Assembly (NCBI RefSeq): GCF_056712565.1
Contig: NZ_CM160072.1
DNA: 64,000 bases
Direction: 5' to 3' (one strand)
In this document: one piece after another, positions 1 through 64,000 of the stretch
Numbering within the stretch: the stretch's first letter is position 1
How the letters are laid out: each line of letters starts with the position of its first letter
Position numbers and translations under genes: made by a program
Notes under the pieces: generated by a model
What the model was told of the DNA's origin: nothing
What the model saw: only the letters and a program-made list of their open reading frames with translations
Database searches by the model: none

Positions 1-394
1 GACCAAGCGTTGGTGCGATTGTTGCTAACTGATTACTGGTTGCGGTGGAACCCAATCCACCTGTTGCTTCCGCTGCCGCCAGACTCTGATAGCGAGCCTG
101 ACCTGCAAGGTCTTTATACTGCTGAGAGTTGTAATACTGGTTAAGTGCCTGACCTTGCCCTTCCAGAGACGATAAGTTCTCAAGGCTGCCGACATACTTC
201 CCAGCCAGAGGAGTAAACAGCTTCAGGTTGTTCATGATGGTGTTGAACTGCTGATTTTGCAGGTCTGCGGCATACTTCTGAGCTTCTGCTGCATACTTTG
301 CGCTTTTATCAGAACTGCCACCTTTCCCGCCTTTTTCAGGGTAATAAGGTTCCTCGCCGCGCAGTTTTCTGCCCAGCGTAAATGCATATAACAT
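1..394 (-). CDS. P22 gp7-like ejection (internal virion) protein, N-terminal part; gene starts at 394 and runs off the window
   Basis: Minus-strand ATG at 394..392, translates MLYAFTLGRKLRGEEPYYPEKGGKGG...; position after gp14-like gene as in P22; identity from memory. Confidence 0.55.
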   Translation of the reverse strand, partial: MLYAFTLGRKLRGEEPYYPEKGGKGGSSDKSAKYAAEAQKYAADLQNQQFNTIMNNLKLFTPLAGKYVGSLENLSSLEGQGQALNQYYNSQQYKDLAGQARYQSLAAAEATGGLGSTATSNQLATIAPTLG

Positions 395-396
395 GG

Positions 397-852
397 CTAT
401 CTCCCGTGATTCAGGAAGTCGATTAGTTCTTCGCGTGTGGCGCTGTAAAACGTCACGTCATCCACGCCTTTGAAGTATTTCTTGATGGTTCCTACACGCT
501 TAAGGCCAATCATTGCGCAGTACATCTGCCCGTGGCGGAATTTGCGTGCAGCAAATGATGTGACGCACTGAACGGTGGTGTTGGTCAGAATGTATCGCCA
601 GAACGCCAGCCCTATTTCCTTGCTGAAGCCGCGAATCTCTGGCAGGTACATGGCGTGGCAATCGAATGTAAGCGGCTGAATCTCCTGATAGTAAACAATG
701 CCGCCAAACTGACCGTGCACGTTCACCTCAAAGTAACGGCAATCAGGTTTGTAGTCGTATCCATCACCGTTGTTGCTCCCGGCGATGATGTCAGGGTGAT
801 TTCCTACTGCTTCGATCAGGTCGATGTTTCGCGTTGGTTTGAATGTAATCAT
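397..852 (-). CDS. P22 gp14-like virion/ejection-associated protein
   Basis: 151-aa ORF; start overlaps stop of tail-needle gene; follows gp26 as in P22 gene order. Confidence 0.5.
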   Translation of the reverse strand: MITFKPTRNIDLIEAVGNHPDIIAGSNNGDGYDYKPDCRYFEVNVHGQFGGIVYYQEIQPLTFDCHAMYLPEIRGFSKEIGLAFWRYILTNTTVQCVTSFAARKFRHGQMYCAMIGLKRVGTIKKYFKGVDDVTFYSATREELIDFLNHGR

Positions 853-1553
853 CAGTCAATCAGCCCATGTAATCTAAGTGCTGTTTCAAGCGCCAGAATA
901 CGCTGCCGCGCCTGCTCCAAACCTGTAGCGATAGCTGCGACTTCGGATTGTGTGTACGTAGTGCCGACCGTGTATGACTGGTTAGCGTTGAATGAGCCAA
1001 GAAGTGGTGTGCCTGTGGCCGCTGTCCATCCGGTCTGCCTTGCTCCAACGACCTGAATTCCATCAACTGAATATGATGTTTTTACATCCAGCGGTGACGC
1101 AAGAGACTGCGATTCTGTTACGGTTTTCGATACGTAATCACTCTTAATGTCAGATATATCGCTTTCTACGCCATCCAGTCTTTGGTCAACAGTGACCAGA
1201 TGCGCCTGAATATCGATAACCTCATCCAGCAAGTAATCAACATCGCTACGCAGTACAACTATCTTCCCTTCGGCGGTTGTTAACCTGACCTCAAGGAGAT
1301 TTATCGCTTTTGTGTTTGCGGTGATTCTTGCATCGTGGTCAGCCAGTTCGACATCCTGTTCATCGTTTTTCACCTGAGCATCGTAAGCGCCCTGACCAGC
1401 CTGATTTGCTTTCCCGGCAATTGCGCCGACATCAGCCCCCTGATTAATGACATACAGCAGGTAAGACTGGCTGAATATATTGCGTGGAAGGATTGATGTA
1501 TCGAGCCGCGTCGCCTGCACAATAACAGGGGTGTTGAGATTCGAATCAGCCAT
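852..1553 (-). CDS. Tail needle protein (P22 gp26-like)
   Basis: Internal start [25 protein letters not shown]... closely matches recalled P22 gp26 N-terminus; ATGA overlap with upstream gene at 1553; 233 aa. Confidence 0.8.
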
Positions 1554-2971
1554 TACTCGATCCTTATCTGGCAGCCAGACAGAGTGACAGGTGACTTCGT
1601 GATAACGCGCAATTTGAAGCCGACATTTTTCCTGATGCGCCCGACTCGCTTCCACAAAACGCGTTTGTCGTAAACAAACGGTTCATTCTGCTCAATCATC
1701 TGCTCACGACCGTAATTGATGCCGTCAGTGGTTGCAGAGAGAAAAAGGCGGTCGGCGTACTGCGCAACGCCAGTTGAAGATTCAACTTCAAGGTCGAAAA
1801 CTCTGGCGTTATCCGCTTTGAACAGAGGAGTAAACAGCAGATGCTCCTGTTGCTTGTCGTACTGGCTGCTGATGTCGAATTGCAATTTCCCGGTCACGGA
1901 CTCCAGCTTATCGCCGCACGTTATCTGATTGCCTTCGTAAATGAAGTCGATAGCGCGGTACACATCGTCATACAGACCTGTTTTCAGTACACACCATTGC
2001 GGAGCATTGGCGCTTGAAGATGCGTCGTATACGAGGACATGGCGCGGAAGATGGATAATCAGCAGCTCATGCGCATCAAATCGCAGAGACTCCATCACAC
2101 CATCAGCCAGTTCATCAGCAGTGTAGGAGCGAAGAATTTTCTCAATGCTCGCGCTGGCGATTGGTGACACCTGCCCGGAACCGATGATGTATACAGACGG
2201 CGCACCTGTTGCCGGATTGCTGATGAACGCATAGGAATCAGCGAATGGCGTTTTGCAATAGGTTCCGGCGATGCCTTTTTGCACCATCAGTGATGGCTGT
2301 GCGACATACAAAGCAGCACCAACGGTGGTTGCGCCAGTCAGGGAGAAATATTCAATAGTCGATGAACCAAAGCAGACGATGAAGTCTCGCCATGTCCCGA
2401 TACCGATGATGCCGTCCGGCTGCGATTCTGCGCGATATTGTGCACTGTATCGGTCAGGGTGCGATTCGTCTTCAAGGTCAGTGATAAACCATGAATCAGT
2501 TCCGTCTTTTGACCACGCATAACGCCCACGTAAGCGAGTAATGTCGCGAACTGAACCTAACTCATACTGCGTGAATCCACTGTCTGTAGGCCAGTTTGAG
2601 ACGGTTTTAACCGTGCCATCATAACGATACTCGACCAGTTGACCATTAACGCCTACAGCCTGTGATGTTCGACCATGCGCCATTGATACGCGACCACTTC
2701 CGGCGACGTCACCGACTTCGCTTTCTCCTTTGTACAGCTTGCCGCCACACACGCGATAAACAGCACTCTGCGCCATGTTGTACTCGACGCCGCGCGATAT
2801 ACCATTCACATCAGAACGTTTGGCAATGCCCGGGAATGAGCGAAGATATCCGCTGCTGTTCAGGATTTCTTTGGGCGTAGCCAACATATTCACTGGCAGA
2901 TAGTCGATATAGTCGGCGTTTCGAAAGTCTTTGCCGACACCTTTCATAAGCGGAAGTTGCTGAATCGGCAT
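1553..2971 (-). CDS. Tail hub / head-completion protein (P22 gp10-like)
   Basis: 472-aa ORF, same length as P22 gp10, located between gp4-like and gp26-like genes. Confidence 0.7.
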
Positions 2972-2980
2972 TTATTCACC

Positions 2981-3442
2981 TCACGTACTCGGATCATCTT
3001 TCTCGATGTAAAACCGATTCCACGTAAACGCGCTTTTGTTACCACTACCGCGAGGCATGTCATTTCGCCGCTCAAGTGGTGGTATTTTGGTTAAAGCGAT
3101 ACAGATTGTCTGATATGCACTGTCAGCAGCGGTAAGGAGAGCGTCTGACGGCTGAATGACGTTATCCATGCACACTTGCACAGCGAGTTTCAAAGCGACG
3201 CCATCATTTGCCCATGCAGGGATGCCTGAATCATCGTCAGGTAACGGCATGATGCCGTTTTCTGTATCAGCAAACTGATACCCAAGCTCGATACCTTTCG
3301 CCTGCCATGCTGCCATCATGTCTTCGAGGTCATTAATGGCATCTTCAATTGCCTGAGGGTCAGCATCTGTCAACGTGGCATTGGAATACAGCCCGGCTTT
3401 TCGTAAAGCCTTTAGAACGAGATCACCCTTCGTTTTCGCCAT
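2981..3442 (-). CDS. Tail adaptor / head-completion protein (P22 gp4-like)
   Basis: 153-aa ORF immediately downstream of coat gene region, as in P22. Confidence 0.55.
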   Translation of the reverse strand: MAKTKGDLVLKALRKAGLYSNATLTDADPQAIEDAINDLEDMMAAWQAKGIELGYQFADTENGIMPLPDDDSGIPAWANDGVALKLAVQVCMDNVIQPSDALLTAADSAYQTICIALTKIPPLERRNDMPRGSGNKSAFTWNRFYIEKDDPST

Positions 3443-3611
3443 CTTCTTCCGCCTTAGCCACTTTTTGCTTCGTTGCGGTTTCTTCAGGAGTTTTTACCCA
3501 ACCTTTTTTCAGGTGAGATTTAACTTCTTCGTCATCAACAATGATGTAATCGACAGCAAACTGACCGCAGGTGATCATGTTGCCTGGCTTATAGAGCATT
3601 GTTCGTGCCAT
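3423..3611 (-). CDS. Small hypothetical protein between coat and gp4-like genes
   Basis: 62-aa ORF from internal ATG at 3611 with GGGAGAAG Shine-Dalgarno; overlaps gp4-like start by 20 nt. Confidence 0.3.
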   Translation of the reverse strand: MARTMLYKPGNMITCGQFAVDYIIVDDEEVKSHLKKGWVKTPEETATKQKVAKAEEDGENEG

Positions 3612-3652
3612 TGTCTTCTCCCAATAAAAATGGGGCCGAAGCCCCACCAAAA

Positions 3653-4906
3653 TTACTGCCCAGCAATAACGATGCCCGTATATTCAGGAACCAGTACAGA
3701 GCAACCGTACAGAGTGGTGAAACGCGCAGTGGTTACGCCTTTGATGTGGTCGAAGGAGTAAGACATGATCAGCGTAGCGCCCTGCTCGGTGGTTGCTGTC
3801 ATTACCTGTGGACCCTGACCAGTTGGGAACGCCAGTTTGCCGTACATCAGTTCAACAGAACCATCAGCCCAGAACAGGTTAGCAGGTGCTGCGTTCTTGT
3901 TGAGAATGGTGATTGCTGCTGATTCTGCCGGTTTGGCATCGACGTTTGCATATGGACGACTCGCAACATCAGTATTTTCAACAGGGAGAATCTTTGGAGA
4001 AATTGTTACGGTAGTTCCGCTAACAGCCAGAACACGGAATACCTGCGGTTGACCGGTGGTATCTTTTGTGATCTGGTGTACGGAATTCACACCGGCAATG
4101 GTGAACGCATCACCAACCTGCAAGCCAGATGCAGATACCGTAATAGTCCCCTGTCGGTTATCAACTGGCATACCATTTGAATCTTTCGCTTCAACCTTGT
4201 GTTCAGGTTGGCCTGATACTGTCAAGGATTCAGTGCTTCCTTTCGGTAATCGACCAGAAATATCGGTCTTGTAGCTATCAAAGGAAGCAACCGGAGGGAT
4301 CTGCGCTTTTTCGTATGCTGTCAGGGTTGCGCCCTGAGCGTAGGCTCGGTGACCAAGCTCGCCAGCAAGGTCTTTGTAGTTGAAGGGGTTCCAAAAAGAG
4401 CGGCGGTTGATACCCTGTGGCACACCAATCGCCGTCATGGTGGCATCAATACCTGCCGCACAGTTCCACAAATCACGGCCCTGTGAACCAGTGGTTGAGT
4501 CAGCCATTGTGATCACGTTAGTAGCACGCTGCGTGACCATGGAAATCAGGTCAGAGTCAATCTGTGCAGCAAGGCGCATACCTGCGGCGCGACCAGCTTC
4601 AGTTTTATGCTCAGGGTCACGCATTTCACGCGCATCCAGAGTGTACAGAATGTTTTTCGGCTCCTTGAACACTGAAGGAACAAGGCGCTGAACCAGTGCT
4701 GTTGGCGTTTTGCTGCTGAGGTCGAGGCCTTCCTCAATGTTCATGTGGTAATGCTGCGGACGATACAGAACATCACCTGCTCGCTGCATTGCTGTATCAC
4801 CGGGACGGAATTTTTTAGCGTTACGGGAAACTACGCAGGCGGCCTCAAAGCCTTCAACGTAGTTTTCGAACATGATTTCAAGGTCTTTTGCTAATTGGTT
4901 ATCCAT
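3653..4906 (-). CDS. Major coat protein (P22 gp5-like)
   Basis: 417-aa ORF; C-terminal half shares motifs with recalled P22 coat (FAGV, NxFWADD, SxP); follows scaffold gene. Confidence 0.85.
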   Translation of the reverse strand: MDNQLAKDLEIMFENYVEGFEAACVVSRNAKKFRPGDTAMQRAGDVLYRPQHYHMNIEEGLDLSSKTPTALVQRLVPSVFKEPKNILYTLDAREMRDPEHKTEAGRAAGMRLAAQIDSDLISMVTQRATNVITMADSTTGSQGRDLWNCAAGIDATMTAIGVPQGINRRSFWNPFNYKDLAGELGHRAYAQGATLTAYEKAQIPPVASFDSYKTDISGRLPKGSTESLTVSGQPEHKVEAKDSNGMPVDNRQGTITVSASGLQVGDAFTIAGVNSVHQITKDTTGQPQVFRVLAVSGTTVTISPKILPVENTDVASRPYANVDAKPAESAAITILNKNAAPANLFWADGSVELMYGKLAFPTGQGPQVMTATTEQGATLIMSYSFDHIKGVTTARFTTLYGCSVLVPEYTGIVIAGQ

Positions 4907-4924
4907 GCTTAATGCTCCGATAGG

Positions 4925-5818
4925 TTATTTTTTTGCCTTTTTAGCGGCGAAATACGGCGTCCAGTCACCAGTTTCCAGCGCCTTGGCTTTCAATTTGTCG
5001 AGGTTGTTGATTACTGCGCCGTTGCTCCCCTTAACCGTCGGGGTTGTGGCTGCCGTGGTTTTTGCTTTTGGCATGATTCTGGCCTTCGATTCGATACGTT
5101 CCAGCAGACGACCAATTGCTACGGGGTTGGTAGCTTCTGCCAGTTGCTTGCGCAGTTCAGCGTTGCGACCAAGCGCCAGAACAACGATTTCCGGCTTCTC
5201 TGACTCAAACAGGATCGCGTTTTGTGTCTCGATGGGGATTTCCTCGAGTACGGCCTGCTCAGCTTCCTGATAGCCAGGAACTTTGAGAGCCTTAACACGT
5301 TGCTGATATTTGGATAATCGCTCTTGATAGGCAGCCTGAAGCTCCTGCTCCTTCTGCTTGCGAGCCATCTCCTGTTGCTGGTACTTGCCATTATCCTCTG
5401 CCCACTTAGCCATGCGTTGCTGGTAGATTTCTTCATCGAAACCGATGTCCTCATCATCCAGTTTTGGCATTCGCGGTGGTTGAGTGATTACCGGCTGCTG
5501 CTCGACGGGTTTCTGAGACTGACGCATCAGCTCTTTCAGCTCGCGGTCTTTCTCTTTAATCGTCTTGCGCAGGTGTTTTACCAGTCCATGCTCAGCGCCA
5601 TCTTCGCTGGTTGGCGAATCCAGCTTTTCGTCACCAAAGTAGAATTCCTGTTCTGATTCGTCGTCATCAGTTTCAGTAGCCTCCTCTGCATCATTGCCTG
5701 AGGACTCACTGCCATCTTCTGTTTCGACTTTTTCAGCCAGTTCGACATCATCAGGAATCTGCTCTGACGCGTCGGTTTCGATTTCAACTTCTGGTGTGTT
5801 TTCTGCCATCTGGTCCAT
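4925..5818 (-). CDS. Scaffolding protein (P22 gp8-like)
   Basis: 297-aa ORF, highly acidic N-terminus and charged helical composition, between portal and coat. Confidence 0.7.
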   Translation of the reverse strand: MDQMAENTPEVEIETDASEQIPDDVELAEKVETEDGSESSGNDAEEATETDDDESEQEFYFGDEKLDSPTSEDGAEHGLVKHLRKTIKEKDRELKELMRQSQKPVEQQPVITQPPRMPKLDDEDIGFDEEIYQQRMAKWAEDNGKYQQQEMARKQKEQELQAAYQERLSKYQQRVKALKVPGYQEAEQAVLEEIPIETQNAILFESEKPEIVVLALGRNAELRKQLAEATNPVAIGRLLERIESKARIMPKAKTTAATTPTVKGSNGAVINNLDKLKAKALETGDWTPYFAAKKAKK

Positions 5819-5908
5819 TTGTTACCCCTGTTTACTCGATGTTCAGCCCATCGGAAGGCAATAGGGTGCCAGGCCTCATAAAGACAGCCATTGCACGTTA
5901 TGGGTTAA

Positions 5909-8107
5909 TTACTGCTGTGGTTGTTGCTGAGTTGATTTTTGCAGGATGCTGCTGATGTCCATGCGCTGCGCATGGCCCTGTGCCTGACTTTTCAGGACAA
6001 GCTCTGCATCAGCACGGGCATTGTCTCCTTGCTGTTGCTGGAACTGTCCGAGCAGTTTCAGAGCCTCGCGGATATCAGATTTCTGCTGGCTATCGGCAGA
6101 TGCGAGGATTTTCACAACATTTGCCGCTGCAACCTGAGCATCAGTCTGTGCCTGGAATGCTTTAACCTGAATGGCTGCCTGCTCGTTCTGCGCTTTCTGC
6201 AATTCAGCCTGACCAGCAAGAAGCTGACCTTGCGCAGCAACCATAGCCGGATCTGGCTGACTGGCCTGTTGTTGTTTCGCCTGCTCAACCATCTGCTGTT
6301 CTTCTGGCGTTCTCGGCTTGATAACTCCAGACAGAAGCAACTGATTGCGGTTGTATTCTTTAAGGTCGTCCATCCCTTCGCCGTCCATATTGTCGAGGAT
6401 CATCGACGATACAAGGTCGTGTTTCGGCGTTCCGGGCGGGATAAGTGCCAGCATGGAAAGTAACGACTTAACCGTTGCGTCACGGCGAGTAGCGAACGAC
6501 TGACCGACATCGACAGTCACTTCATAGTTACCCTGCGAAAGGTCGTTAAGCGCGATAACCTGCCCTGTCTGACGGTCAACCACTTCACCAGTCATCAGCG
6601 CCACGTCATCGCTGCCGTCCTCATTAACGATACGCATCGGCGTATCGCTGCCATAGACTTCACGAGCCATAGAAAGCCACACAACGCCAGCGCGACGCAT
6701 GGATTTAGCCATGTTGTCCATGTAGATATAGGACTGCGTATCCATCCGGTTAAAGATGCTATCAACGGTATCGGTAGCAACGTTGCTCGGCATGTTCTCA
6801 AGCTGCGACGCACCTGTAATTTGCTGAATAGCCGTTCCGGTGTACTGCAATAGCCCGGCAAGAGCTGGAGGCATTTGTGTCGGAGGCGTATAACTGCTGA
6901 CCTGAGCCTGCGCAGTAATATCTCCGTTTTTGTTTTTCAGACTGACCATCGGCAGGAACGCCGGGCGCTTTTTGTTGCGCTCCGCCCAATGAGTGGCGAG
7001 AGGACCAGGAATCATGTCAACATCAACTACAGGAATGCCATCACCGCCAGCCTGAGTAGCGTTATCTGCAATCATGGAAACCATCAGGTTCTCAAGACGC
7101 TGTGCATCCATCGCTTTTGCTGCGTGGCCTTCGATTCGTTCCTGATTATCAACAAATGAGCGACGTCCATATACCGGGATGAGAGGAATATGTTCGCCCG
7201 GAATACGCTTCGGTTCTTCCAGCCATTCAGCGCCAGACAGAAGGCCGCAATAAACGCGGCGTTTCTTCACCGTTCGCTCGCCAATCAGTTCGAATGCACC
7301 ATCGGTCAGCTCGTCGACAATATCTTTGATTTGCTCTTCATCATAGATTGCCGTTTCTCCGCTAACAGGGTTGCGCCATGCCGTGAGCTTCACCTTCTCT
7401 ATGCGAACTTCGTAGTAGCGCCCAACATAGATGGCATCTGGCGTTGACCAGTCATATTGAGTGCCAGTCTCATCACGAGAAAGGCCTGCCGCGATGGAAT
7501 CAGGGTATTCAGCCTCGAACGCTTTAGGCGTCATGGAGAACATTTCCATAGCCCACATAGCATCAGAACGGTCATATTGCTTGCTGTCCTGATCGAAGAA
7601 GACGCATGTCGCTGGGTCGTAAACAGGAAGAAGGCTGATGCGTCGCTGCTCGTTACTTGGGTCCATTTCATCTTCGTAATCGGCACACATGCGGAAACAA
7701 CCGAATCCGCCCGTTACAGCATCATCAAATGCGTTATCACACGCTTCGCCACCTGATGTTTCCTGATAGTCAGCGCGGAATTTGCCGTTCATCTTTTTGG
7801 CTAACGCTTCCGATGCCTTGTCATCCTTCGGCCTGAATTTAACGCTGATGCGATTCTGTCGATACTCGCCAATGATGCGATCACATTCACGGGCAATCTT
7901 ATTCAGTTCAAAGCGCGGGTAATGCTCAAACCTGCCTTCATCAAATGAGTAACCAGCGTTTGTGCTGCCTTCCCACTGTGCGCCGGATACCCGGACGAAA
8001 CGTTGAGCCTCAATAATCTGCTCACGCATATCCTGCGTTGCTGACCAGGCATTATCAAAGTTGCACAGCACCTTGCGATGCCAGTCAGTCATCTTTTTTT
8101 CTGCCAT
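5909..8107 (-). CDS. Portal protein (P22 gp1-like)
   Basis: 732-aa ORF directly downstream of TerL; long Gln/Ala-rich C-terminal helical tail as in P22 portal barrel. Confidence 0.85.
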   Translation of the reverse strand: MAEKKMTDWHRKVLCNFDNAWSATQDMREQIIEAQRFVRVSGAQWEGSTNAGYSFDEGRFEHYPRFELNKIARECDRIIGEYRQNRISVKFRPKDDKASEALAKKMNGKFRADYQETSGGEACDNAFDDAVTGGFGCFRMCADYEDEMDPSNEQRRISLLPVYDPATCVFFDQDSKQYDRSDAMWAMEMFSMTPKAFEAEYPDSIAAGLSRDETGTQYDWSTPDAIYVGRYYEVRIEKVKLTAWRNPVSGETAIYDEEQIKDIVDELTDGAFELIGERTVKKRRVYCGLLSGAEWLEEPKRIPGEHIPLIPVYGRRSFVDNQERIEGHAAKAMDAQRLENLMVSMIADNATQAGGDGIPVVDVDMIPGPLATHWAERNKKRPAFLPMVSLKNKNGDITAQAQVSSYTPPTQMPPALAGLLQYTGTAIQQITGASQLENMPSNVATDTVDSIFNRMDTQSYIYMDNMAKSMRRAGVVWLSMAREVYGSDTPMRIVNEDGSDDVALMTGEVVDRQTGQVIALNDLSQGNYEVTVDVGQSFATRRDATVKSLLSMLALIPPGTPKHDLVSSMILDNMDGEGMDDLKEYNRNQLLLSGVIKPRTPEEQQMVEQAKQQQASQPDPAMVAAQGQLLAGQAELQKAQNEQAAIQVKAFQAQTDAQVAAANVVKILASADSQQKSDIREALKLLGQFQQQQGDNARADAELVLKSQAQGHAQRMDISSILQKSTQQQPQQ

Positions 8108-8108
8108 A

Positions 8109-9524
8109 TCAACCTACACCACAAGGAATTGAGTAACTGGAATAGTCGGGTTGCGCAGCCGACTCCGGGCAATGCATACACATCATCAGCGCATCAGCCA
8201 GGTTAGGAGATGGGATACCGAGCTTCTGCTTCATTTCGACCTTAGTCATAAGCTCCAGTTTCCCGTTATTATTGAATTTGCGCTGAATCTGCGTCAGTTC
8301 TGCAAACAGTTTCTCCAGCATCTTCTCGCCTATCGCTTCTTTGTCGAAGCTCAGCATGTCGTCGGGGTCTGCATACTCACCGTGGACAACCGCCCGATAT
8401 GTCAGATACAGCCTGTCAGCCAGCGCGTAATAGAATTGCGCTCGCTTATTGCGGAATACATCGCCAATAGTGCGAACGTTGTCACCCTGTACGACTTCAT
8501 CAGCCCATGCTCCGGCCTGATACGGAGCATCTTCATCGAATGGCGATTCGCTGCCCTTGAACATCGTGGCGGTAATTTTCTTGCCGGAGAATGCTTCCGT
8601 TGTCTGTCTGCGTAGCCCTGCACCGACACCATCGCCATCCCACAGGTAATGGTCAGCGCCGTCTTCAATCGCCAGCGAAGTAGCCCAGTCAGCACCCTCG
8701 TTGATGTCCATCAGCAGACCTTCGGCAATGCGCTTAACTACCGAACCGTGACGCGATGCATAACCTTTAGCATCTGGCCCTGTATCTGATGGGTCATGCG
8801 CAGAGACAACAGCGCCTTTCGCTTTCCATCCGAGTTTCTTGTGCGCATCGGTTGCGGCTTCAAGCCATTCACGTTTGATGATTGCCATATCACTTGCGCT
8901 TACTGGCTCACCAAGCCAGATGTGACGATACAGTGTCGGGTTTCTGCGTTTACACTCTTCCATCTCCAGACGGAGAACTTCAGGAAAGTGCGGGTTGTCG
9001 GTGTAGTTCACCGTCAGCAGACAAATATCATCGGGAGGGTTTACTACGAATCGCTGATAGGTATCGTCGAGGATGTTTTTCGGGTTGAAGCTCACCCATA
9101 TTTCGGAAAATGGCTTGCGGATGGTTGGTATCAGGATATCCCATGATTCCTTCGTTACCGCTTCCGCTTCCTCCACCCAGCAGATATCAATGCCTTCGAG
9201 CGATTTAATCTTCGTCGGGTTGTTTTTGATGCCGTAGAACATGAACTCAGCATTCGTCCCGAGATGACGAATCATGGAACGCTGAATTTCAAACTCAGCC
9301 GTATACCCTTCACGCTCTATGGTGTCTTCAAGCAGCCGGATTACCGAATCGCTGATACTGTTTTGCAGTTCACGAGCGCAGAGAATACGCACTGGCTGCC
9401 GACGCGCCGCTTCAACAAGCAGTCTCGCAATTGCCCATGATTTACCGCTACCTCGACCGCCTTTGGCGACTTTGTAGCGATGCGCCTCAATGAACGGTTC
9501 AAAGATAGGATTAATCGAGGTCAT
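8109..9524 (-). CDS. Terminase large subunit
   Basis: 471-aa ORF with Walker A (KGGRGSGKS) near N-terminus; overlaps TerS stop by 4 nt. Confidence 0.9.
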   Translation of the reverse strand: MTSINPIFEPFIEAHRYKVAKGGRGSGKSWAIARLLVEAARRQPVRILCARELQNSISDSVIRLLEDTIEREGYTAEFEIQRSMIRHLGTNAEFMFYGIKNNPTKIKSLEGIDICWVEEAEAVTKESWDILIPTIRKPFSEIWVSFNPKNILDDTYQRFVVNPPDDICLLTVNYTDNPHFPEVLRLEMEECKRRNPTLYRHIWLGEPVSASDMAIIKREWLEAATDAHKKLGWKAKGAVVSAHDPSDTGPDAKGYASRHGSVVKRIAEGLLMDINEGADWATSLAIEDGADHYLWDGDGVGAGLRRQTTEAFSGKKITATMFKGSESPFDEDAPYQAGAWADEVVQGDNVRTIGDVFRNKRAQFYYALADRLYLTYRAVVHGEYADPDDMLSFDKEAIGEKMLEKLFAELTQIQRKFNNNGKLELMTKVEMKQKLGIPSPNLADALMMCMHCPESAAQPDYSSYSIPCGVG

Positions 9525-9961
9525 TTTCCGAATAGAGTACTCATCGGTGATGTTTCAATCTGGATTGCGCCGCCGTCTTTGCCTGTTAGCTCGTGATCAA
9601 CCTTGTCGCGCCATTTATCCTTCTGTCGGTTCTTAAGCCAGAAGATGGCAGCTGTTGTATCAGGCGGGTAATACTTCTCAAGAGGAGTTTCGACAATTCT
9701 GTTTTCAATAACACGAATATCGATGTCTGGAGCCACGAAGCCCATAGCGCGTTGATAAAGACGGTCACTAACTTCTGCATCAGCGACGGCCTTACCCTTT
9801 TTTATGGACTCCGAAAACTCAGGATAATCAAGCTTCCACTTGTTAATAGTTGACTCACTGACTTCGAAGAAATCAGCAAGCTCTGCATCGGTGTAGCCCA
9901 GCAAGCACAGTTTGCGTGCCTGTTCGGCATACGCCTCTTGATACTTTGTTGGGCGCGCCAT
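9521..9961 (-). CDS. Terminase small subunit
   Basis: 146-aa ORF immediately upstream of TerL with HTH-like N-terminus (YTDAELADFFEVSESTINKW). Confidence 0.7.
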   Translation of the reverse strand: MARPTKYQEAYAEQARKLCLLGYTDAELADFFEVSESTINKWKLDYPEFSESIKKGKAVADAEVSDRLYQRAMGFVAPDIDIRVIENRIVETPLEKYYPPDTTAAIFWLKNRQKDKWRDKVDHELTGKDGGAIQIETSPMSTLFGK

Positions 9962-9963
9962 GT

Positions 9964-10206
9964 TTATGCTCCGGTGGTGAACAGGTCTAACGCTTCCTTC
10001 GATTTACGCACCGCTTCGATAGTGCGGGTCGTGATATCTGAATTAGCGCCGCCTGACTGGAAGTGAATTTTGAATAGCTCAAGCTTCAGTTCGTCAGTGC
10101 CAATGAACTGAAATGCTTCCTCTGCGGCTGCGTTCTGGTTCATGACCAGCTTGTAAATCTCTAACTGGAATTTCTGTTCTTCAGTCATGGGAATAATCTC
10201 TGCCAT
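9964..10206 (-). CDS. Hypothetical protein (80 aa) upstream of terminase
   Basis: ORF with GGAG Shine-Dalgarno 9 nt upstream of ATG; P22-like phages carry a small ORF here (memory, low certainty). Confidence 0.45.
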   Translation of the reverse strand: MAEIIPMTEEQKFQLEIYKLVMNQNAAAEEAFQFIGTDELKLELFKIHFQSGGANSDITTRTIEAVRKSKEALDLFTTGA

Positions 10207-10433
10207 TGTTGGCTCCGTTTATCCGTTAAAAGGGATATCAGTTAAGTTATCCCGTGTAGGGTATAAGCCATTGTCGAGACCACTCATTGAATGGTCTCTG
10301 CAATAACCGATGTCTTTCCATCAGTCCGCCACCACAAAGAATCTTTTTTGCCATAAGGCAGGAGGTTCATCTTTCAGTGGCTGCCAGTGTTATTTCCCCA
10401 CTTTCTGGCTTGGGTTGTTTCGCTGTACTGCCG

Positions 10434-11045
10434 TTAATTGGTGAGTCCGGGGATTACGGTTTGCCCGTGCTGTTCAAGGCGTTCAATTCTCGCCAGTAGC
10501 TGAGGCTTCTTAATTTTTCCCCAGCGATTAAGCAGGCGGCCTGACATGCTGGCAACATCCTTCTCTTTCATGTACTCCAGCATTACGGCATTTCTCTCTT
10601 CTTCAAATTGACGATGACCAACCTGAAGCATGGCGTACATCCAGTTGAATGCGTTGATGTAAGCAATTTTGATACGCATTGCTTCTTTTTTGGTGTAGGA
10701 CATAACCAAAAGCATCAACCCATCCTTGCGGAGACGGTAGAATTTTTGCGGCTTACCATTCTGTAACTCATTGTTTTTATAGCAAAGCTCAAAGTTGAGC
10801 TTTGTATCAAACTCAGGAGGGCAAGCTTCTATGGTTCGTTCAATGTCACGAACCACGTTCTTCGGCAGCTTTCCAAATGCTTTTGCCACCATAAAAGAAT
10901 CTGTAACCGGATCGTTGTTTGCTACAAAAATTAGGTCTCTGAAATCTATATCGTTAACAACGGTTGGGTAGTTCATTGCGTCTTTACCTTTTAGAAAGAT
11001 GAGCCTGTTCGCACAGAAAAGCCGCCCCGAGATGGTCGCCACCAT
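10434..11045 (-). CDS. Rha-family phage regulatory protein (late-region copy)
   Basis: 203-aa ORF; N-terminal segment resembles Rha/ORF6N DNA-binding domain; true start may be internal ATG at 10976. Confidence 0.55.
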   Translation of the reverse strand: MVATISGRLFCANRLIFLKGKDAMNYPTVVNDIDFRDLIFVANNDPVTDSFMVAKAFGKLPKNVVRDIERTIEACPPEFDTKLNFELCYKNNELQNGKPQKFYRLRKDGLMLLVMSYTKKEAMRIKIAYINAFNWMYAMLQVGHRQFEEERNAVMLEYMKEKDVASMSGRLLNRWGKIKKPQLLARIERLEQHGQTVIPGLTN

Positions 11046-11123
11046 ATACGGCAGTTCTCAGGCTCAGCTTTCTGAAAGACTCGGGATTGTTACGCGCTGC
11101 GATGCGCGGTTTACTGCAGATAT

Positions 11124-11147
11124 AAAAAAGCCCCGCGAATGCGAGGC
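11124..11147 (-). terminator. Hairpin plus U-tract downstream of lysis cassette
   Basis: Minus strand GCCTCGC-ATTC-GCGGGGC followed by TTTTTT. Confidence 0.4.
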
Positions 11148-11321
11148 TAAATCCTGGTATTTGTAATGACTGGCTCTTATCTCAACGCAGCCCCTTACCG
11201 CGCGCCAGATGCTCAATATCAAGCATCAGCAATGAGATGTTTAATCTGGATTCACTCCAGAAGTGATCACCACCCTGTCTACAGAGCCAGATGTGAAGGA
11301 TGATGAGTAAAATTATCGCTA

Positions 11322-11759
11322 TCATCGAAGGCATTGCGTCCTGATGTACTCCTGCAGGTAGTTAACCTGCGCGGTTATCCTGTCGATTCCACTTCGGAGA
11401 CGGTAATAATTGAGTTCAGCATCTGCTGTAAGTCTTGGGTTTTCTCCATCGCCCATGCTGCTGGCTCCGGTCGTTGACTTTGCACAGGTGGCGGCGACTT
11501 GCAGGCGCTTACGCCCAGCAGAAACATCAGCACGGAGACTTTCGATAGTCGCGTTAGCATCAGCAAGCTCCTTTGTGTATCTTGCGTCGAGTTCTGCTAC
11601 ATCACGTTGACGCTTCCGCATATCAGCGATGATGGATGTGGCTTTATCGCGCTGCTCTTTGTAGGCGATTGCATTATCACGGTAATGATTAACAGCCCAT
11701 GACAGGCAGACGATGATGCAAATAATCAGAGCGGAGATAATCGCGGTGACTCTGCTCAT
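11322..11759 (-). CDS. Rz: Spanin inner-membrane subunit Rz
   Basis: 145-aa ORF with N-terminal TM segment and coiled-coil body; ATGA overlap with R stop. Confidence 0.85.
11375..11566 (-). CDS. Rz1: Spanin outer-membrane lipoprotein Rz1, embedded in Rz in a different frame
   Basis: ORF nested in Rz with signal peptide, lipobox (VSAC) and proline-rich stretch. Confidence 0.7.
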
Positions 11760-12232
11760 ACCTCAATCTCTCTGACCGTTCCGCCAGCCTCTTTGAATTT
11801 TGCAATCAGGTTGTCAGCCTTATGCTCGAACTGACCATAACCAGCGCCCGGCAGTGAAGCCCAGATATTGCTGCAACGGTCGATTGCCTGACGAATATCA
11901 CCGCGGTCAATCATCGGTAAAGCGCCACGCTCTTTAATCTGCTGCAATGCCACAGCGTCCTGACTTTTCGGAGAGAAGTCTTTCAGACCAAGCTGCTTAC
12001 GGTAGGCATCCCACCAACGGGAAAGAAGCTGGTAGCGTCCGGCGGCTGTTGATTTGAGTTTTGGGTTTAGCGTGACAAGCTTGCGAGGGTGATCGGAGTA
12101 ATCAGTAAATAGCTCTCCGCCTACAATGACGTCATAACCATGATTTCTGGTTTTCTGCCGTCCGTTATCAGTTCCCTCTGACCACGCCAGCATATCGAGG
12201 AACGCCTTACGTTGATTATTGATTTCCACCAT
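11756..12232 (-). CDS. R: Endolysin (lambda R-type lytic transglycosylase)
   Basis: 158-aa ORF matching recalled lambda R sequence and length. Confidence 0.9.
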
Positions 12233-12539
12233 CTTCTACTCCGGCTTTTTTAGCAGCGAAGCGTTTGATAAGCGAACCAATCGAGTCAGTACCGATGTAG
12301 CCGATGAACACGCTCGTTATATAAGCGAGATTGCTACTTAGTCCGGCGAAGTCGAGAAGGTCACGAATGAACCAGGCGATAATGGCGCACATCGTTGCGT
12401 CGATTACTGTTTTTGTAAACGCACCGCCATTATATCTGCCGCGAAGGTACGCCATTGCAAACGCAAGGATTGCCCCGATGCCTTGTTCCTTTGCCGCGAG
12501 AATGGCGGCTAACAGGTCATGTTTTTCTGGCATCTTCAT
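12216..12539 (-). CDS. S: Holin/antiholin (lambda S-type, dual start)
   Basis: 107-aa ORF beginning [22 protein letters not shown]..., near-identical to lambda S as recalled; GGGGG Shine-Dalgarno within upstream hairpin. Confidence 0.95.
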
Positions 12540-12664
12540 GTCTTACCCCCAATAAGGGGATTTGCTCTATTTAATTAGGAATAAGGTCGATTACTGATAG
12601 AACAAATCCAGGCTACTGTGTTTAGTAATCAGATTTGTTCGTGACCGATATGCACGGGCAAAAC

Positions 12665-12694
12665 GGCATGAGGTTGTTAGCGCAACCTCATGCC
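12665..12694 (-). terminator. Candidate tR'-like terminator between late promoter region and S
   Basis: 12-bp perfect stem (GGCATGAGGTTG/CAACCTCATGCC) with 6-nt loop, followed on minus strand by GTTTTG. Confidence 0.45.
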
Positions 12695-13135
12695 ACCCGC
12701 TTTCACGAAGGTCATGTGTAGAAGGCCGCAGCATAACTATCACTGATGAATTCAGGATAGCCAGTGGCTACGGCTCAGGTTGGGTTGTGGCGGTCGGTGC
12801 TGAACTCCGACTTAATGACGATAGGCGTGTACCGACGCCTCGTTTTACTTCCTCCGCTTTCACGGCTTCACCCTAGACCAGCTTTACGAAATCCTCGTAA
12901 ACCTAACCGCGGCAGATATGACCGGCACGGTGTGCCATATCACGGACCGGCGGGTGTCTCGTTCACCTGATTAACGCATCAGCCTGCGTATTCACCACAA
13001 CGATAAGAGTACTGCGCGGCACCTTTCACCAATTCCGCGAGGTCTGCGGGTTCAATGCTCTTACCTGTTGTGCAAACAAAAAAGCCACCGTTGCAACTTA
13101 AGAGTCACTAACGGCAGCTTACCTTCTAATTATGG

Positions 13136-13654
13136 CTAAATGGATAATTGCATGTCAAGGTTTTTAACAGCAACATGCTTAACTTTCTCAACACGTTTAC
13201 GCATTTTGAAAGCATTTTGCATTGGCTGGTATAAAACAAATAATGACGCTTTCAGGATGTCGTCAATTTCGTTTCTACAGGTTGCCAGTGAAGGTTTTCT
13301 CCATCCCTCGCCACCACGTCCACACATCTTGCGTGGCTTTGCAGTCGCGTGATAGTAGGATGCAATTGCTCGCTTAGATGAACCATGAGCGTAGTAGCTG
13401 AGGAGGATGCCAAAGGCTTTCTTGTCAATGTACATGACGGAATCAACGACCTGAGAAATCAACATTCCATCATCATCATTACACATTGGCCTTGTCATAA
13501 TTCTTCCCGGCTCTACGCTCTCCATGAACTTCGCTATTACGCTGCTCATGCGCTTTTCCAGACGACCTGAATAAACCCATGCGCCCCACAGTTCAAGCCA
13601 GCCATTCAGCCACTCGTGCTGCTCTTTGGTGAGGTTTAGTTCTCTTATGCTCAT
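13136..13654 (-). CDS. Q: Late antiterminator Q (phage 82/quuD-like family)
   Basis: 172-aa ORF with WGAW and CxDDD motifs recalled from Q82-type proteins; last gene before late region. Confidence 0.75.
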   Translation of the reverse strand: MSIRELNLTKEQHEWLNGWLELWGAWVYSGRLEKRMSSVIAKFMESVEPGRIMTRPMCNDDDGMLISQVVDSVMYIDKKAFGILLSYYAHGSSKRAIASYYHATAKPRKMCGRGGEGWRKPSLATCRNEIDDILKASLFVLYQPMQNAFKMRKRVEKVKHVAVKNLDMQLSI

Positions 13655-13839
13655 CGTCTTCCCCTCTTGCCTTGTTTGACCATCAGGACGCCGTTAACTA
13701 TTACGTGACGCTCGCCTTTGCTGTCTCGGTTGTACTTGAGCACTGTTCCTCTTGCGCAGGAAAGCATCCTCGCCACTTCGGTCTGATTGCCTCGTGTCTG
13801 GATAAGAAGCTCTGGTATCGTTTGAATTGTGGCGTTCAT
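13651..13839 (-). CDS. ninH: NinH
   Basis: 62-aa ORF with GNQTEVAR...RGTV motif matching recalled lambda NinH; overlaps Q start. Confidence 0.8.
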   Translation of the reverse strand: MNATIQTIPELLIQTRGNQTEVARMLSCARGTVLKYNRDSKGERHVIVNGVLMVKQGKRGRR

Positions 13840-14198
13840 GCGTTCTCCAGTTCGGTGATTTTTATTCCAAGCCGTCCGCCTGGTACTTTCACACCACGAA
13901 TTACGCGAATGTCATCGAATTGCTCGTCGTCTTCCGCAAATCCGGCGTGGATAAGGGAGTCGAGTAAACCTTTCAGGATGTTGTCGAGGTCGCGGCGGCG
14001 GGAGTCTGGAACGTCTGCGATGACTTTGATACGGAGTCGTGATTTGGTGAAAATGTCTAACTTGAGTTGGCGGATGATTTGCTGAACGTCTTTTCGGTAT
14101 TTCTGGCCTTTATCGCTTATGTAATATTGGCTTCCCCGTCTTCGCCAGTAGGTATTCACCGACGGCGGGTATGGAAGCACAAACTGATATTCGTTCAT
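13836..14198 (-). CDS. rusA: Holliday junction resolvase RusA
   Basis: 120-aa ORF with PPSxNxYxR, DxRRRDLDN and GGRL motifs of RusA. Confidence 0.85.
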   Translation of the reverse strand: MNEYQFVLPYPPSVNTYWRRRGSQYYISDKGQKYRKDVQQIIRQLKLDIFTKSRLRIKVIADVPDSRRRDLDNILKGLLDSLIHAGFAEDDEQFDDIRVIRGVKVPGGRLGIKITELENA

Positions 14199-14485
14199 GA
14201 CTTAATCTTCCCCTCCCTCAGCAGTATCGCCTGCGTTCTGATCACGCCTTCGAGGTGGTAAAGTCTGGCGTCTTTGTTGTCGAGATTATGGGTGCGTCGG
14301 TCGATTTCATCGTGACACGCACTACAAGCCCATGCACCGATCAGGTCGTCAGGCTTCATTCCCGTTCCGCAAATTCCAGCCATCCGGTAATGTGCCAGAA
14401 CTGTAGTTTCAGGGTTGCCATTGCATACGCCGTAAATACGTACCTGACATTCTCTTCCGCGCGCTTCTTTGCGTAGGTTAGCCAT
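14195..14485 (-). CDS. YbcO-like DUF1364 protein (putative nuclease)
   Basis: 96-aa ORF, Cys/His-rich, resembles recalled DLP12 YbcO; overlaps neighbours by 4 nt. Confidence 0.6.
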   Translation of the reverse strand: MANLRKEARGRECQVRIYGVCNGNPETTVLAHYRMAGICGTGMKPDDLIGAWACSACHDEIDRRTHNLDNKDARLYHLEGVIRTQAILLREGKIKS

Positions 14486-15207
14486 TAAGCAGCCTCCCCT
14501 GTTACTTTCAGCATTCCGTTATCGAGCAGCTTTCTGGTCAGCCACTGTTGACCACGCCCGGTGATTTTTGTGGTGAACGATATCTGTATTCCGTGATTTG
14601 TGTTGACCGCTGTTTCTTTCACTGTGAAATAGCCGCGATCCATATATTCCTGCATTGGCACATTGCGCCGGGAACCTGAAGCAATAAGGATTTTGTGATC
14701 ACGCATCCACGCAAACAGTTTGTTTTGACCAATACCAACAACCTTTGCAAAGTTTCCAATCAAAATTCCGCTGGCCTCGCCAACGCGATCGGCAAACTCA
14801 ACTTTAGGTGCGACAATTGCGAGCTGGTTTTCCAGTTGCATTTTCTGCTCAGCAAGATCGGCAGCAAGGCGCAACGCTTCCGGTAGCGTTTTGGGGATAT
14901 TAACCGCAGCTTCTTCAAGCTCTCGCCAGCGGTCAACAAGGCGAGCGGTGAACTCTGGCGACAACTGGGCAACAACGACAATACTGTCTCGCTTACCTTG
15001 TTCGCCCTCGAAGACGTAATGCTCGTACTGAACATTGAACCCTAAGTTATTGATTCTTTCGGAAACCTCAATTTGAGGAAGCCGGATAACACCATTTTTA
15101 GCCAGCGTTTCGATGGTACGTTTCACATTGTCATGACGCTTACCAACCAACTCAGCAATTTCAATGCTTGTCATTTTGATGGCATTGCCATTCATTAACT
15201 CATTCAT
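14485..15207 (-). CDS. Rha-family regulator / antirepressor-like protein
   Basis: 240-aa ORF; N-terminus MTSIEIAELVGKRHDNVKRTIE is a typical Rha domain. Confidence 0.75.
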   Translation of the reverse strand: MNELMNGNAIKMTSIEIAELVGKRHDNVKRTIETLAKNGVIRLPQIEVSERINNLGFNVQYEHYVFEGEQGKRDSIVVVAQLSPEFTARLVDRWRELEEAAVNIPKTLPEALRLAADLAEQKMQLENQLAIVAPKVEFADRVGEASGILIGNFAKVVGIGQNKLFAWMRDHKILIASGSRRNVPMQEYMDRGYFTVKETAVNTNHGIQISFTTKITGRGQQWLTRKLLDNGMLKVTGEAA

Positions 15208-15376
15208 CGTCTTCTTCCTCGTACATTGAGCTATTCGGATCGCTCATCAGTTCTGCGCAGCAATCGGAGCACACGTGAACTTCAAGCACATGCAGCTTCT
15301 GACCGCAGTTAGCGCACGTTAATGCCCGCTCGACGCTTTCTTTCTGGTATTGAAGGGATTGGGATGGGCTAAGCAT
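15200..15376 (-). CDS. ninF: NinF-like small zinc-ribbon protein (58 aa; below the ORF-track cutoff)
   Basis: Own translation: [58 protein letters not shown]; start overlaps upstream stop, stop overlaps Rha start. Confidence 0.65.
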   Translation of the reverse strand: MLSPSQSLQYQKESVERALTCANCGQKLHVLEVHVCSDCCAELMSDPNSSMYEEEDDE

Positions 15377-15794
15377 TATTGGCGTCCTGCATCATGAGAA
15401 ATACAATCATGGCGGCGCGGAGTGGAGATTCACCGCAGAAGTAGTAGCCAGGAATATTTTCCCATTCCCAACAACCTTCCTCTAAATCACCTCCTGACCA
15501 TGCGCACCATTCTTTTTCCGCTGTCATCCACATAGTGCTGATTTTGCTTTCAGTGATAATTGGCCACGCGTATTCAGGATTATTGCAAGGATTGAAGCAA
15601 TTTCCGTTTGAAGAACGGAAGCCATTAATATCCCTTTTTTGCGTCTGCCAAATAGGACCTCTTTCGTCAGTGGGGATCTCAGAATCGAAGTCTGCTTCGT
15701 CATCAGGTATGAAGAAATGCTCCTCCATATCTAAAGCCTCACATACTCGTCTGTTAATTTCAAAATCACTTAACTGTGAATAATCCATTGTCAT
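15369..15794 (-). CDS. Hypothetical nin-region protein (141 aa, Trp/Cys-rich)
   Basis: ORF from ATG at 15794 with GAGGAA Shine-Dalgarno, ATGA overlap with ninE stop. Confidence 0.55.
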
Positions 15795-15967
15795 TTCCTC
15801 GCACGATGTCTTAGCAACCGGATATCCCACAGGTGAGCCGTGTAGTTGAAGGTTTTTACGTCAGATTCTTTTGGGATTGGCTTGCGTTTATTTCTGGTGC
15901 GTTTCGTTGGAAGGTATTTGCAGTTTTCGCAGATGATGTCGGTGATACTTCGTCGCTGTCGCCTCAT
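15791..15967 (-). CDS. ninE: NinE
   Basis: 58-aa [37 protein letters not shown]... matching recalled lambda NinE; ATGA overlap with ninB. Confidence 0.7.
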
Positions 15968-16374
15968 TCGTACCTCCTGTCGGTAAATCTGACACCCTGA
16001 CCAATAGCCCATGCTGTTGTGTACTCGATCAGACTTGCCATACGCTTCACACTCATCTGCGCGCTGCTTTCGCGAATGTTGACGTATTCGCCTTCAAGCC
16101 CGGGCAAAACATCAGCTTCCTGTTTTGTTGCCACTGCATGACCGCTGATCAACAAAACCTTCCATTGTTCTGGTTTTAACCATTTATCGCGCCACTGAAC
16201 TTGCCTAGCGATATCTGCGACCATCGCGTGAAATTTTGCGTTCTGGTCAAGGTTGCGCTTGTAGTCAGTAATGCGGATGGTGACTGGCTTGTCTTTATCG
16301 AGTGGTGTTGCGAGGATGGCATTTATTGCAGCTTGCTGTTGTTGCTTAGTTCGGAGGAATATTGTTTGCTTCAC
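15964..16374 (-). CDS. ninB: NinB (Orf-family recombination mediator)
   Basis: 136-aa ORF with DQNAKFHAM...QWRDKWL motif resembling lambda NinB. Confidence 0.8.
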
Positions 16375-16385
16375 TGAATACTCCT

Positions 16386-16577
16386 TTATTTTTTATGCCT
16401 GTAACCCCATTCTTCCAGCAACCTTGCGGCGTACCACCCAAGAAACAAAGGAAAGAACATTACAATGAGATATTTCCCGCCACGGTCAATGTTCGAAATT
16501 GACCAGATTACGATGTAACCAGTGCAGGACAGGAATATTACAAACCCCAAAAAGCTACTTCGTCGACTCATGCTCAC
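16386..16577 (-). CDS. Small membrane protein (63 aa, two predicted TM helices)
   Basis: Hydrophobic ORF with basic C-terminus, translationally coupled to upstream gene. Confidence 0.45.
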   Translation of the reverse strand: MSMSRRSSFLGFVIFLSCTGYIVIWSISNIDRGGKYLIVMFFPLFLGWYAARLLEEWGYRHKK

Positions 16578-16991
16578 TCCTTCACTTTGATTCCAGCGGC
16601 GCGGATAGCCTCTACATCGCTTTCGTATTGCGATTCTGCACCTGAGTCATAGCCAATGTGATAATCACCGGGAAGTGGGCCTTTCTTTGGCTTTTGCAGC
16701 TCAATTTCAATAGCTGCTCTCGATGCCTGCCACGTTTGCCAGTGGCCTTGAACATCGTCCATCACGTATTGACCACCAATATCACCACTGCCAATTTCAT
16801 GGTGATTTTCAGGGTAACGGATAAGGTCTGAAGATTCGCCCCCCACGTCGTAACCAACTCTCTTCAAACTGGCATCTGCTTTCGTCATCTTTCATAAGGC
16901 AGTCACATTCAATAAAAATCGGCTCTCCCCAAGGAGTAGAACCTCCGCTATCACACATTCCTGTGTTATTGCACTTTTGGCACTTGCTCAC
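16574..16991 (-). pseudogene. Zn-ribbon protein gene apparently split by a frameshift at a G6 tract
   Basis: 60-aa GTG-start ORF (16809..16991, CxxC...CxC, GGAGG Shine-Dalgarno) overlaps a 104-aa ORF (16574..16888) in another frame; frames join at coding-strand G6 (plus C6 16839..16844). Confidence 0.35.
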
Positions 16992-17003
16992 ATTAACCTC
17001 CGA

Positions 17004-17210
17004 TTAACTCACAAAACGCCACGCCACTTTTGCTACGACAACAGGCATAACACCGATAATCACCCACAGAAAAATGCTACCGAAAAGCACACCAACCAGG
17101 TCTTTACCTTCGCCTACCAACCGGACAAAACTGCTGGCAACCACAATGAACGTCGCCACCATCCACATAGCACCGAGAATCCTCAATGCAGAAAAAATCA
17201 ACTCAACCAC
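17004..17210 (-). CDS. Small membrane protein (68 aa, GTG start)
   Basis: Two hydrophobic helices; first gene after tR2-like terminator, in the position of lambda ren/ninA. Confidence 0.4.
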   Translation of the reverse strand: MVELIFSALRILGAMWMVATFIVVASSFVRLVGEGKDLVGVLFGSIFLWVIIGVMPVVVAKVAWRFVS

Positions 17211-17224
17211 GATTTACCCTCCCC

Positions 17225-17257
17225 CAAATAAAAAGGCCTGCGATTACCAGCAGGCCT
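17225..17257 (-). terminator. tR2-like rho-independent terminator after the helicase gene
   Basis: Minus strand AGGCCTGC-8 nt-GCAGGCCT followed by TTTTTATTT. Confidence 0.6.
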
Positions 17258-17282
17258 GTTACAAGCTCAGTGATGTAGATGG

Positions 17283-18659
17283 TCATACGTCAGCCCCTTG
17301 TGCATATCGTCTGCCACGCGCAGCAGGTGCATTTGATGCTGTGCAAATCTGTCTGGCTTCATCCTGGTCACATGCAACAAAGTGTCCGTTGCAGAACCGC
17401 TGGTAAACCGTACCAAGTGAGCCAAAACGGTTTTTCGTCACGATGATTTCAGCAAATGGCGCGGCGCTACTGTTCTCGTCATATACCGCTTCCCGATAGA
17501 GCATGATGATTGAGTCTGCGTCCTGTTCAATGCTTCCTGAATCACGCAAATCTGCGTTTGTCGGGCGTTTGTTTGGTCGCTTCTCAACATCGCGTGAAAG
17601 CTGACTCAGGGAAATAACCGGTGTTTTCAGGTCTTTCGCCATCGCCTTCAGGCTTCCGGAGATGTGAGCAATTGCGAGGTCGTTGCGGTCTGCTTTCGGC
17701 TTCTCAATCAGGCCAAGATAATCCGCCATGATGAGTGAGAGGTTTGGATTTTCCTGTTTGTGCCGTTCTGCGATTGAGCGTATTTCTTCGACCGATAATC
17801 GCGAGGCATCGACTACCCATACATCCAAATCTGCAAGCTGACTCATGCCGTTAGCAACACGTGCCCAGCCCTCGTCATCCATCGATGCAGGATTTCGCAG
17901 TACGCTAACCGACATCCTCCCGGCGTTGGCAATGCTTCGCTCTGCAATCTGCAATGCGCTCATTTCCATTGAGAAAATCAATACCCCGCGCCGGACGTCA
18001 GAACCAGGAATAACGCGGCTTGCAACGCCTTCGGCAATCTTCAGCGCCAGTTCGGTTTTCCCCATACCAGGACGAGCAGCGATTATCACCAGGTCTTCCG
18101 CGTTCATCCCTCCGGTGATGGCATCAAGTTCTTCGATTCCGGTCTTCAGGGTATCGGACTCTTCTCCGTTCCTCAGACGCCTGTCAAGCGTGTCAGTGTA
18201 GTCGGTGATGATTTCCCCTAACCGTACAGGTTTAACCTCGTCACGGGGCTTTCTGATGGCTGAGAGACGTTTTACAAGTTCATCCATCGCCTGACTCGAT
18301 GCGTCGATGGTTCCGCTTTGGATTGGTTCACGCATTTCATCCATGATTTCCAGCACCAGACGGCGGTGATAGTTATCCGCGACCATTCCGGCATATCCCT
18401 TCAGGTTTGCGGCGCTCGGGCAGTTTTTGCTGGTCATCAGGATTGACGTGAAATGCTCCTCTCCGCACGCCTCGGCAACCATCAGCGCGTCGATTAGGTT
18501 TCTGTTTCTCGCCTGCTTCCGGATAACCTCGAAGGCTTTCCGGTAGAGCGGAATTGAAAACGCTTCCGGCTCCAGCGTTGCAAGAACGTCACTGGCGGTT
18601 GGAGTTAATCCACCAATCAGCAGGCCACCGATAACGCTCGCTTCGATATCCTGTCTCAT
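17283..18659 (-). CDS. Replicative DNA helicase (DnaB-like, P22 gp12-type)
   Basis: 458-aa ORF with Walker A (ARPGMGKT) and DnaB C-terminal domain motifs; overlaps O-like gene. Confidence 0.9.
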
Positions 18660-19603
18660 GCAATCCCCCTGTCTGCAAACTTCCCTTCCCGAACTCCCGT
18701 TAACGAGTCTTCTCTCAGCAGGTAATCAAAATCAGCCGTCCAGCCCGTGTCGTTGTCTCCGAAGTAAAACGGCTTGGCCTGATGCACAAACGCCCTGACA
18801 TACGCTCTGAAACCGTCCACGTTTGGCGTTTTCAGTTGCGGGATGATTTTCTTCAGGCGGCGTTTTCGTTTCTCGTTGACCGCAACAGCGTGTGGCAGTC
18901 TGTCACCGACTTCGGTGTTGTAGGCGTTCAGGAAGGATTCGTAGTCGATTCGTTCTGCCTTGCGACGTTCAGGTTTAACCTGCCCATCGCCTCCCCCATT
19001 GGGGGGTAGGGGGGTATTATTTATATTCTTGTTAATACCTTCTTGTTCATGATGTGCGGTTGTTTGTGCGGCTTCATGTGCGCTTTCATGTGCGGCATGT
19101 ACGCTGAAAGCCGCGCTATTGCTGGCTTCATCATGTGCGGCATCATGTGCGGTTGTTTGTGCGGCTTCATGTGCGGGTAAATTGTCCATTTTTTGAGCAT
19201 ATTCATGGTAATTTGTGATGGTTATCACACGGCCTTTTTGCTTCTCTCCATCAATGGAGATCATCCCCTCTTTCACAAAAACCTGAAGCATCCGCTCAAC
19301 CTGATCACGGCTTGCTGGCTTGCCATGTCTGTCGCATAACTGAAGACCTAAATCAGCTGCTGTCACAACCAGTTGACCGGGTTGCAGATGCCATTCATGA
19401 CCTTTGAAATTCGCTTTGTATGGCTTTCTGGCGGCATTCAGGAGAAGGTTTTCCCACAGGGTGCGAAGATAAACATCTTTCGCCCATGACTGTTTCAGAA
19501 TGCTCCGGTACAACGGAATGTAACCAGTTTTCTGGTTCTCCATCCTGTTGCTCCTGCGCTCGTGTGCGGCGCTGAAATCGTAGATTTTTGCTGTATTGCT
19601 CAT
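18656..19603 (-). CDS. Replication initiator (lambda O / P22 gp18-like)
   Basis: 315-aa ORF upstream of helicase; central repeated [10 protein letters not shown] peptide encoded by DNA iterons. Confidence 0.8.
19040..19190. repeat. Origin iterons inside the initiator gene
   Basis: About eight direct copies of a ~9-12 nt unit (catgtgcgg / ttgtgcgg) in two clusters. Confidence 0.6.
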
Positions 19604-19605
19604 AA

Positions 19606-19878
19606 CTACCTGCCTTGACGAAAGACCTTAAGAACATCGTTAAACTGACTTACGGATATGTCTTCTTTGAGAAGCTTTTCCAGAAATGCGTTTGGAATGA
19701 ACGTATATCCCTCCTCTTTTGGTAGAGACGGGAGCAACGCCCTCGCCTCAGCCTTCAGAAGCTCAGTTCTGGCAACTTTCACAAAAGAGATTTGAGTTCT
19801 TTCATCAATGGAACGAAGGAAGCGCAAACGCTTAGCTTCTTTGTGTGTATCAGGTGGATTAAAGCCTTTGTTTCGCAT
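19606..19878 (-). CDS. Hypothetical protein (90 aa) between cII and O-like gene
   Basis: Internal ATG at 19878 with GAGGT Shine-Dalgarno; basic protein; lambda has no gene here. Confidence 0.45.
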   Translation of the reverse strand: MRNKGFNPPDTHKEAKRLRFLRSIDERTQISFVKVARTELLKAEARALLPSLPKEEGYTFIPNAFLEKLLKEDISVSQFNDVLKVFRQGR

Positions 19879-19900
19879 ATAATTACCTCGTTGGATGTTG

Positions 19901-20194
19901 TTAAAATTCCATTTGTATTTGATCAGAACGCTCGGTTGCCGCCGGGCGTTTTTTATTGGTGAGAATCGAAGCAACTTGTCGTGCCAATCGAGCCATGTCG
20001 TCGTCGACAACACCCCATTCAAGAACAGCAAGCAGCATTGAGAACTTTGGAATCCAGTCCCTCTTCCACCTGCTGATCTGCGACTTATCAACGCCCACAG
20101 CTTCCGCTGTCTTCTCAGTTCCAAGCATTGCGATTTTGTTAAGCAACGCACTCTCGATTCTTAGAGCCTCGTTGCGTTTGTTTGCACGAACCAT
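19901..20194 (-). CDS. cII: Transcriptional activator CII
   Basis: 97-aa ORF MVRANKRNEALRIESALLNKIAMLG...QIQMEF matching recalled lambda CII; AAGGAAAT Shine-Dalgarno. Confidence 0.9.
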   Translation of the reverse strand: MVRANKRNEALRIESALLNKIAMLGTEKTAEAVGVDKSQISRWKRDWIPKFSMLLAVLEWGVVDDDMARLARQVASILTNKKRPAATERSDQIQMEF

Positions 20195-20253
20195 ATGTAA
20201 GTATTTCCTTAACAAATAAGAAGTTATGCGCATCAACTTATGCGCGTTGTATT

Positions 20254-20295
20254 CCCGCATTTCGGCGGGAATGAGGACCATGACTGTTAAAGAGC
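20254..20295 (-). promoter_or_regulatory. nutR (boxA GCTCTTTAAC plus boxB hairpin)
   Basis: On minus strand between cro and cII; boxB CCCGC-loop-GCGGG also found at nutL. Confidence 0.6.
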
Positions 20296-20302
20296 AATTT
20301 GC

Positions 20303-27179: not shown

Positions 27180-28115
27180 TTATGAAGTGGTTTTTACCTG
27201 TTCTCTTAACCAAGTAATAAATGCCTCAATTTTTGGCCACTGCCTGCCCGGTAATGTAGTGATGTAATAATGCTGATGGCATTTCACCGTCATATCGCCA
27301 AACGGCGCGACGAGCTCACCACTGGCAAGCCTTTTTTGTACCAGACGTTTCCTTCCCATCGCCACCCCAATATGATTCATCGCGGCGATAACGGCTAAAT
27401 CAGAGCGATCAAAGCCAATTCCAGAAGATGTCGGCAAATTAACCGCATAATGTTGCGCCCAACTATGCCATTCATCCGTACCGGAGTCGTTGCTCCATGC
27501 CTGTCTGTCATGGAGCAACGTACAGTGACGCAGGTTAATTACCGTGTTGGTTAAATCATGTCTATGAGCGTACTCCGGGCTGCAAACTGGCAGGATTTCT
27601 TCATCCATCAGAAAGTGATGAGCCAATTGCGCTGACGGCGCATCATCAAAGTAGATCGCCAAATCGATTCCGGCACGTTGCAAATTGACATTGTCATTAC
27701 CAGTGAGCACGGTGAGCGAAATAGACGGATATCGGCGTGTAAAGTCACCTAATGCGGGCACCAACCAGCATTGGGCGATAGAGGGCCGGGAATACAACGT
27801 TAACGTTCCCGATAACTCCTGATTTTTGATATCCAGAATTTCCTGATTCAGGGTATCCAGCGACGATTTTAGCGCCCAATAAACACGTTTCCCCTCGTGC
27901 GTTAATTCCACTTTGCGATGGGAACGAACAAACAACTGAATACCTAATTCTTCTTCCAGCTGATTGATACGGTGACTTACCGCACTGGGGCTCAGCGACA
28001 ATTCCTCTGCCGCAAGGGCGAAGGACTGATGCCTGGCAGCCACTTCAAAAGTATGCAGTTTTGATAGTTGCCAGCCGTTAAGCAGTCGATTTCTTATTTC
28101 ACGAAGGGGTTCCAT
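27180..28115 (-). CDS. dsdC: LysR-type regulator of D-serine utilisation
   Basis: ORF matches recalled DsdC (start MEPLREIRN at internal ATG); divergent from dsdXA. Confidence 0.95.
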   Translation of the reverse strand: MEPLREIRNRLLNGWQLSKLHTFEVAARHQSFALAAEELSLSPSAVSHRINQLEEELGIQLFVRSHRKVELTHEGKRVYWALKSSLDTLNQEILDIKNQELSGTLTLYSRPSIAQCWLVPALGDFTRRYPSISLTVLTGNDNVNLQRAGIDLAIYFDDAPSAQLAHHFLMDEEILPVCSPEYAHRHDLTNTVINLRHCTLLHDRQAWSNDSGTDEWHSWAQHYAVNLPTSSGIGFDRSDLAVIAAMNHIGVAMGRKRLVQKRLASGELVAPFGDMTVKCHQHYYITTLPGRQWPKIEAFITWLREQVKTTS

Positions 28116-28332
28116 AATCACCTCATTTTTCTCTTAAGTGTAAAAAAATAGCGGCAAAATTTCAGCTTCTAGGTGAGCTAAAGTGAACCATATCTCAATT
28201 CACCTTCATTTTTAGATGTAAATCACTCCATTGATGCAATTTAGCTCACGTGAAAGGCAAATTTTATCGTTTGTCAGCCTGCGTTGTTTTTTTGTCCAAT
28301 ATCATCAGGTTAATCACAGGGGAAGGTGAGAT

Positions 28333-29670
28333 ATGCACTCTCAAATCTGGGTTGTGAGCACGCTGCTTATCAGCATCGTGTTAATTGTACTGACCATCGT
28401 GAAGTTCAAATTCCACCCGTTTCTGGCGCTGTTGCTGGCCAGCTTCTTCGTGGGAACGATGATGGGCATGGGGCCACTGGATATGGTAAATGCTATTGAA
28501 AGTGGAATTGGCGGAACGCTGGGGTTCCTCGCTGCGGTTATCGGCCTTGGCACGATACTGGGAAAAATGATGGAAGTATCCGGGGCCGCAGAAAGAATTG
28601 GTCTGACACTTCAACGCTGCCGGTGGCTTTCAGCTGATGTCATTATGGTGCTGGTTGGCCTGATTTGCGGCATCACGCTGTTTGTTGAAGTGGGCGTCGT
28701 GCTATTGATTCCTCTGGCTTTTTCAATTGCCAAAAAAACCAATACCTCATTGTTAAAGCTGGCCATTCCGCTGTGTACCGCATTGATGGCAGTGCACTGC
28801 GTGGTTCCCCCACATCCGGCTGCTTTATATGTTGCCAATAAGCTGGGCGCAGATATCGGTTCGGTGATCGTCTACGGTTTGCTGGTTGGGCTGATGGCAT
28901 CACTGATCGGTGGCCCACTTTTCCTTAAATTTCTGGGGCAACGACTGCCCTTTAAACCTGTACCCACAGAGTTTGCCGATCTCAAAGTTCGCGATGAAAA
29001 AACACTACCGTCATTAGGCGCAACGTTATTCACCATACTGCTACCCATTGCGCTGATGTTGGTTAAAACGATTGCCGAATTGAATATGGCGCGTGAGAGT
29101 GGTTTGTATACCTTGCTTGAGTTTATTGGCAACCCTATCACTGCCATGTTTATCGCCGTATTTGTCGCCTATTATGTGTTGGGTATACGTCAGCATATGA
29201 GCATGGGGACGATGCTCACACATACGGAAAATGGTTTCGGTTCTATTGCTAATATTTTGCTGATTATCGGGGCCGGAGGCGCATTCAACGCCATTTTAAA
29301 AAGCAGCAGTCTCGCTGATACGCTGGCAGTTATTCTCTCCAATATGCATATGCACCCGATTCTTCTGGCCTGGTTGGTGGCACTTATTCTGCATGCTGCA
29401 GTGGGCTCCGCTACGGTGGCAATGATGGGGGCAACGGCAATTGTTGCACCCATGCTGCCGCTGTATCCCGACATCAGCCCGGAAATTATTGCAATTGCCA
29501 TCGGTTCAGGTGCGATTGGCTGCACGATCGTTACGGACTCGCTTTTCTGGCTGGTGAAGCAATATTGCGGTGCTACGCTCAATGAAACATTTAAATACTA
29601 TACGACAGCGACATTTATCGCTTCAGTCATCGCTCTGGCGGGCACATTCCTGCTGTCATTTATCATCTAA
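28333..29670 (+). CDS. dsdX: D-serine transporter (GntP family)
   Basis: 445-aa polytopic membrane ORF upstream of dsdA. Confidence 0.95.
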
Positions 29671-29687
29671 GCGCAAAGAGACGTACT

Positions 29688-31016
29688 ATGGAAAACGCTA
29701 AAATGAATTCGCTCATCGCCCAGTATCCGTTGGTAGAGGATCTGGTTGCTCTTAAAGAAACCACCTGGTTTAATCCTGGCACGACCTCATTGGCAGAAGG
29801 TTTACCTTATGTTGGCCTGACCGAACAGGATGTTCAGGACGCCCATGCGCGCCTGTCTCGTTTTGCGCCGTATCTGGCAAAAGCATTTCCTGAAACGGCT
29901 GCCGCGGGGGGGATTATTGAATCAGAACTGGTTGCTATTCCTGCTATGCAAAAACGGCTGGAAAAGGAATATCACCAGCCGATCGCCGGGCAATTGCTAC
30001 TAAAAAAAGACAGCCATTTGCCGATTTCCGGCTCCATAAAAGCACGTGGCGGGATTTATGAAGTCCTGGCCCATGCTGAAAAACTGGCTCTGGAAGCGGG
30101 TTTGCTGACACTTGAGGATGATTACAGCAAACTGCTTTCCCCGGAGTTTAAACAGTTCTTTAGCCAATACAGTATTGCTGTGGGATCAACCGGAAATCTG
30201 GGGTTATCAATTGGTATTATGAGCGCCCGCATCGGCTTTAAAGTAACGGTGCATATGTCTGCTGATGCCCGCGCCTGGAAAAAAGCGAAACTGCGCAGTC
30301 ATGGCGTTACTGTCGTGGAATACGAGCAAGATTATGGTGTTGCTGTCGAGGAAGGACGTAAAGCAGCGCAGTCTGACCCGAACTGTTTCTTTATTGATGA
30401 CGAGAATTCCCGCACGTTGTTCCTTGGATATTCCGTCGCAGGCCAGCGTCTTAAGGCACAATTTGCTCAGCAAGGTCGCATCGTCAATGCTGATAACCCT
30501 CTGTTTGTCTATCTGCCGTGTGGTGTTGGCGGTGGTCCTGGTGGCGTCGCATTCGGACTTAAACTGGCGTTTGGCGATCATGTTCACTGCTTTTTTGCCG
30601 AACCAACGCACTCCCCGTGTATGTTATTAGGCGTCCATACCGGATTACACGATCAGATTTCTGTTCAGGATATTGGCATCGACAACCTTACCGCTGCCGA
30701 TGGCCTTGCGGTTGGTCGCGCATCGGGCTTTGTCGGGCGGGCAATGGAGCGTCTGCTGGATGGCTTCTATACCCTTAGCGATCAAACCATGTATGACATG
30801 CTTAGCTGGTTGGCGCAGGAAGAAGGTATTCGTCTTGAACCATCGGCACTGGCGGGTATGGCCGGGCCTCAGCGCGTGTGCGCATCAGTAAGTTACCAAC
30901 AGATGCACGGTTTCAGCGCAGAACAACTGCGTAATGCCACTCATCTGGTGTGGGCGACGGGAGGTGGAATGGTGCCGGAAGAAGAGATGAATCAATATCT
31001 GGCAAAAGGCCGTTAA
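29688..31016 (+). CDS. dsdA: D-serine dehydratase (PLP-dependent)
   Basis: 442-aa ORF with PLP-lysine region (SGSIKARGG). Confidence 0.95.
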
Positions 31017-31123
31017 TAACGTTTCAACGCAGCATCGCCATCCTTTCCCTGGGTGAGCGATGCTGCCGATGACGCAGACTTAAGATTCTGCCGTTTTACC
31101 TGCTATAGCCTCCTCTTTTTCCA

Positions 31124-32662
31124 TCACCCAACGCCTTTCGCTGTAAACGGCGGTTTCGCAAACCAAACCAAAACCGTAAGTAAGATAAAAGCAATAGCCG
31201 CCATACGGAAAATCTCATTTGCAGAAATAGAAAGTGACTGCTGAGTTATTTCATTATTAATTTCATTAAGAACTCCTGAAAGCGAACCATAGTATTTATC
31301 CATAATTTGTGACGATGAATTAAACACGGGGTTAAATTGATCGATGGTTGCTGTCAACTGACTATGGTGTAACGATTCGCGGCGTCCCCACAGTGTCATT
31401 GTCAACGACGTACCAACTGATCCTGACAAGGTGCGAAAAAAATTACTCATACTCGAGGCATTGGCAAATTTATTATCTGGCAAGCCTGAAAACGAAATCG
31501 TTGTTAAGGGTAAAAAGAAACAGGCAACGGCGAATCCCTGAAAAAACTGTGGCAAAATGATGCCTGTAAAATCAATCGTTGGCATAAATGTCACAGAACG
31601 CCAGTAATAGCAAACCGCATACATCAAAAAACTAAATGTCACCAACAACCGCATATCAATTTTGTTGCCATAACGTCCTATCAAAGGTGATATTAATAGC
31701 GGCATGATACCGATGGGCGCATAGGCAAGTCCGGCCCATATCGCATTATACCCCATCGTTTCCTGGAGTAACTGCGGCATAAGAACTATCGCTCCAGAGT
31801 AAAATAAATACGCGCATGTGATACTCACAATACCAATGGTGAAATTACGGGACTTAAACAAACTGAGGTCAAGAATCGGATTCTCTGAGGTCGACTCCCA
31901 AATGACTAAAGAGATCAGAGAAATAACTGATACTACTGTTAGTAGTATTATTGTACTCGAGTTGAACCAATCCAGATCGCGCCCTTTATCAAGCATAATT
32001 TGCAAGCCACCAACACCGAGCACTAACAGGGTCAGTCCTGGTAGATTCATTTTGACCGGTGAAGTCTCAGTTTCTCGTCCTTTAAGTAAGGTTAAGCATA
32101 ATGTCAGGACGATAATCCCCATAGGGACATTGATTAAAAATATCCAACCCCAGCTAAAGTTATCGCAAATATAGCCGCCCAATATCGGCCCACATATCGG
32201 AGCGATAATCACGGTCATTGACCATAATGCCAGAGCAAATGTTCTTTTTTCTGGTGGATAATTCCTTAATAATAAACTCTGTGACAGTGGAATTAACGGC
32301 CCCGCCATTAACCCCTGAACGACTCTAAAAAATATCAGCACATCAAGATTGGTCGATAAACTACACATTAATGAAGACAGCGAAAAAAAGGTTACTGAAA
32401 GTAAAAATAACCTTAATTCGCCTATTCTTTGTGCCAGCCTGCCGGTAACAGGGATCGCAATGGCATTTGCTACGCCAAACGAGGTGATAACCCAGGTGCC
32501 TTCGTCTGTTGATGCTCCCAGAAAGCCAGATATTGTCGGTATTGCGACGTTAGAAATAGTGGAATCCAACATTTGCATAAACGTCGCTAATGACAATGCA
32601 ATAGTGACGCACCATAACGTCCCACCGGTTAATGGTGCAGGAGTTGATTTAGTGATTGCCAT
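31124..32662 (-). CDS. emrY: MFS multidrug efflux pump EmrY
   Basis: 512-aa 14-TM MFS-like ORF downstream of emrK. Confidence 0.9.
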   Translation of the reverse strand: MAITKSTPAPLTGGTLWCVTIALSLATFMQMLDSTISNVAIPTISGFLGASTDEGTWVITSFGVANAIAIPVTGRLAQRIGELRLFLLSVTFFSLSSLMCSLSTNLDVLIFFRVVQGLMAGPLIPLSQSLLLRNYPPEKRTFALALWSMTVIIAPICGPILGGYICDNFSWGWIFLINVPMGIIVLTLCLTLLKGRETETSPVKMNLPGLTLLVLGVGGLQIMLDKGRDLDWFNSSTIILLTVVSVISLISLVIWESTSENPILDLSLFKSRNFTIGIVSITCAYLFYSGAIVLMPQLLQETMGYNAIWAGLAYAPIGIMPLLISPLIGRYGNKIDMRLLVTFSFLMYAVCYYWRSVTFMPTIDFTGIILPQFFQGFAVACFFLPLTTISFSGLPDNKFANASSMSNFFRTLSGSVGTSLTMTLWGRRESLHHSQLTATIDQFNPVFNSSSQIMDKYYGSLSGVLNEINNEITQQSLSISANEIFRMAAIAFILLTVLVWFAKPPFTAKGVG

Positions 32663-33825
32663 TAAAGTTGTCCATTATGCGAAATAATGTTGCTAATTTC
32701 TTTTTCTATCGGACTGGTATCGATAACTAAAGCCTTACTGGTATAAGCAGGCATGGACGTCACGGTTGAAGCCAGATCGGGCATCTCGGCAATGTCTTCA
32801 TTCTTCGTATCAATAGTAGCAGTCATCGATAAACCAATGCGCAAAGGGTGTTCCATGAGTTCTTTTGGATCCAGAGAAACTTCAACCGGTACACGCTGAA
32901 CGATTTTGATCCAGTTCCCTGTCGCATTTTGTGCAGGTAATAAGGAGAACGCATTGCCGGTTCCCATATTGATCCCTGTCACCCGACCATGAAACACAAC
33001 ATTTTCACCATAAAGATCGCTGATAATATTGACCGATTGACCAATCCGTACATCCGTGAGTTGTGTTTCTTTAAAGTTGGCATTAACCCACATTTGACGC
33101 GCCGGTACGACAGCCATTAACGATTGTCCGGGACTCACTGTTTCGCCGACCTGAACACTTCTTTGGGCAATATAACCGGTAACCGGACTCTTAATATCCG
33201 TACGTTTAAGCGCCAACCAGGCTTCTTTGGTTGCATCTGCAGCTTCAATGACTTGTGGCTGACGGTTTAATGGTGTGTTCATTACTAAAGCTTTATTCGC
33301 TTTATAAGCCTGGATAGCAGCATTCAATGCCGCTTTGCTACTTATTAACGTATCTTTGGTATGCTCCAGCGCTTCTTTTGAAATAACCCCTTGCTTCGCT
33401 AAAGGCACACGACGGTTATAATCTTCTAAAGATTGTTGATACTGAATACGTGCTGAAGCGACTTCGGCACTGTATTGTTTATCCTGTAAGTATAGTTTAT
33501 TCGTTTGCCGAACAATATTTGCCAGATTATTTTTAGCTTTATTGAGTGCGATAGTGGCATCAGTTTTATCCAGTGAAACTAAAATGTCACCTTGTCGAAC
33601 GTAGTTCGTATCTTTATGATTAACGACAGTGACACTGCCTGAGACTTGTGCAGAAATTGGATCTGCATTTCCCGTGACATAGGCGTCATCTGTACTAATC
33701 ATGTCTTTTAATTCCATTGACCAATAGGCATAGGCACCTGAAAACGCAATAAATAAAACTACCGCTAACAAAGCAAAATACTTTCTTCTGTCAGAATGTT
33801 TTTTATTTGAATTAACCTGTTCCAC
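32662..33825 (-). CDS. emrK: Membrane fusion protein EmrK
   Basis: 387-aa ORF with N-terminal TM anchor and coiled-coil/biotinyl-like domains; ATGA overlap with emrY. Confidence 0.9.
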   Translation of the reverse strand: MEQVNSNKKHSDRRKYFALLAVVLFIAFSGAYAYWSMELKDMISTDDAYVTGNADPISAQVSGSVTVVNHKDTNYVRQGDILVSLDKTDATIALNKAKNNLANIVRQTNKLYLQDKQYSAEVASARIQYQQSLEDYNRRVPLAKQGVISKEALEHTKDTLISSKAALNAAIQAYKANKALVMNTPLNRQPQVIEAADATKEAWLALKRTDIKSPVTGYIAQRSVQVGETVSPGQSLMAVVPARQMWVNANFKETQLTDVRIGQSVNIISDLYGENVVFHGRVTGINMGTGNAFSLLPAQNATGNWIKIVQRVPVEVSLDPKELMEHPLRIGLSMTATIDTKNEDIAEMPDLASTVTSMPAYTSKALVIDTSPIEKEISNIISHNGQL

Positions 33826-33997
33826 TATTATCTCTCATTTCGCATAGATGAAATTTATGAATTGAATGAAAAGAGTATTCATTCTTCATATCAAACACAG
33901 TGCATGTTTTGCACATTATCCCAGGAACGTTGGAGGGCTAATTTAAATGAGGTGCAAAAAAACAACAGAGGACTAAACCGCGGCTTTTGCAATACAA

Positions 33998-34014
33998 TTC
34001 TTACGCCTGTAGGA
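33998..34014. promoter_or_regulatory. Candidate EvgA box in the emrK-evgA intergenic region
   Basis: TTCTTACGCCTGTAGGA resembles the EvgA consensus TTCYTACA-N2-TGTRGAA (from memory). Confidence 0.35.
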
Positions 34015-34239
34015 TTAGTGAGAAAACTTATAGTGCTCATTTGAAACTATAAATCATCGGTATCATCCCTGATTTTATTGTTGACATTTTATTTATGCCG
34101 ACTATTTATATGGTATACTTGTCGAATTATCTTAAAGGAAGCTCAAATTTTCTTATTTTTATTGAGAAAATGAGATGATACCTTATGTCTGTATTACTAC
34201 AAGGAGAAGGGAAATGCTTCATTGCAAAGGGAATAATCT

Positions 34240-34854
34240 ATGAACGCAATAATTATTGATGACCATCCTCTTGCTATCGCAGCAATTCGTAATTTATTGA
34301 TCAAAAACGATATTGAAATCTTAGCAGAGTTGACTGAAGGCGGAAGCGCCGTTCAGCGGGTGGAAACACTTAAGCCTGATATCGTCATCATTGATGTCGA
34401 TATCCCCGGAGTTAACGGTATCCAGGTGTTAGAAACGCTGAGAAAGCGCCAATATAGCGGAATTATTATTATTGTCTCCGCTAAAAATGACCATTTTTAC
34501 GGGAAACATTGTGCTGATGCTGGCGCTAATGGTTTCGTGAGTAAAAAAGAAGGCATGAACAATATCATTGCGGCTATTGAAGCTGCAAAAAATGGCTACT
34601 GCTATTTCCCCTTCTCTCTCAACCGGTTTGTTGGAAGTTTAACGTCCGACCAGCAAAAACTCGACTCCTTATCGAAACAAGAAATTAGTGTCATGCGGTA
34701 TATTCTTGATGGCAAGGATAATAATGACATTGCTGAAAAAATGTTCATCAGCAACAAAACTGTCAGCACTTATAAAAGTCGCTTGATGGAAAAATTAGAA
34801 TGCAAATCACTGATGGATCTTTACACATTCGCACAACGTAACAAAATCGGCTAA
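34240..34854 (+). CDS. evgA: Response regulator EvgA (NarL/FixJ family)
   Basis: 204-aa ORF with receiver domain and C-terminal LuxR-type HTH. Confidence 0.95.
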   Translation: MNAIIIDDHPLAIAAIRNLLIKNDIEILAELTEGGSAVQRVETLKPDIVIIDVDIPGVNGIQVLETLRKRQYSGIIIIVSAKNDHFYGKHCADAGANGFVSKKEGMNNIIAAIEAAKNGYCYFPFSLNRFVGSLTSDQQKLDSLSKQEISVMRYILDGKDNNDIAEKMFISNKTVSTYKSRLMEKLECKSLMDLYTFAQRNKIG

Positions 34855-34858
34855 CCAC

Positions 34859-37800
34859 ATGAAGTTTTTACCCTATATTTTTCTTCTCTGTTGTGGTCTT
34901 TGGTCGACCATAAGCTTCGCAGACGGAGATTACATCGAATATCGTGGCATCAGTAGTAACAACCGTGTCACACTTGATCCACTACGTCTGAGCAACAAGG
35001 AATTACGTTGGCTCGCGAGCAAAAAAAATCTTGTGATTGCAGTACACAAGTCCCAAACAGCTACGTTGTTGCATACCGATTCGCAGCAACGGATTCGTGG
35101 TATTAATGCTGATTATTTAAATCTTTTAAAAAGAGCGTTAAATATCAAATTAACACTCCGGGAATACGCAGATCATCAAAAAGCAATGGACGCGCTGGAA
35201 GACGGTGAAGTTGATATAGTGTTATCACATTTAGTTGCTTCGCCGCCTCTTAATGATGACATTGCTGCAACTAATCCTCTGATAATTACCTTTCCGGCGC
35301 TGGTCACTACCCTTCACGATTCAATGCGACCGCTTACCTCATCAAAACCAGTAAATATTGCTCGAGTAGCAAATTATCCCCCAGACGAGGTAATTCATCA
35401 ATCATTTCCAAAAGCAACAATTATCTCTTTTACAAATTTATATCAGGCATTAGCATCCGTCTCAGCCGGACAGAATGATTACTTTATTGGTAGTAACATC
35501 ATTACCAGCAGTATGATTTCCCGTTATTTTACTCACTCCTTAAATGTAGTGAAGTATTATAACTCACCGCGTCAATATAACTTTTTATTAACCAGAAAAG
35601 ATTCAATCGTTCTTAATGAAGTACTCAATCGATTTGTTGATGCTTTAACAAATGAAGTTCGCTATGAAGTATCACAAAATTGGCTTGATACAGGAAACCT
35701 GGCCTTTCTGAACAAACCATTAGAACTCACTGAACATGAAAAACAGTGGATTAAGCAGCATCCCGATTTAAAGGTGCTGGAAAATCCTTACTCGCCACCC
35801 TATTCTATGACAGATGAAACTGGCTCAGTTCGGGGCGTGATGGGTGATATTCTTAATATTATTACCTTGCAAACAGGTTTAAATTTTTCTCCGATCACCG
35901 TTTCACATAATATTCATGCTGGGACACAGCTTAACCCCGGTGGATGGGATATATTGCCCGCCGCTATTTATAGTGAAGATCGAGAAAATAATGTTTCATT
36001 TGCTGAAGTCTTCATAACAACGCCTTACGTTTTTGTCATGCAAAAAGCGCCTGACAGTGAACAAACATTAAAAAAAGGAATGAAAGTTGCCATTCCATAT
36101 TATTATGAGCTTCATTCGCAATTAAAAGAGATGTATCCGGAGGTAGAGTGGATAAAAGTCGATAACGCCAGCGCTGCATTTCACAAGGTCAAGGAAGGTG
36201 AACTTGATGCTCTGGTCGCGACACAGTTAAATTCGCGTTACATGATCGACCATTACTATCCTAATGAACTTTATCATTTTCTTATTCCCGGCGTTCAGAA
36301 TGCATCACTTTCGTTCGCTTTTCCTCGCGGAGAACCGGAACTTAAGGATATTATTAATAAAGCACTGAATGCAATTCCCCCAAGCGAAGTTCTGCGCCTG
36401 ACCGAAAAATGGATTAAAATGCCCAATGTGACCATTGACACATGGGACCTCTATAGCGAGCAGTTTTATATTGTTACGACATTATCCGTTTTATTAGTTG
36501 GCAGTAGCCTTTTATGGGGATTCTACCTGTTACGCTCAGTTCGTCGTCGTAAAGTTATTCAGGGTGATTTAGAAAACCAAATATCATTCCGGAAAGCACT
36601 CTCGGACTCCTTACCGAATCCAACTTATGTTGTAAACTGGCAAGGTAATGTCATTAGTCATAATAGTGCATTTGAACATTATTTCACTGATGATTACTAC
36701 AAAAATGCAATGTTGCCATTAGAAAACAGTGAATCCCCCTTTAAAGATGTTTTTTCTAATACGCATGAAGTCACAGCAGAAACGAAAGAAAACCGAACAA
36801 TATACACACAGGTATTTGAAATTGATAATGGCATCGAGAAAAGATGCATTAATCACTGGCATACCTTATGTAATCTGCCAGCAAGCGAACATGCTGTTTA
36901 TATTTGTGGTTGGCAAGATATTACCGAGACGCGTGATTTAATTCATGCACTCGAAGTAGAGAGAAATAAAGCGATCAATGCAACTGTCGCAAAAAGCCAG
37001 TTTCTGGCAACAATGAGTCACGAAATAAGAACACCAATAAGCTCCATTATGGGCTTCCTGGAACTTCTGTCGGGTTCTGGTCTTAGCAAGGAACAACGGG
37101 TGGAGGCGATTTCACTTGCCTACGCCACCGGACAATCACTCCTCGGCTTAATTGGTGAAATCCTTGATGTCGACAAAATTGAATCGGGTAACTATCAACT
37201 TCAACCACAATGGGTCGATATCCCTACTTTAGTCCAGAACACTTGTCACTCTTTCGCTGCGATTGCTGCAAGCAAATCGATCGCATTAAGTTGCAGCAGT
37301 ACGCTTCCTGAACGCTACCTGGTTAAGATCGACCCTCAGGCGTTTAAGCAGGTCTTATCTAATTTACTGAGTAATGCTCTCAAATTTACTACCGAGGGGG
37401 CAGTAAAAATTACGACCTCCCTGGGTCACATTGATGACAACCACGCTGTTATCAAAATGACGATTATGGATTCTGGAAGTGGATTATCGCAGGAAGAACA
37501 ACAACAACTGTTTAAACGCTATAGCCAAACAAGTGCAGGTCGTCAGCAAACAGGTTCTGGTTTAGGCTTAATGATCTGCAAAGAATTAATTAAAAACATG
37601 CAGGGCGATTTGTCATTAGAAAGTCATCCAGGCATAGGAACGATATTTACGATCACAATCCCGGTAGAAATTACCCAACAAGTGGCGGCTGTCGAGGCAA
37701 AAGCAGAACAACCTATAACACTACCTGAAAAGTTGAGCATATTAATCGCGGATGATCATCCGACCAACAGGCTATTACTCAAACGCCAGCTAAATCTATT

Positions 37801-38452
37801 AGGATATGATGTTGATGAAGCCACTGATGGTGTGCAAGCGCTACACAAAGTCAGTATGCAACATTATGATCTGCTTATTACTGACGTTAATATGCCGAAT
37901 ATGGATGGTTTTGAGTTGACTCGCAAACTCCGTGAGCAAAATTCTTCCTTACCCATCTGGGGGCTTACAGCCAACGCACAGGCTAACGAACGTGAAAAAG
38001 GGTTAAATTGCGGCATGAACTTATGTTTGTTCAAACCGTTGACTCTGGATGTACTGAAAACACATTTAAGTCAGTTACACCAGGTTGCGCATATTGCACC
38101 TCAGTATCGCCACCTTGATATCGAGGCCCTGAAGAATAATACGGCGAATGATCTACAACTGATGCAGGAGATTCTCATGACTTTCCAGCATGAAACGCAT
38201 AAAGATCTACCCGCTGCGTTTCATGCACTAGAAGCTGGCGATAACAGAACTTTCCATCAGTGTATTCATCGCATCCACGGTGCGGCTAACATCCTGAATT
38301 TGCAAAAGTTGATTAATATTAGCCACCAGTTAGAAATAACACCTGTTTCAGATGACAGTAAGCCTGAAATTCTTCAGTTGCTGAACTCTGTAAAAGAACA
38401 CATTGCAGAGCTGGACCAGGAGATTACTGTTTTCTGTCAGCAAAATGACTAA
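34859..38452 (+). CDS. evgS: Hybrid sensor kinase EvgS
   Basis: 1197-aa ORF with periplasmic solute-binding-like domains, HisKA/HATPase, receiver and HPt domains. Confidence 0.95.
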   Translation: MKFLPYIFLLCCGLWSTISFADGDYIEYRGISSNNRVTLDPLRLSNKELRWLASKKNLVIAVHKSQTATLLHTDSQQRIRGINADYLNLLKRALNIKLTLREYADHQKAMDALEDGEVDIVLSHLVASPPLNDDIAATNPLIITFPALVTTLHDSMRPLTSSKPVNIARVANYPPDEVIHQSFPKATIISFTNLYQALASVSAGQNDYFIGSNIITSSMISRYFTHSLNVVKYYNSPRQYNFLLTRKDSIVLNEVLNRFVDALTNEVRYEVSQNWLDTGNLAFLNKPLELTEHEKQWIKQHPDLKVLENPYSPPYSMTDETGSVRGVMGDILNIITLQTGLNFSPITVSHNIHAGTQLNPGGWDILPAAIYSEDRENNVSFAEVFITTPYVFVMQKAPDSEQTLKKGMKVAIPYYYELHSQLKEMYPEVEWIKVDNASAAFHKVKEGELDALVATQLNSRYMIDHYYPNELYHFLIPGVQNASLSFAFPRGEPELKDIINKALNAIPPSEVLRLTEKWIKMPNVTIDTWDLYSEQFYIVTTLSVLLVGSSLLWGFYLLRSVRRRKVIQGDLENQISFRKALSDSLPNPTYVVNWQGNVISHNSAFEHYFTDDYYKNAMLPLENSESPFKDVFSNTHEVTAETKENRTIYTQVFEIDNGIEKRCINHWHTLCNLPASEHAVYICGWQDITETRDLIHALEVERNKAINATVAKSQFLATMSHEIRTPISSIMGFLELLSGSGLSKEQRVEAISLAYATGQSLLGLIGEILDVDKIESGNYQLQPQWVDIPTLVQNTCHSFAAIAASKSIALSCSSTLPERYLVKIDPQAFKQVLSNLLSNALKFTTEGAVKITTSLGHIDDNHAVIKMTIMDSGSGLSQEEQQQLFKRYSQTSAGRQQTGSGLGLMICKELIKNMQGDLSLESHPGIGTIFTITIPVEITQQVAAVEAKAEQPITLPEKLSILIADDHPTNRLLLKRQLNLLGYDVDEATDGVQALHKVSMQHYDLLITDVNMPNMDGFELTRKLREQNSSLPIWGLTANAQANEREKGLNCGMNLCLFKPLTLDVLKTHLSQLHQVAHIAPQYRHLDIEALKNNTANDLQLMQEILMTFQHETHKDLPAAFHALEAGDNRTFHQCIHRIHGAANILNLQKLINISHQLEITPVSDDSKPEILQLLNSVKEHIAELDQEITVFCQQND

Positions 38453-38458
38453 ATAGCG

Positions 38459-38486
38459 GCTCCCACAATGTTCAAATGTGGGAGCT
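38459..38486. terminator. Hairpin between convergent evgS and yfdE
   Basis: GCTCCCACA-10 nt-TGTGGGAGC followed by TATTT. Confidence 0.4.
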
Positions 38487-38507
38487 ATTTACCAGCACAT
38501 CTTACAT

Positions 38508-39653
38508 TTATGATGAGAACTCCTGGCGAATTTGTTCCCCATGCTGGTCGAGCGTTGCCGCTCCCGGCATAACATGCGGGTCCGCGCAGCCGCTGATTTT
38601 TATCGGATTACCCGGCATCATTATTCCCCCGGCTTCAATCAACATATTTCTCGCCTGAGTTTGTGGTAAATTAATGGCCTCAGCCACACTTAATAACGGC
38701 GCGACGGGCACACCAACTTCATGTATTCTGGCTAACCAAACTTCAGCTGCCTGCGTTTTTAACGTCCGCTCAATATATTGTTTAAGAATAGCCTGGTTTT
38801 GTACGCGTAAAATATTGCTGCTAAATCGGGGATCATTAACCAGTTCTGTAAGCTCCAGTGCCTGGCATAACACAGAAAAAAGCTTGTCATTACCACAACA
38901 AATCGTAATCGGCTTATCCTGAGTATCGAAAACATCAAAAGGTGCCATGTAGGGATGGCGATTTCCCAGGCGTTGTGGTGACTTCCCAGTCGCGATATAT
39001 GCCATCAGTCCATGCTCCAGAAAACTCAGAGTGGCATCAAACATCGCTATATCGACATGCGCCCCTCTCTGGCTCTTTTCGCGGCCATAAAGTGCACTCA
39101 CTATTCCACTGAATAAATAAACACCGCCACAGAGATCCGCAAGAGAGGTACCAACGCGCACTGGCGGAGCATCAGGGTATCCTGTTTCCATCATTATCCC
39201 GCTCATTGCCTGAATGATGGTATCGTAGGCAGGAGCATCTTTTAGCGGACCGGTATGTCCGAAACCTGACGATGAAGCATATATAAGGCGCGGGTTGATT
39301 TCTTGTAGCGTTTCCCATGAAAACCCCAGTTTTTCCATTGTACCTGGGCGAAAATTCTCAGCTAATACATCCGCTTGTTTAAGCATATTTATAAATATAC
39401 TTTTATCGTGATCATTCTTTAAATCAAGAACCACACTCTCTTTGCCATGATTAATAAAACTGTAATAGAGTGACTGTCCATCCACATAGGGACCAAATGT
39501 GCGGGTATCATCACCATGACCCGGCGGCTCAACTTTAATTACCCTTGCACCCATATTACAAAGAAGTTGAGTTCCGAAAGGCCCATTAAGGACATGCGTC
39601 ATATCGATAACTAATAAGCCTTCAAACGGCCCTTTGCATTCATTATTTGTCAT
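38508..39653 (-). CDS. yfdE: Acetyl-CoA:oxalate CoA-transferase (family III)
   Basis: ORF matches recalled YfdE; start at internal ATG (381 aa). Confidence 0.85.
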   Translation of the reverse strand: MTNNECKGPFEGLLVIDMTHVLNGPFGTQLLCNMGARVIKVEPPGHGDDTRTFGPYVDGQSLYYSFINHGKESVVLDLKNDHDKSIFINMLKQADVLAENFRPGTMEKLGFSWETLQEINPRLIYASSSGFGHTGPLKDAPAYDTIIQAMSGIMMETGYPDAPPVRVGTSLADLCGGVYLFSGIVSALYGREKSQRGAHVDIAMFDATLSFLEHGLMAYIATGKSPQRLGNRHPYMAPFDVFDTQDKPITICCGNDKLFSVLCQALELTELVNDPRFSSNILRVQNQAILKQYIERTLKTQAAEVWLARIHEVGVPVAPLLSVAEAINLPQTQARNMLIEAGGIMMPGNPIKISGCADPHVMPGAATLDQHGEQIRQEFSS

Positions 39654-39726
39654 TTGCTTATGCCTTGAAAAAAGCCGAAGGTGAAAAGACACTTCGGCAT
39701 TTATGTAAAATCAATAACATGATTAA

Positions 39727-40671
39727 TTATGAAACCAGTCGACTGACATAAATCCACAAAGGAGCCGTGACGACAAAACCCAGTACGCTCACAGCCAATG
39801 ACGCTGTACCAGTGCGGGTGTAGACATTAAACCGGCTGGCAATAATGATTCCGGAGAATGCCGGCGGTAATGCGCCTGCCAGTACCATCATCTGCAAATG
39901 TTCGCTATTCAAATGACATGCCATACCTACGAGAAGCAGCGCCAGTGGCATCAGAATCAGCTTCAGGAAAGTGTTATAAGCAATTTCGGCACTGAACTCG
40001 AATTTATGTGCAGCCAGAGTCAACCCCGCAGCGAATACCGCTACCCCTGAGTTAGCCTTCGCAATCAGATTAAAGGTTGGGTCCCATGCTGCCGGAATTT
40101 TTACCCCAACCAGCACCAGGATCGTTGCCAGAACAGGTGCCCATACTACTGGCTCCTTTGCCGCAGAAATTAATGCGCTCAGATTACTATTCTTCTTACC
40201 ATCCGCTCCTGAGGAAGGATTCAGCAAATACAGACCAATAGGAATAGTAATTGCGTTAACAATAATAGAAATAATTGCTACCACTAAACCTGTTGATACG
40301 GAATCACCATAAATAGGGTCGAGAACTGCAAACCCCAGGAATCCGATGGTAGGTGAGCCTGCAATTAATGCACATACTGCTGCTTCTGCATGGGTACGTT
40401 TAAAAAATTTGTAGCAACCAAACCAGGAGAAAAAGAAACATCCGACAATAACCACAAGTGATACAAGGGTCAGGCGAGTGTCCGCAAAAATCATTTCCCT
40501 GTTTGCCCGGGTAATAGAAACAAATAGGGCCGCAGGAAGAGCGTAGTTTAATACCAGTTTATTAAATGCCCGAGCTTGATCTTCTGAAAAAGTTTCTCGT
40601 CTGCCGCTAAAATAACCCAACAGCATGATTACGATAATAGGCAATAAATCGCCAATAAAAAATGTTAGCAT
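39727..40671 (-). CDS. yfdV: Putative transporter (AEC family)
   Basis: 314-aa polytopic membrane ORF between yfdE and oxc. Confidence 0.85.
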
Positions 40672-40740
40672 AATAGTATTTCCGATAAGGGTCCCCTCAC
40701 CATCGCATAATAAGTTGGCAAGAGGAGACGATGTCAGTAT

Positions 40741-42435
40741 TTAATTACCAGCGACTTGTTTTGGGTTAAGTTTGGTAATATGGCCACTTTCAGTTCCTGC
40801 TGCTGGGTCGATGACCACATTAATAATGGTCGGTTTGCGCGACTGAATTCCGGTGGTTAAAGCATGACGAAGTTCATCTGTCGTGGTGACGTTATAGCCA
40901 AGGCCACGAAACGCATCCATTAATTTGTCATACCTTGCATGGTGCAACAGATCCGTTGGCGATGGTGCACCAGCGCCGCTGAGATCAACACCGTCTCCTC
41001 TGTAGATGCCGCCATTATTAAAAATAACGATCGTCACCGGCAGGTTATATCGACAAATCGTTTCAATCTCCATCCCACTGAAACCAAAAGCACTATCACC
41101 TTCAATAGCGACAACCGGAGAACCAGAGGTCACGCTAGCACCGATGGCATAGCCCATACCGATGCCCATGACACCCCAGGTGCCACAATCCAGACGACGA
41201 CGTGGTTTATACATATCAATAATATTTCGTGCATTATCCAGGGTATTTGCCCCTTCATTAACTAAATAAATATCCTGGTTCTCGCGCAAAACATCGCGCA
41301 CGGCACTCAATGCATTAAAGTAATTTAATGGTTGGGTATCTGTACTTAACTTTTCATGCATTTTTTGTGCATTTTGCTGCTTGTGGATATTTAAAATATC
41401 GCGCCACACCAGTGGAGTCGTAAATGTGTTTTGTTTCAATTCTGCCAGCATACCTTGCATACTGGATGCAATATCGCCAACGACTGGCACAGCAATGGGG
41501 CGGTTGCTGTCAATTTCCTGCGGTTCAATATCCAGTTGAATAAACTGTGTATCTGCCGCCCATCCTTTTTTACCGTGTGCCAGTAACCAATTCAGTCGTG
41601 CACCAACAAGCATGACAACGTCAGCATTTGCCAGGGCAAACGAACGCGCAGCTGCCGCAGAAAGTGGATGCGTATCTTCGAGGATCCCTTTCGCCATAGA
41701 CATTGGCAGGAATGGAATCTGGGCACTTTCAATAAATTCACGAAGCTGTTCATCAGATTGTGAATACGCCGCGCCTTTGCCAAGGATAATTAATGGTCGT
41801 TCAGCTTTTGCTAAAAGCGAAATTGCGCTAGTGACTGACTTCGGGCATGGCAATAATGCTGGCGACGGATTTTCAACTTTAACAATCGTGGTTAACGCTT
41901 CGTCTTTTTCCATCGTCGCGGCCAGGACATTTGCTGGCAAATCAAGATAAACACCGCCAGGACGACCCGATACTGAGACCCGGATAGCGCGTGCCAATGC
42001 AATGCCAAGATCCTGCGGCTGATTAACGCGAAATGCTGCTTTGGCATACGGTTTTGCCGCATTCATTTGGTCCAGCTCTTCATAATCACCTTGCTGGAGA
42101 TCGACGATCGCGCGGTCGCTGGAGCCGCTAATCATGATCATCGGAAAACCATTTACCGTTGCATTGGCCAATGCGGTCAAACCGTTGAGGAATCCTGGCG
42201 CAGACACTGTCAGGCAGATCCCTGGTTTTTGGGTAAGAAAACCGCTTGCTGCAGCGGCATAGCCTGCCGACTGCTCATGACGAAAACCAATATAACGAAT
42301 GCCTTCCGCCTGGGCATGGCGCGCCATATCCGTCACAGGAATACCTACAACACCATAAATAGTGTCAATATTATTCTGTTTTAATGCTTCAACGATGATA
42401 TGCATACCATCTGTCATTTGAAGTTGATCTGACAT
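40741..42435 (-). CDS. oxc: Oxalyl-CoA decarboxylase (ThDP-dependent)
   Basis: 564-aa ORF with ThDP-binding motif (GDSAFGFSG...NN). Confidence 0.95.
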   Translation of the reverse strand: MSDQLQMTDGMHIIVEALKQNNIDTIYGVVGIPVTDMARHAQAEGIRYIGFRHEQSAGYAAAASGFLTQKPGICLTVSAPGFLNGLTALANATVNGFPMIMISGSSDRAIVDLQQGDYEELDQMNAAKPYAKAAFRVNQPQDLGIALARAIRVSVSGRPGGVYLDLPANVLAATMEKDEALTTIVKVENPSPALLPCPKSVTSAISLLAKAERPLIILGKGAAYSQSDEQLREFIESAQIPFLPMSMAKGILEDTHPLSAAAARSFALANADVVMLVGARLNWLLAHGKKGWAADTQFIQLDIEPQEIDSNRPIAVPVVGDIASSMQGMLAELKQNTFTTPLVWRDILNIHKQQNAQKMHEKLSTDTQPLNYFNALSAVRDVLRENQDIYLVNEGANTLDNARNIIDMYKPRRRLDCGTWGVMGIGMGYAIGASVTSGSPVVAIEGDSAFGFSGMEIETICRYNLPVTIVIFNNGGIYRGDGVDLSGAGAPSPTDLLHHARYDKLMDAFRGLGYNVTTTDELRHALTTGIQSRKPTIINVVIDPAAGTESGHITKLNPKQVAGN

Positions 42436-42488
42436 GATTAATAACCTCGAAATTTTTATAAATTGGGAGCCAGAAGCCCCCGTTAATA

Positions 42489-43739
42489 TCAGATGGCGTG
42501 GTTTTGCTTCATTGCAGCAATTTCATCGTCGCTATAACCCAGCTCCTGCAATACAGCAGCGGTATGTTCACCTAATAGCGGCGCAGCTTTAATATCCGGC
42601 GTAAAGGCAGAGAATTTCATTGGACAACCAACTGTCAGATATTTTCCACGCAACGGTTGTTCCACTTCGACAACACTGCCACTTTGGCGCAAAGAGGGAT
42701 CAAGTGAAATTTCTTTCATACTTAAAACCGGTGCACAAGGAATATCAAACTGAGTCAAATAGGCCACCGCTTCATGTTTATCAATAGTGACAGTGTATTT
42801 TTCGATTTCAGCAAAAATATCGAAAATATGTGGCTGTCGGGCATGGGCTGTACTGTATGCCGGATCGGTAATCCATTCTGGTTTGCCGATGGCTTTACAG
42901 GTGTTTTCCCAATTTTGCTCCTGAATAGTGAAATAAATATAGGCGTTAGGATCGGTTTCCCAGCCTTTACATTTCAGGATCCAGCCAGGCTGACCGCCCC
43001 CACCCGCATTACCACCGCGGGGAACTGCATCACCAAATGTGCCATTCGGATACTGCGGGTATTCTTCCAGATAACCCAATTTATCGAGACGCTGCTGGTC
43101 GCGTAATTTCACGCGGCAAAGGTTCAACACGGCATCCTGCATTGACATGGTGACTCGTTGCCCACGCCCCGTTTTTTCGCGATGCAGCAAAGCAGCAAGT
43201 AAACCGATCAGCAAATGCATTCCGGTGTTGCTGTCACCCAACGCTGCAGCGCTTACCAGCGGCGGACCGTCCCAAAAACCTGTAGTAGATGCCGCGCCAC
43301 CCGCTGCCTGAGCAACGTTTTCATAGGCTTTTACATTCACATAAGGCGAACACTCATCAAACCCTTTGATCGAACCAAAAATCAGACGTGGATTGATTTC
43401 TTGAATATGCTCCCAGGTGAAGCCCATATGATCAATGGCCCCTGGATGAAAGTTCTCGACTAAGATATCAGCTTCGCGGATCAGCTTTTCCATTACCTCT
43501 TTGCCTTCCGCTGTTTTGGTATTTAATTCAATAGAACGTTTGTTACTGTTAAGCATGGTGAAGTAAAGCGCATCGATATCAGGAATATCTCGCAGCTGGT
43601 GGCGCGTTACGTCACCAACGCCGGGACGTTCAATTTTAATGACGTCAGCGCCAAACCAGGCCAGCATTTGAGTACAAGATGGGCCAGATTGCACACCGGT
43701 GAAATCGAGAACTTTAATTCCTTGAAGTGGAGTTGACAT
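42489..43739 (-). CDS. frc: Formyl-CoA:oxalate CoA-transferase
   Basis: 416-aa family III CoA-transferase ORF upstream of oxc. Confidence 0.95.
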
Positions 43740-44250
43740 AGCAATACCTATTAGTTAATTAAATATGTGTTAATTTAGCGTTTATTTAAGGCATAACGCC
43801 TCTATAAATAATCTGCAAAATATCGTCGTAGCTGCACTCGAAATTTTTAAATTCCTGTATCAAGTGCTGAAAATCATTTCATCGCTACTTCCAATTCCTT
43901 TCTGCATGGTAAGTAGTGAGGACGAAAAGAAGAATATAATAAATATTGGCTCGCGGTAATCAGAGAGAGCCGCGACATTTGTGATGTTATTCTTACAACT
44001 GTAAGAAGTGTCAGTGATTTACAAGTAAGGTTATGATTACACTATTTAAAGCGTACCATAAAATATAACATAACAAATGATTTGTGATAATATGGGATTA
44101 TTGCGGTTTACTTTGAGGAAGATAAAATGCGAGTTTATAGAACCGCGAGCGCCAAATAATTTTATGACCACAACCTGTCGTATTGTGGTCATAAAAAATT
44201 GTCGACTGGAGGGAGTTAAATCCTTTACCTCAATATATTGCCTGTCAGGT

Positions 44251-44886
44251 TTAGTTCACAAACAGTGCTTCGCTATCAACGATGATTCCATCTTCCGCAC
44301 CTTTAAGCGCCAGGTTTGCCTCGTAGTATTGCTTTTTATCAAGCAGTTTCTGCGCATCAGCAAGTGCATTACGAGTCTGTTTAAGCGGCATCAAATATTG
44401 GTTTTCCATTACACCAACACCGGCCAGGCGAAGCTCTTCCATTGCCCCCTTTTTATCCCCTTTCGCCATTTTTTCGTTGGCAATTTTTATCGCGGCTTCT
44501 TTTTCGGGGGTTGCTACATAACTCTCAGAAATTCCGACAGATGCATTAATGACAATATATTGGTCATCATTGACGTTGGTCTTTTTACCTAGCTTAGCGA
44601 ACTTTGCCCATTCGGTACTATCATCTGACAGCAAAGCGGAAGCTTCATTGGTCAGTTCTTTTGCCTTTTCCGGATCGCCATGAAACAGAGCCAGGCGCGC
44701 TACCTGCACGTCACGCATCGCATATAAACCTTGTTCAGAGATACGCTCTGCTGCCGCTGCCGTTTTCTGGGTTTGCTGAACTTGCTGAGTTTGCTGTTGT
44801 GCCGCTACCGGTGCATTATCAGCAGCCCATACAGTTGAAGATGCCAGAATTGCTGTGACCATCGTAGCCATAATTAAACGTTTCAT
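44251..44886 (-). CDS. yfdX: Periplasmic protein YfdX
   Basis: 211-aa ORF with signal peptide; K-12 synteny. Confidence 0.85.
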
Positions 44887-45181
44887 ACTTACCTCATTCT
44901 TTAACAGTTTTAGAAAACGCCGCCATCATATTGGGTGAGCATGAAATGAGAAATCAGAGAGCAACGGACATTTTGAAAGGGTTATCTTACAACTGTAGTT
45001 ATTATCGCAAAGCGGCATTTAGTCTTACAGTTGTAGGAATATGCTTCCTGTCACAGAGAACTATTCTTATATACCAAAAAGAGATGTCATTTATTATATC
45101 GATGTAAATACTGATTAATTATATGTAAATACAGCAATAACGTCGTAGGTTTTCAGTGAACCATTTTCAGGATAACTTTCT

Positions 45182-45457
45182 ATGAAAGTAAACTTAATGC
45201 TTTTTAGCTTATTTTTATTGGTCTCTATTATGGCATGCAATGTTTTTGCATTTTCTATTTCTGGTGGTGGTAGTGAGGCGAGCTATAAAGAGACAGAAAA
45301 AACGTCAGCGATGACGACAACTCACTCTACAAAAATTCAGCCATCACAGGCGATTTTGTTAAAAATGAGAGAAGATGCGCCACCATTAAACCTCACAGAA
45401 GAAATTCCGCCCCCTTTTCCGACAAAGGCGAATTATCTTATCCATCCTGTGCGATAG
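45182..45457 (+). CDS. ypdI: Lipoprotein YpdI
   Basis: 91-aa ORF with signal peptide and lipobox (MAC); K-12 synteny. Confidence 0.7.
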   Translation: MKVNLMLFSLFLLVSIMACNVFAFSISGGGSEASYKETEKTSAMTTTHSTKIQPSQAILLKMREDAPPLNLTEEIPPPFPTKANYLIHPVR

Positions 45458-45533
45458 CGTCTGTCACACGGCAGGTGAACAATCATGTCTGATGCTGATG
45501 TGAACACCTGCCCAAATGAGCCATCCTGACCCA

Positions 45534-45776
45534 CTATCGCCTGCCATACCCCACCATAAAGCGAATCATCAAGCCACAAGCCGGGGCAAGAAACATAAAT
45601 ATCCCCGTCACTAGTTCATTACCGCCAGTTAACCACATGGTGAAGTAGTAAATGAGTGCAGCGAGGATCACCATGCCGAAGAAAGAAGAGACCGCCGATA
45701 TCATGTTCAGTACCTGACCGATGTATCCGCTTACGCAGACAATACACAGGGCGAGAAACATCCATAAATAAATCAT
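45534..45776 (-). CDS. yfdY: Small membrane protein YfdY
   Basis: 80-aa hydrophobic ORF; K-12 synteny. Confidence 0.7.
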   Translation of the reverse strand: MIYLWMFLALCIVCVSGYIGQVLNMISAVSSFFGMVILAALIYYFTMWLTGGNELVTGIFMFLAPACGLMIRFMVGYGRR

Positions 45777-46128
45777 AGCTCAACCTCCTGCCGCGCTAAA
45801 AAACCTGTAACTTCAGTCACTTTAATAGTAAGACAATCCTTAACCTCTGGCAATTTTTGCTAAGCATCAATGAAAACAGCAAGTTAAATGCAACGCTATT
45901 GCGTGCGGAAAACTTTTTACTTTGCACGATTAATAATCAGTAGCTGAAAGCAGTCAGCGAGTGATAAAGTACAGATACCGCATTCATGCTCCTCGTGGTT
46001 ATGTCCTGACTAGTCTTTACACTCTTTACAGGAACCATTGTCGTACATGATGGCCTAATCAATTGAGTGTACCGCTGTCGACATGGAATCTTCTGCGATA
46101 CAACAATTCGTATCTACAGAAGGTAACT

Positions 46129-47049
46129 ATGTTTCCAAAATGCAAATTTTCCCGCGAGTTTCTGCATCCTCGCTACTGGCTCACGTGGTTTGGGCTTGGT
46201 GTACTCTGGCTTTGGGTACAGCTTCCTTATCCTGTTCTCTGCTTTCTCGGCACGCGTATCGGCACAATGGCGCGACCATTCCTGAAACGTCGTGAATCTA
46301 TCGCCCGTAAAAACCTGGAACTTTGTTTCCCGCAGCATTCTGCGAAAGAGCGCGAGAAGATGATTGCCGAAAACTTTCGTTCACTCGGCATGGCGCTGGT
46401 AGAAACCGGCATGGCGTGGTTCTGGCCCGACAGTCGCGTACGTAAATGGTTTGATGTGGAAGGGCTGGATAACCTTAAACGCGCACAAATGCAAAATCGC
46501 GGCGTAATGGTTGTCGGCGTCCATTTTATGTCGCTGGAACTGGGCGGTCGGGTGATGGGACTTTGCCAACCAATGATGGCCACCTATCGCCCGCATAATA
46601 ATCAGCTGATGGAATGGGTGCAGACCCGTGGTCGCATGCGCTCTAACAAAGCGATGATCGGCAGAAATAATCTGCGCGGTATTGTCAGTGCACTGAAGAA
46701 AGGTGAAGCGGTATGGTTTGCTCCCGATCAGGATTATGGTCGTAAAGGCAGCTCCTTCGCGCCGTTCTTTGCGGTGGAAAATGTCGCCACAACCAATGGC
46801 ACCTATGTCCTCTCTCGTCTCTCTGGCGCAGCCATGTTGACCGTAACGATGGTAAGAAAAGCGGATTACAGCGGATATCGTTTGTACATCACCCCAGAGA
46901 TGGAAGGCTACCCGACAGATGAAAATCAAGCCGCTGCCTATATGAACAAGATTATCGAGAAAGAGATCATGCGCGCACCGGAGCAGTACCTCTGGATCCA
47001 CCGTCGCTTTAAAACGCGCCCGGTGGGTGAATCGTCGTTATACATTTAA
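46129..47049 (+). CDS. lpxP: Lipid A palmitoleoyltransferase (cold-induced)
   Basis: ORF matches recalled LpxP from internal ATG (306 aa). Confidence 0.9.
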   Translation: MFPKCKFSREFLHPRYWLTWFGLGVLWLWVQLPYPVLCFLGTRIGTMARPFLKRRESIARKNLELCFPQHSAKEREKMIAENFRSLGMALVETGMAWFWPDSRVRKWFDVEGLDNLKRAQMQNRGVMVVGVHFMSLELGGRVMGLCQPMMATYRPHNNQLMEWVQTRGRMRSNKAMIGRNNLRGIVSALKKGEAVWFAPDQDYGRKGSSFAPFFAVENVATTNGTYVLSRLSGAAMLTVTMVRKADYSGYRLYITPEMEGYPTDENQAAAYMNKIIEKEIMRAPEQYLWIHRRFKTRPVGESSLYI

Positions 47050-47404
47050 CAAACGGCTCTCACTCTTTCCCTCCTCAAATCAGCCATAATAACCTCATGG
47101 TTTTTATGGCTTTTTTCTTAAGGTTTTTTCCTTCGCTGAATATCTAATTATTACCGTCAGAAATTAAACTGTCGCCGATATGAGACACCTGTAAGTTACT
47201 AAAAGTAAATAAGAAAATGCCTCTTGTCTCGTTTCAGTTTTAGGCGTACATTAGCGCCGTCTCGAGCAGTTTAGCTCAGAATTCTGGGATGATGCCCACG
47301 GTAAAATACAGGACGTTTAAGGTCGTTTTGCCCGGTGTCAACTCACTGTATCAGGTGTAATAAAGTCATTCAGGCGTAACAGTAGTTACGCGGAGAGATG
47401 TAAA

Positions 47405-47476
47405 GTGAAATATTTCTTTATGGGCATTTCTTTTATGGTCATCGTTTGGGCCGGTACTTTTGCCCTGATGATCTAA
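47405..47476 (+). CDS. ypdK: Small membrane protein YpdK (23 aa, GTG start)
   Basis: Own translation (M)KYFFMGISFMVIVWAGTFALMI with GGAG Shine-Dalgarno; matches recalled K-12 YpdK. Confidence 0.5.
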   Translation: MKYFFMGISFMVIVWAGTFALMI

Positions 47477-47540
47477 AAGCAAACTGTGCAATGAAAAACA
47501 GGAGCCATCAGGCTCCTGTTTGCATTTCTGGCGATGGTGT

Positions 47541-48779
47541 TTATTCCGCGTTTTCGTGAATATGTTTGCTGCTGGCAGGTAGTAAACCGTCGGCACGGAA
47601 CATCGCTTTAATCCCACGAATCGCCTGACGAATACGGTCGCGGTTTTCAATCAGTGCAAAGCGCACATGCGTATCGCCGTAGTCGCCAAAGCCAATCCCT
47701 GGAGAGACACAGACCTTCGCTTCGTTAAGCAATTTCTTGGCAAATTCCAGCGAGCCCATGGCAGCATACGGTTCCGGGATTTTCGCCCAGACATACATCG
47801 AAGCCTTCGGCATTTCGACCATCCAGCCCGCTTCATGCAGCCCTTTCACCAGCACATCACGGCGGCGTTTGTACTGTTCGGCAATATCGCGCACGCACTG
47901 TTGATCGCCCTCCAGCGCCGCAATAGCCGCCACCTGCAACGGCGTAAAGGTGCCGTAATCGTGATAGCTTTTAATACGTGCCAACGCGCTGACCAGCGTT
48001 TTGTTACCGACCATAAAGCCGATACGCCAGCCCGCCATGTTGTAGCTTTTCGACAGCGTAAAGAACTCGACCGCCACGTCGCGTGCACCTGGCACCTGCA
48101 TGATTGACGGCGCTTTCCAGCCATCGTAGACGATGTCCGCATAGGCCAGGTCGTGGACCACCAGCACATCGTAGCGTTTCGCCAGCGCCACAACCTTTTC
48201 GAAGAACTCCAGCTCCACGCATTGCGCGGTTGGGTTCGACGGGAAGCCGAGGATCATCATCTTCGGTTTCGGATAACTTTCGCGAATGGCGCGTTCCAGT
48301 TCGTTGAAGAAATCGACACCTTCCACCAGCGGCACTGAGCGTACCTGCGCCCCGGCAATCACCGCGCCGTAAATATGAATGGGGTAACTTGGATTCGGCA
48401 CCAGCACTGTGTCACCGTGATCCAGTGTCGCCAGCATCAGATGCGCCAGGCCCTCTTTCGAACCAATAGTGACGATGGCTTCTGATTCCGGGTCGATTTC
48501 AACGTCGTAGCGATCCTGATACCAGCGGGAAATGGCGCGACGTAACCGCGGAATGCCGCGTGAAGTGGAGTAACCATGCGTGTCCGGGCGCTGGGCCACC
48601 GTACATAATTTTTCGACGATATGCGGCGGAGTCGCACCGTCCGGGTTACCCATACTGAAATCGATAATATCTTCGCCGCGCCGACGCGCAGCCATTTTCA
48701 GTTCAGCGGTAATGTTAAAAACGTAGGGCGGGAGACGATCAATACGCGTAAAGCGACGTTCAGGGCGAGTGTCAGCCAT
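47541..48779 (-). CDS. alaC: Glutamate-pyruvate aminotransferase AlaC
   Basis: 412-aa PLP-dependent aminotransferase ORF; K-12 synteny. Confidence 0.9.
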
Positions 48780-49155
48780 AATTTCCTCAGATTAACGTTA
48801 GCGCCCGGACCGTCCGAGCGACGTCGCCACGATGGTGGCTGTTTTGAAAATAGCCTGATTAATTTCTGTCTGTCCAGCGTTTTAGAACATTTTTATCAAT
48901 GGCTTTAAATGAGGAACTCCACTTCAAAAACAGGAAATTTATCTACGCTAACAAGAAAATTACCACTCATTTTATTAACATTATAATTTCAATAAATTTA
49001 CCAACCAGATGTGCATTATCAAGAGATGCATTGCTAATACACCATTTATCTTTCAATCCCCTTTTAAAATTGTGGTTTTTCCTCAAAAACGGCCTGCTGG
49101 TCATCAGCCTTCAGGTTACCTATCATAGAGGTTTAATCCTTATTCAGAGTCACCC

Positions 49156-50853
49156 GTGCACGAAATATTCAACATGCTGCTGGCGGTCTTCGATCGGGCC
49201 GCGTTAATGCTTATCTGCCTGTTTTTTCTCATCCGTATCCGCCTGTTTCGCGAACTGTTGCACAAGTCGGCACACTCACCGAAAGAGCTGCTCGCCGTTA
49301 CCGCCATTTTCTCGCTGTTCGCCCTGTTCAGCACCTGGTCCGGCGTTCCCGTAGAAGGCTCGCTGGTGAACGTACGTATTATCGCGGTGATGTCAGGCGG
49401 AATTCTGTTTGGCCCGTGGGTGGGCATCATTACCGGCGTGATTGCGGGTATTCACCGTTATTTAATTGACATCGGCGGCGTAACGGCGATCCCCTGCTTT
49501 ATCACCAGCATTCTGGCGGGTTGTATATCGGGCTGGATCAACCTGAAAATCCCCAAAGCACAGCGCTGGCGCGTCGGTATTCTCGGCGGCATGTTGTGTG
49601 AAACGTTGACCATGATTCTGGTGATTGTCTGGGCACCAACTACCGCATTGGGGATCGATATCGTCTCTAAAATCGGGATTCCAATGATCCTCGGTAGCGT
49701 CTGTATCGGCTTTATTGTGCTGCTGGTGCAAAGCGTTGAGGGCGAAAAAGAGGCCAGCGCCGCGCGGCAGGCCAAGCTGGCGCTGGATATCGCCAACAAA
49801 ACGCTACCGCTGTTTCGCCATGTCAATAGCGAGTCATTACGCAAAGTTTGTGAAATTATTCGCGATGATATTCACGCCGATGCGGTGGCGATGACTAATA
49901 CTGATCATGTGCTGGCCTATGTCGGCGTGGGTGAACACAACTATCAGAATGGCGATGACTTCATTAGCCCGACTACCCGACAGGCGATGAATTACGGAAA
50001 AATCATCATTAAAAACAATGATGAAGCCCACCGCACACCAGAGATTCATTCCATGCTGGTGATCCCATTGTGGGAGAAAGGCGTTGTGACCGGAACGCTG
50101 AAAATTTACTACTGCCACGCGCATCAGATAACCTCGTCATTACAGGAAATGGCGGTCGGTCTGTCACAAATCATCTCCACGCAACTGGAGGTTTCGCGCG
50201 CTGAGCAGCTGCGTGAAATGGCAAATAAGGCAGAGCTTCGCGCCCTGCAAAGCAAAATTAATCCCCATTTTCTGTTTAACGCTTTGAACGCTATTTCATC
50301 GTCAATCCGTCTGAATCCGGATACTGCTCGCCAGCTGATCTTTAATTTGTCGCGCTATCTGCGCTATAACATTGAATTAAAAGACGATGAGCAAATCGAT
50401 ATCAAAAAAGAGCTGTATCAAATTAAAGACTATATTGCCATTGAGCAGGCCCGCTTTGGCGACAAGCTGACGGTTATCTATGATATTGATGAAGAGGTGA
50501 ATTGCTGCATTCCCAGCCTGCTGATCCAGCCGTTGGTGGAAAACGCCATTGTCCACGGTATCCAGCCTTGCAAAGGTAAAGGCGTTGTCACCATCAGCGT
50601 TGCAGAGTGCGGTAATCGGGTACGCATTGCGGTGCGAGATACCGGGCACGGCATCGATCCAAAGGTGATTGAGCGGGTCGAAGCGAACGAAATGCCGGGC
50701 AATAAAATTGGCCTGCTGAATGTCCATCATCGCGTGAAGTTATTGTATGGCGAGGGGCTGCATATCCGCCGCCTGGAACCAGGAACGGAAATTGCGTTTT
50801 ACATTCCTAACCAACGCACCCCAGTCGCCTCACAGGCTACCTTATTGCTTTGA
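49156..50853 (+). CDS. ypdA: Sensor histidine kinase YpdA (LytS-type)
   Basis: 565-aa ORF with 5TM-LytS sensor, GAF and His-kinase domains. Confidence 0.9.
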
Positions 50854-50867
50854 GCCGGAGTGATATT

Positions 50868-51605
50868 GTGAAAGTCATCATTGTTGAAGACGAATTCCTG
50901 GCACAACAGGAACTGAGCTGGCTAATTAAAGAGCACAGCCAGATGGAGATTGTCGGCACCTTTGACGACGGTCTGGACGTGTTGAAGTTTTTGCAGCATA
51001 ACCGCGTCGACGCCATTTTTCTGGATATCAATATTCCGTCGCTGGACGGTGTGTTGCTGGCGCAAAACATCAGCCAGTTCGCCCATAAACCGTTTATTGT
51101 ATTCATCACCGCGTGGAAAGAACATGCGGTGGAAGCATTTGAACTGGAAGCGTTTGACTACATTCTCAAACCGTATCAGGAGTCACGCATTACCGGGATG
51201 CTGCAAAAACTGGAAGCAGCCTGGCAACAACAGCAGACCAGCAGTACGACACCTGCCGCGACGGTAACGCGTGAGAATGACACCATTAATCTGGTGAAAG
51301 ATGAGCGAATCATCGTCACGCCAATTAACGATATCTATTACGCCGAAGCGCACGAGAAAATGACCTTTGTCTATACGCGGCGTGAATCCTACGTAATGCC
51401 GATGAACATTACCGAGTTTTGCAGCAAGCTGCCGCCGTCGCATTTTTTCCGCTGCCATCGCTCATTTTGTGTCAATCTGAACAAAATACGCGAAATCGAA
51501 CCGTGGTTTAATAACACCTACATTCTGCGGCTGAAAGATCTGGATTTTGAAGTGCCGGTCAGCCGTAGCAAAGTTAAAGAATTCCGCCAGTTAATGCATC
51601 TGTAA
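50868..51605 (+). CDS. ypdB: LytTR-family response regulator YpdB
   Basis: GTG start with GGAG Shine-Dalgarno (track start is TTG at 50850); receiver plus LytTR domains. Confidence 0.85.
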   Translation: MKVIIVEDEFLAQQELSWLIKEHSQMEIVGTFDDGLDVLKFLQHNRVDAIFLDINIPSLDGVLLAQNISQFAHKPFIVFITAWKEHAVEAFELEAFDYILKPYQESRITGMLQKLEAAWQQQQTSSTTPAATVTRENDTINLVKDERIIVTPINDIYYAEAHEKMTFVYTRRESYVMPMNITEFCSKLPPSHFFRCHRSFCVNLNKIREIEPWFNNTYILRLKDLDFEVPVSRSKVKEFRQLMHL

Positions 51606-51617
51606 TCGGGAACTTTC

Positions 51618-52475
51618 ATGAAAGCACCAGGCTTGCCCGCCGATCAACAATTTTTCGCCGATCTGTTCAGCGGCCTGGTGCTTAACCCGCAACTCCTTGG
51701 GCGCGTCTGGTTTGCCAGCCACCCCGCCTCATTGCCAGTGGGCAGTTTATGTATTGATTTTCCCCGTCTGGATATCGTGCTACGCGGCGAATACGGCAAT
51801 CTGCTGGAAGCAAAGCAGCAACGTATGGTGGAAGGAGAAATGCTGTTTATTCCGGCACGCGCGGCTAATTTACCGGTCAACAACAAACCGGTGATGCTGT
51901 TAAGCCTGGTGTTCGCACCGACCTGGCTTGGCTTATCATTTTACGATAGCCGCACCACGTCGTTGTTACATCCTGCTCGCCAGATCCAACTTCCCAGCCT
52001 GCAACGCGGCGAAGGTGAAGCGATGCTTACCGCCCTCACCCATCTTAGCCGTTCGCCGCTGGAGCAGAATATCATTCAGCCACTGGTGTTAAGTTTGCTG
52101 CATCTTTGCCGTAACGTGGTGAATATGCCGCCGGGCAATTCGCAGCCGCGCGGCGATTTTCTCTATCACAGCATTTGTAACTGGGTTCAGGATAATTATG
52201 CCCAGCCGCTCACCCGCGAGAGCGTGGCTCAGTTTTTTAATATCACGCCCAATCATCTGTCAAAACTGTTTGCTCAGCATGGAACAATGCGTTTTATCGA
52301 GTATGTTCGCTGGGTACGAATGGCAAAGGCAAGGATGATTTTGCAGAAATATCATCTGTCGATTCATGATGTGGCACAGCGTTGCGGTTTTCCGGACAGC
52401 GACTATTTTTGTCGCGTTTTCCGGCGTCAGTTTGGCCTGACGCCGGGAGAGTACAGCGCCCGTTTTCAGGGCTAA
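51618..52475 (+). CDS. ypdC: AraC-family transcriptional regulator YpdC
   Basis: 285-aa ORF with C-terminal AraC-type HTH. Confidence 0.85.
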   Translation: MKAPGLPADQQFFADLFSGLVLNPQLLGRVWFASHPASLPVGSLCIDFPRLDIVLRGEYGNLLEAKQQRMVEGEMLFIPARAANLPVNNKPVMLLSLVFAPTWLGLSFYDSRTTSLLHPARQIQLPSLQRGEGEAMLTALTHLSRSPLEQNIIQPLVLSLLHLCRNVVNMPPGNSQPRGDFLYHSICNWVQDNYAQPLTRESVAQFFNITPNHLSKLFAQHGTMRFIEYVRWVRMAKARMILQKYHLSIHDVAQRCGFPDSDYFCRVFRRQFGLTPGEYSARFQG

Positions 52476-52477
52476 CG

Positions 52478-54973
52478 TCAGAAGGTTAATTCCGTTTCCA
52501 GCAGCGTCAGGATGCTTTGCGCATCTTGCGCGGCAAACAACGACTGGCGGAAGTTTTTATTCACCAGTTTGCGCGCCAGCTGCGAGAAGACTTTCACATG
52601 ATTCATCCCTTCGTTAGCGCCCAGCGTCAGCATGATCACCAGTTCGACTTCGCCCATTTCTGACTGCCAGTCAACCGGTTTCACCAACCGGGCAATGCTG
52701 ATACTGGAATGACGGATCCACTGTGATTTGGTGTGCGGGATCGCCACGCCAAAACCAACGCCAGTAGTAACAATCTCTTCCCGCTGCCAGACATCTTCTT
52801 CCAGCTCGAACGGATGTTCAGTACGCCCGTTAACACCGAGGTTACCGCACAGGAACTGGATCGCCTGCTCTTTATTACTAAAGGACTGATCAACAAAGAT
52901 ATTCTCTAGTGCCAGCAGTGGGCGAACGTCTTCTTCCGGCGCAAACGCGGTAAGTAACGCTTCAATTTCCTGCGCGCTGCGGCACTCGCACGCCTGACGC
53001 GCCAGTTCCCGACACGCCTCGCTATCCAGTTGACGAAGCTGGCTTTTCACTGCCGGAATACGCGGGCTACTCATGCTTAGCTCATCCAGGCCCAGCCCTA
53101 GCAGTAGCGGCAGATAACGACTTTCACCGCCCAGTTCACCGCAAATACCTACCCATTTGCCGCGCTGATGCGCAGCGGTAACAATCTGCTGCAACATGCG
53201 CAGGAACGATGGCGTAATCGGGTTATACAGCGGCGATACGCGCGGGTTATTACGATCGACCGCATACAGATACTGGGTCATATCGTTGGAGCCGATACTG
53301 AAGAAATCGACCTCATCGCAGAAGTGGTCGATGATGTAGCACACCGACGGCACTTCCACCATGATACCCAGCGTAATCGTCTCTGCATGACGCAGGCCAT
53401 CGCGCTTAAGCTCAACGATCGCTTTTTGGATCTCACCCTTCACCCATAAGATCTGATCGAGACTGTGGACCATTGGGATCATCAACTGGGCGTTGCCGAA
53501 ACTGGCAGCGCGCAAAATCGCCCGCAATTGAGTACGGAACAGGCCAGCAAATTCCGGGTAAATACGTACCGCGCGATAGCCGAGGAACGGGTTCTCTTCC
53601 TGGGGAATGTTGAGGTAAGGAATGCTTTTATCGCCACCGATGTCCATCGTGCGGAAGATAATCGGCTTGTCGCCCGCCGCCAGTAGCACCTGCTGGTACG
53701 CTTCAAACTGTTCCTGCTCGTCCGGCGCGCTGTCGCGATCCATATAGAGCATTTCGGTACGAAACAGCCCAACGCCTTCCGCGCCGTTGGCAAACGCGCC
53801 TGGGGCTTCCAGAGCTGTGCCAATATTCGCCGCAATATCAATACGCTTTTTATCACGGGAATAGGCCAGCTGCGCGGCAGCTTGCGCCTGTTGTTTTTGG
53901 CGTTTATCCGCCAGCGTCTGCGCCACCTGGTAATAACCGCTCACCGCATCGTTGGGATTAATTGCCAGTACGCCGCACTGGGCATCAAGCACTGCAGGTT
54001 GCCCGGCATAACGGGCAATCGCATCCAGCGGCAGGCCGCTCAGTACCGGGATCGCCGAAGCGCGGGCCAGAATCAGGGTATGCGAGGTGCGCCCGGTTTT
54101 CTCCAGAATCATGCCCGCAAGATTTTTTAAATCGAGGCTCAAAAACTGGCTTGGGGTTAAATCTTCAGCCACCAGAATGGTCGGTTTTTCAAGCACCAGA
54201 TTATTGCGCGGTTTTAGTTCCGGCCAGGTGATATGCAGCAACTGTTCGCTGATATCGCGAATGTCGCTGACCCGCTCGCGCAGATAATCGCTGGCAGAAG
54301 CAGAAAGTTTGGCACAAATCTGCTCCATATTGCTGATGATCGCCGCCCCCAGCCCCTGATGCTGTTCTGCCATCAGGTGACGGATATTGCCTGCAAATTC
54401 ATCATCCTGAATCAGCGACAAATGGGCGCTGAGGATAGTTTTGCTTTCGCCGTCACGCTCACGCAATTGCTGGTTCAGTTGCTCGGCAAGCGTTGCCAGA
54501 CTGTGCTCCAGTAGGGTGGAATCTTGCGCACTCGCAGGGATCACCCGATAACTGTCGAGGCTGTCGCTCTGTAACAGGGTCAGTGTACCCACGCCAACGC
54601 CGCTTGCCAGCACGTTGCCGTATAGTAAATCCGGGTTCAGGCGGCTTAATGAACTCGGCAGCGGATGCGCCGTCAGTTCTGCCAGCGTCGGCTGGACGCT
54701 ATCGCTGTCGATAAAGCGCACCTGGATATACTCTTCCAGCACTCGCCGCGCCTGCTCTTCATCGCTACCGCTAATGTTCAGGCTGCAACTGTCATTAAAT
54801 AAAGTGCCAGTGCCAATCAGCGCCAGCGAGCTTTTCGCATCGGCCTTTGCGTTCTGGCGATGGTTAATAAAAGTGATTTCGCTTTGCCACTGGCTGCACT
54901 GCTCTTTAAGTTCCCACGCCGGACGAGCATGTAGACCGTTAGGCAAAGGACAGAGAAATTGAATCGTTAACAT
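52478..54973 (-). CDS. fryA: PTS multiphosphoryl transfer protein FryA
   Basis: 831-aa ORF with HPr-like, Enzyme I-like and IIA-like segments. Confidence 0.9.
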   Translation of the reverse strand: MLTIQFLCPLPNGLHARPAWELKEQCSQWQSEITFINHRQNAKADAKSSLALIGTGTLFNDSCSLNISGSDEEQARRVLEEYIQVRFIDSDSVQPTLAELTAHPLPSSLSRLNPDLLYGNVLASGVGVGTLTLLQSDSLDSYRVIPASAQDSTLLEHSLATLAEQLNQQLRERDGESKTILSAHLSLIQDDEFAGNIRHLMAEQHQGLGAAIISNMEQICAKLSASASDYLRERVSDIRDISEQLLHITWPELKPRNNLVLEKPTILVAEDLTPSQFLSLDLKNLAGMILEKTGRTSHTLILARASAIPVLSGLPLDAIARYAGQPAVLDAQCGVLAINPNDAVSGYYQVAQTLADKRQKQQAQAAAQLAYSRDKKRIDIAANIGTALEAPGAFANGAEGVGLFRTEMLYMDRDSAPDEQEQFEAYQQVLLAAGDKPIIFRTMDIGGDKSIPYLNIPQEENPFLGYRAVRIYPEFAGLFRTQLRAILRAASFGNAQLMIPMVHSLDQILWVKGEIQKAIVELKRDGLRHAETITLGIMVEVPSVCYIIDHFCDEVDFFSIGSNDMTQYLYAVDRNNPRVSPLYNPITPSFLRMLQQIVTAAHQRGKWVGICGELGGESRYLPLLLGLGLDELSMSSPRIPAVKSQLRQLDSEACRELARQACECRSAQEIEALLTAFAPEEDVRPLLALENIFVDQSFSNKEQAIQFLCGNLGVNGRTEHPFELEEDVWQREEIVTTGVGFGVAIPHTKSQWIRHSSISIARLVKPVDWQSEMGEVELVIMLTLGANEGMNHVKVFSQLARKLVNKNFRQSLFAAQDAQSILTLLETELTF

Positions 54974-54997
54974 AACCGCTCCGGGTTAATCAGGAGA

Positions 54998-56035
54998 TCA
55001 TCTGAAATCCGTCAGTTGAACAACCGTCTCACGCGTAAAACGTTGAATAAGGGCAGATAAAAGTTGCTGCATCTGCAAAATGTCGCGGCAGTCGGCAATC
55101 GATGCGGCGCAATGTCCGTGGCGGGTTGCTGGCCCCATCACCACTGTGGGTACGCCAGTGCCGGTTAAGTGCACCGCCCCACCGTCCGTGCCGCCATTGC
55201 TGAACATATCTGACTGCAACGGTACGCCAATTTCTGCCGCCACGGTTTCGATCCAGGCGATAAGTTTTGGCGGCGCAATCAGTGACTTGTCGCTTAACAC
55301 CAGCATCGGCCCGTTACCAATCTGGCGATGGTTAGCTGCGCCATAATCAAAGTTTTTCGCCCAGCAGGCGGTATCAAGCACAATGGCGACATCCGGCGAC
55401 ACCGCGCGGGTGGCAGTTTGCCCGCCGCGTAATCCCACCTCTTCGCTGGAACTTGCCACCAGCCACACTTCCGCAGGCAGTTCGGCGTCGTGCAGCTCAC
55501 GCAGTAACGTCACCAGCAGATAGCAACCGAGGCGGTCATCAAAGGCTTTCCCCATCACCCGCTGGTGAGGGAGAACCTGAAAAGTGGTATCGAAGGTAAC
55601 GCGATCGCCTGGACGAATTCCTGCCTGCATCACTTCGTCACAGGAGCGCGCGCCAATGTCCACGCGCATGGCGCTGACGTCATTCCCCTGCCGATCGCCG
55701 TCAAGCAGGCCTGGAATTTTGCACTCTTCACGGGTAGTGATACGCACCGACTGAAGCTGGCGGGCAGCCATGCGTACATTGCCAACCGGCAACACATCGA
55801 TCGCCCCTTCGCGGGAGATGCTGCGCACCATAAATCCCACTTCGTCCATATGCGCACAGATCATCACCTTCGGACCTGTCGACTCATTGAGTCGGATCAG
55901 CACCGATCCCAGACCATCAAATCGCACTTCTTTTTGCAGGCGATCCGCTTCTTCCAGCAGGATCTGCCGCACTTCCTGTTCCGAGGAGGCGATCGCATCT
56001 GCCTCGCTCAACGCTTTTAATAGCGATAAATCCAT
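54998..56035 (-). CDS. ypdE: M42-family aminopeptidase YpdE
   Basis: 345-aa ORF; K-12 synteny. Confidence 0.85.
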
Positions 56036-57120
56036 TATGCCTCTCCCGTGAGCAACACTGTTTTCGGCATGGCGTAGAGCACCTCTGCGCCTTGCGGGGT
56101 AACCAGCACAACATCTTCGATGCGCACGCCCCCTTGCCCTGGCAAATAAATCCCTGGCTCCACGGTCAGTAACATACCTGGCTGTAGCGTCGTGGTGTCC
56201 CGCGGTGAAAAACGCGGATCTTCATGGACTTCAATGCCGATAGCATGACCGGTGTTATGGCCGAAATAGTCGCCATAACCGGCTTCTGTAATCACCCGGC
56301 GCGCGGCATCGTCAACCTGCTGGCAGCGCACGCCGGGGCGAATCGCGGAGATTGCTGCGAGCTGTGCCTGCAGGACAATTTGATAGACGTTAAACAGCGG
56401 GTGAGATTCGGCGCTCACCCCTTCGCCATTCACCAGCAAGGTGCGCGTCATATCAGAGCAGTAGCCCTGATAGAGCGCACCGAAATCGAGAGTGACAAAC
56501 TCGCCCGCTGTAACAATCTTGTCGCTGGCTTTGCCGTGCGGCAGCGCCCCACGCCAGCCGCTGGCGACAATGGTGTCAAAAGAGGCTTTTTCTGCGCCCT
56601 GCCGGCGCATAAACCACTCCAGTTCAGCGGCTATCTCGCATTCGCTCATTCCCGCCTGAATAAAGCGGCGAATATGCTCTGCGCCACGATCGGCAATCCC
56701 GCAGGCAAGGCGGATTTTCTCCACCTCTTCTGGCGTTTTGATTTGCCGCAGCACATCCGGCGTGGCGCTCACCAGTTTCGCATTGAGTTCGGACTGCCAG
56801 CGGTGCGCGGTTTCCCAACTCACCTGCTGGCCTTCAAAACCGAGCGTTTGCAACTGCTCATCGGCAATGATTTGTCTGACGATGGTGGCAAGCGTGTGCA
56901 TCGCGTCGAGCAAATGCAGCTGGTAACCTTGCGTGCGGGCTTCTACATCCGCGTAATAGCGCGAATCCACCAGAATGTGCGCACTTTCACGGCTAATCAC
57001 CACATAACCTGATCCGGTGGAGATCCCCAGATGCGGCTGTTTGTTCTGCCGTGAGGAGAGAAGCACCGCATCCAGTTGTTGTGCCTTAAGCCAGTCACGC
57101 AGCGAAGCGAGTAATGTCAT
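56035..57120 (-). CDS. ypdF: Xaa-Pro aminopeptidase YpdF (M24 family)
   Basis: 361-aa ORF with M24 metal-binding motifs; overlaps ypdE. Confidence 0.85.
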
Positions 57121-57135
57121 CTGGATTTTTCCTTC

Positions 57136-58383
57136 TTACAGGCTATCGATTAACAATTTGCCTTTACGGAACATCATCAGACGCAGGAACACCACCATCA
57201 GCGCAGTTATGACTGCCCCCAGCGCGATCCCCGCCATGTAGACGCCGAGGTTAGTGACCAGCGGCCATGCCCAGATAGCGGACTCCGGGAACCATTGCAC
57301 TGCGCCCAGCCAGACTGCGGCGGTTGAGCCGACAATCGCGCCAACCATATACGACGGAATGGCGGTGATAGGGCTTTCCAGTGCAAACGGAATCGCACCC
57401 TCACTGATCCCCATAAAGGCAAGGAACATCGCGGTCTTACCCTGCGGATAAAGCTGGGCGTTGAACAAGCGTTTGCCAGTTAAGCGACGATCGATAATGG
57501 TCGCCAGACCCAGACCAATCGGCGGAATAACGATAGCGATAGAACGTGCAGTGACCGGTAATACGTGGTCAGTGGTAAAGCTGAAGGCAACGAAACCTGC
57601 CGCTTTGTTGATCGGGCCACCAAGGTCGATTGCTGTCGCCGCGGCGATCCCCATTGCGTACATCAGCGCGCCCTTCTCACCTGCAGCGGTCAGCACGGTA
57701 CGGATACCGCCGTTGATCCAGCCACCAAAGGGGGTGATGACGTAGTACATCGCCAGCATGACAAAAATGGCGGAAAGAATCGGTAGCAAAAATGTGGTTT
57801 TGAACGCTAACAGGAAATCCGGTAACTGGATTTTCTGGTTCATCCATTTCACAAGGTAACCGGCAACGATAGAAATAATCAGCGCACCAATGAAGGTGGA
57901 CGGCACCGGCGAAGAGGTCGCCCATTGCATAATGCTGGGATCGAAGTTCAGCAGTTGCGTCGGCTGGGTAGACATCAAGCCGCCGATAAAACCAGCCGGG
58001 AACGCCAGTTTGCCACCGATAGAGTTCGCCACAAAAGCAGCAAACATCGGAATGGCAAAACCAAACAACACGCCGCCGAAGGATTGCGACAGCCAGGCAA
58101 ATTTAAGTAAGGAGAGGTCGAAACCAGAGAATTTCCCGCTATTAAGAGCATCCATGATGCCGATATCAGCAGGAATTTTAAGCCAGCTATAAGCAATCAG
58201 CTGACTGAAAGCGAGGATCACACCGCCCATAATTAAGGTCGGCACCATGCGTGAAATCCCTGACATCACATGCTGCGGGAGTTCACCCCAGAAGCTGGAT
58301 TTAGAGGCCTGCGGATTCTTAACTGCCGCTGCCGCACCGGATGCGCCATGCACAACGGTTGCACTGCGTTTTTTAATGGCCAT
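57136..58383 (-). CDS. fryC: PTS fructose-like IIC component FryC
   Basis: 415-aa polytopic membrane ORF. Confidence 0.85.
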   Translation of the reverse strand: MAIKKRSATVVHGASGAAAAVKNPQASKSSFWGELPQHVMSGISRMVPTLIMGGVILAFSQLIAYSWLKIPADIGIMDALNSGKFSGFDLSLLKFAWLSQSFGGVLFGFAIPMFAAFVANSIGGKLAFPAGFIGGLMSTQPTQLLNFDPSIMQWATSSPVPSTFIGALIISIVAGYLVKWMNQKIQLPDFLLAFKTTFLLPILSAIFVMLAMYYVITPFGGWINGGIRTVLTAAGEKGALMYAMGIAAATAIDLGGPINKAAGFVAFSFTTDHVLPVTARSIAIVIPPIGLGLATIIDRRLTGKRLFNAQLYPQGKTAMFLAFMGISEGAIPFALESPITAIPSYMVGAIVGSTAAVWLGAVQWFPESAIWAWPLVTNLGVYMAGIALGAVITALMVVFLRLMMFRKGKLLIDSL

Positions 58384-58404
58384 AACAATTATCCCTGTCG
58401 AATA

Positions 58405-58731
58405 TTACTGTTGTTCAGAGGCAATCATCTCTTCGATTTCTTTGATGATTCCCGCAGCGTTTTTAATTGCGTCCTGCAAAGTGATTTCATAAACGTCGCG
58501 TGATTCGAAACGTTCGTTATCTTCCGGGGTAACTGCCACGGAGTGGATGATGATGGTCGCTTCGGCGATATCCTGCGCCGTCAGGCGATTCTGGATACCG
58601 TCCGCGCCCTGGGTTTCAATTTTCACTTCATAACCGGCTTCTACCGCCGCTTCTTCCAGCGCCTGAGCGGCCATAAAAGTGTGAGCCAGGCCCATTGGGC
58701 AGGCACATAAGGCAATCAGTTTCTTACTCAT
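58405..58731 (-). CDS. fryB: PTS fructose-like IIB component FryB
   Basis: Internal ATG gives 108 aa with phosphorylatable Cys motif (LCACPMG). Confidence 0.85.
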   Translation of the reverse strand: MSKKLIALCACPMGLAHTFMAAQALEEAAVEAGYEVKIETQGADGIQNRLTAQDIAEATIIIHSVAVTPEDNERFESRDVYEITLQDAIKNAAGIIKEIEEMIASEQQ

Positions 58732-58949
58732 CGTTAATTCCTCGTTCAGTGATAGTTGACGAGTGGAATTATGAACGTGCAAAACAAATCGCCGTTACCA
58801 GACAAATAATGCATTTACTGGAGAATTAATCCCGCTGTACGGAAGTGTGACGCAGGTCGGCCTTGTGAGGGGGACACAAAGAAAATTTAATTAACTGTAT
58901 GATTTAAAAGATTATCGGGAGAGTTACCTCCCGATATAACAGGAAGGAT

Positions 58950-59915
58950 TTAGAGAATGTGACCTAAGGTCTGGCGTAAATGTGCACCGGAACCGAGAAG
59001 GCCCGGATTGTCATGGACGATGAGATACACCGGAATATCATGGACATATTCTTTAAAGCGCCCTTTATCTTCAAATGCGGCGCGGAAACCAGAGGCTTTG
59101 AAGAACTCAAGGAAGCGCGGCACGATACCACCCGCAATAAACACGCCGCCAAATGTCCCGAGATTGAGCGCCAGATTGCCGCCAAAACGGCCCATAATGA
59201 CGCAAAACAGCGACAACGCGCGGCGGCAATCGGTGCAGCTGTCAGCCAGCGCGCGTTCGGTAATATCTTTTGGCTTGAGATTTTCTGGCAGGCGGTTGTC
59301 GGCTTTAACAATTGCGCGATACAAATTCACCAGTCCAGGGCCAGAAAGCACGCGTTCCGCCGAAACATGACCAATTTCCGCACGCAATATTTCGAGGATA
59401 ATGCCCTCTTCTTCACTATTCGGCGCAAAATCAACGTGACCGCCTTCTCCTGGCAAGCTTACCCAACGCTTATCGACATGGACCAGATGCGCAACCCCAA
59501 GCCCTGTTCCGGCACCGTAAACCGCAATAGGCTTACCTTCTACCGGTTCTGCGCCACCAAACTGAATCAGATGCTCTTTTTTCAGCATCGGGATCGCCAT
59601 CGATACAGCAGTAAAATCGTTAATAATTTCCAGATGGCTAAAACCGAGATTCTTTTTCATTTCGGCAATTGAGAACGCCCAGGTATGGTTGGTCATTGCC
59701 ACCCAGTCACCGGTAATTGGGCAAGCGATGGCAATACAGCCGTCTTTCACCTCGACCTTATGTTCTTCAAGATAAACGCGAATGACCGCTTCGAGGCTGG
59801 GGTAATCAAGCCCTGAATAGGTCTTAGCCTGCGAGATTTCACCACTGGCAATATCACACAGAGCAAGACGTGCGTTGGTGCCGCCCACATCACCGACTAA
59901 TGCATACTTTGTCAT
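58950..59915 (-). CDS. glk: Glucokinase
   Basis: 321-aa [22 protein letters not shown]... matching recalled Glk. Confidence 0.95.
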
Positions 59916-60118
59916 TCTTCAACTGCTCCGCTAAAGTCAAAATAATTCTTTCTCACACTGTAAATACCTAGGGGCATAACAACAACGCCGGAAAGGCAGG
60001 CTCCCTGTAAATATCGATCTGGGTCACACAATTACTTTATCGTTTCAGCACCAATTGCAGCGATGCCTTTTTGCAAGCTGGGCAAACTAAGTATCTGACC
60101 CCGCATAAGGAATAGAAC

Positions 60119-61375
60119 ATGCTCCATCCGCGAGCCAGAACCATGTTGTTATTATCGCTCCCCGCCGTGGCAATTGGGATTGCGTCCAGTCTTATTCTGA
60201 TTATGGTGATGAAAATCGCCTCGGTATTACAGAATTTGCTCTGGCAACGACTGCCGGGAACTCTGGGGATAGCCCAGGATTCACCTCTCTGGATCATCGG
60301 TGTATTAACGCTAACGGGTATTGCGGTGGGGTTGGTTATCCGTTTCAGCCAGGGTCATGCCGGACCAGACCCCGCCTGTGAACCGCTTATCGGCGCACCG
60401 GTTCCGCCCTCTGCGCTACCAGGACTTATCGTAGCATTAATTCTCGGTCTTGCTGGCGGCGTCAGCCTGGGGCCGGAACATCCGATCATGACCGTCAATA
60501 TCGCCCTTGCCGTCGCCATTGGCGCTCGTCTGTTACCGCGCGTCAACCGAATGGAGTGGACTATTTTAGCCTCTGCCGGAACTATCGGCGCGCTGTTTGG
60601 CACACCTGTTGCGGCGGCATTGATATTTTCGCAAACCTTAAATGGCAGTAATGAAGTTCCGCTATGGGATCGTCTCTTTGCGCCGTTAATGGCGGCAGCA
60701 GCTGGTGCACTTACTACCGGATTATTTTTCCATCCTCATTTTTCACTGCCCATTGCGCATTACGGACAGATGGAAATGACCGATATTCTCAGCGGTGCAA
60801 TTGTCGCGGCGATTGCCATCGCAGCAGGGATGGTCGCCGTATGGTGCTTACCACGGTTGCACGCGATGATGCATCAAATGAAAAATCCGGTGTTCGTGCT
60901 GGGTATTGGCGGACTTATTCTCGGTATTCTGGGGGTTATTGGTGGACCGGTTTCGCTGTTTAAAGGGCTGGATGAGATGCAGCAGATGGTGGCAAATCAG
61001 GCTTTCAGCACCAGCGATTACTTTTTGCTGGCGGTGATAAAACTTGCCGCCCTGGTCGTTGCTGCCGCCAGTGGCTTTCGCGGTGGGCGAATCTTCCCGG
61101 CAGTGTTTGTCGGCGTGGCATTAGGGTTGATGCTTCATGAGCACGTTCCCGCCGTTCCAGCGGCAATAACCGTTTCCTGCGCTATACTCGGCATCGTGCT
61201 GGTGGTAACACGCGATGGCTGGTTAAGTCTTTTTATGGCGGCAGTCGTTGTACCCAATACCACATTGCTACCGCTGCTCTGTATCGTCATGCTCCCGGCA
61301 TGGCTGTTATTAGCAGGTAAGCCGATGATGATGGTCAATCGTCAGAAGCAACAGCCACCCCACGATAACGTTTAG
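60119..61375 (+). CDS. yfeO: Putative ion channel (ClC-like) YfeO
   Basis: 418-aa polytopic membrane ORF; K-12 synteny. Confidence 0.85.
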
Positions 61376-61489
61376 CAAAAAATGCTCTCCTTTATGATTT
61401 AAGAGTTATGGCGATGATACGGCGCTTTACCTCCCCGTAATATTGCGTTAACAGGCCGCTGACGGCTTCGATCGTGAAGGAGAATAACA

Positions 61490-61816
61490 ATGTTCAGGTC
61501 ACTGTTTCTGGCGGCCGCCCTGATGGCATTTACCCCGCTTGCGGCAAACGCAAGTGAAATCACCCTACTGCCATCAATCAAATTACAAATTGGCGATCGC
61601 GATCATTACGGTAATTACTGGGACGGTGGTCACTGGCGCGACCGTGACTACTGGCACCGCAATTATGAATGGCGTAAAAACCGCTGGTGGCGTCATGATA
61701 ATGGCTACCATCGTGGCTGGGATAAGCGTAAAGCGTATGAGCGTGGCTATCGTGAAGGCTGGCGCGATCGTGACGATCATCGTGGAAAAGGCCGCGGACA
61801 TGGACACCGCCATTAA
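61490..61816 (+). CDS. ypeC: Periplasmic protein YpeC
   Basis: 108-aa ORF with signal peptide and Arg/Asp/Trp/His-rich repeats. Confidence 0.75.
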
Positions 61817-61956
61817 ACGCATCCGTCAATGGAGCACAATGCCTGATGCGACGCTAGCGCGTCTTATCAGGCCTACAAACCAGCTCTTTAACGCGTAGGG
61901 CGGATAAAGCATTTACGCCGCATCCGCCAATGGTGCCAAATGCGACGCTCATTCAA

Positions 61957-63204
<1,248 letters not shown>

Positions 63205-63207
63205 CTA

Positions 63208-63229
63208 AAACATAGCCTTTGCTATGTTT
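63208..63229. promoter_or_regulatory. MntR-box palindrome upstream of mntH
   Basis: AAACATAGC-N4-GCTATGTTT inverted repeat 13 nt upstream of mntH start. Confidence 0.5.
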
Positions 63230-63530
63230 CATGCTACGTTAAATGAGAATGATTATCAAACTCATTTAAATGGGTTGTGATGATTTCTCTGATAGACCAG
63301 GATTATGACTACGAAAAGATAGATGACTCGAATGTTATGGTTATGTTTAATATTAGCACATTTACATAACCTTCCGCTTCCATACACAACATAGCAGAAA
63401 TGTATGACAGATCACTATTTTTGAAGCTTGTCACAGGACGTCATTATATTGTGTGTCAGATCTCGTTTTCCTTAACCATGTTACATAGAATGTGCACGGA
63501 AATTTAACCTGCCTCATATTTGGAGCAAAT

Positions 63531-64000
63531 ATGGACCGCGTCCTTCATTTTGTACTGGCACTTGCCGTTGTTGCGATTCTCGCACTGCTGGTAAGCAGCG
63601 ACCGCAAAAAAATTCGTATCCGTTATGTTATTCAACTGCTTGTTATCGAAGTGTTACTGGCGTGGTTCTTCCTGAACTCCGACGTTGGTCTGGGCTTCGT
63701 GAAAGGCTTCTCCGAAATGTTCGAAAAACTGCTCGGATTTGCCAACGAAGGGACTAACTTCGTCTTTGGTAGCATGAATGATCAAGGCCTGGCATTCTTC
63801 TTCCTGAAAGTGCTGTGCCCAATCGTCTTTATCTCTGCGCTGATCGGTATTCTCCAGCATATTCGCGTATTGCCGGTGATTATCCGCGCAATTGGTTTCC
63901 TGCTCTCCAAAGTCAACGGCATGGGCAAACTGGAATCCTTTAACGCCGTCAGCTCCCTGATTCTGGGTCAGTCTGAAAACTTTATTGCCTATAAAGATAT
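63531..64000 (+). CDS. nupC: Nucleoside:H+ symporter NupC (N-terminal part, runs off window)
   Basis: [36 protein letters not shown]... with GGAG Shine-Dalgarno; continues past window end. Confidence 0.9.

Follow-up and report, generated by a model that had tools for sequence, protein, structure and literature searches.

The DNA analyzed here, a window of 64,000 nucleotides, carries a lambdoid prophage whose early-right operon lies on the minus strand. The operon includes a P22-type cro, a lambda-type cII, an O-like replication initiator and a DnaB-like replicative helicase (Table 1), and the original prediction had singled out a 90-aa ORF (hereafter ORF90) located between cII and the initiator. 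This arrangement is confirmed, and so is the comparison with lambda, where O (38686-39585) comes directly after cII (38360-38653). The 401 bases around ORF90 are 100% identical to coliphage CUS-3, a P22-like Lederbergvirus (E. coli K1 strain RS218). Across the full 64 kb of the window, neither a tRNA nor a tmRNA gene was detected, nor did any Rfam family reach the gathering threshold; hence there is no tRNA gene in it to mark the prophage attachment site. Between cro and cII (20228-20245), where the nutR boxB hairpin is found in lambda and P22, the minus strand has a perfect stem of 6 bp closed by a 6-nt loop (GCGCAT-AAGTTG-ATGCGC).

Table 1. Features of the ORF90 locus, in coordinates of the window
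Feature	Position	Strand	Remarks
cI	20569-21219	+	HTH_3 and Peptidase_S24
PR-like promoter	20546-20519	-	
P22-type cro	20303-20488	-	
Lambda-type cII	19901-20194	-	Pfam Phage_CII, E 5e-48; last ~18 codons overlap the oop antisense RNA
Oop-like antisense unit	19878-19957	+	Po -10 TATAAT and terminator
Shine-Dalgarno of ORF90	19886-19889	-	GAGG, 7 nt 5' of the ORF90 ATG; read from the sequence
ORF90 (90-aa basic protein)	19606-19878	-	ATG...TAG, 90 codons plus stop
Codons 10-51 of ORF90	19726-19851	-	Predicted single long basic alpha helix (AlphaFold2); residues 34-51 highly conserved
Codons 52-88 of ORF90	19615-19725	-	Homologous to lambda-type O residues 23-59 (hhalign, Pfam, PHROG, BLASTP)
Coupling junction	19601-19614	-	...GGC AGG TAG TT ATG; ORF90 stop 2 nt before O start
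O-like replication initiator, 315 aa	18656-19603	-	Phage_rep_O, E 3e-15
Origin iterons	19046-19188	.	TCATGTGCGG-type repeats, families D1 and D2, inside the O gene
DnaB-like replicative helicase, 458 aa	17283-18659	-	P22 gene 12 type; DnaB_C, E 1e-77

Coding status and starts of ORF90 and O

When ORF90 homologues are compared, pN/pS is 0.20 in the ORF90 frame vs. 1.39 and 1.54 in two shifted frames. The differences fall mostly on third codon positions (e.g., 15/13/50), with synonymous sites near saturation (pS 0.55-0.85) and pN of 0.06-0.34. Each of three segments of the protein gives a pN/pS of 0.28-0.40, i.e., all are constrained, and homologues of 72-93 aa are traceable down to ~41% identity. 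Thus, judging from these comparisons, ORF90 is a genuine conserved gene under purifying selection, and the reservation attached to the original prediction, that the ORF might not be conserved, no longer applies. The encoded protein is indeed basic, as claimed, with a pI of 9.99 and a net charge of approximately +5.6.

Upstream of ORF90, the frame stays open through cII, which is read in another frame, yielding a 181-aa “ORF”; this continuation accounts for the extended versions of 120-164 aa that are reported by some gene callers (P0001, P0002, P0035). We place the start at 19878 because the N-terminus MRNKGF is conserved and is preceded by a Shine-Dalgarno sequence, whose context, GAGGTAATTATATG, is retained among divergent homologues. 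The gene accordingly has the ribosome-binding site of its own that had been ascribed to it.

The start of the downstream O gene is annotated in two ways, at the ATG at 19603 in the CUS-3 record (315 aa) vs. an internal ATG at 19543 in the RefSeq PGAP annotation (UTI89; 295 aa). The internal ATG, 60 nt downstream, has an AGGAG of its own. The N-terminal peptide read from the upstream start resembles MTNTAKILNF of lambda O, and in one distant locus (L018) the position of the internal ATG is occupied by CTG and the upstream peptide is kept. Given this substitution and the conserved, lambda-O-like leader of 20 residues, the upstream start is probably real; two O isoforms, from 19603 and 19543, may exist.

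The TCATGTGCGG-type iterons of the origin, about eight copies with a 12-nt spacing, also encode the repetitive His/Ala-rich linker of O, and one further copy (91%) is located in the O leader, at 19560-19570. No iterons or other repeats were found inside ORF90, the iterons being confined to the O gene.

The helicase gene 3' of O is split in some relatives by an insert of ~1 kb around residues 202-212, namely in L002 (Stx2a phage 981509) and in 9 of 80 IMG/VR loci (71 with room for the gene), for example in L025 at 5220-7610. The two tblastn pieces overlap at the insert, and a single long “DNA helicase” is annotated in Stx2a phages. This insert, which looks intein-like, is absent from the window copy.

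Transcription, the oop-like unit and the replication module

On the ORF90 strand, no terminator-like site was detected between the PR-like promoter and O. A scan of the coding strand from PR to O found no consensus promoter either, with the caveat that such scans are weak evidence. The ribosome-binding purines of O lie within the last ORF90 codons. In distant homologues the stop and start overlap, as ATGA in L016 and L017 and by 8 nt in L018. This stop-start geometry fits translational coupling of the two genes. Because there is no terminator before O and the ORF90 stop is 2 nt from the O start, expression together with the replication genes from PR, as originally proposed, is the natural reading of the locus. 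By the same token, ORF90, flanked by neither a terminator nor a consensus promoter of its own, is unlikely to be a self-contained moron. A programmed frameshift yielding an ORF90-O fusion was considered and rejected: the junction lacks a slippery heptamer, and the offset between the two frames is not constant among loci, being -1 in the window but +1 in L018.

The start of ORF90 coincides with an antisense element. A perfect -10 box, TATAAT (19878-19883, plus strand), overlaps the start codon and is kept in all 12 family loci. The predicted oop-like transcript would begin at ~19890 and extend to a terminator stem at 19925-19952 followed by a T run, ~40 nt past the TATAAT. This terminator, identical to that of lambda, overlaps the last ~18 cII codons and is the sole strong terminator of the interval, on the strand opposite to ORF90. 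The oop-like unit matches no Rfam family. The joint is organized as in lambda, with the cII C-terminal tail, the oop terminator and the -10 box over the first start codon after cII, and when the window, lambda, P22 and mEp213 are aligned, their first ORFs after cII have a common start position. In lambda this ORF is O itself, whereas in the window it is ORF90, with O next. The original prediction had named a tR1-type terminator without translation as an outcome that would overturn it. This choice was misplaced, since in lambda tR1 is located between cro and cII, and the cII-O joint has the antisense oop RNA.

The gene order cII - ORF90 - O-like - DnaB-like was found in 12 of 12 divergent loci that were read, and the same order of cII, ORF, O and DnaB recurs in every locus read in the suggested synteny survey, including 80 IMG/VR loci with near-identical ORF90. 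When downstream counts are limited to the loci with room, the same O N-domain is encoded immediately 3' of ORF90 in 76 of 76, and a DnaB-type helicase is present in 71 of 71, lambda P in none. In the phage collection, ORF90 and the window-type full-length O are each found in 57 records. The cII of the 80 loci is of lambda type in 51, of Stx type in 27 and of neither type in 2, such that identical ORF90 sequences follow two unrelated cII bodies. Given that the cII body swaps while ORF90 stays identical, ORF90 belongs to the replication module rather than to the immunity module. This linkage does not extend to fixed partner types: ORF90 variants reassort with O N-domain and helicase types, as illustrated by L008, whose ORF90 is nearer to those of L009 and L004, yet which has the O type of the window.

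The lambda-type and Stx-type cII bodies are unrelated, yet they have a common C-terminal tail, TNKKRP..TERSDQIQMEF (~18 residues), which overlaps oop (19901-19960 in the window; also L002 and L003). Immunity and replication modules apparently recombine inside the 3' end of cII.

The ORF90 family and the slot between cII and O

The profile search that had been recommended for the peptide retrieves PHROG 2519 over the full length (E 1.9e-57; all 90 residues aligned with the 90 positions of the profile), and ORF90 is thus a member of this family. A word-indexed search of 5.8 billion proteins combined with a full HMMER scan of 1.84 billion representatives recovers homologues from enterobacteria only. 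The family is small, with about five full-length clusters at 50% identity, and its members are 86-93 aa long except for two (62 and 72 aa). ORF90 is mostly 100% identical among the 57 phage records, of which 48 are Stx2a-converting phages and one is Stx2-converting (49 in total); identical copies are found in CUS-3, JEP4, TL-2011a and the 48 Stx2a phage records. Among complete E. coli genomes, 278 of 5426 (~5%) encode ORF90, including UTI89 and the type strain, with up to three copies per genome. A homologue with 74% identity, together with an O gene, is present in the 2.7-kb GenBank entry OR850084.1 (hits H96 and H116), “Staphylococcus phage SA 1298 Kay”; given that this homologue is of enterobacterial lambdoid kind, the entry is probably mislabelled or contaminated.

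The gene is already known as a hypothetical protein in RefSeq (WP_001244621.1) and as a PHROG, and it is also annotated in the records of Kapi1 (gp024), JEP4, HF4s and TL-2011a. The Kapi1 annotation flags a CDD Phage_rep_O motif, and one Salmonella record names a homologue “replication protein.” No NCBIfam family covers ORF90, a PADLOC search gave a JetB match at E 0.02 alone, which we take as noise, and a sequence-profile search of the PDB gave no match even at E 10. Our literature search returned nothing on orf48 function, DUF2740, phrog_2519 or WP_001244621 and no experiment on the ORF90 protein, and the Stx2a phage subtype papers do not mention ORF90.

The description of ORF90 as an extra gene is valid relative to lambda but does not hold among lambdoid phages in which the O-like initiator is combined with a DnaB-type helicase. 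In these, a filled slot between cII and O is the rule, and annotation of such slot genes goes back to the P22 and HK97 genomes. Three unrelated families of small basic ORFs occupy the slot in modules that combine P22-type O with DnaB. Besides ORF90, these are P22 orf48 (DUF2740, phrog_1913; 127 phage records) and HK97 gp53/mEp213_055 (phrog_1331; 97 records; present in HK97, mEp213 and Stx2-1717), each in a different PHROG. Like ORF90, Orf48 and gp53 start at the Po/oop joint after cII, and both are small and even more basic (pI 10.4-10.7 vs. 10.0). They overlap the start of the O-like gene, which is followed by the DnaB-type helicase gene. They are half the length of ORF90, lack the O-like segment described below and show no demonstrable homology to it. 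By position ORF90 corresponds to DUF2740, in that it comes first after cII/oop and abuts an O-like gene with a DnaB-type helicase gene behind it. A by-eye resemblance between the N-termini of ORF90 and P22 Orf48 (HK..R.RFL.S) was rejected because hhalign gave a probability of 13% with P22 Orf48 as a single sequence and of 1.2% with the DUF2740 family, and none of 18 ORF90 family members matches the DUF2740 Pfam model at E<=1.

In Klebsiella and Yersinia phages with O N-domains 75-81% identical to that of the window, the slot holds a 265-aa DNA-binding protein or a KilAC antirepressor, and the partner is of lambda P type. Since the same O N-domain occurs in these phages without ORF90, and the P22 and HK97 modules use unrelated small ORFs, ORF90 is not universally required for this kind of initiator. 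Taken together, ORF90 is real but ordinary for its slot.

Relationship with lambda-type O and possible functions

The C-terminal part of ORF90 is related to the very start of the N-terminal origin-binding domain of lambda O, P22 gp18 and HK97 gp54. In an hhalign comparison of the ORF90 family alignment with an alignment of lambda/P22/HK97-type O, residues 52-88 match O residues 23-59 with a probability of 84.7% (P 6.7e-6). Of 18 family members, 16 match the Pfam family PF04492 (Phage_rep_O) at positions 6-39, with a best E of 5.2e-5, whereas no other Pfam family is matched by more than 3; the window protein itself scores 14.6 bits (E 0.048), below the gathering threshold of 28.7 bits. The profile phrog_678 matches ORF90 at E 0.0015, and all non-self Pfam and PHROG matches are to O-like initiator families, with residues ~54-88 aligned to the start of the O domain. 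BLASTP aligns ORF90 residues 55-88 with residues 26-59 of lambda O (E 0.005) and 25-58 of P22 gp18, and residues 25-88 with residues 8-57 of mEp213 O. The residues that are invariant in the family, G57, N63, D73, Q78, F79 and L83, are those common to ORF90 and lambda O, in the pattern GY..N..LE....D...QF..L...R of the alignment with lambda O residues 23-59. The similarity ends, with ORF90 itself, just before the conserved motif KTYGxNK (KTYGWNKP in lambda O). ORF90 covers ~35 of the ~95 positions of the winged-helix domain and therefore does not contain a complete one; the recognition helix and the wing are absent, as are the linker and the helicase-recruiting C-terminal domain of the O proteins. 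Conversely, the 51-residue N-terminal region has no counterpart in lambda-type O. Thus, on statistical grounds, the C-terminal third of ORF90 is a truncated segment of lambda-type O.

The possibility that ORF90 arose by duplication of its own downstream O was rejected, given an hhalign P of 0.2 and no BLASTP match in the right region. Because the segment has no detectable relation to the cognate O, it does not seem to be a copy of the neighboring gene. A full-length parent with the ORF90 N-terminus was not found among the 1.84 billion representatives; the long hits (P0041, P0045) match short stretches only.

AlphaFold2, run on an alignment of 18 sequences, yields a confident model (mean pLDDT 83.8, pTM 0.62) in which a long helix spans residues 10-51; a short hairpin (54-59) comes next, and then two short helices (63-71 and 76-86). 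Fold searches returned only long-helix noise and no informative structural neighbor.

We propose, tentatively and with somewhat less than even confidence, that ORF90 is an accessory factor or modulator of O-dependent initiation that acts by protein-protein contact. ORF90 is the first cistron of the replication module, which consists of Po/oop, ORF90, the O-like initiator and the DnaB-like helicase, in that order. Under this proposal, ORF90 would be transcribed from PR together with cro and cII and translated from its own Shine-Dalgarno sequence, and the terminating ribosomes would be passed to the O start 2 nt downstream. The protein itself is a chimera of the predicted long helix and the truncated first strand and two helices of the origin-binding domain of lambda-type O. 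Lacking the recognition helix and the wing, it presumably cannot read the iterons itself, but its long helix and O-derived helices could serve for binding to O or to the complex of O with the origin. Such binding might tune how the initiation complex, which recruits the DnaB-type helicase of the phage, is put together. Several observations argue against a strict partnership of this kind: the similarity of the O-like segment is to lambda-type O and not to the O encoded next to it, this type of O N-domain occurs without ORF90 in the Klebsiella and Yersinia phages, and variants of ORF90 reassort with O and helicase types. The lack of covariation with the type of O N-domain speaks against a tight, specific contact with the DNA-binding domain of O.

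Several alternatives have to be considered. The interval might not be a gene at all but a non-coding regulatory region of the tR1 kind that contains an accidental ORF, in line with the lack of annotation in the CUS-3 GenBank record and with a weak 5-bp hairpin with a T-rich tail at 19820-19833. The hairpin, however, lies on the strand opposite to ORF90, the coding strand has no terminator-like site, and RefSeq and several phage records annotate the gene. Together with the codon-position pattern, the pN/pS values, the full-length PHROG match and the conservation down to ~41% identity, this makes the chance of an accidental ORF negligible and, as far as comparative data allow, excludes the reading that the region is not translated. 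A translated but inert peptide is a different matter. Relative to Po and oop, ORF90 has exactly the start position of lambda O; it ends in a lambda-type O fragment cut off just before KTYGxNK, and it abuts the O start, as would be expected of a lambda-type O stump left behind when another O-helicase cassette recombined in at approximately codon 60, and kept only for ribosome delivery and for the Po promoter. But a mere spacer would not keep its amino acid sequence as all three ORF90 segments do while synonymous sites approach saturation; the narrow length range of the family and the apparent lack of a parent O with the N-terminal helix among the 1.84 billion representatives also argue against such a relic, which we regard as quite improbable.

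It is also conceivable that ORF90 is an interchangeable small early gene with a function unrelated to replication, acting on the host or on lysogeny control (e.g., on a protease, a nucleoid protein or a defense system) from a recombination-tolerant slot. The unrelated genes that fill the slot elsewhere (DUF2740, gp53, the 265-aa DNA-binding protein, the KilAC antirepressor) are compatible with this view, as are the reassortment of ORF90 variants with O N-domain and helicase types and the invariable location of ORF90 just 3' of a cII gene. We nevertheless consider it unlikely, given the derivation of the C-terminal third from an initiator protein, the lack of a promoter or terminator of its own in a gene that, by its geometry, is translationally coupled to O, and the identity of ORF90 behind two unrelated cII bodies, which argues against a tie to the immunity/lysogeny module; the defense-system and NCBIfam searches described above do not point in this direction either. 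Finally, the match of the O-like segment to lambda-type rather than cognate O, combined with the loss of the DNA-reading half of the domain, raises the prospect of a “headless” decoy that traps the lambda/P22/HK97-type O of co-infecting or co-resident phages in dead-end complexes and so favors the divergent O of its own phage. Several lambdoid prophages often reside in one E. coli genome (up to three copies of ORF90 alone), in line with this idea. However, the argument is purely inferential, with the role of O residues 23-59 in O-O contacts being an assumption, and ORF90 is located in a repressed early operon, which would restrict its action to lytic growth; we give the decoy a slender chance.

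The modulator proposal and the decoy can be combined in a more specific, speculative scenario that we deem unlikely as a whole, namely, that a “headless” piece of a lambda-type initiator was domesticated as ORF90 and forms mixed complexes with O, either tuning the phage's own initiation or serving as a dominant-negative weapon against rival lambda/P22/HK97-type initiators. If so, the small, basic and unrelated ORFs that P22 and HK97 have in this slot would be analogous initiator-directed factors. ORF90 would be of note mainly if this initiator-fragment idea proves functional. The Stx2a phages of O157 are divided into subtypes by their type of replication module, and these subtypes correlate with toxin production (PMC4645166). 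Since these subtypes follow the replication module and ORF90 is predicted to be co-translated with the initiator, it is a reasonable candidate for a modifier of phage replication efficiency.

New here are the coupling geometry, the evidence of purifying selection, the placement of ORF90 in the replication module and the statistically supported recognition that its C-terminal third is a truncated piece of lambda-type O. Should ORF90 simply accompany O, the outcome is routine annotation, namely a CDS missing from CUS-3 and the corrected upstream start of O, a gene that RefSeq PGAP has shortened. The CUS-3 reference record (CP000711.1) has no CDS for ORF90 at 31677-31946, and its cII is annotated from an upstream ATG (381 nt), not as the lambda-equivalent 294 nt.

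Follow-up and report, generated by a model that had tools for sequence, protein, structure and literature searches.

The interval at positions 31124-38452 of the DNA analysed here (a single stretch of 64,000 nucleotides, referred to below as the window) is the canonical Escherichia coli emrYK / evgL-evgA-evgS locus of a phylogroup-B2 (UTI89/UM146-type) chromosome, and the AT-rich unit to which it belongs reaches past 38452 through yfdX to ~45-46 kb, forming a ~14-kb block from emrY to yfdX. The explanation that best covers all of the findings, and that is very probably correct, is a canonical locus in which an 18-bp inverted repeat between emrK and evgA is the EvgA operator and the surrounding block, acquired anciently, now belongs to the species core. 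Published work already covers the locus and its regulator, as well as the binding motif, the leader peptide and the behaviour of the B2 allele, so the segment was correctly recognised and is an ordinary one to meet in a genome scan. The earlier note had likewise called it ordinary for E. coli, and 5412 of the 5426 complete E. coli genomes carried the locus.

Identity of the emrKY-evgAS locus

The interval contains emrY, emrK, the 9-codon leader ORF evgL, evgA and evgS (Table 1). DNA from 31000 to 38600 was 100% identical to that of E. coli UM146 and other phylogroup-B2 chromosomes, in whose annotation the gene names are identical. In searches against family models, EmrY scored 570 bits with TIGR00711 (DHA2 model, cut-off 230), EmrK 484 bits with TIGR00998 (EmrA/EmrK family model, cut-off 390.8), EvgA 437.9 bits in a full-length match to the NCBIfam equivalog NF007419 (cut-off 251) and EvgS 2886 bits with the NCBIfam equivalog NF007420 (cut-off 1995), the last match spanning residues 1-1197 of 1197. 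These scores and the identical annotated B2 chromosomes bear out the assignment of the genes to emrKY and EvgS/EvgA.

Table 1. Coordinates of genes, candidate EvgA boxes and promoter elements in the window.
Feature	Coordinates	Strand	Basis
emrY, MFS (DHA2) permease of EmrKY-TolC pump, 512 aa	31124..32662	-	ORF; TIGR00711; RefSeq name on identical DNA
emrK, periplasmic adaptor subunit, 387 aa	32662..33825	-	ORF; TIGR00998; RefSeq annotation
emrK/evgA divergent control region, 414 bp, 32.6% GC	33826..34239	.	
Putative emrK -10 hexamer, TTTAGT	33972..33977	-	Inferred from spacing to the box
Candidate EvgA box, 18-bp inverted repeat TTCTTACGCCTGTAGGAT	33998..34015	.	Read from sequence; consensus, scan, weight matrix, conservation
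evgA promoter, TTGACA (34081-34086), 16 nt, TATTTA (34103-34108)	34081..34108	+	Read from sequence
evgA extended -10, TGGTATACT	34111-34119	+	Read from sequence
evgL, 9-codon leader ORF, MLHCKGNNL	34214..34243	+	Translation; K-12 evgL (b4781) at homologous position
evgA, NarL/FixJ-type response regulator, 204 aa	34240..34854	+	ORF; NF007419
evgS, hybrid sensor kinase, 1197 aa, B2/UTI89 allele	34859..38452	+	ORF; NF007420
yfdE, yfdV, oxc, frc, yfdX, EvgA-activated oxalate/acid genes, complete AT-rich conserved block	38508..44886	-	RefSeq annotation
Perfect candidate EvgA box upstream of frc, TTCTTACAACTGTAAGAA, 0 mismatches	43990..44007	.	
Candidate EvgA box upstream of yfdX, 3 mismatches	44984-45001	.	
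Candidate EvgA box upstream of yfdX, 1 mismatch	45022-45039	.	

emrY and emrK overlap by 1 bp at 32662, and the pairing in one operon of a DHA2 14-TMS permease with an EmrA/EmrK-family adaptor is that of an EmrAB-like tripartite MFS pump. Like the components of EmrAB-TolC, the two proteins align along their whole length with the EmrB and EmrA models, but both fall below the specific thresholds (762 for EmrY against an EmrB-specific cut-off of 925, and 494 for EmrK against an EmrA-specific cut-off of 563); EmrKY is the EvgA-controlled paralogue of EmrAB.

EvgA is identical to K-12 EvgA at 204 of 204 residues. EvgS is identical to the K-12 protein at 1157 of 1197 residues, and the allele with these 40 differences is that of UTI89 (identical protein, WP_001331804.1). 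The precomputed Pfam domains of EvgS are SBP_bac_3, HisKA, HATPase_c and Response_reg, with Hpt recorded for orthologues. Equal EvgS length, the end-to-end equivalog match and the coupling of evgL to evgA, in which the stop codon of evgL and the start codon of evgA overlap, are shared with the K-12 EvgS/EvgA phosphorelay, which senses mild acid and alkali metal. More remote homologues are the hybrid kinases of Bordetella BvgS/BvgA and Klebsiella pneumoniae KvgS/KvgA, which also have two periplasmic Venus-flytrap domains and a NarL-type partner regulator; yfdX neighbours kvgAS as well. The distance is large, with only 35-38% identity over EvgS residues 1-700 for the Klebsiella proteins among the matches listed and ~25% for the BvgS periplasmic region, and the regulons and signals of BvgAS and KvgAS differ from those of EvgAS.

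EvgS allele, acid response and drug resistance

In UTI89, EvgA reporters were not induced at pH 5.7, and induction was rescued by evgAS of MG1655 (PMC5706723). Because the EvgS studied here is identical to that of UTI89, whose system is unresponsive at this pH, the term "acid-resistance module" may not describe the behaviour of the locus in this strain, and annotation of its evgS as "acid-sensing" may overstate the role of the allele. EmrKY is reported to make no contribution to antibiotic resistance unless overexpressed (PMC6393483).

A candidate EvgA box between emrK and evgA

The motif that the earlier note likened to the EvgA consensus, TTCTTACGCCTGTAGGA, was found at exactly 33998-34014, and adding the T at 34015 gives a full 18-nt inverted repeat. 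Its half-sites, TTCTTACG and TGTAGGAT, flank a CC spacer and differ from TTCYTACA-NN-TGTARGAA at 2 of the 16 specified positions. The consensus used in searches, two inverted TTCYTACA half-sites with a 2-bp spacer (searched as TTCYTACANNTGTARGAA), is what we take to be the EvgA motif; it was re-derived from sites upstream of ydeP, safA, yegR, frc and yfdX. Because the upstream region of gadE has no good box (best match, 11 of 18 positions), gadE was excluded from the motif set. An EvgA binding site in the K-12 emrK-evgA intergenic region was reportedly described by Tanabe in 1998 and Kato in 2000, the 18-bp inverted-repeat EvgA motif is said to have been defined by Masuda and Church in 2003, and the primary EvgA DNase I footprint and gel-shift work is reportedly that of these authors and of Itou in 2009.

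Matches to TTCYTACANNTGTARGAA with at most two mismatches numbered three in the 64-kb window against 0.07 expected, a count reached in 0 of 100 shuffles, and all three sit upstream of reported EvgA targets. An unbiased comparison of the intergenic region with sequence upstream of ydeP, safA, yegR, frc and yfdX gave the box as the best-shared 18-mer; similar repeats lie upstream of ydeP (TTCTTACAGGTGTAGGCT), safA (TTCTTACAGCTGTAGGCA) and yegR (TTCCTACTTATGTAGGAA). When a weight matrix was derived from the remaining sites, the box ranked 3rd of ~64,000 positions at 17.8 bits; outside the control regions of evgA, frc and yfdX, no position scored above 9.2 bits. Inverted repeats bound by EvgA precede yfdX and yfdWUVE (PMC3720670); the centres of the two yfdX boxes in the window (44984..45039) are 38 bp apart.

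EvgA has a binding site upstream of evgAS and controls evgAS as well as emrKY (PMC5573083), emrK is a direct EvgA target (PMC5706723), and induction of emrK needs EvgA while evgA mRNA is unchanged (PMC6393483). The box therefore lies upstream of an EvgA-activated promoter, the EvgA dependence of emrK being taken from the last two studies. From these data we infer that the candidate box is the EvgA operator of the divergent region and that EvgA binds at exactly this site.

The control region, 98% identical to that of K-12, occurs in 5398 of the 5426 complete E. coli genomes. K-12 has the identical 18-mer with at least 20 bp on either side, the same gene order and an intergenic length of 415 bp against 414 bp here, and differs elsewhere in the region by nineteen substitutions and one 1-bp indel, some of them within the leader of evgA and the ribosome-binding region of evgL. 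In a divergent Escherichia the box is perfect (TTCTTACACCTGTAGGAA). Among six sequences that represent four genera, neither the left half-site nor the TGT of its right-hand counterpart varied, in intergenic DNA with a mean column identity of 71%; the box is conserved at the orthologous loci of K-12, the divergent Escherichia, Yersinia, Klebsiella variicola and a Rahnella-like genome.

The motif could in principle be a chance near-palindrome in AT-rich intergenic DNA, with no regulatory role. Its two departures from the ideal repeat would fit this, as would the many weak matches that such DNA yields (other 18-mers of the region scored 73-76, against 81), but the enrichment of close matches upstream of EvgA targets, the gap between 17.8 and 9.2 bits and the retention of position and half-sites across four genera make a chance origin extremely improbable. 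The resemblance to the EvgA consensus is upheld by the two-mismatch match, the enrichment, the weight matrix and the conservation.

Promoter geometry and regulation

Measured from its centre, the box is separated from the start codon of emrK by 181.5 bp and from that of evgA by 233.5 bp. At orthologous loci in Escherichia, Yersinia, Klebsiella (K. variicola) and the Rahnella-like genome, the distance to emrK was 178-188 bp and that to evgA was variable, at 205-240 bp. A -10-like hexamer occurs exactly 20 bp past the box in emrK orthologues (TTTAAT, CATTGT, GATAAT), and hexamers at this spacing are also found at yegR (TATAAT), ydeP (CAGAGT) and safA (ACCAGT); neither frc nor the stronger yfdX box has a convincing -10 there. 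Judged from this spacing, emrK transcription would start at ~33963-33966, which would place the centre of the box at ~-41.5, a geometry that depends on the weak hexamer TTTAGT.

On the other side of the region, the extended -10 of evgA fits a leader start at -114 from the ATG (~34126), and -114 is the position used as a sigma-S start site by others, who also described translational coupling of evgL to evgA and control by CsrA (PMC11210196). The evgA promoter elements are kept among Escherichia sequences, and the arrangement that couples evgL to evgA is retained here. A consensus scan of the window for promoters and terminators was uninformative, with 20 promoter-like sites against 21.4 expected and rules that missed the evgA promoters; searches with Rfam (gathering thresholds) and ARAGORN gave no RNA family or tRNA in the window.

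In the proposed mechanism, phosphorylated EvgA, as a NarL-family dimer, would bind both TTCYTACA half-sites and activate emrKY from a class-II-like position at ~-41.5, with the box standing in for a missing -35. As the box lies ~108-120 bp upstream of the evgA promoters, any autoregulation of evgAS from it would act at a distance. The opposite weighting, in which the box is primarily the evgAS autoregulatory operator and emrKY is controlled secondarily or via another site, would fit a summary of early work that puts EvgA binding upstream of the evgAS operon (PMC5573083), a review in which EvgA~P positively autoregulates evgSA (PMC11644481), a statement on which the location of the box is neutral, and the presence of the box in the evgAS copies that E. 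coli plasmids carry without emrKY. It is nevertheless improbable: the distance from the centre of the box to the conserved emrK-side -10-like hexamer is 41.5 bp, the spacing to emrK is the constant one, and conditions that induced emrK left evgA expression unresponsive. Activation of emrKY by EvgA~P from the box is the preferred reading.

Base composition and origin of the AT-rich block

GC content was 40.7% in the interval, 48.0% in the whole window and 51.8% in core genes at 46.1-64 kb, and 84 of 56,672 windows of equal length had a lower value than the interval, the minimum starting at 31181. GC3 was 0.36-0.42 in the interval (emrY, 0.419; emrK, 0.356) and 0.40-0.43 in yfdE-yfdV-oxc-frc-yfdX, compared with 0.50-0.63 in nearby core genes; the segment, described beforehand as visibly AT-rich, is so by both measures. 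At the dsdA/emrY boundary (~31.0 kb), GC falls from 0.54 to 0.41 across ~500 bp, and it is back above 0.5 at ~46.2 kb, so that the block has the atypical composition and sharp boundaries expected of a genomic island. Within the window the block has no integrase, IS element, flanking direct repeats or tRNA gene, and a search for direct or inverted boundary repeats returned chance pairs and the frc and yfdX EvgA boxes only. Presence did not vary among E. coli strains as it does for an island, and a 2024 review lists EvgSA among the core-genome two-component systems (PMC11644481). With the locus in nearly all complete E. coli genomes, any acquisition predates the species.

In a small sample of loci, distribution was patchy and contexts differed; among the matches listed in a species-wide EvgS scan, generic receiver-domain patterns predominated and one locus was informative. 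In other genera it is the whole nine-gene block emrY-emrK-evgA-evgS-yfdE-yfdV-oxc-frc-yfdX that recurs, not emrKY-evgAS alone: in Yersinia with an EvgS 83% identical over residues 1-700, in the Rahnella-like genome beside smpB and a primase gene with an EvgS 56% identical, and in K. variicola with an EvgS 54% identical and with one copy IS-flanked on a 378-kb plasmid. The flanks of the block differ in every case. IncFIB CTX-M-15/qnrS1 resistance plasmids of E. coli also carried evgAS, as a fragment flanked by IS1. Block GC ranged by host from 41-43% up to 48-51% (Klebsiella, Rahnella) and partly tracks the host.

In the preferred reading, the block was gained by an ancient horizontal transfer that preceded the diversification of E. 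coli, and it has since become species-core; the direction and timing of the transfer are provisional. Vertical inheritance with local constraint (membrane and periplasmic protein composition, nucleoid-protein silencing or mutational bias) and repeated loss in other genera could also give low GC with no horizontal acquisition, and it would agree with the near-universal presence and core listing in E. coli, with the lack of mobility genes and boundary repeats in the window and with the dependence of block GC on host. This alternative is unlikely, though it deserves some weight, given that synonymous third positions show the largest fall in GC (GC3 of 0.36-0.43 against 0.50-0.63), that GC changes abruptly at the dsdA/emrY junction, that the neighbourhoods in Yersinia, Rahnella-like and Klebsiella genomes are unrelated, and that IS-flanked copies occur on plasmids of K. 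variicola and E. coli. The 83% identity of the Yersinia EvgS sensor half to that of E. coli likewise argues against it, despite the unusual variability of EvgS within E. coli, where pairwise divergence reaches 5.43% among ten isolates. For the label "known horizontally acquired", composition, patchy genera, differing flanks and plasmid copies speak in favour, core status in E. coli speaks against, and a search of the available literature found no paper that calls emrKY-evgAS horizontally acquired.

The AT-rich unit thus corresponds to the whole emrY-to-yfdX set of EvgA-controlled genes, which offers a modest lead for comparative genomics. A tentative extension, to which we give somewhat less than an even chance, is that the nine genes with their own EvgA boxes form a self-contained, transferable acid/oxalate-response cassette that has spread across family lines within the Enterobacterales and continues to be captured by plasmids; a plasmid-borne evgAS might then re-establish or alter signalling through the EvgA regulon in strains with an acid-unresponsive chromosomal EvgS.

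Upstream of the block, the neighbouring prophage has left an argW attR remnant at 27066-27080, and dsdCXA lies between this remnant and the block.

Gene identity and strain background

Four long open reading frames occupy 31124–38452, which had been described as an emrKY-evgAS segment. All four scored above their NCBIfam cut-offs (see table). Over 31000–38600 the DNA has 100% identity to several chromosomes of phylogroup-B2 E. coli, among them those of UM146, APEC O2 and ATCC 11775, in which RefSeq names the genes emrY, emrK, evgA and evgS. Colinearity of the window with K-12 extends from torI to pyrS, at 96.9% identity. The genes had therefore been identified correctly.

The EvgA protein is the same as in K-12, while EvgS differs at 40 of 1197 residues and is identical to that of the B2 strain UTI89 (WP_001331804.1). 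In UTI89 and most B2 strains tested, EvgA reporters were not activated at pH 5.7, and the strains were acid-sensitive in exponential phase and rescued by MG1655 evgAS (Roggiani et al., PMC5706723). The EvgS/EvgA circuit of the window strain is intact, but its natural signal may be other than mild acid.

Features of the emrKY-evgAS region and its surroundings (window coordinates)
Feature	Position	Strand or side	Basis or remark
P22-like prophage	1–27080		first ~27 kb
Prophage TolA-like gene	~22000–22600		frameshifted pseudogene in annotation of near-identical UM146 record
torI	26793–26993		end of prophage
argW 3′ remnant, 15 bp	27066–27080		CTGCAGGGGACACCA; follows torI
emrY, DHA2 MFS permease	31124–32662	−	TIGR00711, 570 bits (cut-off 230; NCBIfam)
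emrK, EmrA/EmrK-family adaptor	32662–33825	−	TIGR00998, 484 bits (cut-off 390.8; NCBIfam)
Hairpin GTGCA-N5-TGCAC, then T-rich tract	33900–33914	−	in presumed emrK 5′ leader
EvgA-box match, emrK-evgA region	33998–34015		≤2 mismatches to TTCYTACANNTGTARGAA
evgA promoter elements TTGACA, 16 nt, TATTTA	34081–34108	evgA side	sequence reading
evgA extended −10, TGGTATACT	34111–34119	evgA side	sequence reading
evgL, 9-codon leader ORF MLHCKGNNL	34214–34243	in evgA leader	stop codon overlaps evgA ATG
evgA	34240–34854	+	NF007419, 437.9 bits (cut-off 251; NCBIfam)
evgS	34859–38452	+	NF007420, 2886 bits (cut-off 1995; NCBIfam)
EvgA-box match upstream of frc	43990–44007		perfect
EvgA-box match upstream of yfdX	44984–45001		3 mismatches
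EvgA-box match upstream of yfdX	45022–45039		1 mismatch
nupC	~63531–64000		right end of window; frameshifted pseudogene in annotation of near-identical UM146 record

Base composition

GC content is 40.7% in 31124–38452 and 32.6% in the emrK-evgA intergenic region, compared with 48.0% in the whole window and 51.8% in the core genes at 46.1–64 kb. Just 84 of 56,672 equal-length windows were lower, the minimum starting at 31181. The dsdA/emrY junction is marked by a fall in GC, 0.54 to 0.41 over ~500 bp, and the shift is greatest at third codon positions (GC3 of 0.42 in emrY, 0.36 in emrK, 0.42 in evgA and 0.37 in evgS; 0.50–0.63 from lpxP through mntH). Low GC3 persists through yfdE, yfdV, oxc, frc and yfdX (0.40–0.43) and stops near 46 kb, so the compositional unit runs from emrY to yfdX, ~14 kb. 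The AT-richness claimed in the earlier note is real, and its confinement to emrKY-evgAS was too narrow. Other local GC minima lie at 22001–23000 (0.395, within the prophage early region) and at 44750–45500 (0.37, covering the stretch between yfdX and ypdI, where the EvgA boxes of yfdX lie).

The predicted EvgA box

The window was searched with TTCYTACANNTGTARGAA, which we take to be the EvgA consensus. At ≤2 mismatches it gave three matches against 0.07 expected, and none of 100 shuffles gave three. The word TTCTTACGCCTGTAGGA, whose likeness to the consensus had been pointed out, lies at exactly 33998–34014, and the complete inverted repeat is 18 nt, extending to 34015; its K-12 counterpart is 2483513–2483530. 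As an independent check, all 18-mers of the intergenic region were scored against the regions that in K-12 precede other genes reported to be direct targets of EvgA; words at 33996–33998 ranked top, and the sites recovered were TTCTTACAGGTGTAGGCT (ydeP), TTCTTACAGCTGTAGGCA (safA), TTCCTACTTATGTAGGAA (yegR), TTCTTACAACTGTAAGAA (frc) and GTCTTACAATTGTAGGAA (yfdX). With a weight matrix built from these five, the 33998 site scored 17.8 bits, third in the window; outside the control regions of evgA, frc and yfdX no position scored above 9.2 bits. The resemblance is upheld, and at the level of sequence 33998–34015 has all the features of an EvgA box and is a predicted operator. Inverted repeats bound by EvgA have been reported before yfdX and yfdWUVE (PMC3720670), and in a summary of early work EvgA is said to bind upstream of evgAS and to control evgAS as well as the divergent emrKY (PMC5573083). 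The two yfdX boxes form a pair 38 bp apart, and in a repeat search the box at frc and the stronger of the two at yfdX also emerged, as an inverted repeat pair of 19 nt.

Of 5426 complete E. coli genomes, 5398 contain the emrK-evgA intergenic region. K-12 has the same box and flanks, with differences in 20 other columns of a 415-column alignment. At a divergent Escherichia locus (L008; EvgS 90% identical) the box is a perfect repeat, TTCTTACACCTGTAGGAA, in more variable surroundings. In orthologous loci of other genera, whose taxa were assigned by the source organisms named for flanking proteins, it reads TTCTTACACGTGTAGGCA (Yersinia frederiksenii/vastinensis), TTCTTACATGTGTCATCA (Klebsiella variicola) and TTCCTACATCTGTAATAA (a Rahnella-like organism), 178–188 bp upstream of the emrK start codon, while its distance to evgA ranges more widely, 205–240 bp. 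A six-way alignment, with mean column identity of 71%, shows no variation in the left half-site or in TGT of the right one.

Promoter geometry and proposed control

A −10-like hexamer lies exactly 20 bp past the box toward emrK, TTTAGT in the window and TTTAAT in L008. At this spacing the emrK orthologues have CATTGT (Yersinia) or GATAAT (Klebsiella and the Rahnella-like organism), and other targets have TATAAT (yegR), CAGAGT (ydeP) and ACCAGT (safA); no good hexamer was seen at 20 bp from the frc box or the stronger yfdX box. From the hexamer, the emrK start would fall near 33963–33966, placing the box centre ~41.5 bp upstream. EvgA at −41.5 would occupy a class-II activator position and substitute for the missing −35. 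The hairpin in the presumed emrK leader is present in K-12 and not conserved in L008.

On the evgA side, the positions of the promoter elements put the box ~108–120 bp upstream of the evgA starts; the extended −10 agrees with the −114 start of the evgA leader that PMC11210196 used. Two reports are consistent with a box that acts chiefly on emrK: mild acid drew no response from evgA fusions (PMC11210196), and in macrophages emrK was induced, dependent on EvgA, with no change in evgA mRNA (PMC6393483). A review does state that evgSA is positively autoregulated (PMC11644481).

The leader ORF evgL is a known coupling ORF and the route of CsrA repression of evgA (PMC11210196). Just upstream of it, in the Shine-Dalgarno/GGA region, are two single-base changes relative to K-12 (AAGGAG for AGGGAG, and GGGAAATG for GGGAGATG).

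Relatives and origin of the block

A query with EvgS residues 1–700 returned an E. coli cluster of 33,752 members, after which identity dropped steeply: 83% in Yersinia, then 64%, 52–56% in the Rahnella-like organism and K. variicola, then 41–43%, and ~35–38% in Klebsiella proteins. An intact emrY-emrK-evgA-evgS-yfdE-yfdV-oxc-frc-yfdX block is present in Yersinia, K. variicola (L088) and the Rahnella-like organism, with unrelated flanks each time. Yersinia has genes for a DUF3302 protein and an adaptor at one end and arsRBC at the other; the Rahnella-like contigs (L090–L092) have smpB, a D5-type primase and slp at one end and hdeD-hdeA at the other. The block is accompanied in the Rahnella-like host by further acid-fitness genes (slp, hdeD, hdeA).

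In tblastn against plasmids, evgS was found on 47 records; among the E. coli matches, several "plasmid" records of 4.8–4.9 Mb are evidently mislabelled chromosomes, and about twenty are of 57–123 kb. The 378-kb K. variicola plasmid CP103421.1 (L087) carries evgAS-yfdEVUWX between IS elements, with emrKY replaced by IS elements. On the E. coli IncFIB plasmid p89_MLI23-1 (L094; NZ_CP116911.1, 31372–35976), an evgA-evgS fragment corresponding to window 33908–38512 (97.7% identity) has an IS1 copy just upstream and adjoins qnrS1, blaCTX-M-15 and blaTEM-1; its EvgA box differs only in the spacer.

These findings favour a horizontally mobile cassette. Against a recent island count the occurrence of the locus in 5412 of 5426 E. 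coli genomes, the listing of EvgSA as core-genome (PMC11644481), the GC of the block (41–43% in Escherichia and Yersinia versus 48–51% in Klebsiella and the Rahnella-like organism) and a search of the window in which neither mobility genes nor a tRNA junction nor repeats at the boundaries of the block were found. The horizontal acquisition named in the earlier note is upheld in part; our reading, from the genera sampled, is ancient acquisition followed by fixation. The chance is somewhat short of even that the entire emrY-to-yfdX cassette, operators included, is a transferable unit that plasmids still sample. A 551-bp contig (L009) in a Terrisporobacter petrolearius assembly encodes EvgS residues 25–207 at 94% identity and is most likely Escherichia contamination of this Firmicute assembly.

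Relation to published biology

Every feature found is already known from published work on E. coli K-12, Shigella and UPEC: the operator motif, the divergent emrKY/evgAS arrangement, evgL, CsrA control, the EvgA boxes at frc and yfdX, and EvgS allele variation. The segment had been called ordinary for E. coli; that judgement stands, the observation being real and in the main correctly interpreted.

The neighbouring P22-like prophage encodes a portal, P22-type capsid, terminase, lambda-like cII/cro/Q/nin, Kil, cIII, anti-RecBCD and Ral. At this site K-12 carries an unrelated cryptic prophage, CPS-53; the window becomes colinear with K-12 at 26742.

Follow-up and report, generated by a model that had tools for sequence, protein, structure and literature searches.

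The stretch of DNA analysed here, hereafter the window, comprises 64,000 nucleotides of contig NZ_CM160072.1 (assembly GCF_056712565.1). At 47405..47476 on its + strand lies a very short open reading frame that starts with GTG (47405-47407), runs for 23 codons and ends with TAA (47474-47476) in the raw sequence. It encodes the peptide MKYFFMGISFMVIVWAGTFALMI. A Shine-Dalgarno (SD) sequence, GGAG, can be read at 47392..47395 (+) with a 9-nt spacer to the GTG. A sequence-only reading of the window had described this ORF with its GTG start and GGAG, and both the ORF list and the raw sequence contain it at this place; it appears once the ORF listing of the window is rerun with a length cutoff of 20 aa. 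The same reading had remarked that the supplied ORF track misses genes of fewer than 60 aa. This is true but trivial, as the default cutoff is 60 aa, and the window contains seven intact RefSeq CDSs below that length, which are ypdK and six prophage genes. The prophage is P22/lambda-like, occupies approximately positions 1-27000 and ends beside torI and dsdC. It encodes a portal protein, a P22-type capsid, terminase, a Nin region, a Q antiterminator, holin, CII/Cro, ERF and anti-RecBCD functions, and its six intact annotated CDSs of 50-58 aa are likewise hidden by the 60-aa cutoff.

The identity of the ORF is firm because its sequence and its position are both identical to an existing annotation. 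Escherichia coli K-12 MG1655 annotates ypdK (b4680, YP_002791250.1, ‘putative membrane protein YpdK’) at 2496921-2496992 of NC_000913.3, where a window coordinate plus 2449516 gives the K-12 coordinate. The statement that this is a known K-12 small protein was thus borne out: the K-12 gene has the same position between lpxP and alaC and the same 72 nt, and the intergenic regions of K-12 and the window align without gaps. Over a 901-nt query that includes the ORF, the window is 100% identical to E. coli ATCC 11775 (NZ_CP033092.2), and the ypdK CDS in the RefSeq record of that strain maps exactly onto 47405-47476; relative to K-12 YpdK (b4680, NF033437.1) we are dealing with the same gene in another strain, without any difference. 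The peptide matches the curated NCBIfam equivalog NF033437.1 ‘YpdK’ over its full length (residues 1-23 on profile positions 1-23 of 23) with 57.5 bits against a cutoff of 30 (E = 9.4e-16). Pfam contains no family for the peptide and PDB no matching chain. The ypdK region, searched with the 901-nt query, was matched in 5422 of 5426 complete E. coli genomes with a median of 1 place per genome, and ypdK is annotated beneath the match in all E. coli rows among the matches listed. The segment of SD and ORF reaches 99% identity or more in 4769 E. coli records, and in the remainder the identity is 95-99%. Four of the 5426 complete genomes lack the region, one copy is located on a plasmid and at least one genome has the region at three places. 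The ORF at 47405-47476 is the already-annotated ypdK, and its detection in the window is correct, ordinary and already known. Chromosomally tagged YpdK was reportedly detected by immunoblot by Hemm and co-workers in 2008. In a UV tiling-array study (PMC3009722), which itself detects a ypdK transcript, the gene is listed after Hemm et al. (2008) among 18 newly found small ORFs, and its product is given as a putative single transmembrane peptide.

Upstream of ypdK and on the same strand lies lpxP, with its annotated start at 46129 and its stop at 47049. Downstream lies alaC (47541-48779), which is on the opposite strand and convergent with ypdK. The sequence-only reading had placed the gene between these two, which holds for the window and for K-12; over a wider range of species, only the second half of that statement stands, with lpxP being a lineage-specific neighbour and alaC the conserved partner. 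We collected 80 alaC loci (L003-L082), one genome per species, and searched them with tblastn for ypdK. A homolog lies just downstream of alaC, in convergent orientation, in 76 of the 80 sampled species of Enterobacterales. The genera include Escherichia, Citrobacter, Salmonella, Enterobacter, Kluyvera, Phytobacter, Kosakonia and Cedecea as well as Buttiauxella, Shimwellia, Mangrovibacter, Pantoea, Erwinia, Mixta and Serratia; tblastn did not find ypdK in L004 (where the contig ends), L068, L078, L080 and L081. Of the sampled genera, only Escherichia, Citrobacter, Salmonella and Enterobacter have lpxP upstream of ypdK, and the nearest upstream ORFs form about 28 unrelated gene clusters. Judged by gene order in these loci, the neighbour that ypdK has kept through evolution is alaC and not lpxP. 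On its upstream side ypdK borders a hot spot for rearrangement and insertion, while the convergent alaC-ypdK pair and the hairpin common to both stay fixed. Such a variable upstream side fits the published case of an O26 strain that carries an Stx prophage in its ‘mlaA-ypdK intergenic region’.

All 76 ypdK ORFs start with GTG and have a length of 23 or 24 codons. In nearly all of these loci a GGAG-type SD (GGAG, AGGAG/GGGAG) precedes the GTG by 6-10 nt, and its GGAG is invariant in an alignment of 43 leaders. The 76 loci comprise 69 different DNA sequences, which encode 40 different proteins. Column entropy over the 76 ORFs is 0.58/0.19/1.13 for codon positions 1/2/3, and pooled pN/pS is about 0.28 at a pS that has already reached 0.61. 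The ypdK of Salmonella differs from that of the window by four substitutions, all of them synonymous, and no frameshift or premature stop was found in any of the 76 loci. Residues K/R2, Y3, M6, G7, S9, W15, G17, T18 and F19 are invariant or nearly so. The codon-position pattern and the pN/pS ratio therefore point to selection on the protein and not on RNA or DNA, and on this comparative evidence ypdK is a real coding gene under protein-level purifying selection across Enterobacterales.

It could be argued that the ORF is untranslated, that its conservation belongs to an RNA element or to the 3' region of alaC, and that a historical artefact explains the annotation. With 23 codons the ORF is indeed very short, and the literature that we searched contained no direct proteomic or ribosome-profiling evidence for it. 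Against this stand the codon periodicity of the variation (position 3 far above position 1, and position 1 above position 2) and the 40 protein variants, which are all hydrophobic, differ by conservative replacements and are encoded without a single frameshift or premature stop. In addition, the start codon and SD are invariant, a curated NCBI equivalog model exists and a terminator hairpin separates the ypdK ORF from alaC. The codon-level evidence essentially excludes a non-coding ypdK. The start codon itself also appears to be under selection. Going from GTG to ATG takes a single transition and synonymous sites are near saturation, yet GTG is present in 76 of 76 loci. This suggests that selection favours a weak start or the G as such.

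The spacer between the convergent genes contains the hairpin AAACAGGAGCC-ATCA-GGCTCCTGTTT (47496..47521, not assigned to either strand), which forms an 11-bp stem in the transcript fold. It is flanked by an A-run and, on its other side, by a T-run, and the T-run is the better one when read on the alaC strand. A simple terminator scan made no call for it on the + strand because the T-run is interrupted there. Of the 76 loci, 75 have a hairpin between ypdK and alaC, in 72 different sequence versions, and the structure is therefore kept while the sequence changes. From this pattern, we regard the hairpin as a common, structurally conserved bidirectional intrinsic terminator of ypdK and alaC. The one Rfam match that overlaps the gene, Plastid-psbJ-2 at 47427-47521 (+), spans the 3' half of the ypdK ORF and the terminator. 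At 23.5 bits against a gathering threshold of 65.6 (E = 0.094) we judged it to be a chance match driven by the hairpin.

A candidate sigma-70 promoter of ypdK is located at 47224..47252 (+), with the -35 element TTGTCT at 47224-47229, a 17-nt spacer and the -10 element TACATT at 47247-47252, directly followed by the GC-rich discriminator AGCGCC. This predicts a transcription start at about 47259 (K-12 ~2496775), 146 nt before the GTG. The motif CTTGTn-N17-TACATT-AGCGCC is found in 62 loci regardless of the upstream gene, at a fairly constant 140-165 nt from the GTG. A simple promoter scan did not call it, because 8 of 12 positions match and the scan needs 9. The supplement of the UV tiling-array study (PMC3009722) lists a + strand transcript at 2494795-2494997 that overlaps ypdK (2494943-2495014, both in older coordinates). 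Its start lies 148 nt upstream of the GTG (window ~47257) and is within 2 nt of the prediction, at an array resolution of ~7 nt. According to the same study (PMC3009722), the transcript increased by log2 +1.06 after UV. The ncRNA candidate R8/I238 of the tiling array shows the same fold change of +1.06. It could not be tied to the ypdK locus because its length differs and its coordinates are not given. Since the promoter motif and the leader behind it persist over ~28 unrelated upstream clusters, ypdK is predicted to form an independent transcription unit of ~260 nt with a conserved sigma-70-type promoter of its own.

Conservation extends beyond the promoter. Alignment of 59 distinct promoter regions delimits a conserved region at 47130..47223 (+), with an A-rich tract at 47190-47219 and a partial palindrome, TGTCGCCGATATGAGACAC, at 47170-47188. 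In other genera the palindrome reads TGTCGCC-N7-CGACAC, of which E. coli has a degenerate version. The conserved block reaches ~125 nt further upstream in core Enterobacteriaceae, although the upstream genes differ. The A-rich tract and the palindrome are candidates for an UP element and a regulator binding site, respectively, and the combination of the A-rich tract with a GC-rich discriminator resembles stringently controlled promoters. The palindrome was considered as a CRP site and rejected, because in core Enterobacteriaceae the spacing of its half-sites deviates by one. In Serratia grimesii, a CRP-like 16-mer, TGTGATCAAAAACACA, is located just upstream of the ypdK -35 element (L079:6237-6252, - strand of the locus). 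It is the sole such match, its distance is non-canonical and it replaces the A-rich tract and distal palindrome of Enterobacteriaceae. A second promoter at a leader sequence that reads TATAAT/TATACT is unlikely, as E. coli has CTGTAT at that place and the adjacent bases covary as RNA.

Between the predicted start site and the GTG lies a 5' leader of ~146 nt (47259..47404, +) with conserved secondary structure. We aligned 43 leaders with MAFFT, and the alignment was not fitted to any structure. Helix H1 (47260-47280, +) covaries, and its register shifts between clades in MAFFT alignments. The long-range helix H2 (47286-47295 with 47335-47344, +) is 94% paired, and hairpin H4 (47374-47391, +), which abuts the SD, is 84.5% paired. 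RNAalifold on the 43 leaders recovered H2 and H4, and 8 of the 12 pairs showed compensatory changes. For a five-helix model, 82.1% of cells in the MAFFT leader alignment are paired compared with 75.8% in shuffles. Double changes occupy 94 cells, compared with 37.9 +/- 4.6 in shuffles, none of 500 of which was as high, and with 15-37 when the pairing partners were slid. The E. coli transcript (47259-47525) has a predicted folding energy of -91.7 kcal/mol (z = -5.1).

At the 3' end of the leader, the predicted fold pairs a conserved GATGA that follows the SD with a TCAT(T) that is conserved further upstream. This places the SD within a helix or at its border in the minimum free energy (MFE) fold of 73 of 76 loci, a number that reflects thermodynamic evidence only. 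A possible outer helix enclosing the SD (47365-47371 with 47393-47399, +) likewise has thermodynamic support only. In E. coli the ATG of GATGA is followed directly by TAA, which creates an ATG-TAA ‘start-stop’ at 47398-47403 (+) between the SD and the GTG, 2 nt from the GGAG. Other genera keep the ATG with AAA or AGT after it.

Several other features of the leader were considered and rejected. A helix that joins the SD to codons 3-6 is 79% paired without double changes and is explained by conservation of the coding sequence and SD. Anti-SD pairing of a conserved CTCTC with GGAGAG did not covary with the variants GGAGCG or GGAGTG. An upstream ORF at 47289-47360 (23 aa) lacks an SD, and its reading frame is not conserved. 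A tRNA remnant, suggested by TTAGCTCAG together with the stable-RNA-like promoter, was not found by ARAGORN. Rfam 15 gave no match at E <= 1 for the leader in the window or in six other genera, and a description of the ypdK leader was not found in the searchable literature, which covers a minor part of the relevant papers. The length of the leader ranges from 61 to 183 nt, with part of it deleted in several lineages. In the species representative ‘Escherichia coli strain SCPM-O-B-8794’ (L003:5360-5493, -) it is 33 nt shorter than in the window, and the distance from the -10 element to the GTG is 126 instead of 159. Several other genera also have shortened ypdK leaders, and that of L057 is only ~61 nt long.

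Tentatively, and with some doubt on our side, we propose that the ypdK leader, in which at least three helices covary, is a conserved and so far undescribed RNA element, which may gate microprotein synthesis with growth rate, temperature or a trans-acting factor as the signal, or may form part of a dual-function sRNA. In the latter case the transcript would be a microprotein mRNA whose 5' portion regulates by base pairing or protein binding, which is compatible with our main reading of ypdK. The transcript would be suited to this in being short (~260 nt) and stand-alone with its own promoter and terminator, in having leader helices that covary and in keeping single-stranded stretches, for example AGAATTCTGAG and CTCTCTATAMTCAG, that are conserved and not needed for coding. 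In its short independent transcript, which combines a conserved structured RNA segment with a small ORF, ypdK resembles SgrS/SgrT and AzuCR/AzuC. It differs from them in that the ORF is at the 3' end, just before the terminator, and no base-pairing targets or chaperone binding are known; we found no evidence of targets or of Hfq or ProQ binding. Moreover, the leader is equally well explained as a purely cis-acting element for translation or stability, and part of it is deleted in several lineages. A dual function therefore seems rather unlikely to us.

The combination of a structured leader and a tiny hydrophobic ORF also raises the question whether YpdK is a type I toxin-like membrane peptide, whose structured 5' UTR blocks translation until stress or RNA processing allows it and which then perturbs the membrane. 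In size and hydrophobicity YpdK, with 23 aa and a single charged residue, resembles IbsC, TisB, DinQ and ShoB. The ~146-nt leader, whose 3' end encloses the SD in most of the MFE folds, recalls the tisB, dinQ and zorO mRNAs; this long structured leader and a modest UV induction, seen in one tiling-array study, are points of likeness to TisB, DinQ, ZorO, ShoB and IbsC, and the weak start codon fits as well. Type I toxins are typically patchy, multicopy and lineage-restricted. In contrast, ypdK is single-copy, syntenic across the order and under purifying selection, and its place beside alaC in 76 of 80 sampled species is neither a patchy nor a multicopy distribution. A LexA box was not found in 47100-47480, where the best site matched 6 of 8 core positions and 10 of 20 overall, which does not place ypdK in the SOS (LexA) regulon. 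A consensus scan of the opposite strand found no promoter-like site overlapping the transcript and Rfam gave no antitoxin RNA match at the locus, although both searches have limited power against an antitoxin RNA; with these scans an antisense partner was not detected. Finally, no report of YpdK toxicity was found in the searchable literature. Altogether, we consider it very improbable that ypdK encodes a toxin of this type.

The reading that we prefer is that of a membrane microprotein. The single hydrophobic helix in the earlier description agrees with the hydropathy of the predicted peptide, which is strongly hydrophobic (GRAVY 1.73) and has K2 as its only charge. Exactly one charged residue, K/R2, is present in all 40 variants. 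By the positive-inside rule, a single N-terminal positive charge gives an N-in/C-out orientation. The hydropathy of YpdK is consistent with a single transmembrane helix, and the lone K2 suggests that this helix is probably oriented N-in/C-out. Two conserved blocks, K-Y-x-x-M-G-x-S and W-x-G-T-F-x-L-M, flank a variable hydrophobic core and would be positioned at the two membrane interfaces. A single conserved helical face was not supported (moment test, permutation p = 0.32). The conserved residues are spread off one helical face and therefore do not support a simple one-sided packing interface. We are about 90% confident that ypdK is a genuine annotated gene for a 23-residue, single-helix inner-membrane microprotein, expressed as a stand-alone unit with its own promoter, structured leader, GUG start and terminator.

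What YpdK does in the membrane is a separate matter. The searchable literature yielded neither a function nor a partner or phenotype for it. Other single-pass microproteins in E. coli modulate larger membrane proteins, with the pairs AcrZ-AcrB, MgtS-MgtA/PitA, CydX-CydAB, KdpF-KdpABC, PmrR-LpxT and MgrB-PhoQ as examples. By analogy, YpdK may bind and modulate a larger inner-membrane protein, as AcrZ, MgtS, CydX, KdpF and PmrR do, and we see roughly even odds for such a role. The weak GUG start and the structured leader would keep its synthesis low or conditional. The invariance of the small and polar residues G7, S9, G17 and T18 together with the aromatic residues Y3, W15 and F19 across the order argues for specific contacts rather than bulk hydrophobicity. 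From general knowledge, YpdK is like the microproteins mentioned above in having <50 aa and a single hydrophobic helix with conserved polar or small residues, and like acrZ, mgtS and mgrB the gene stands alone with its own promoter. It differs from them in lacking sequence similarity and in having two terminal conserved blocks instead of one helical face. Unlike cydX and kdpF, ypdK is located outside any operon of a membrane-protein partner. Co-transcription with genes of a partner complex was not found: ypdK has its own promoter and terminator, its upstream genes vary and its constant neighbour is convergent. The product of that neighbour, alaC, is a cytoplasmic aminotransferase and provides no clue to a membrane partner.

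As ypdK is a long-annotated gene of E. coli, the finding of this ORF in itself changes nothing. What is new is limited to the conservation of ypdK across enteric bacteria and its structured RNA leader. The gene provides a worked example of how comparative genomics alone can validate a gene of 23 codons: from Escherichia to Serratia and Pantoea it has retained its length, its GUG start and its SD, with codon-level selection on the protein. As by-products, the analysis offers experimenters a predicted start site, a covariation-supported leader, a candidate regulator palindrome, two invariant blocks in the peptide and the linkage to alaC, which together may serve as a modest lead for work on this microprotein.
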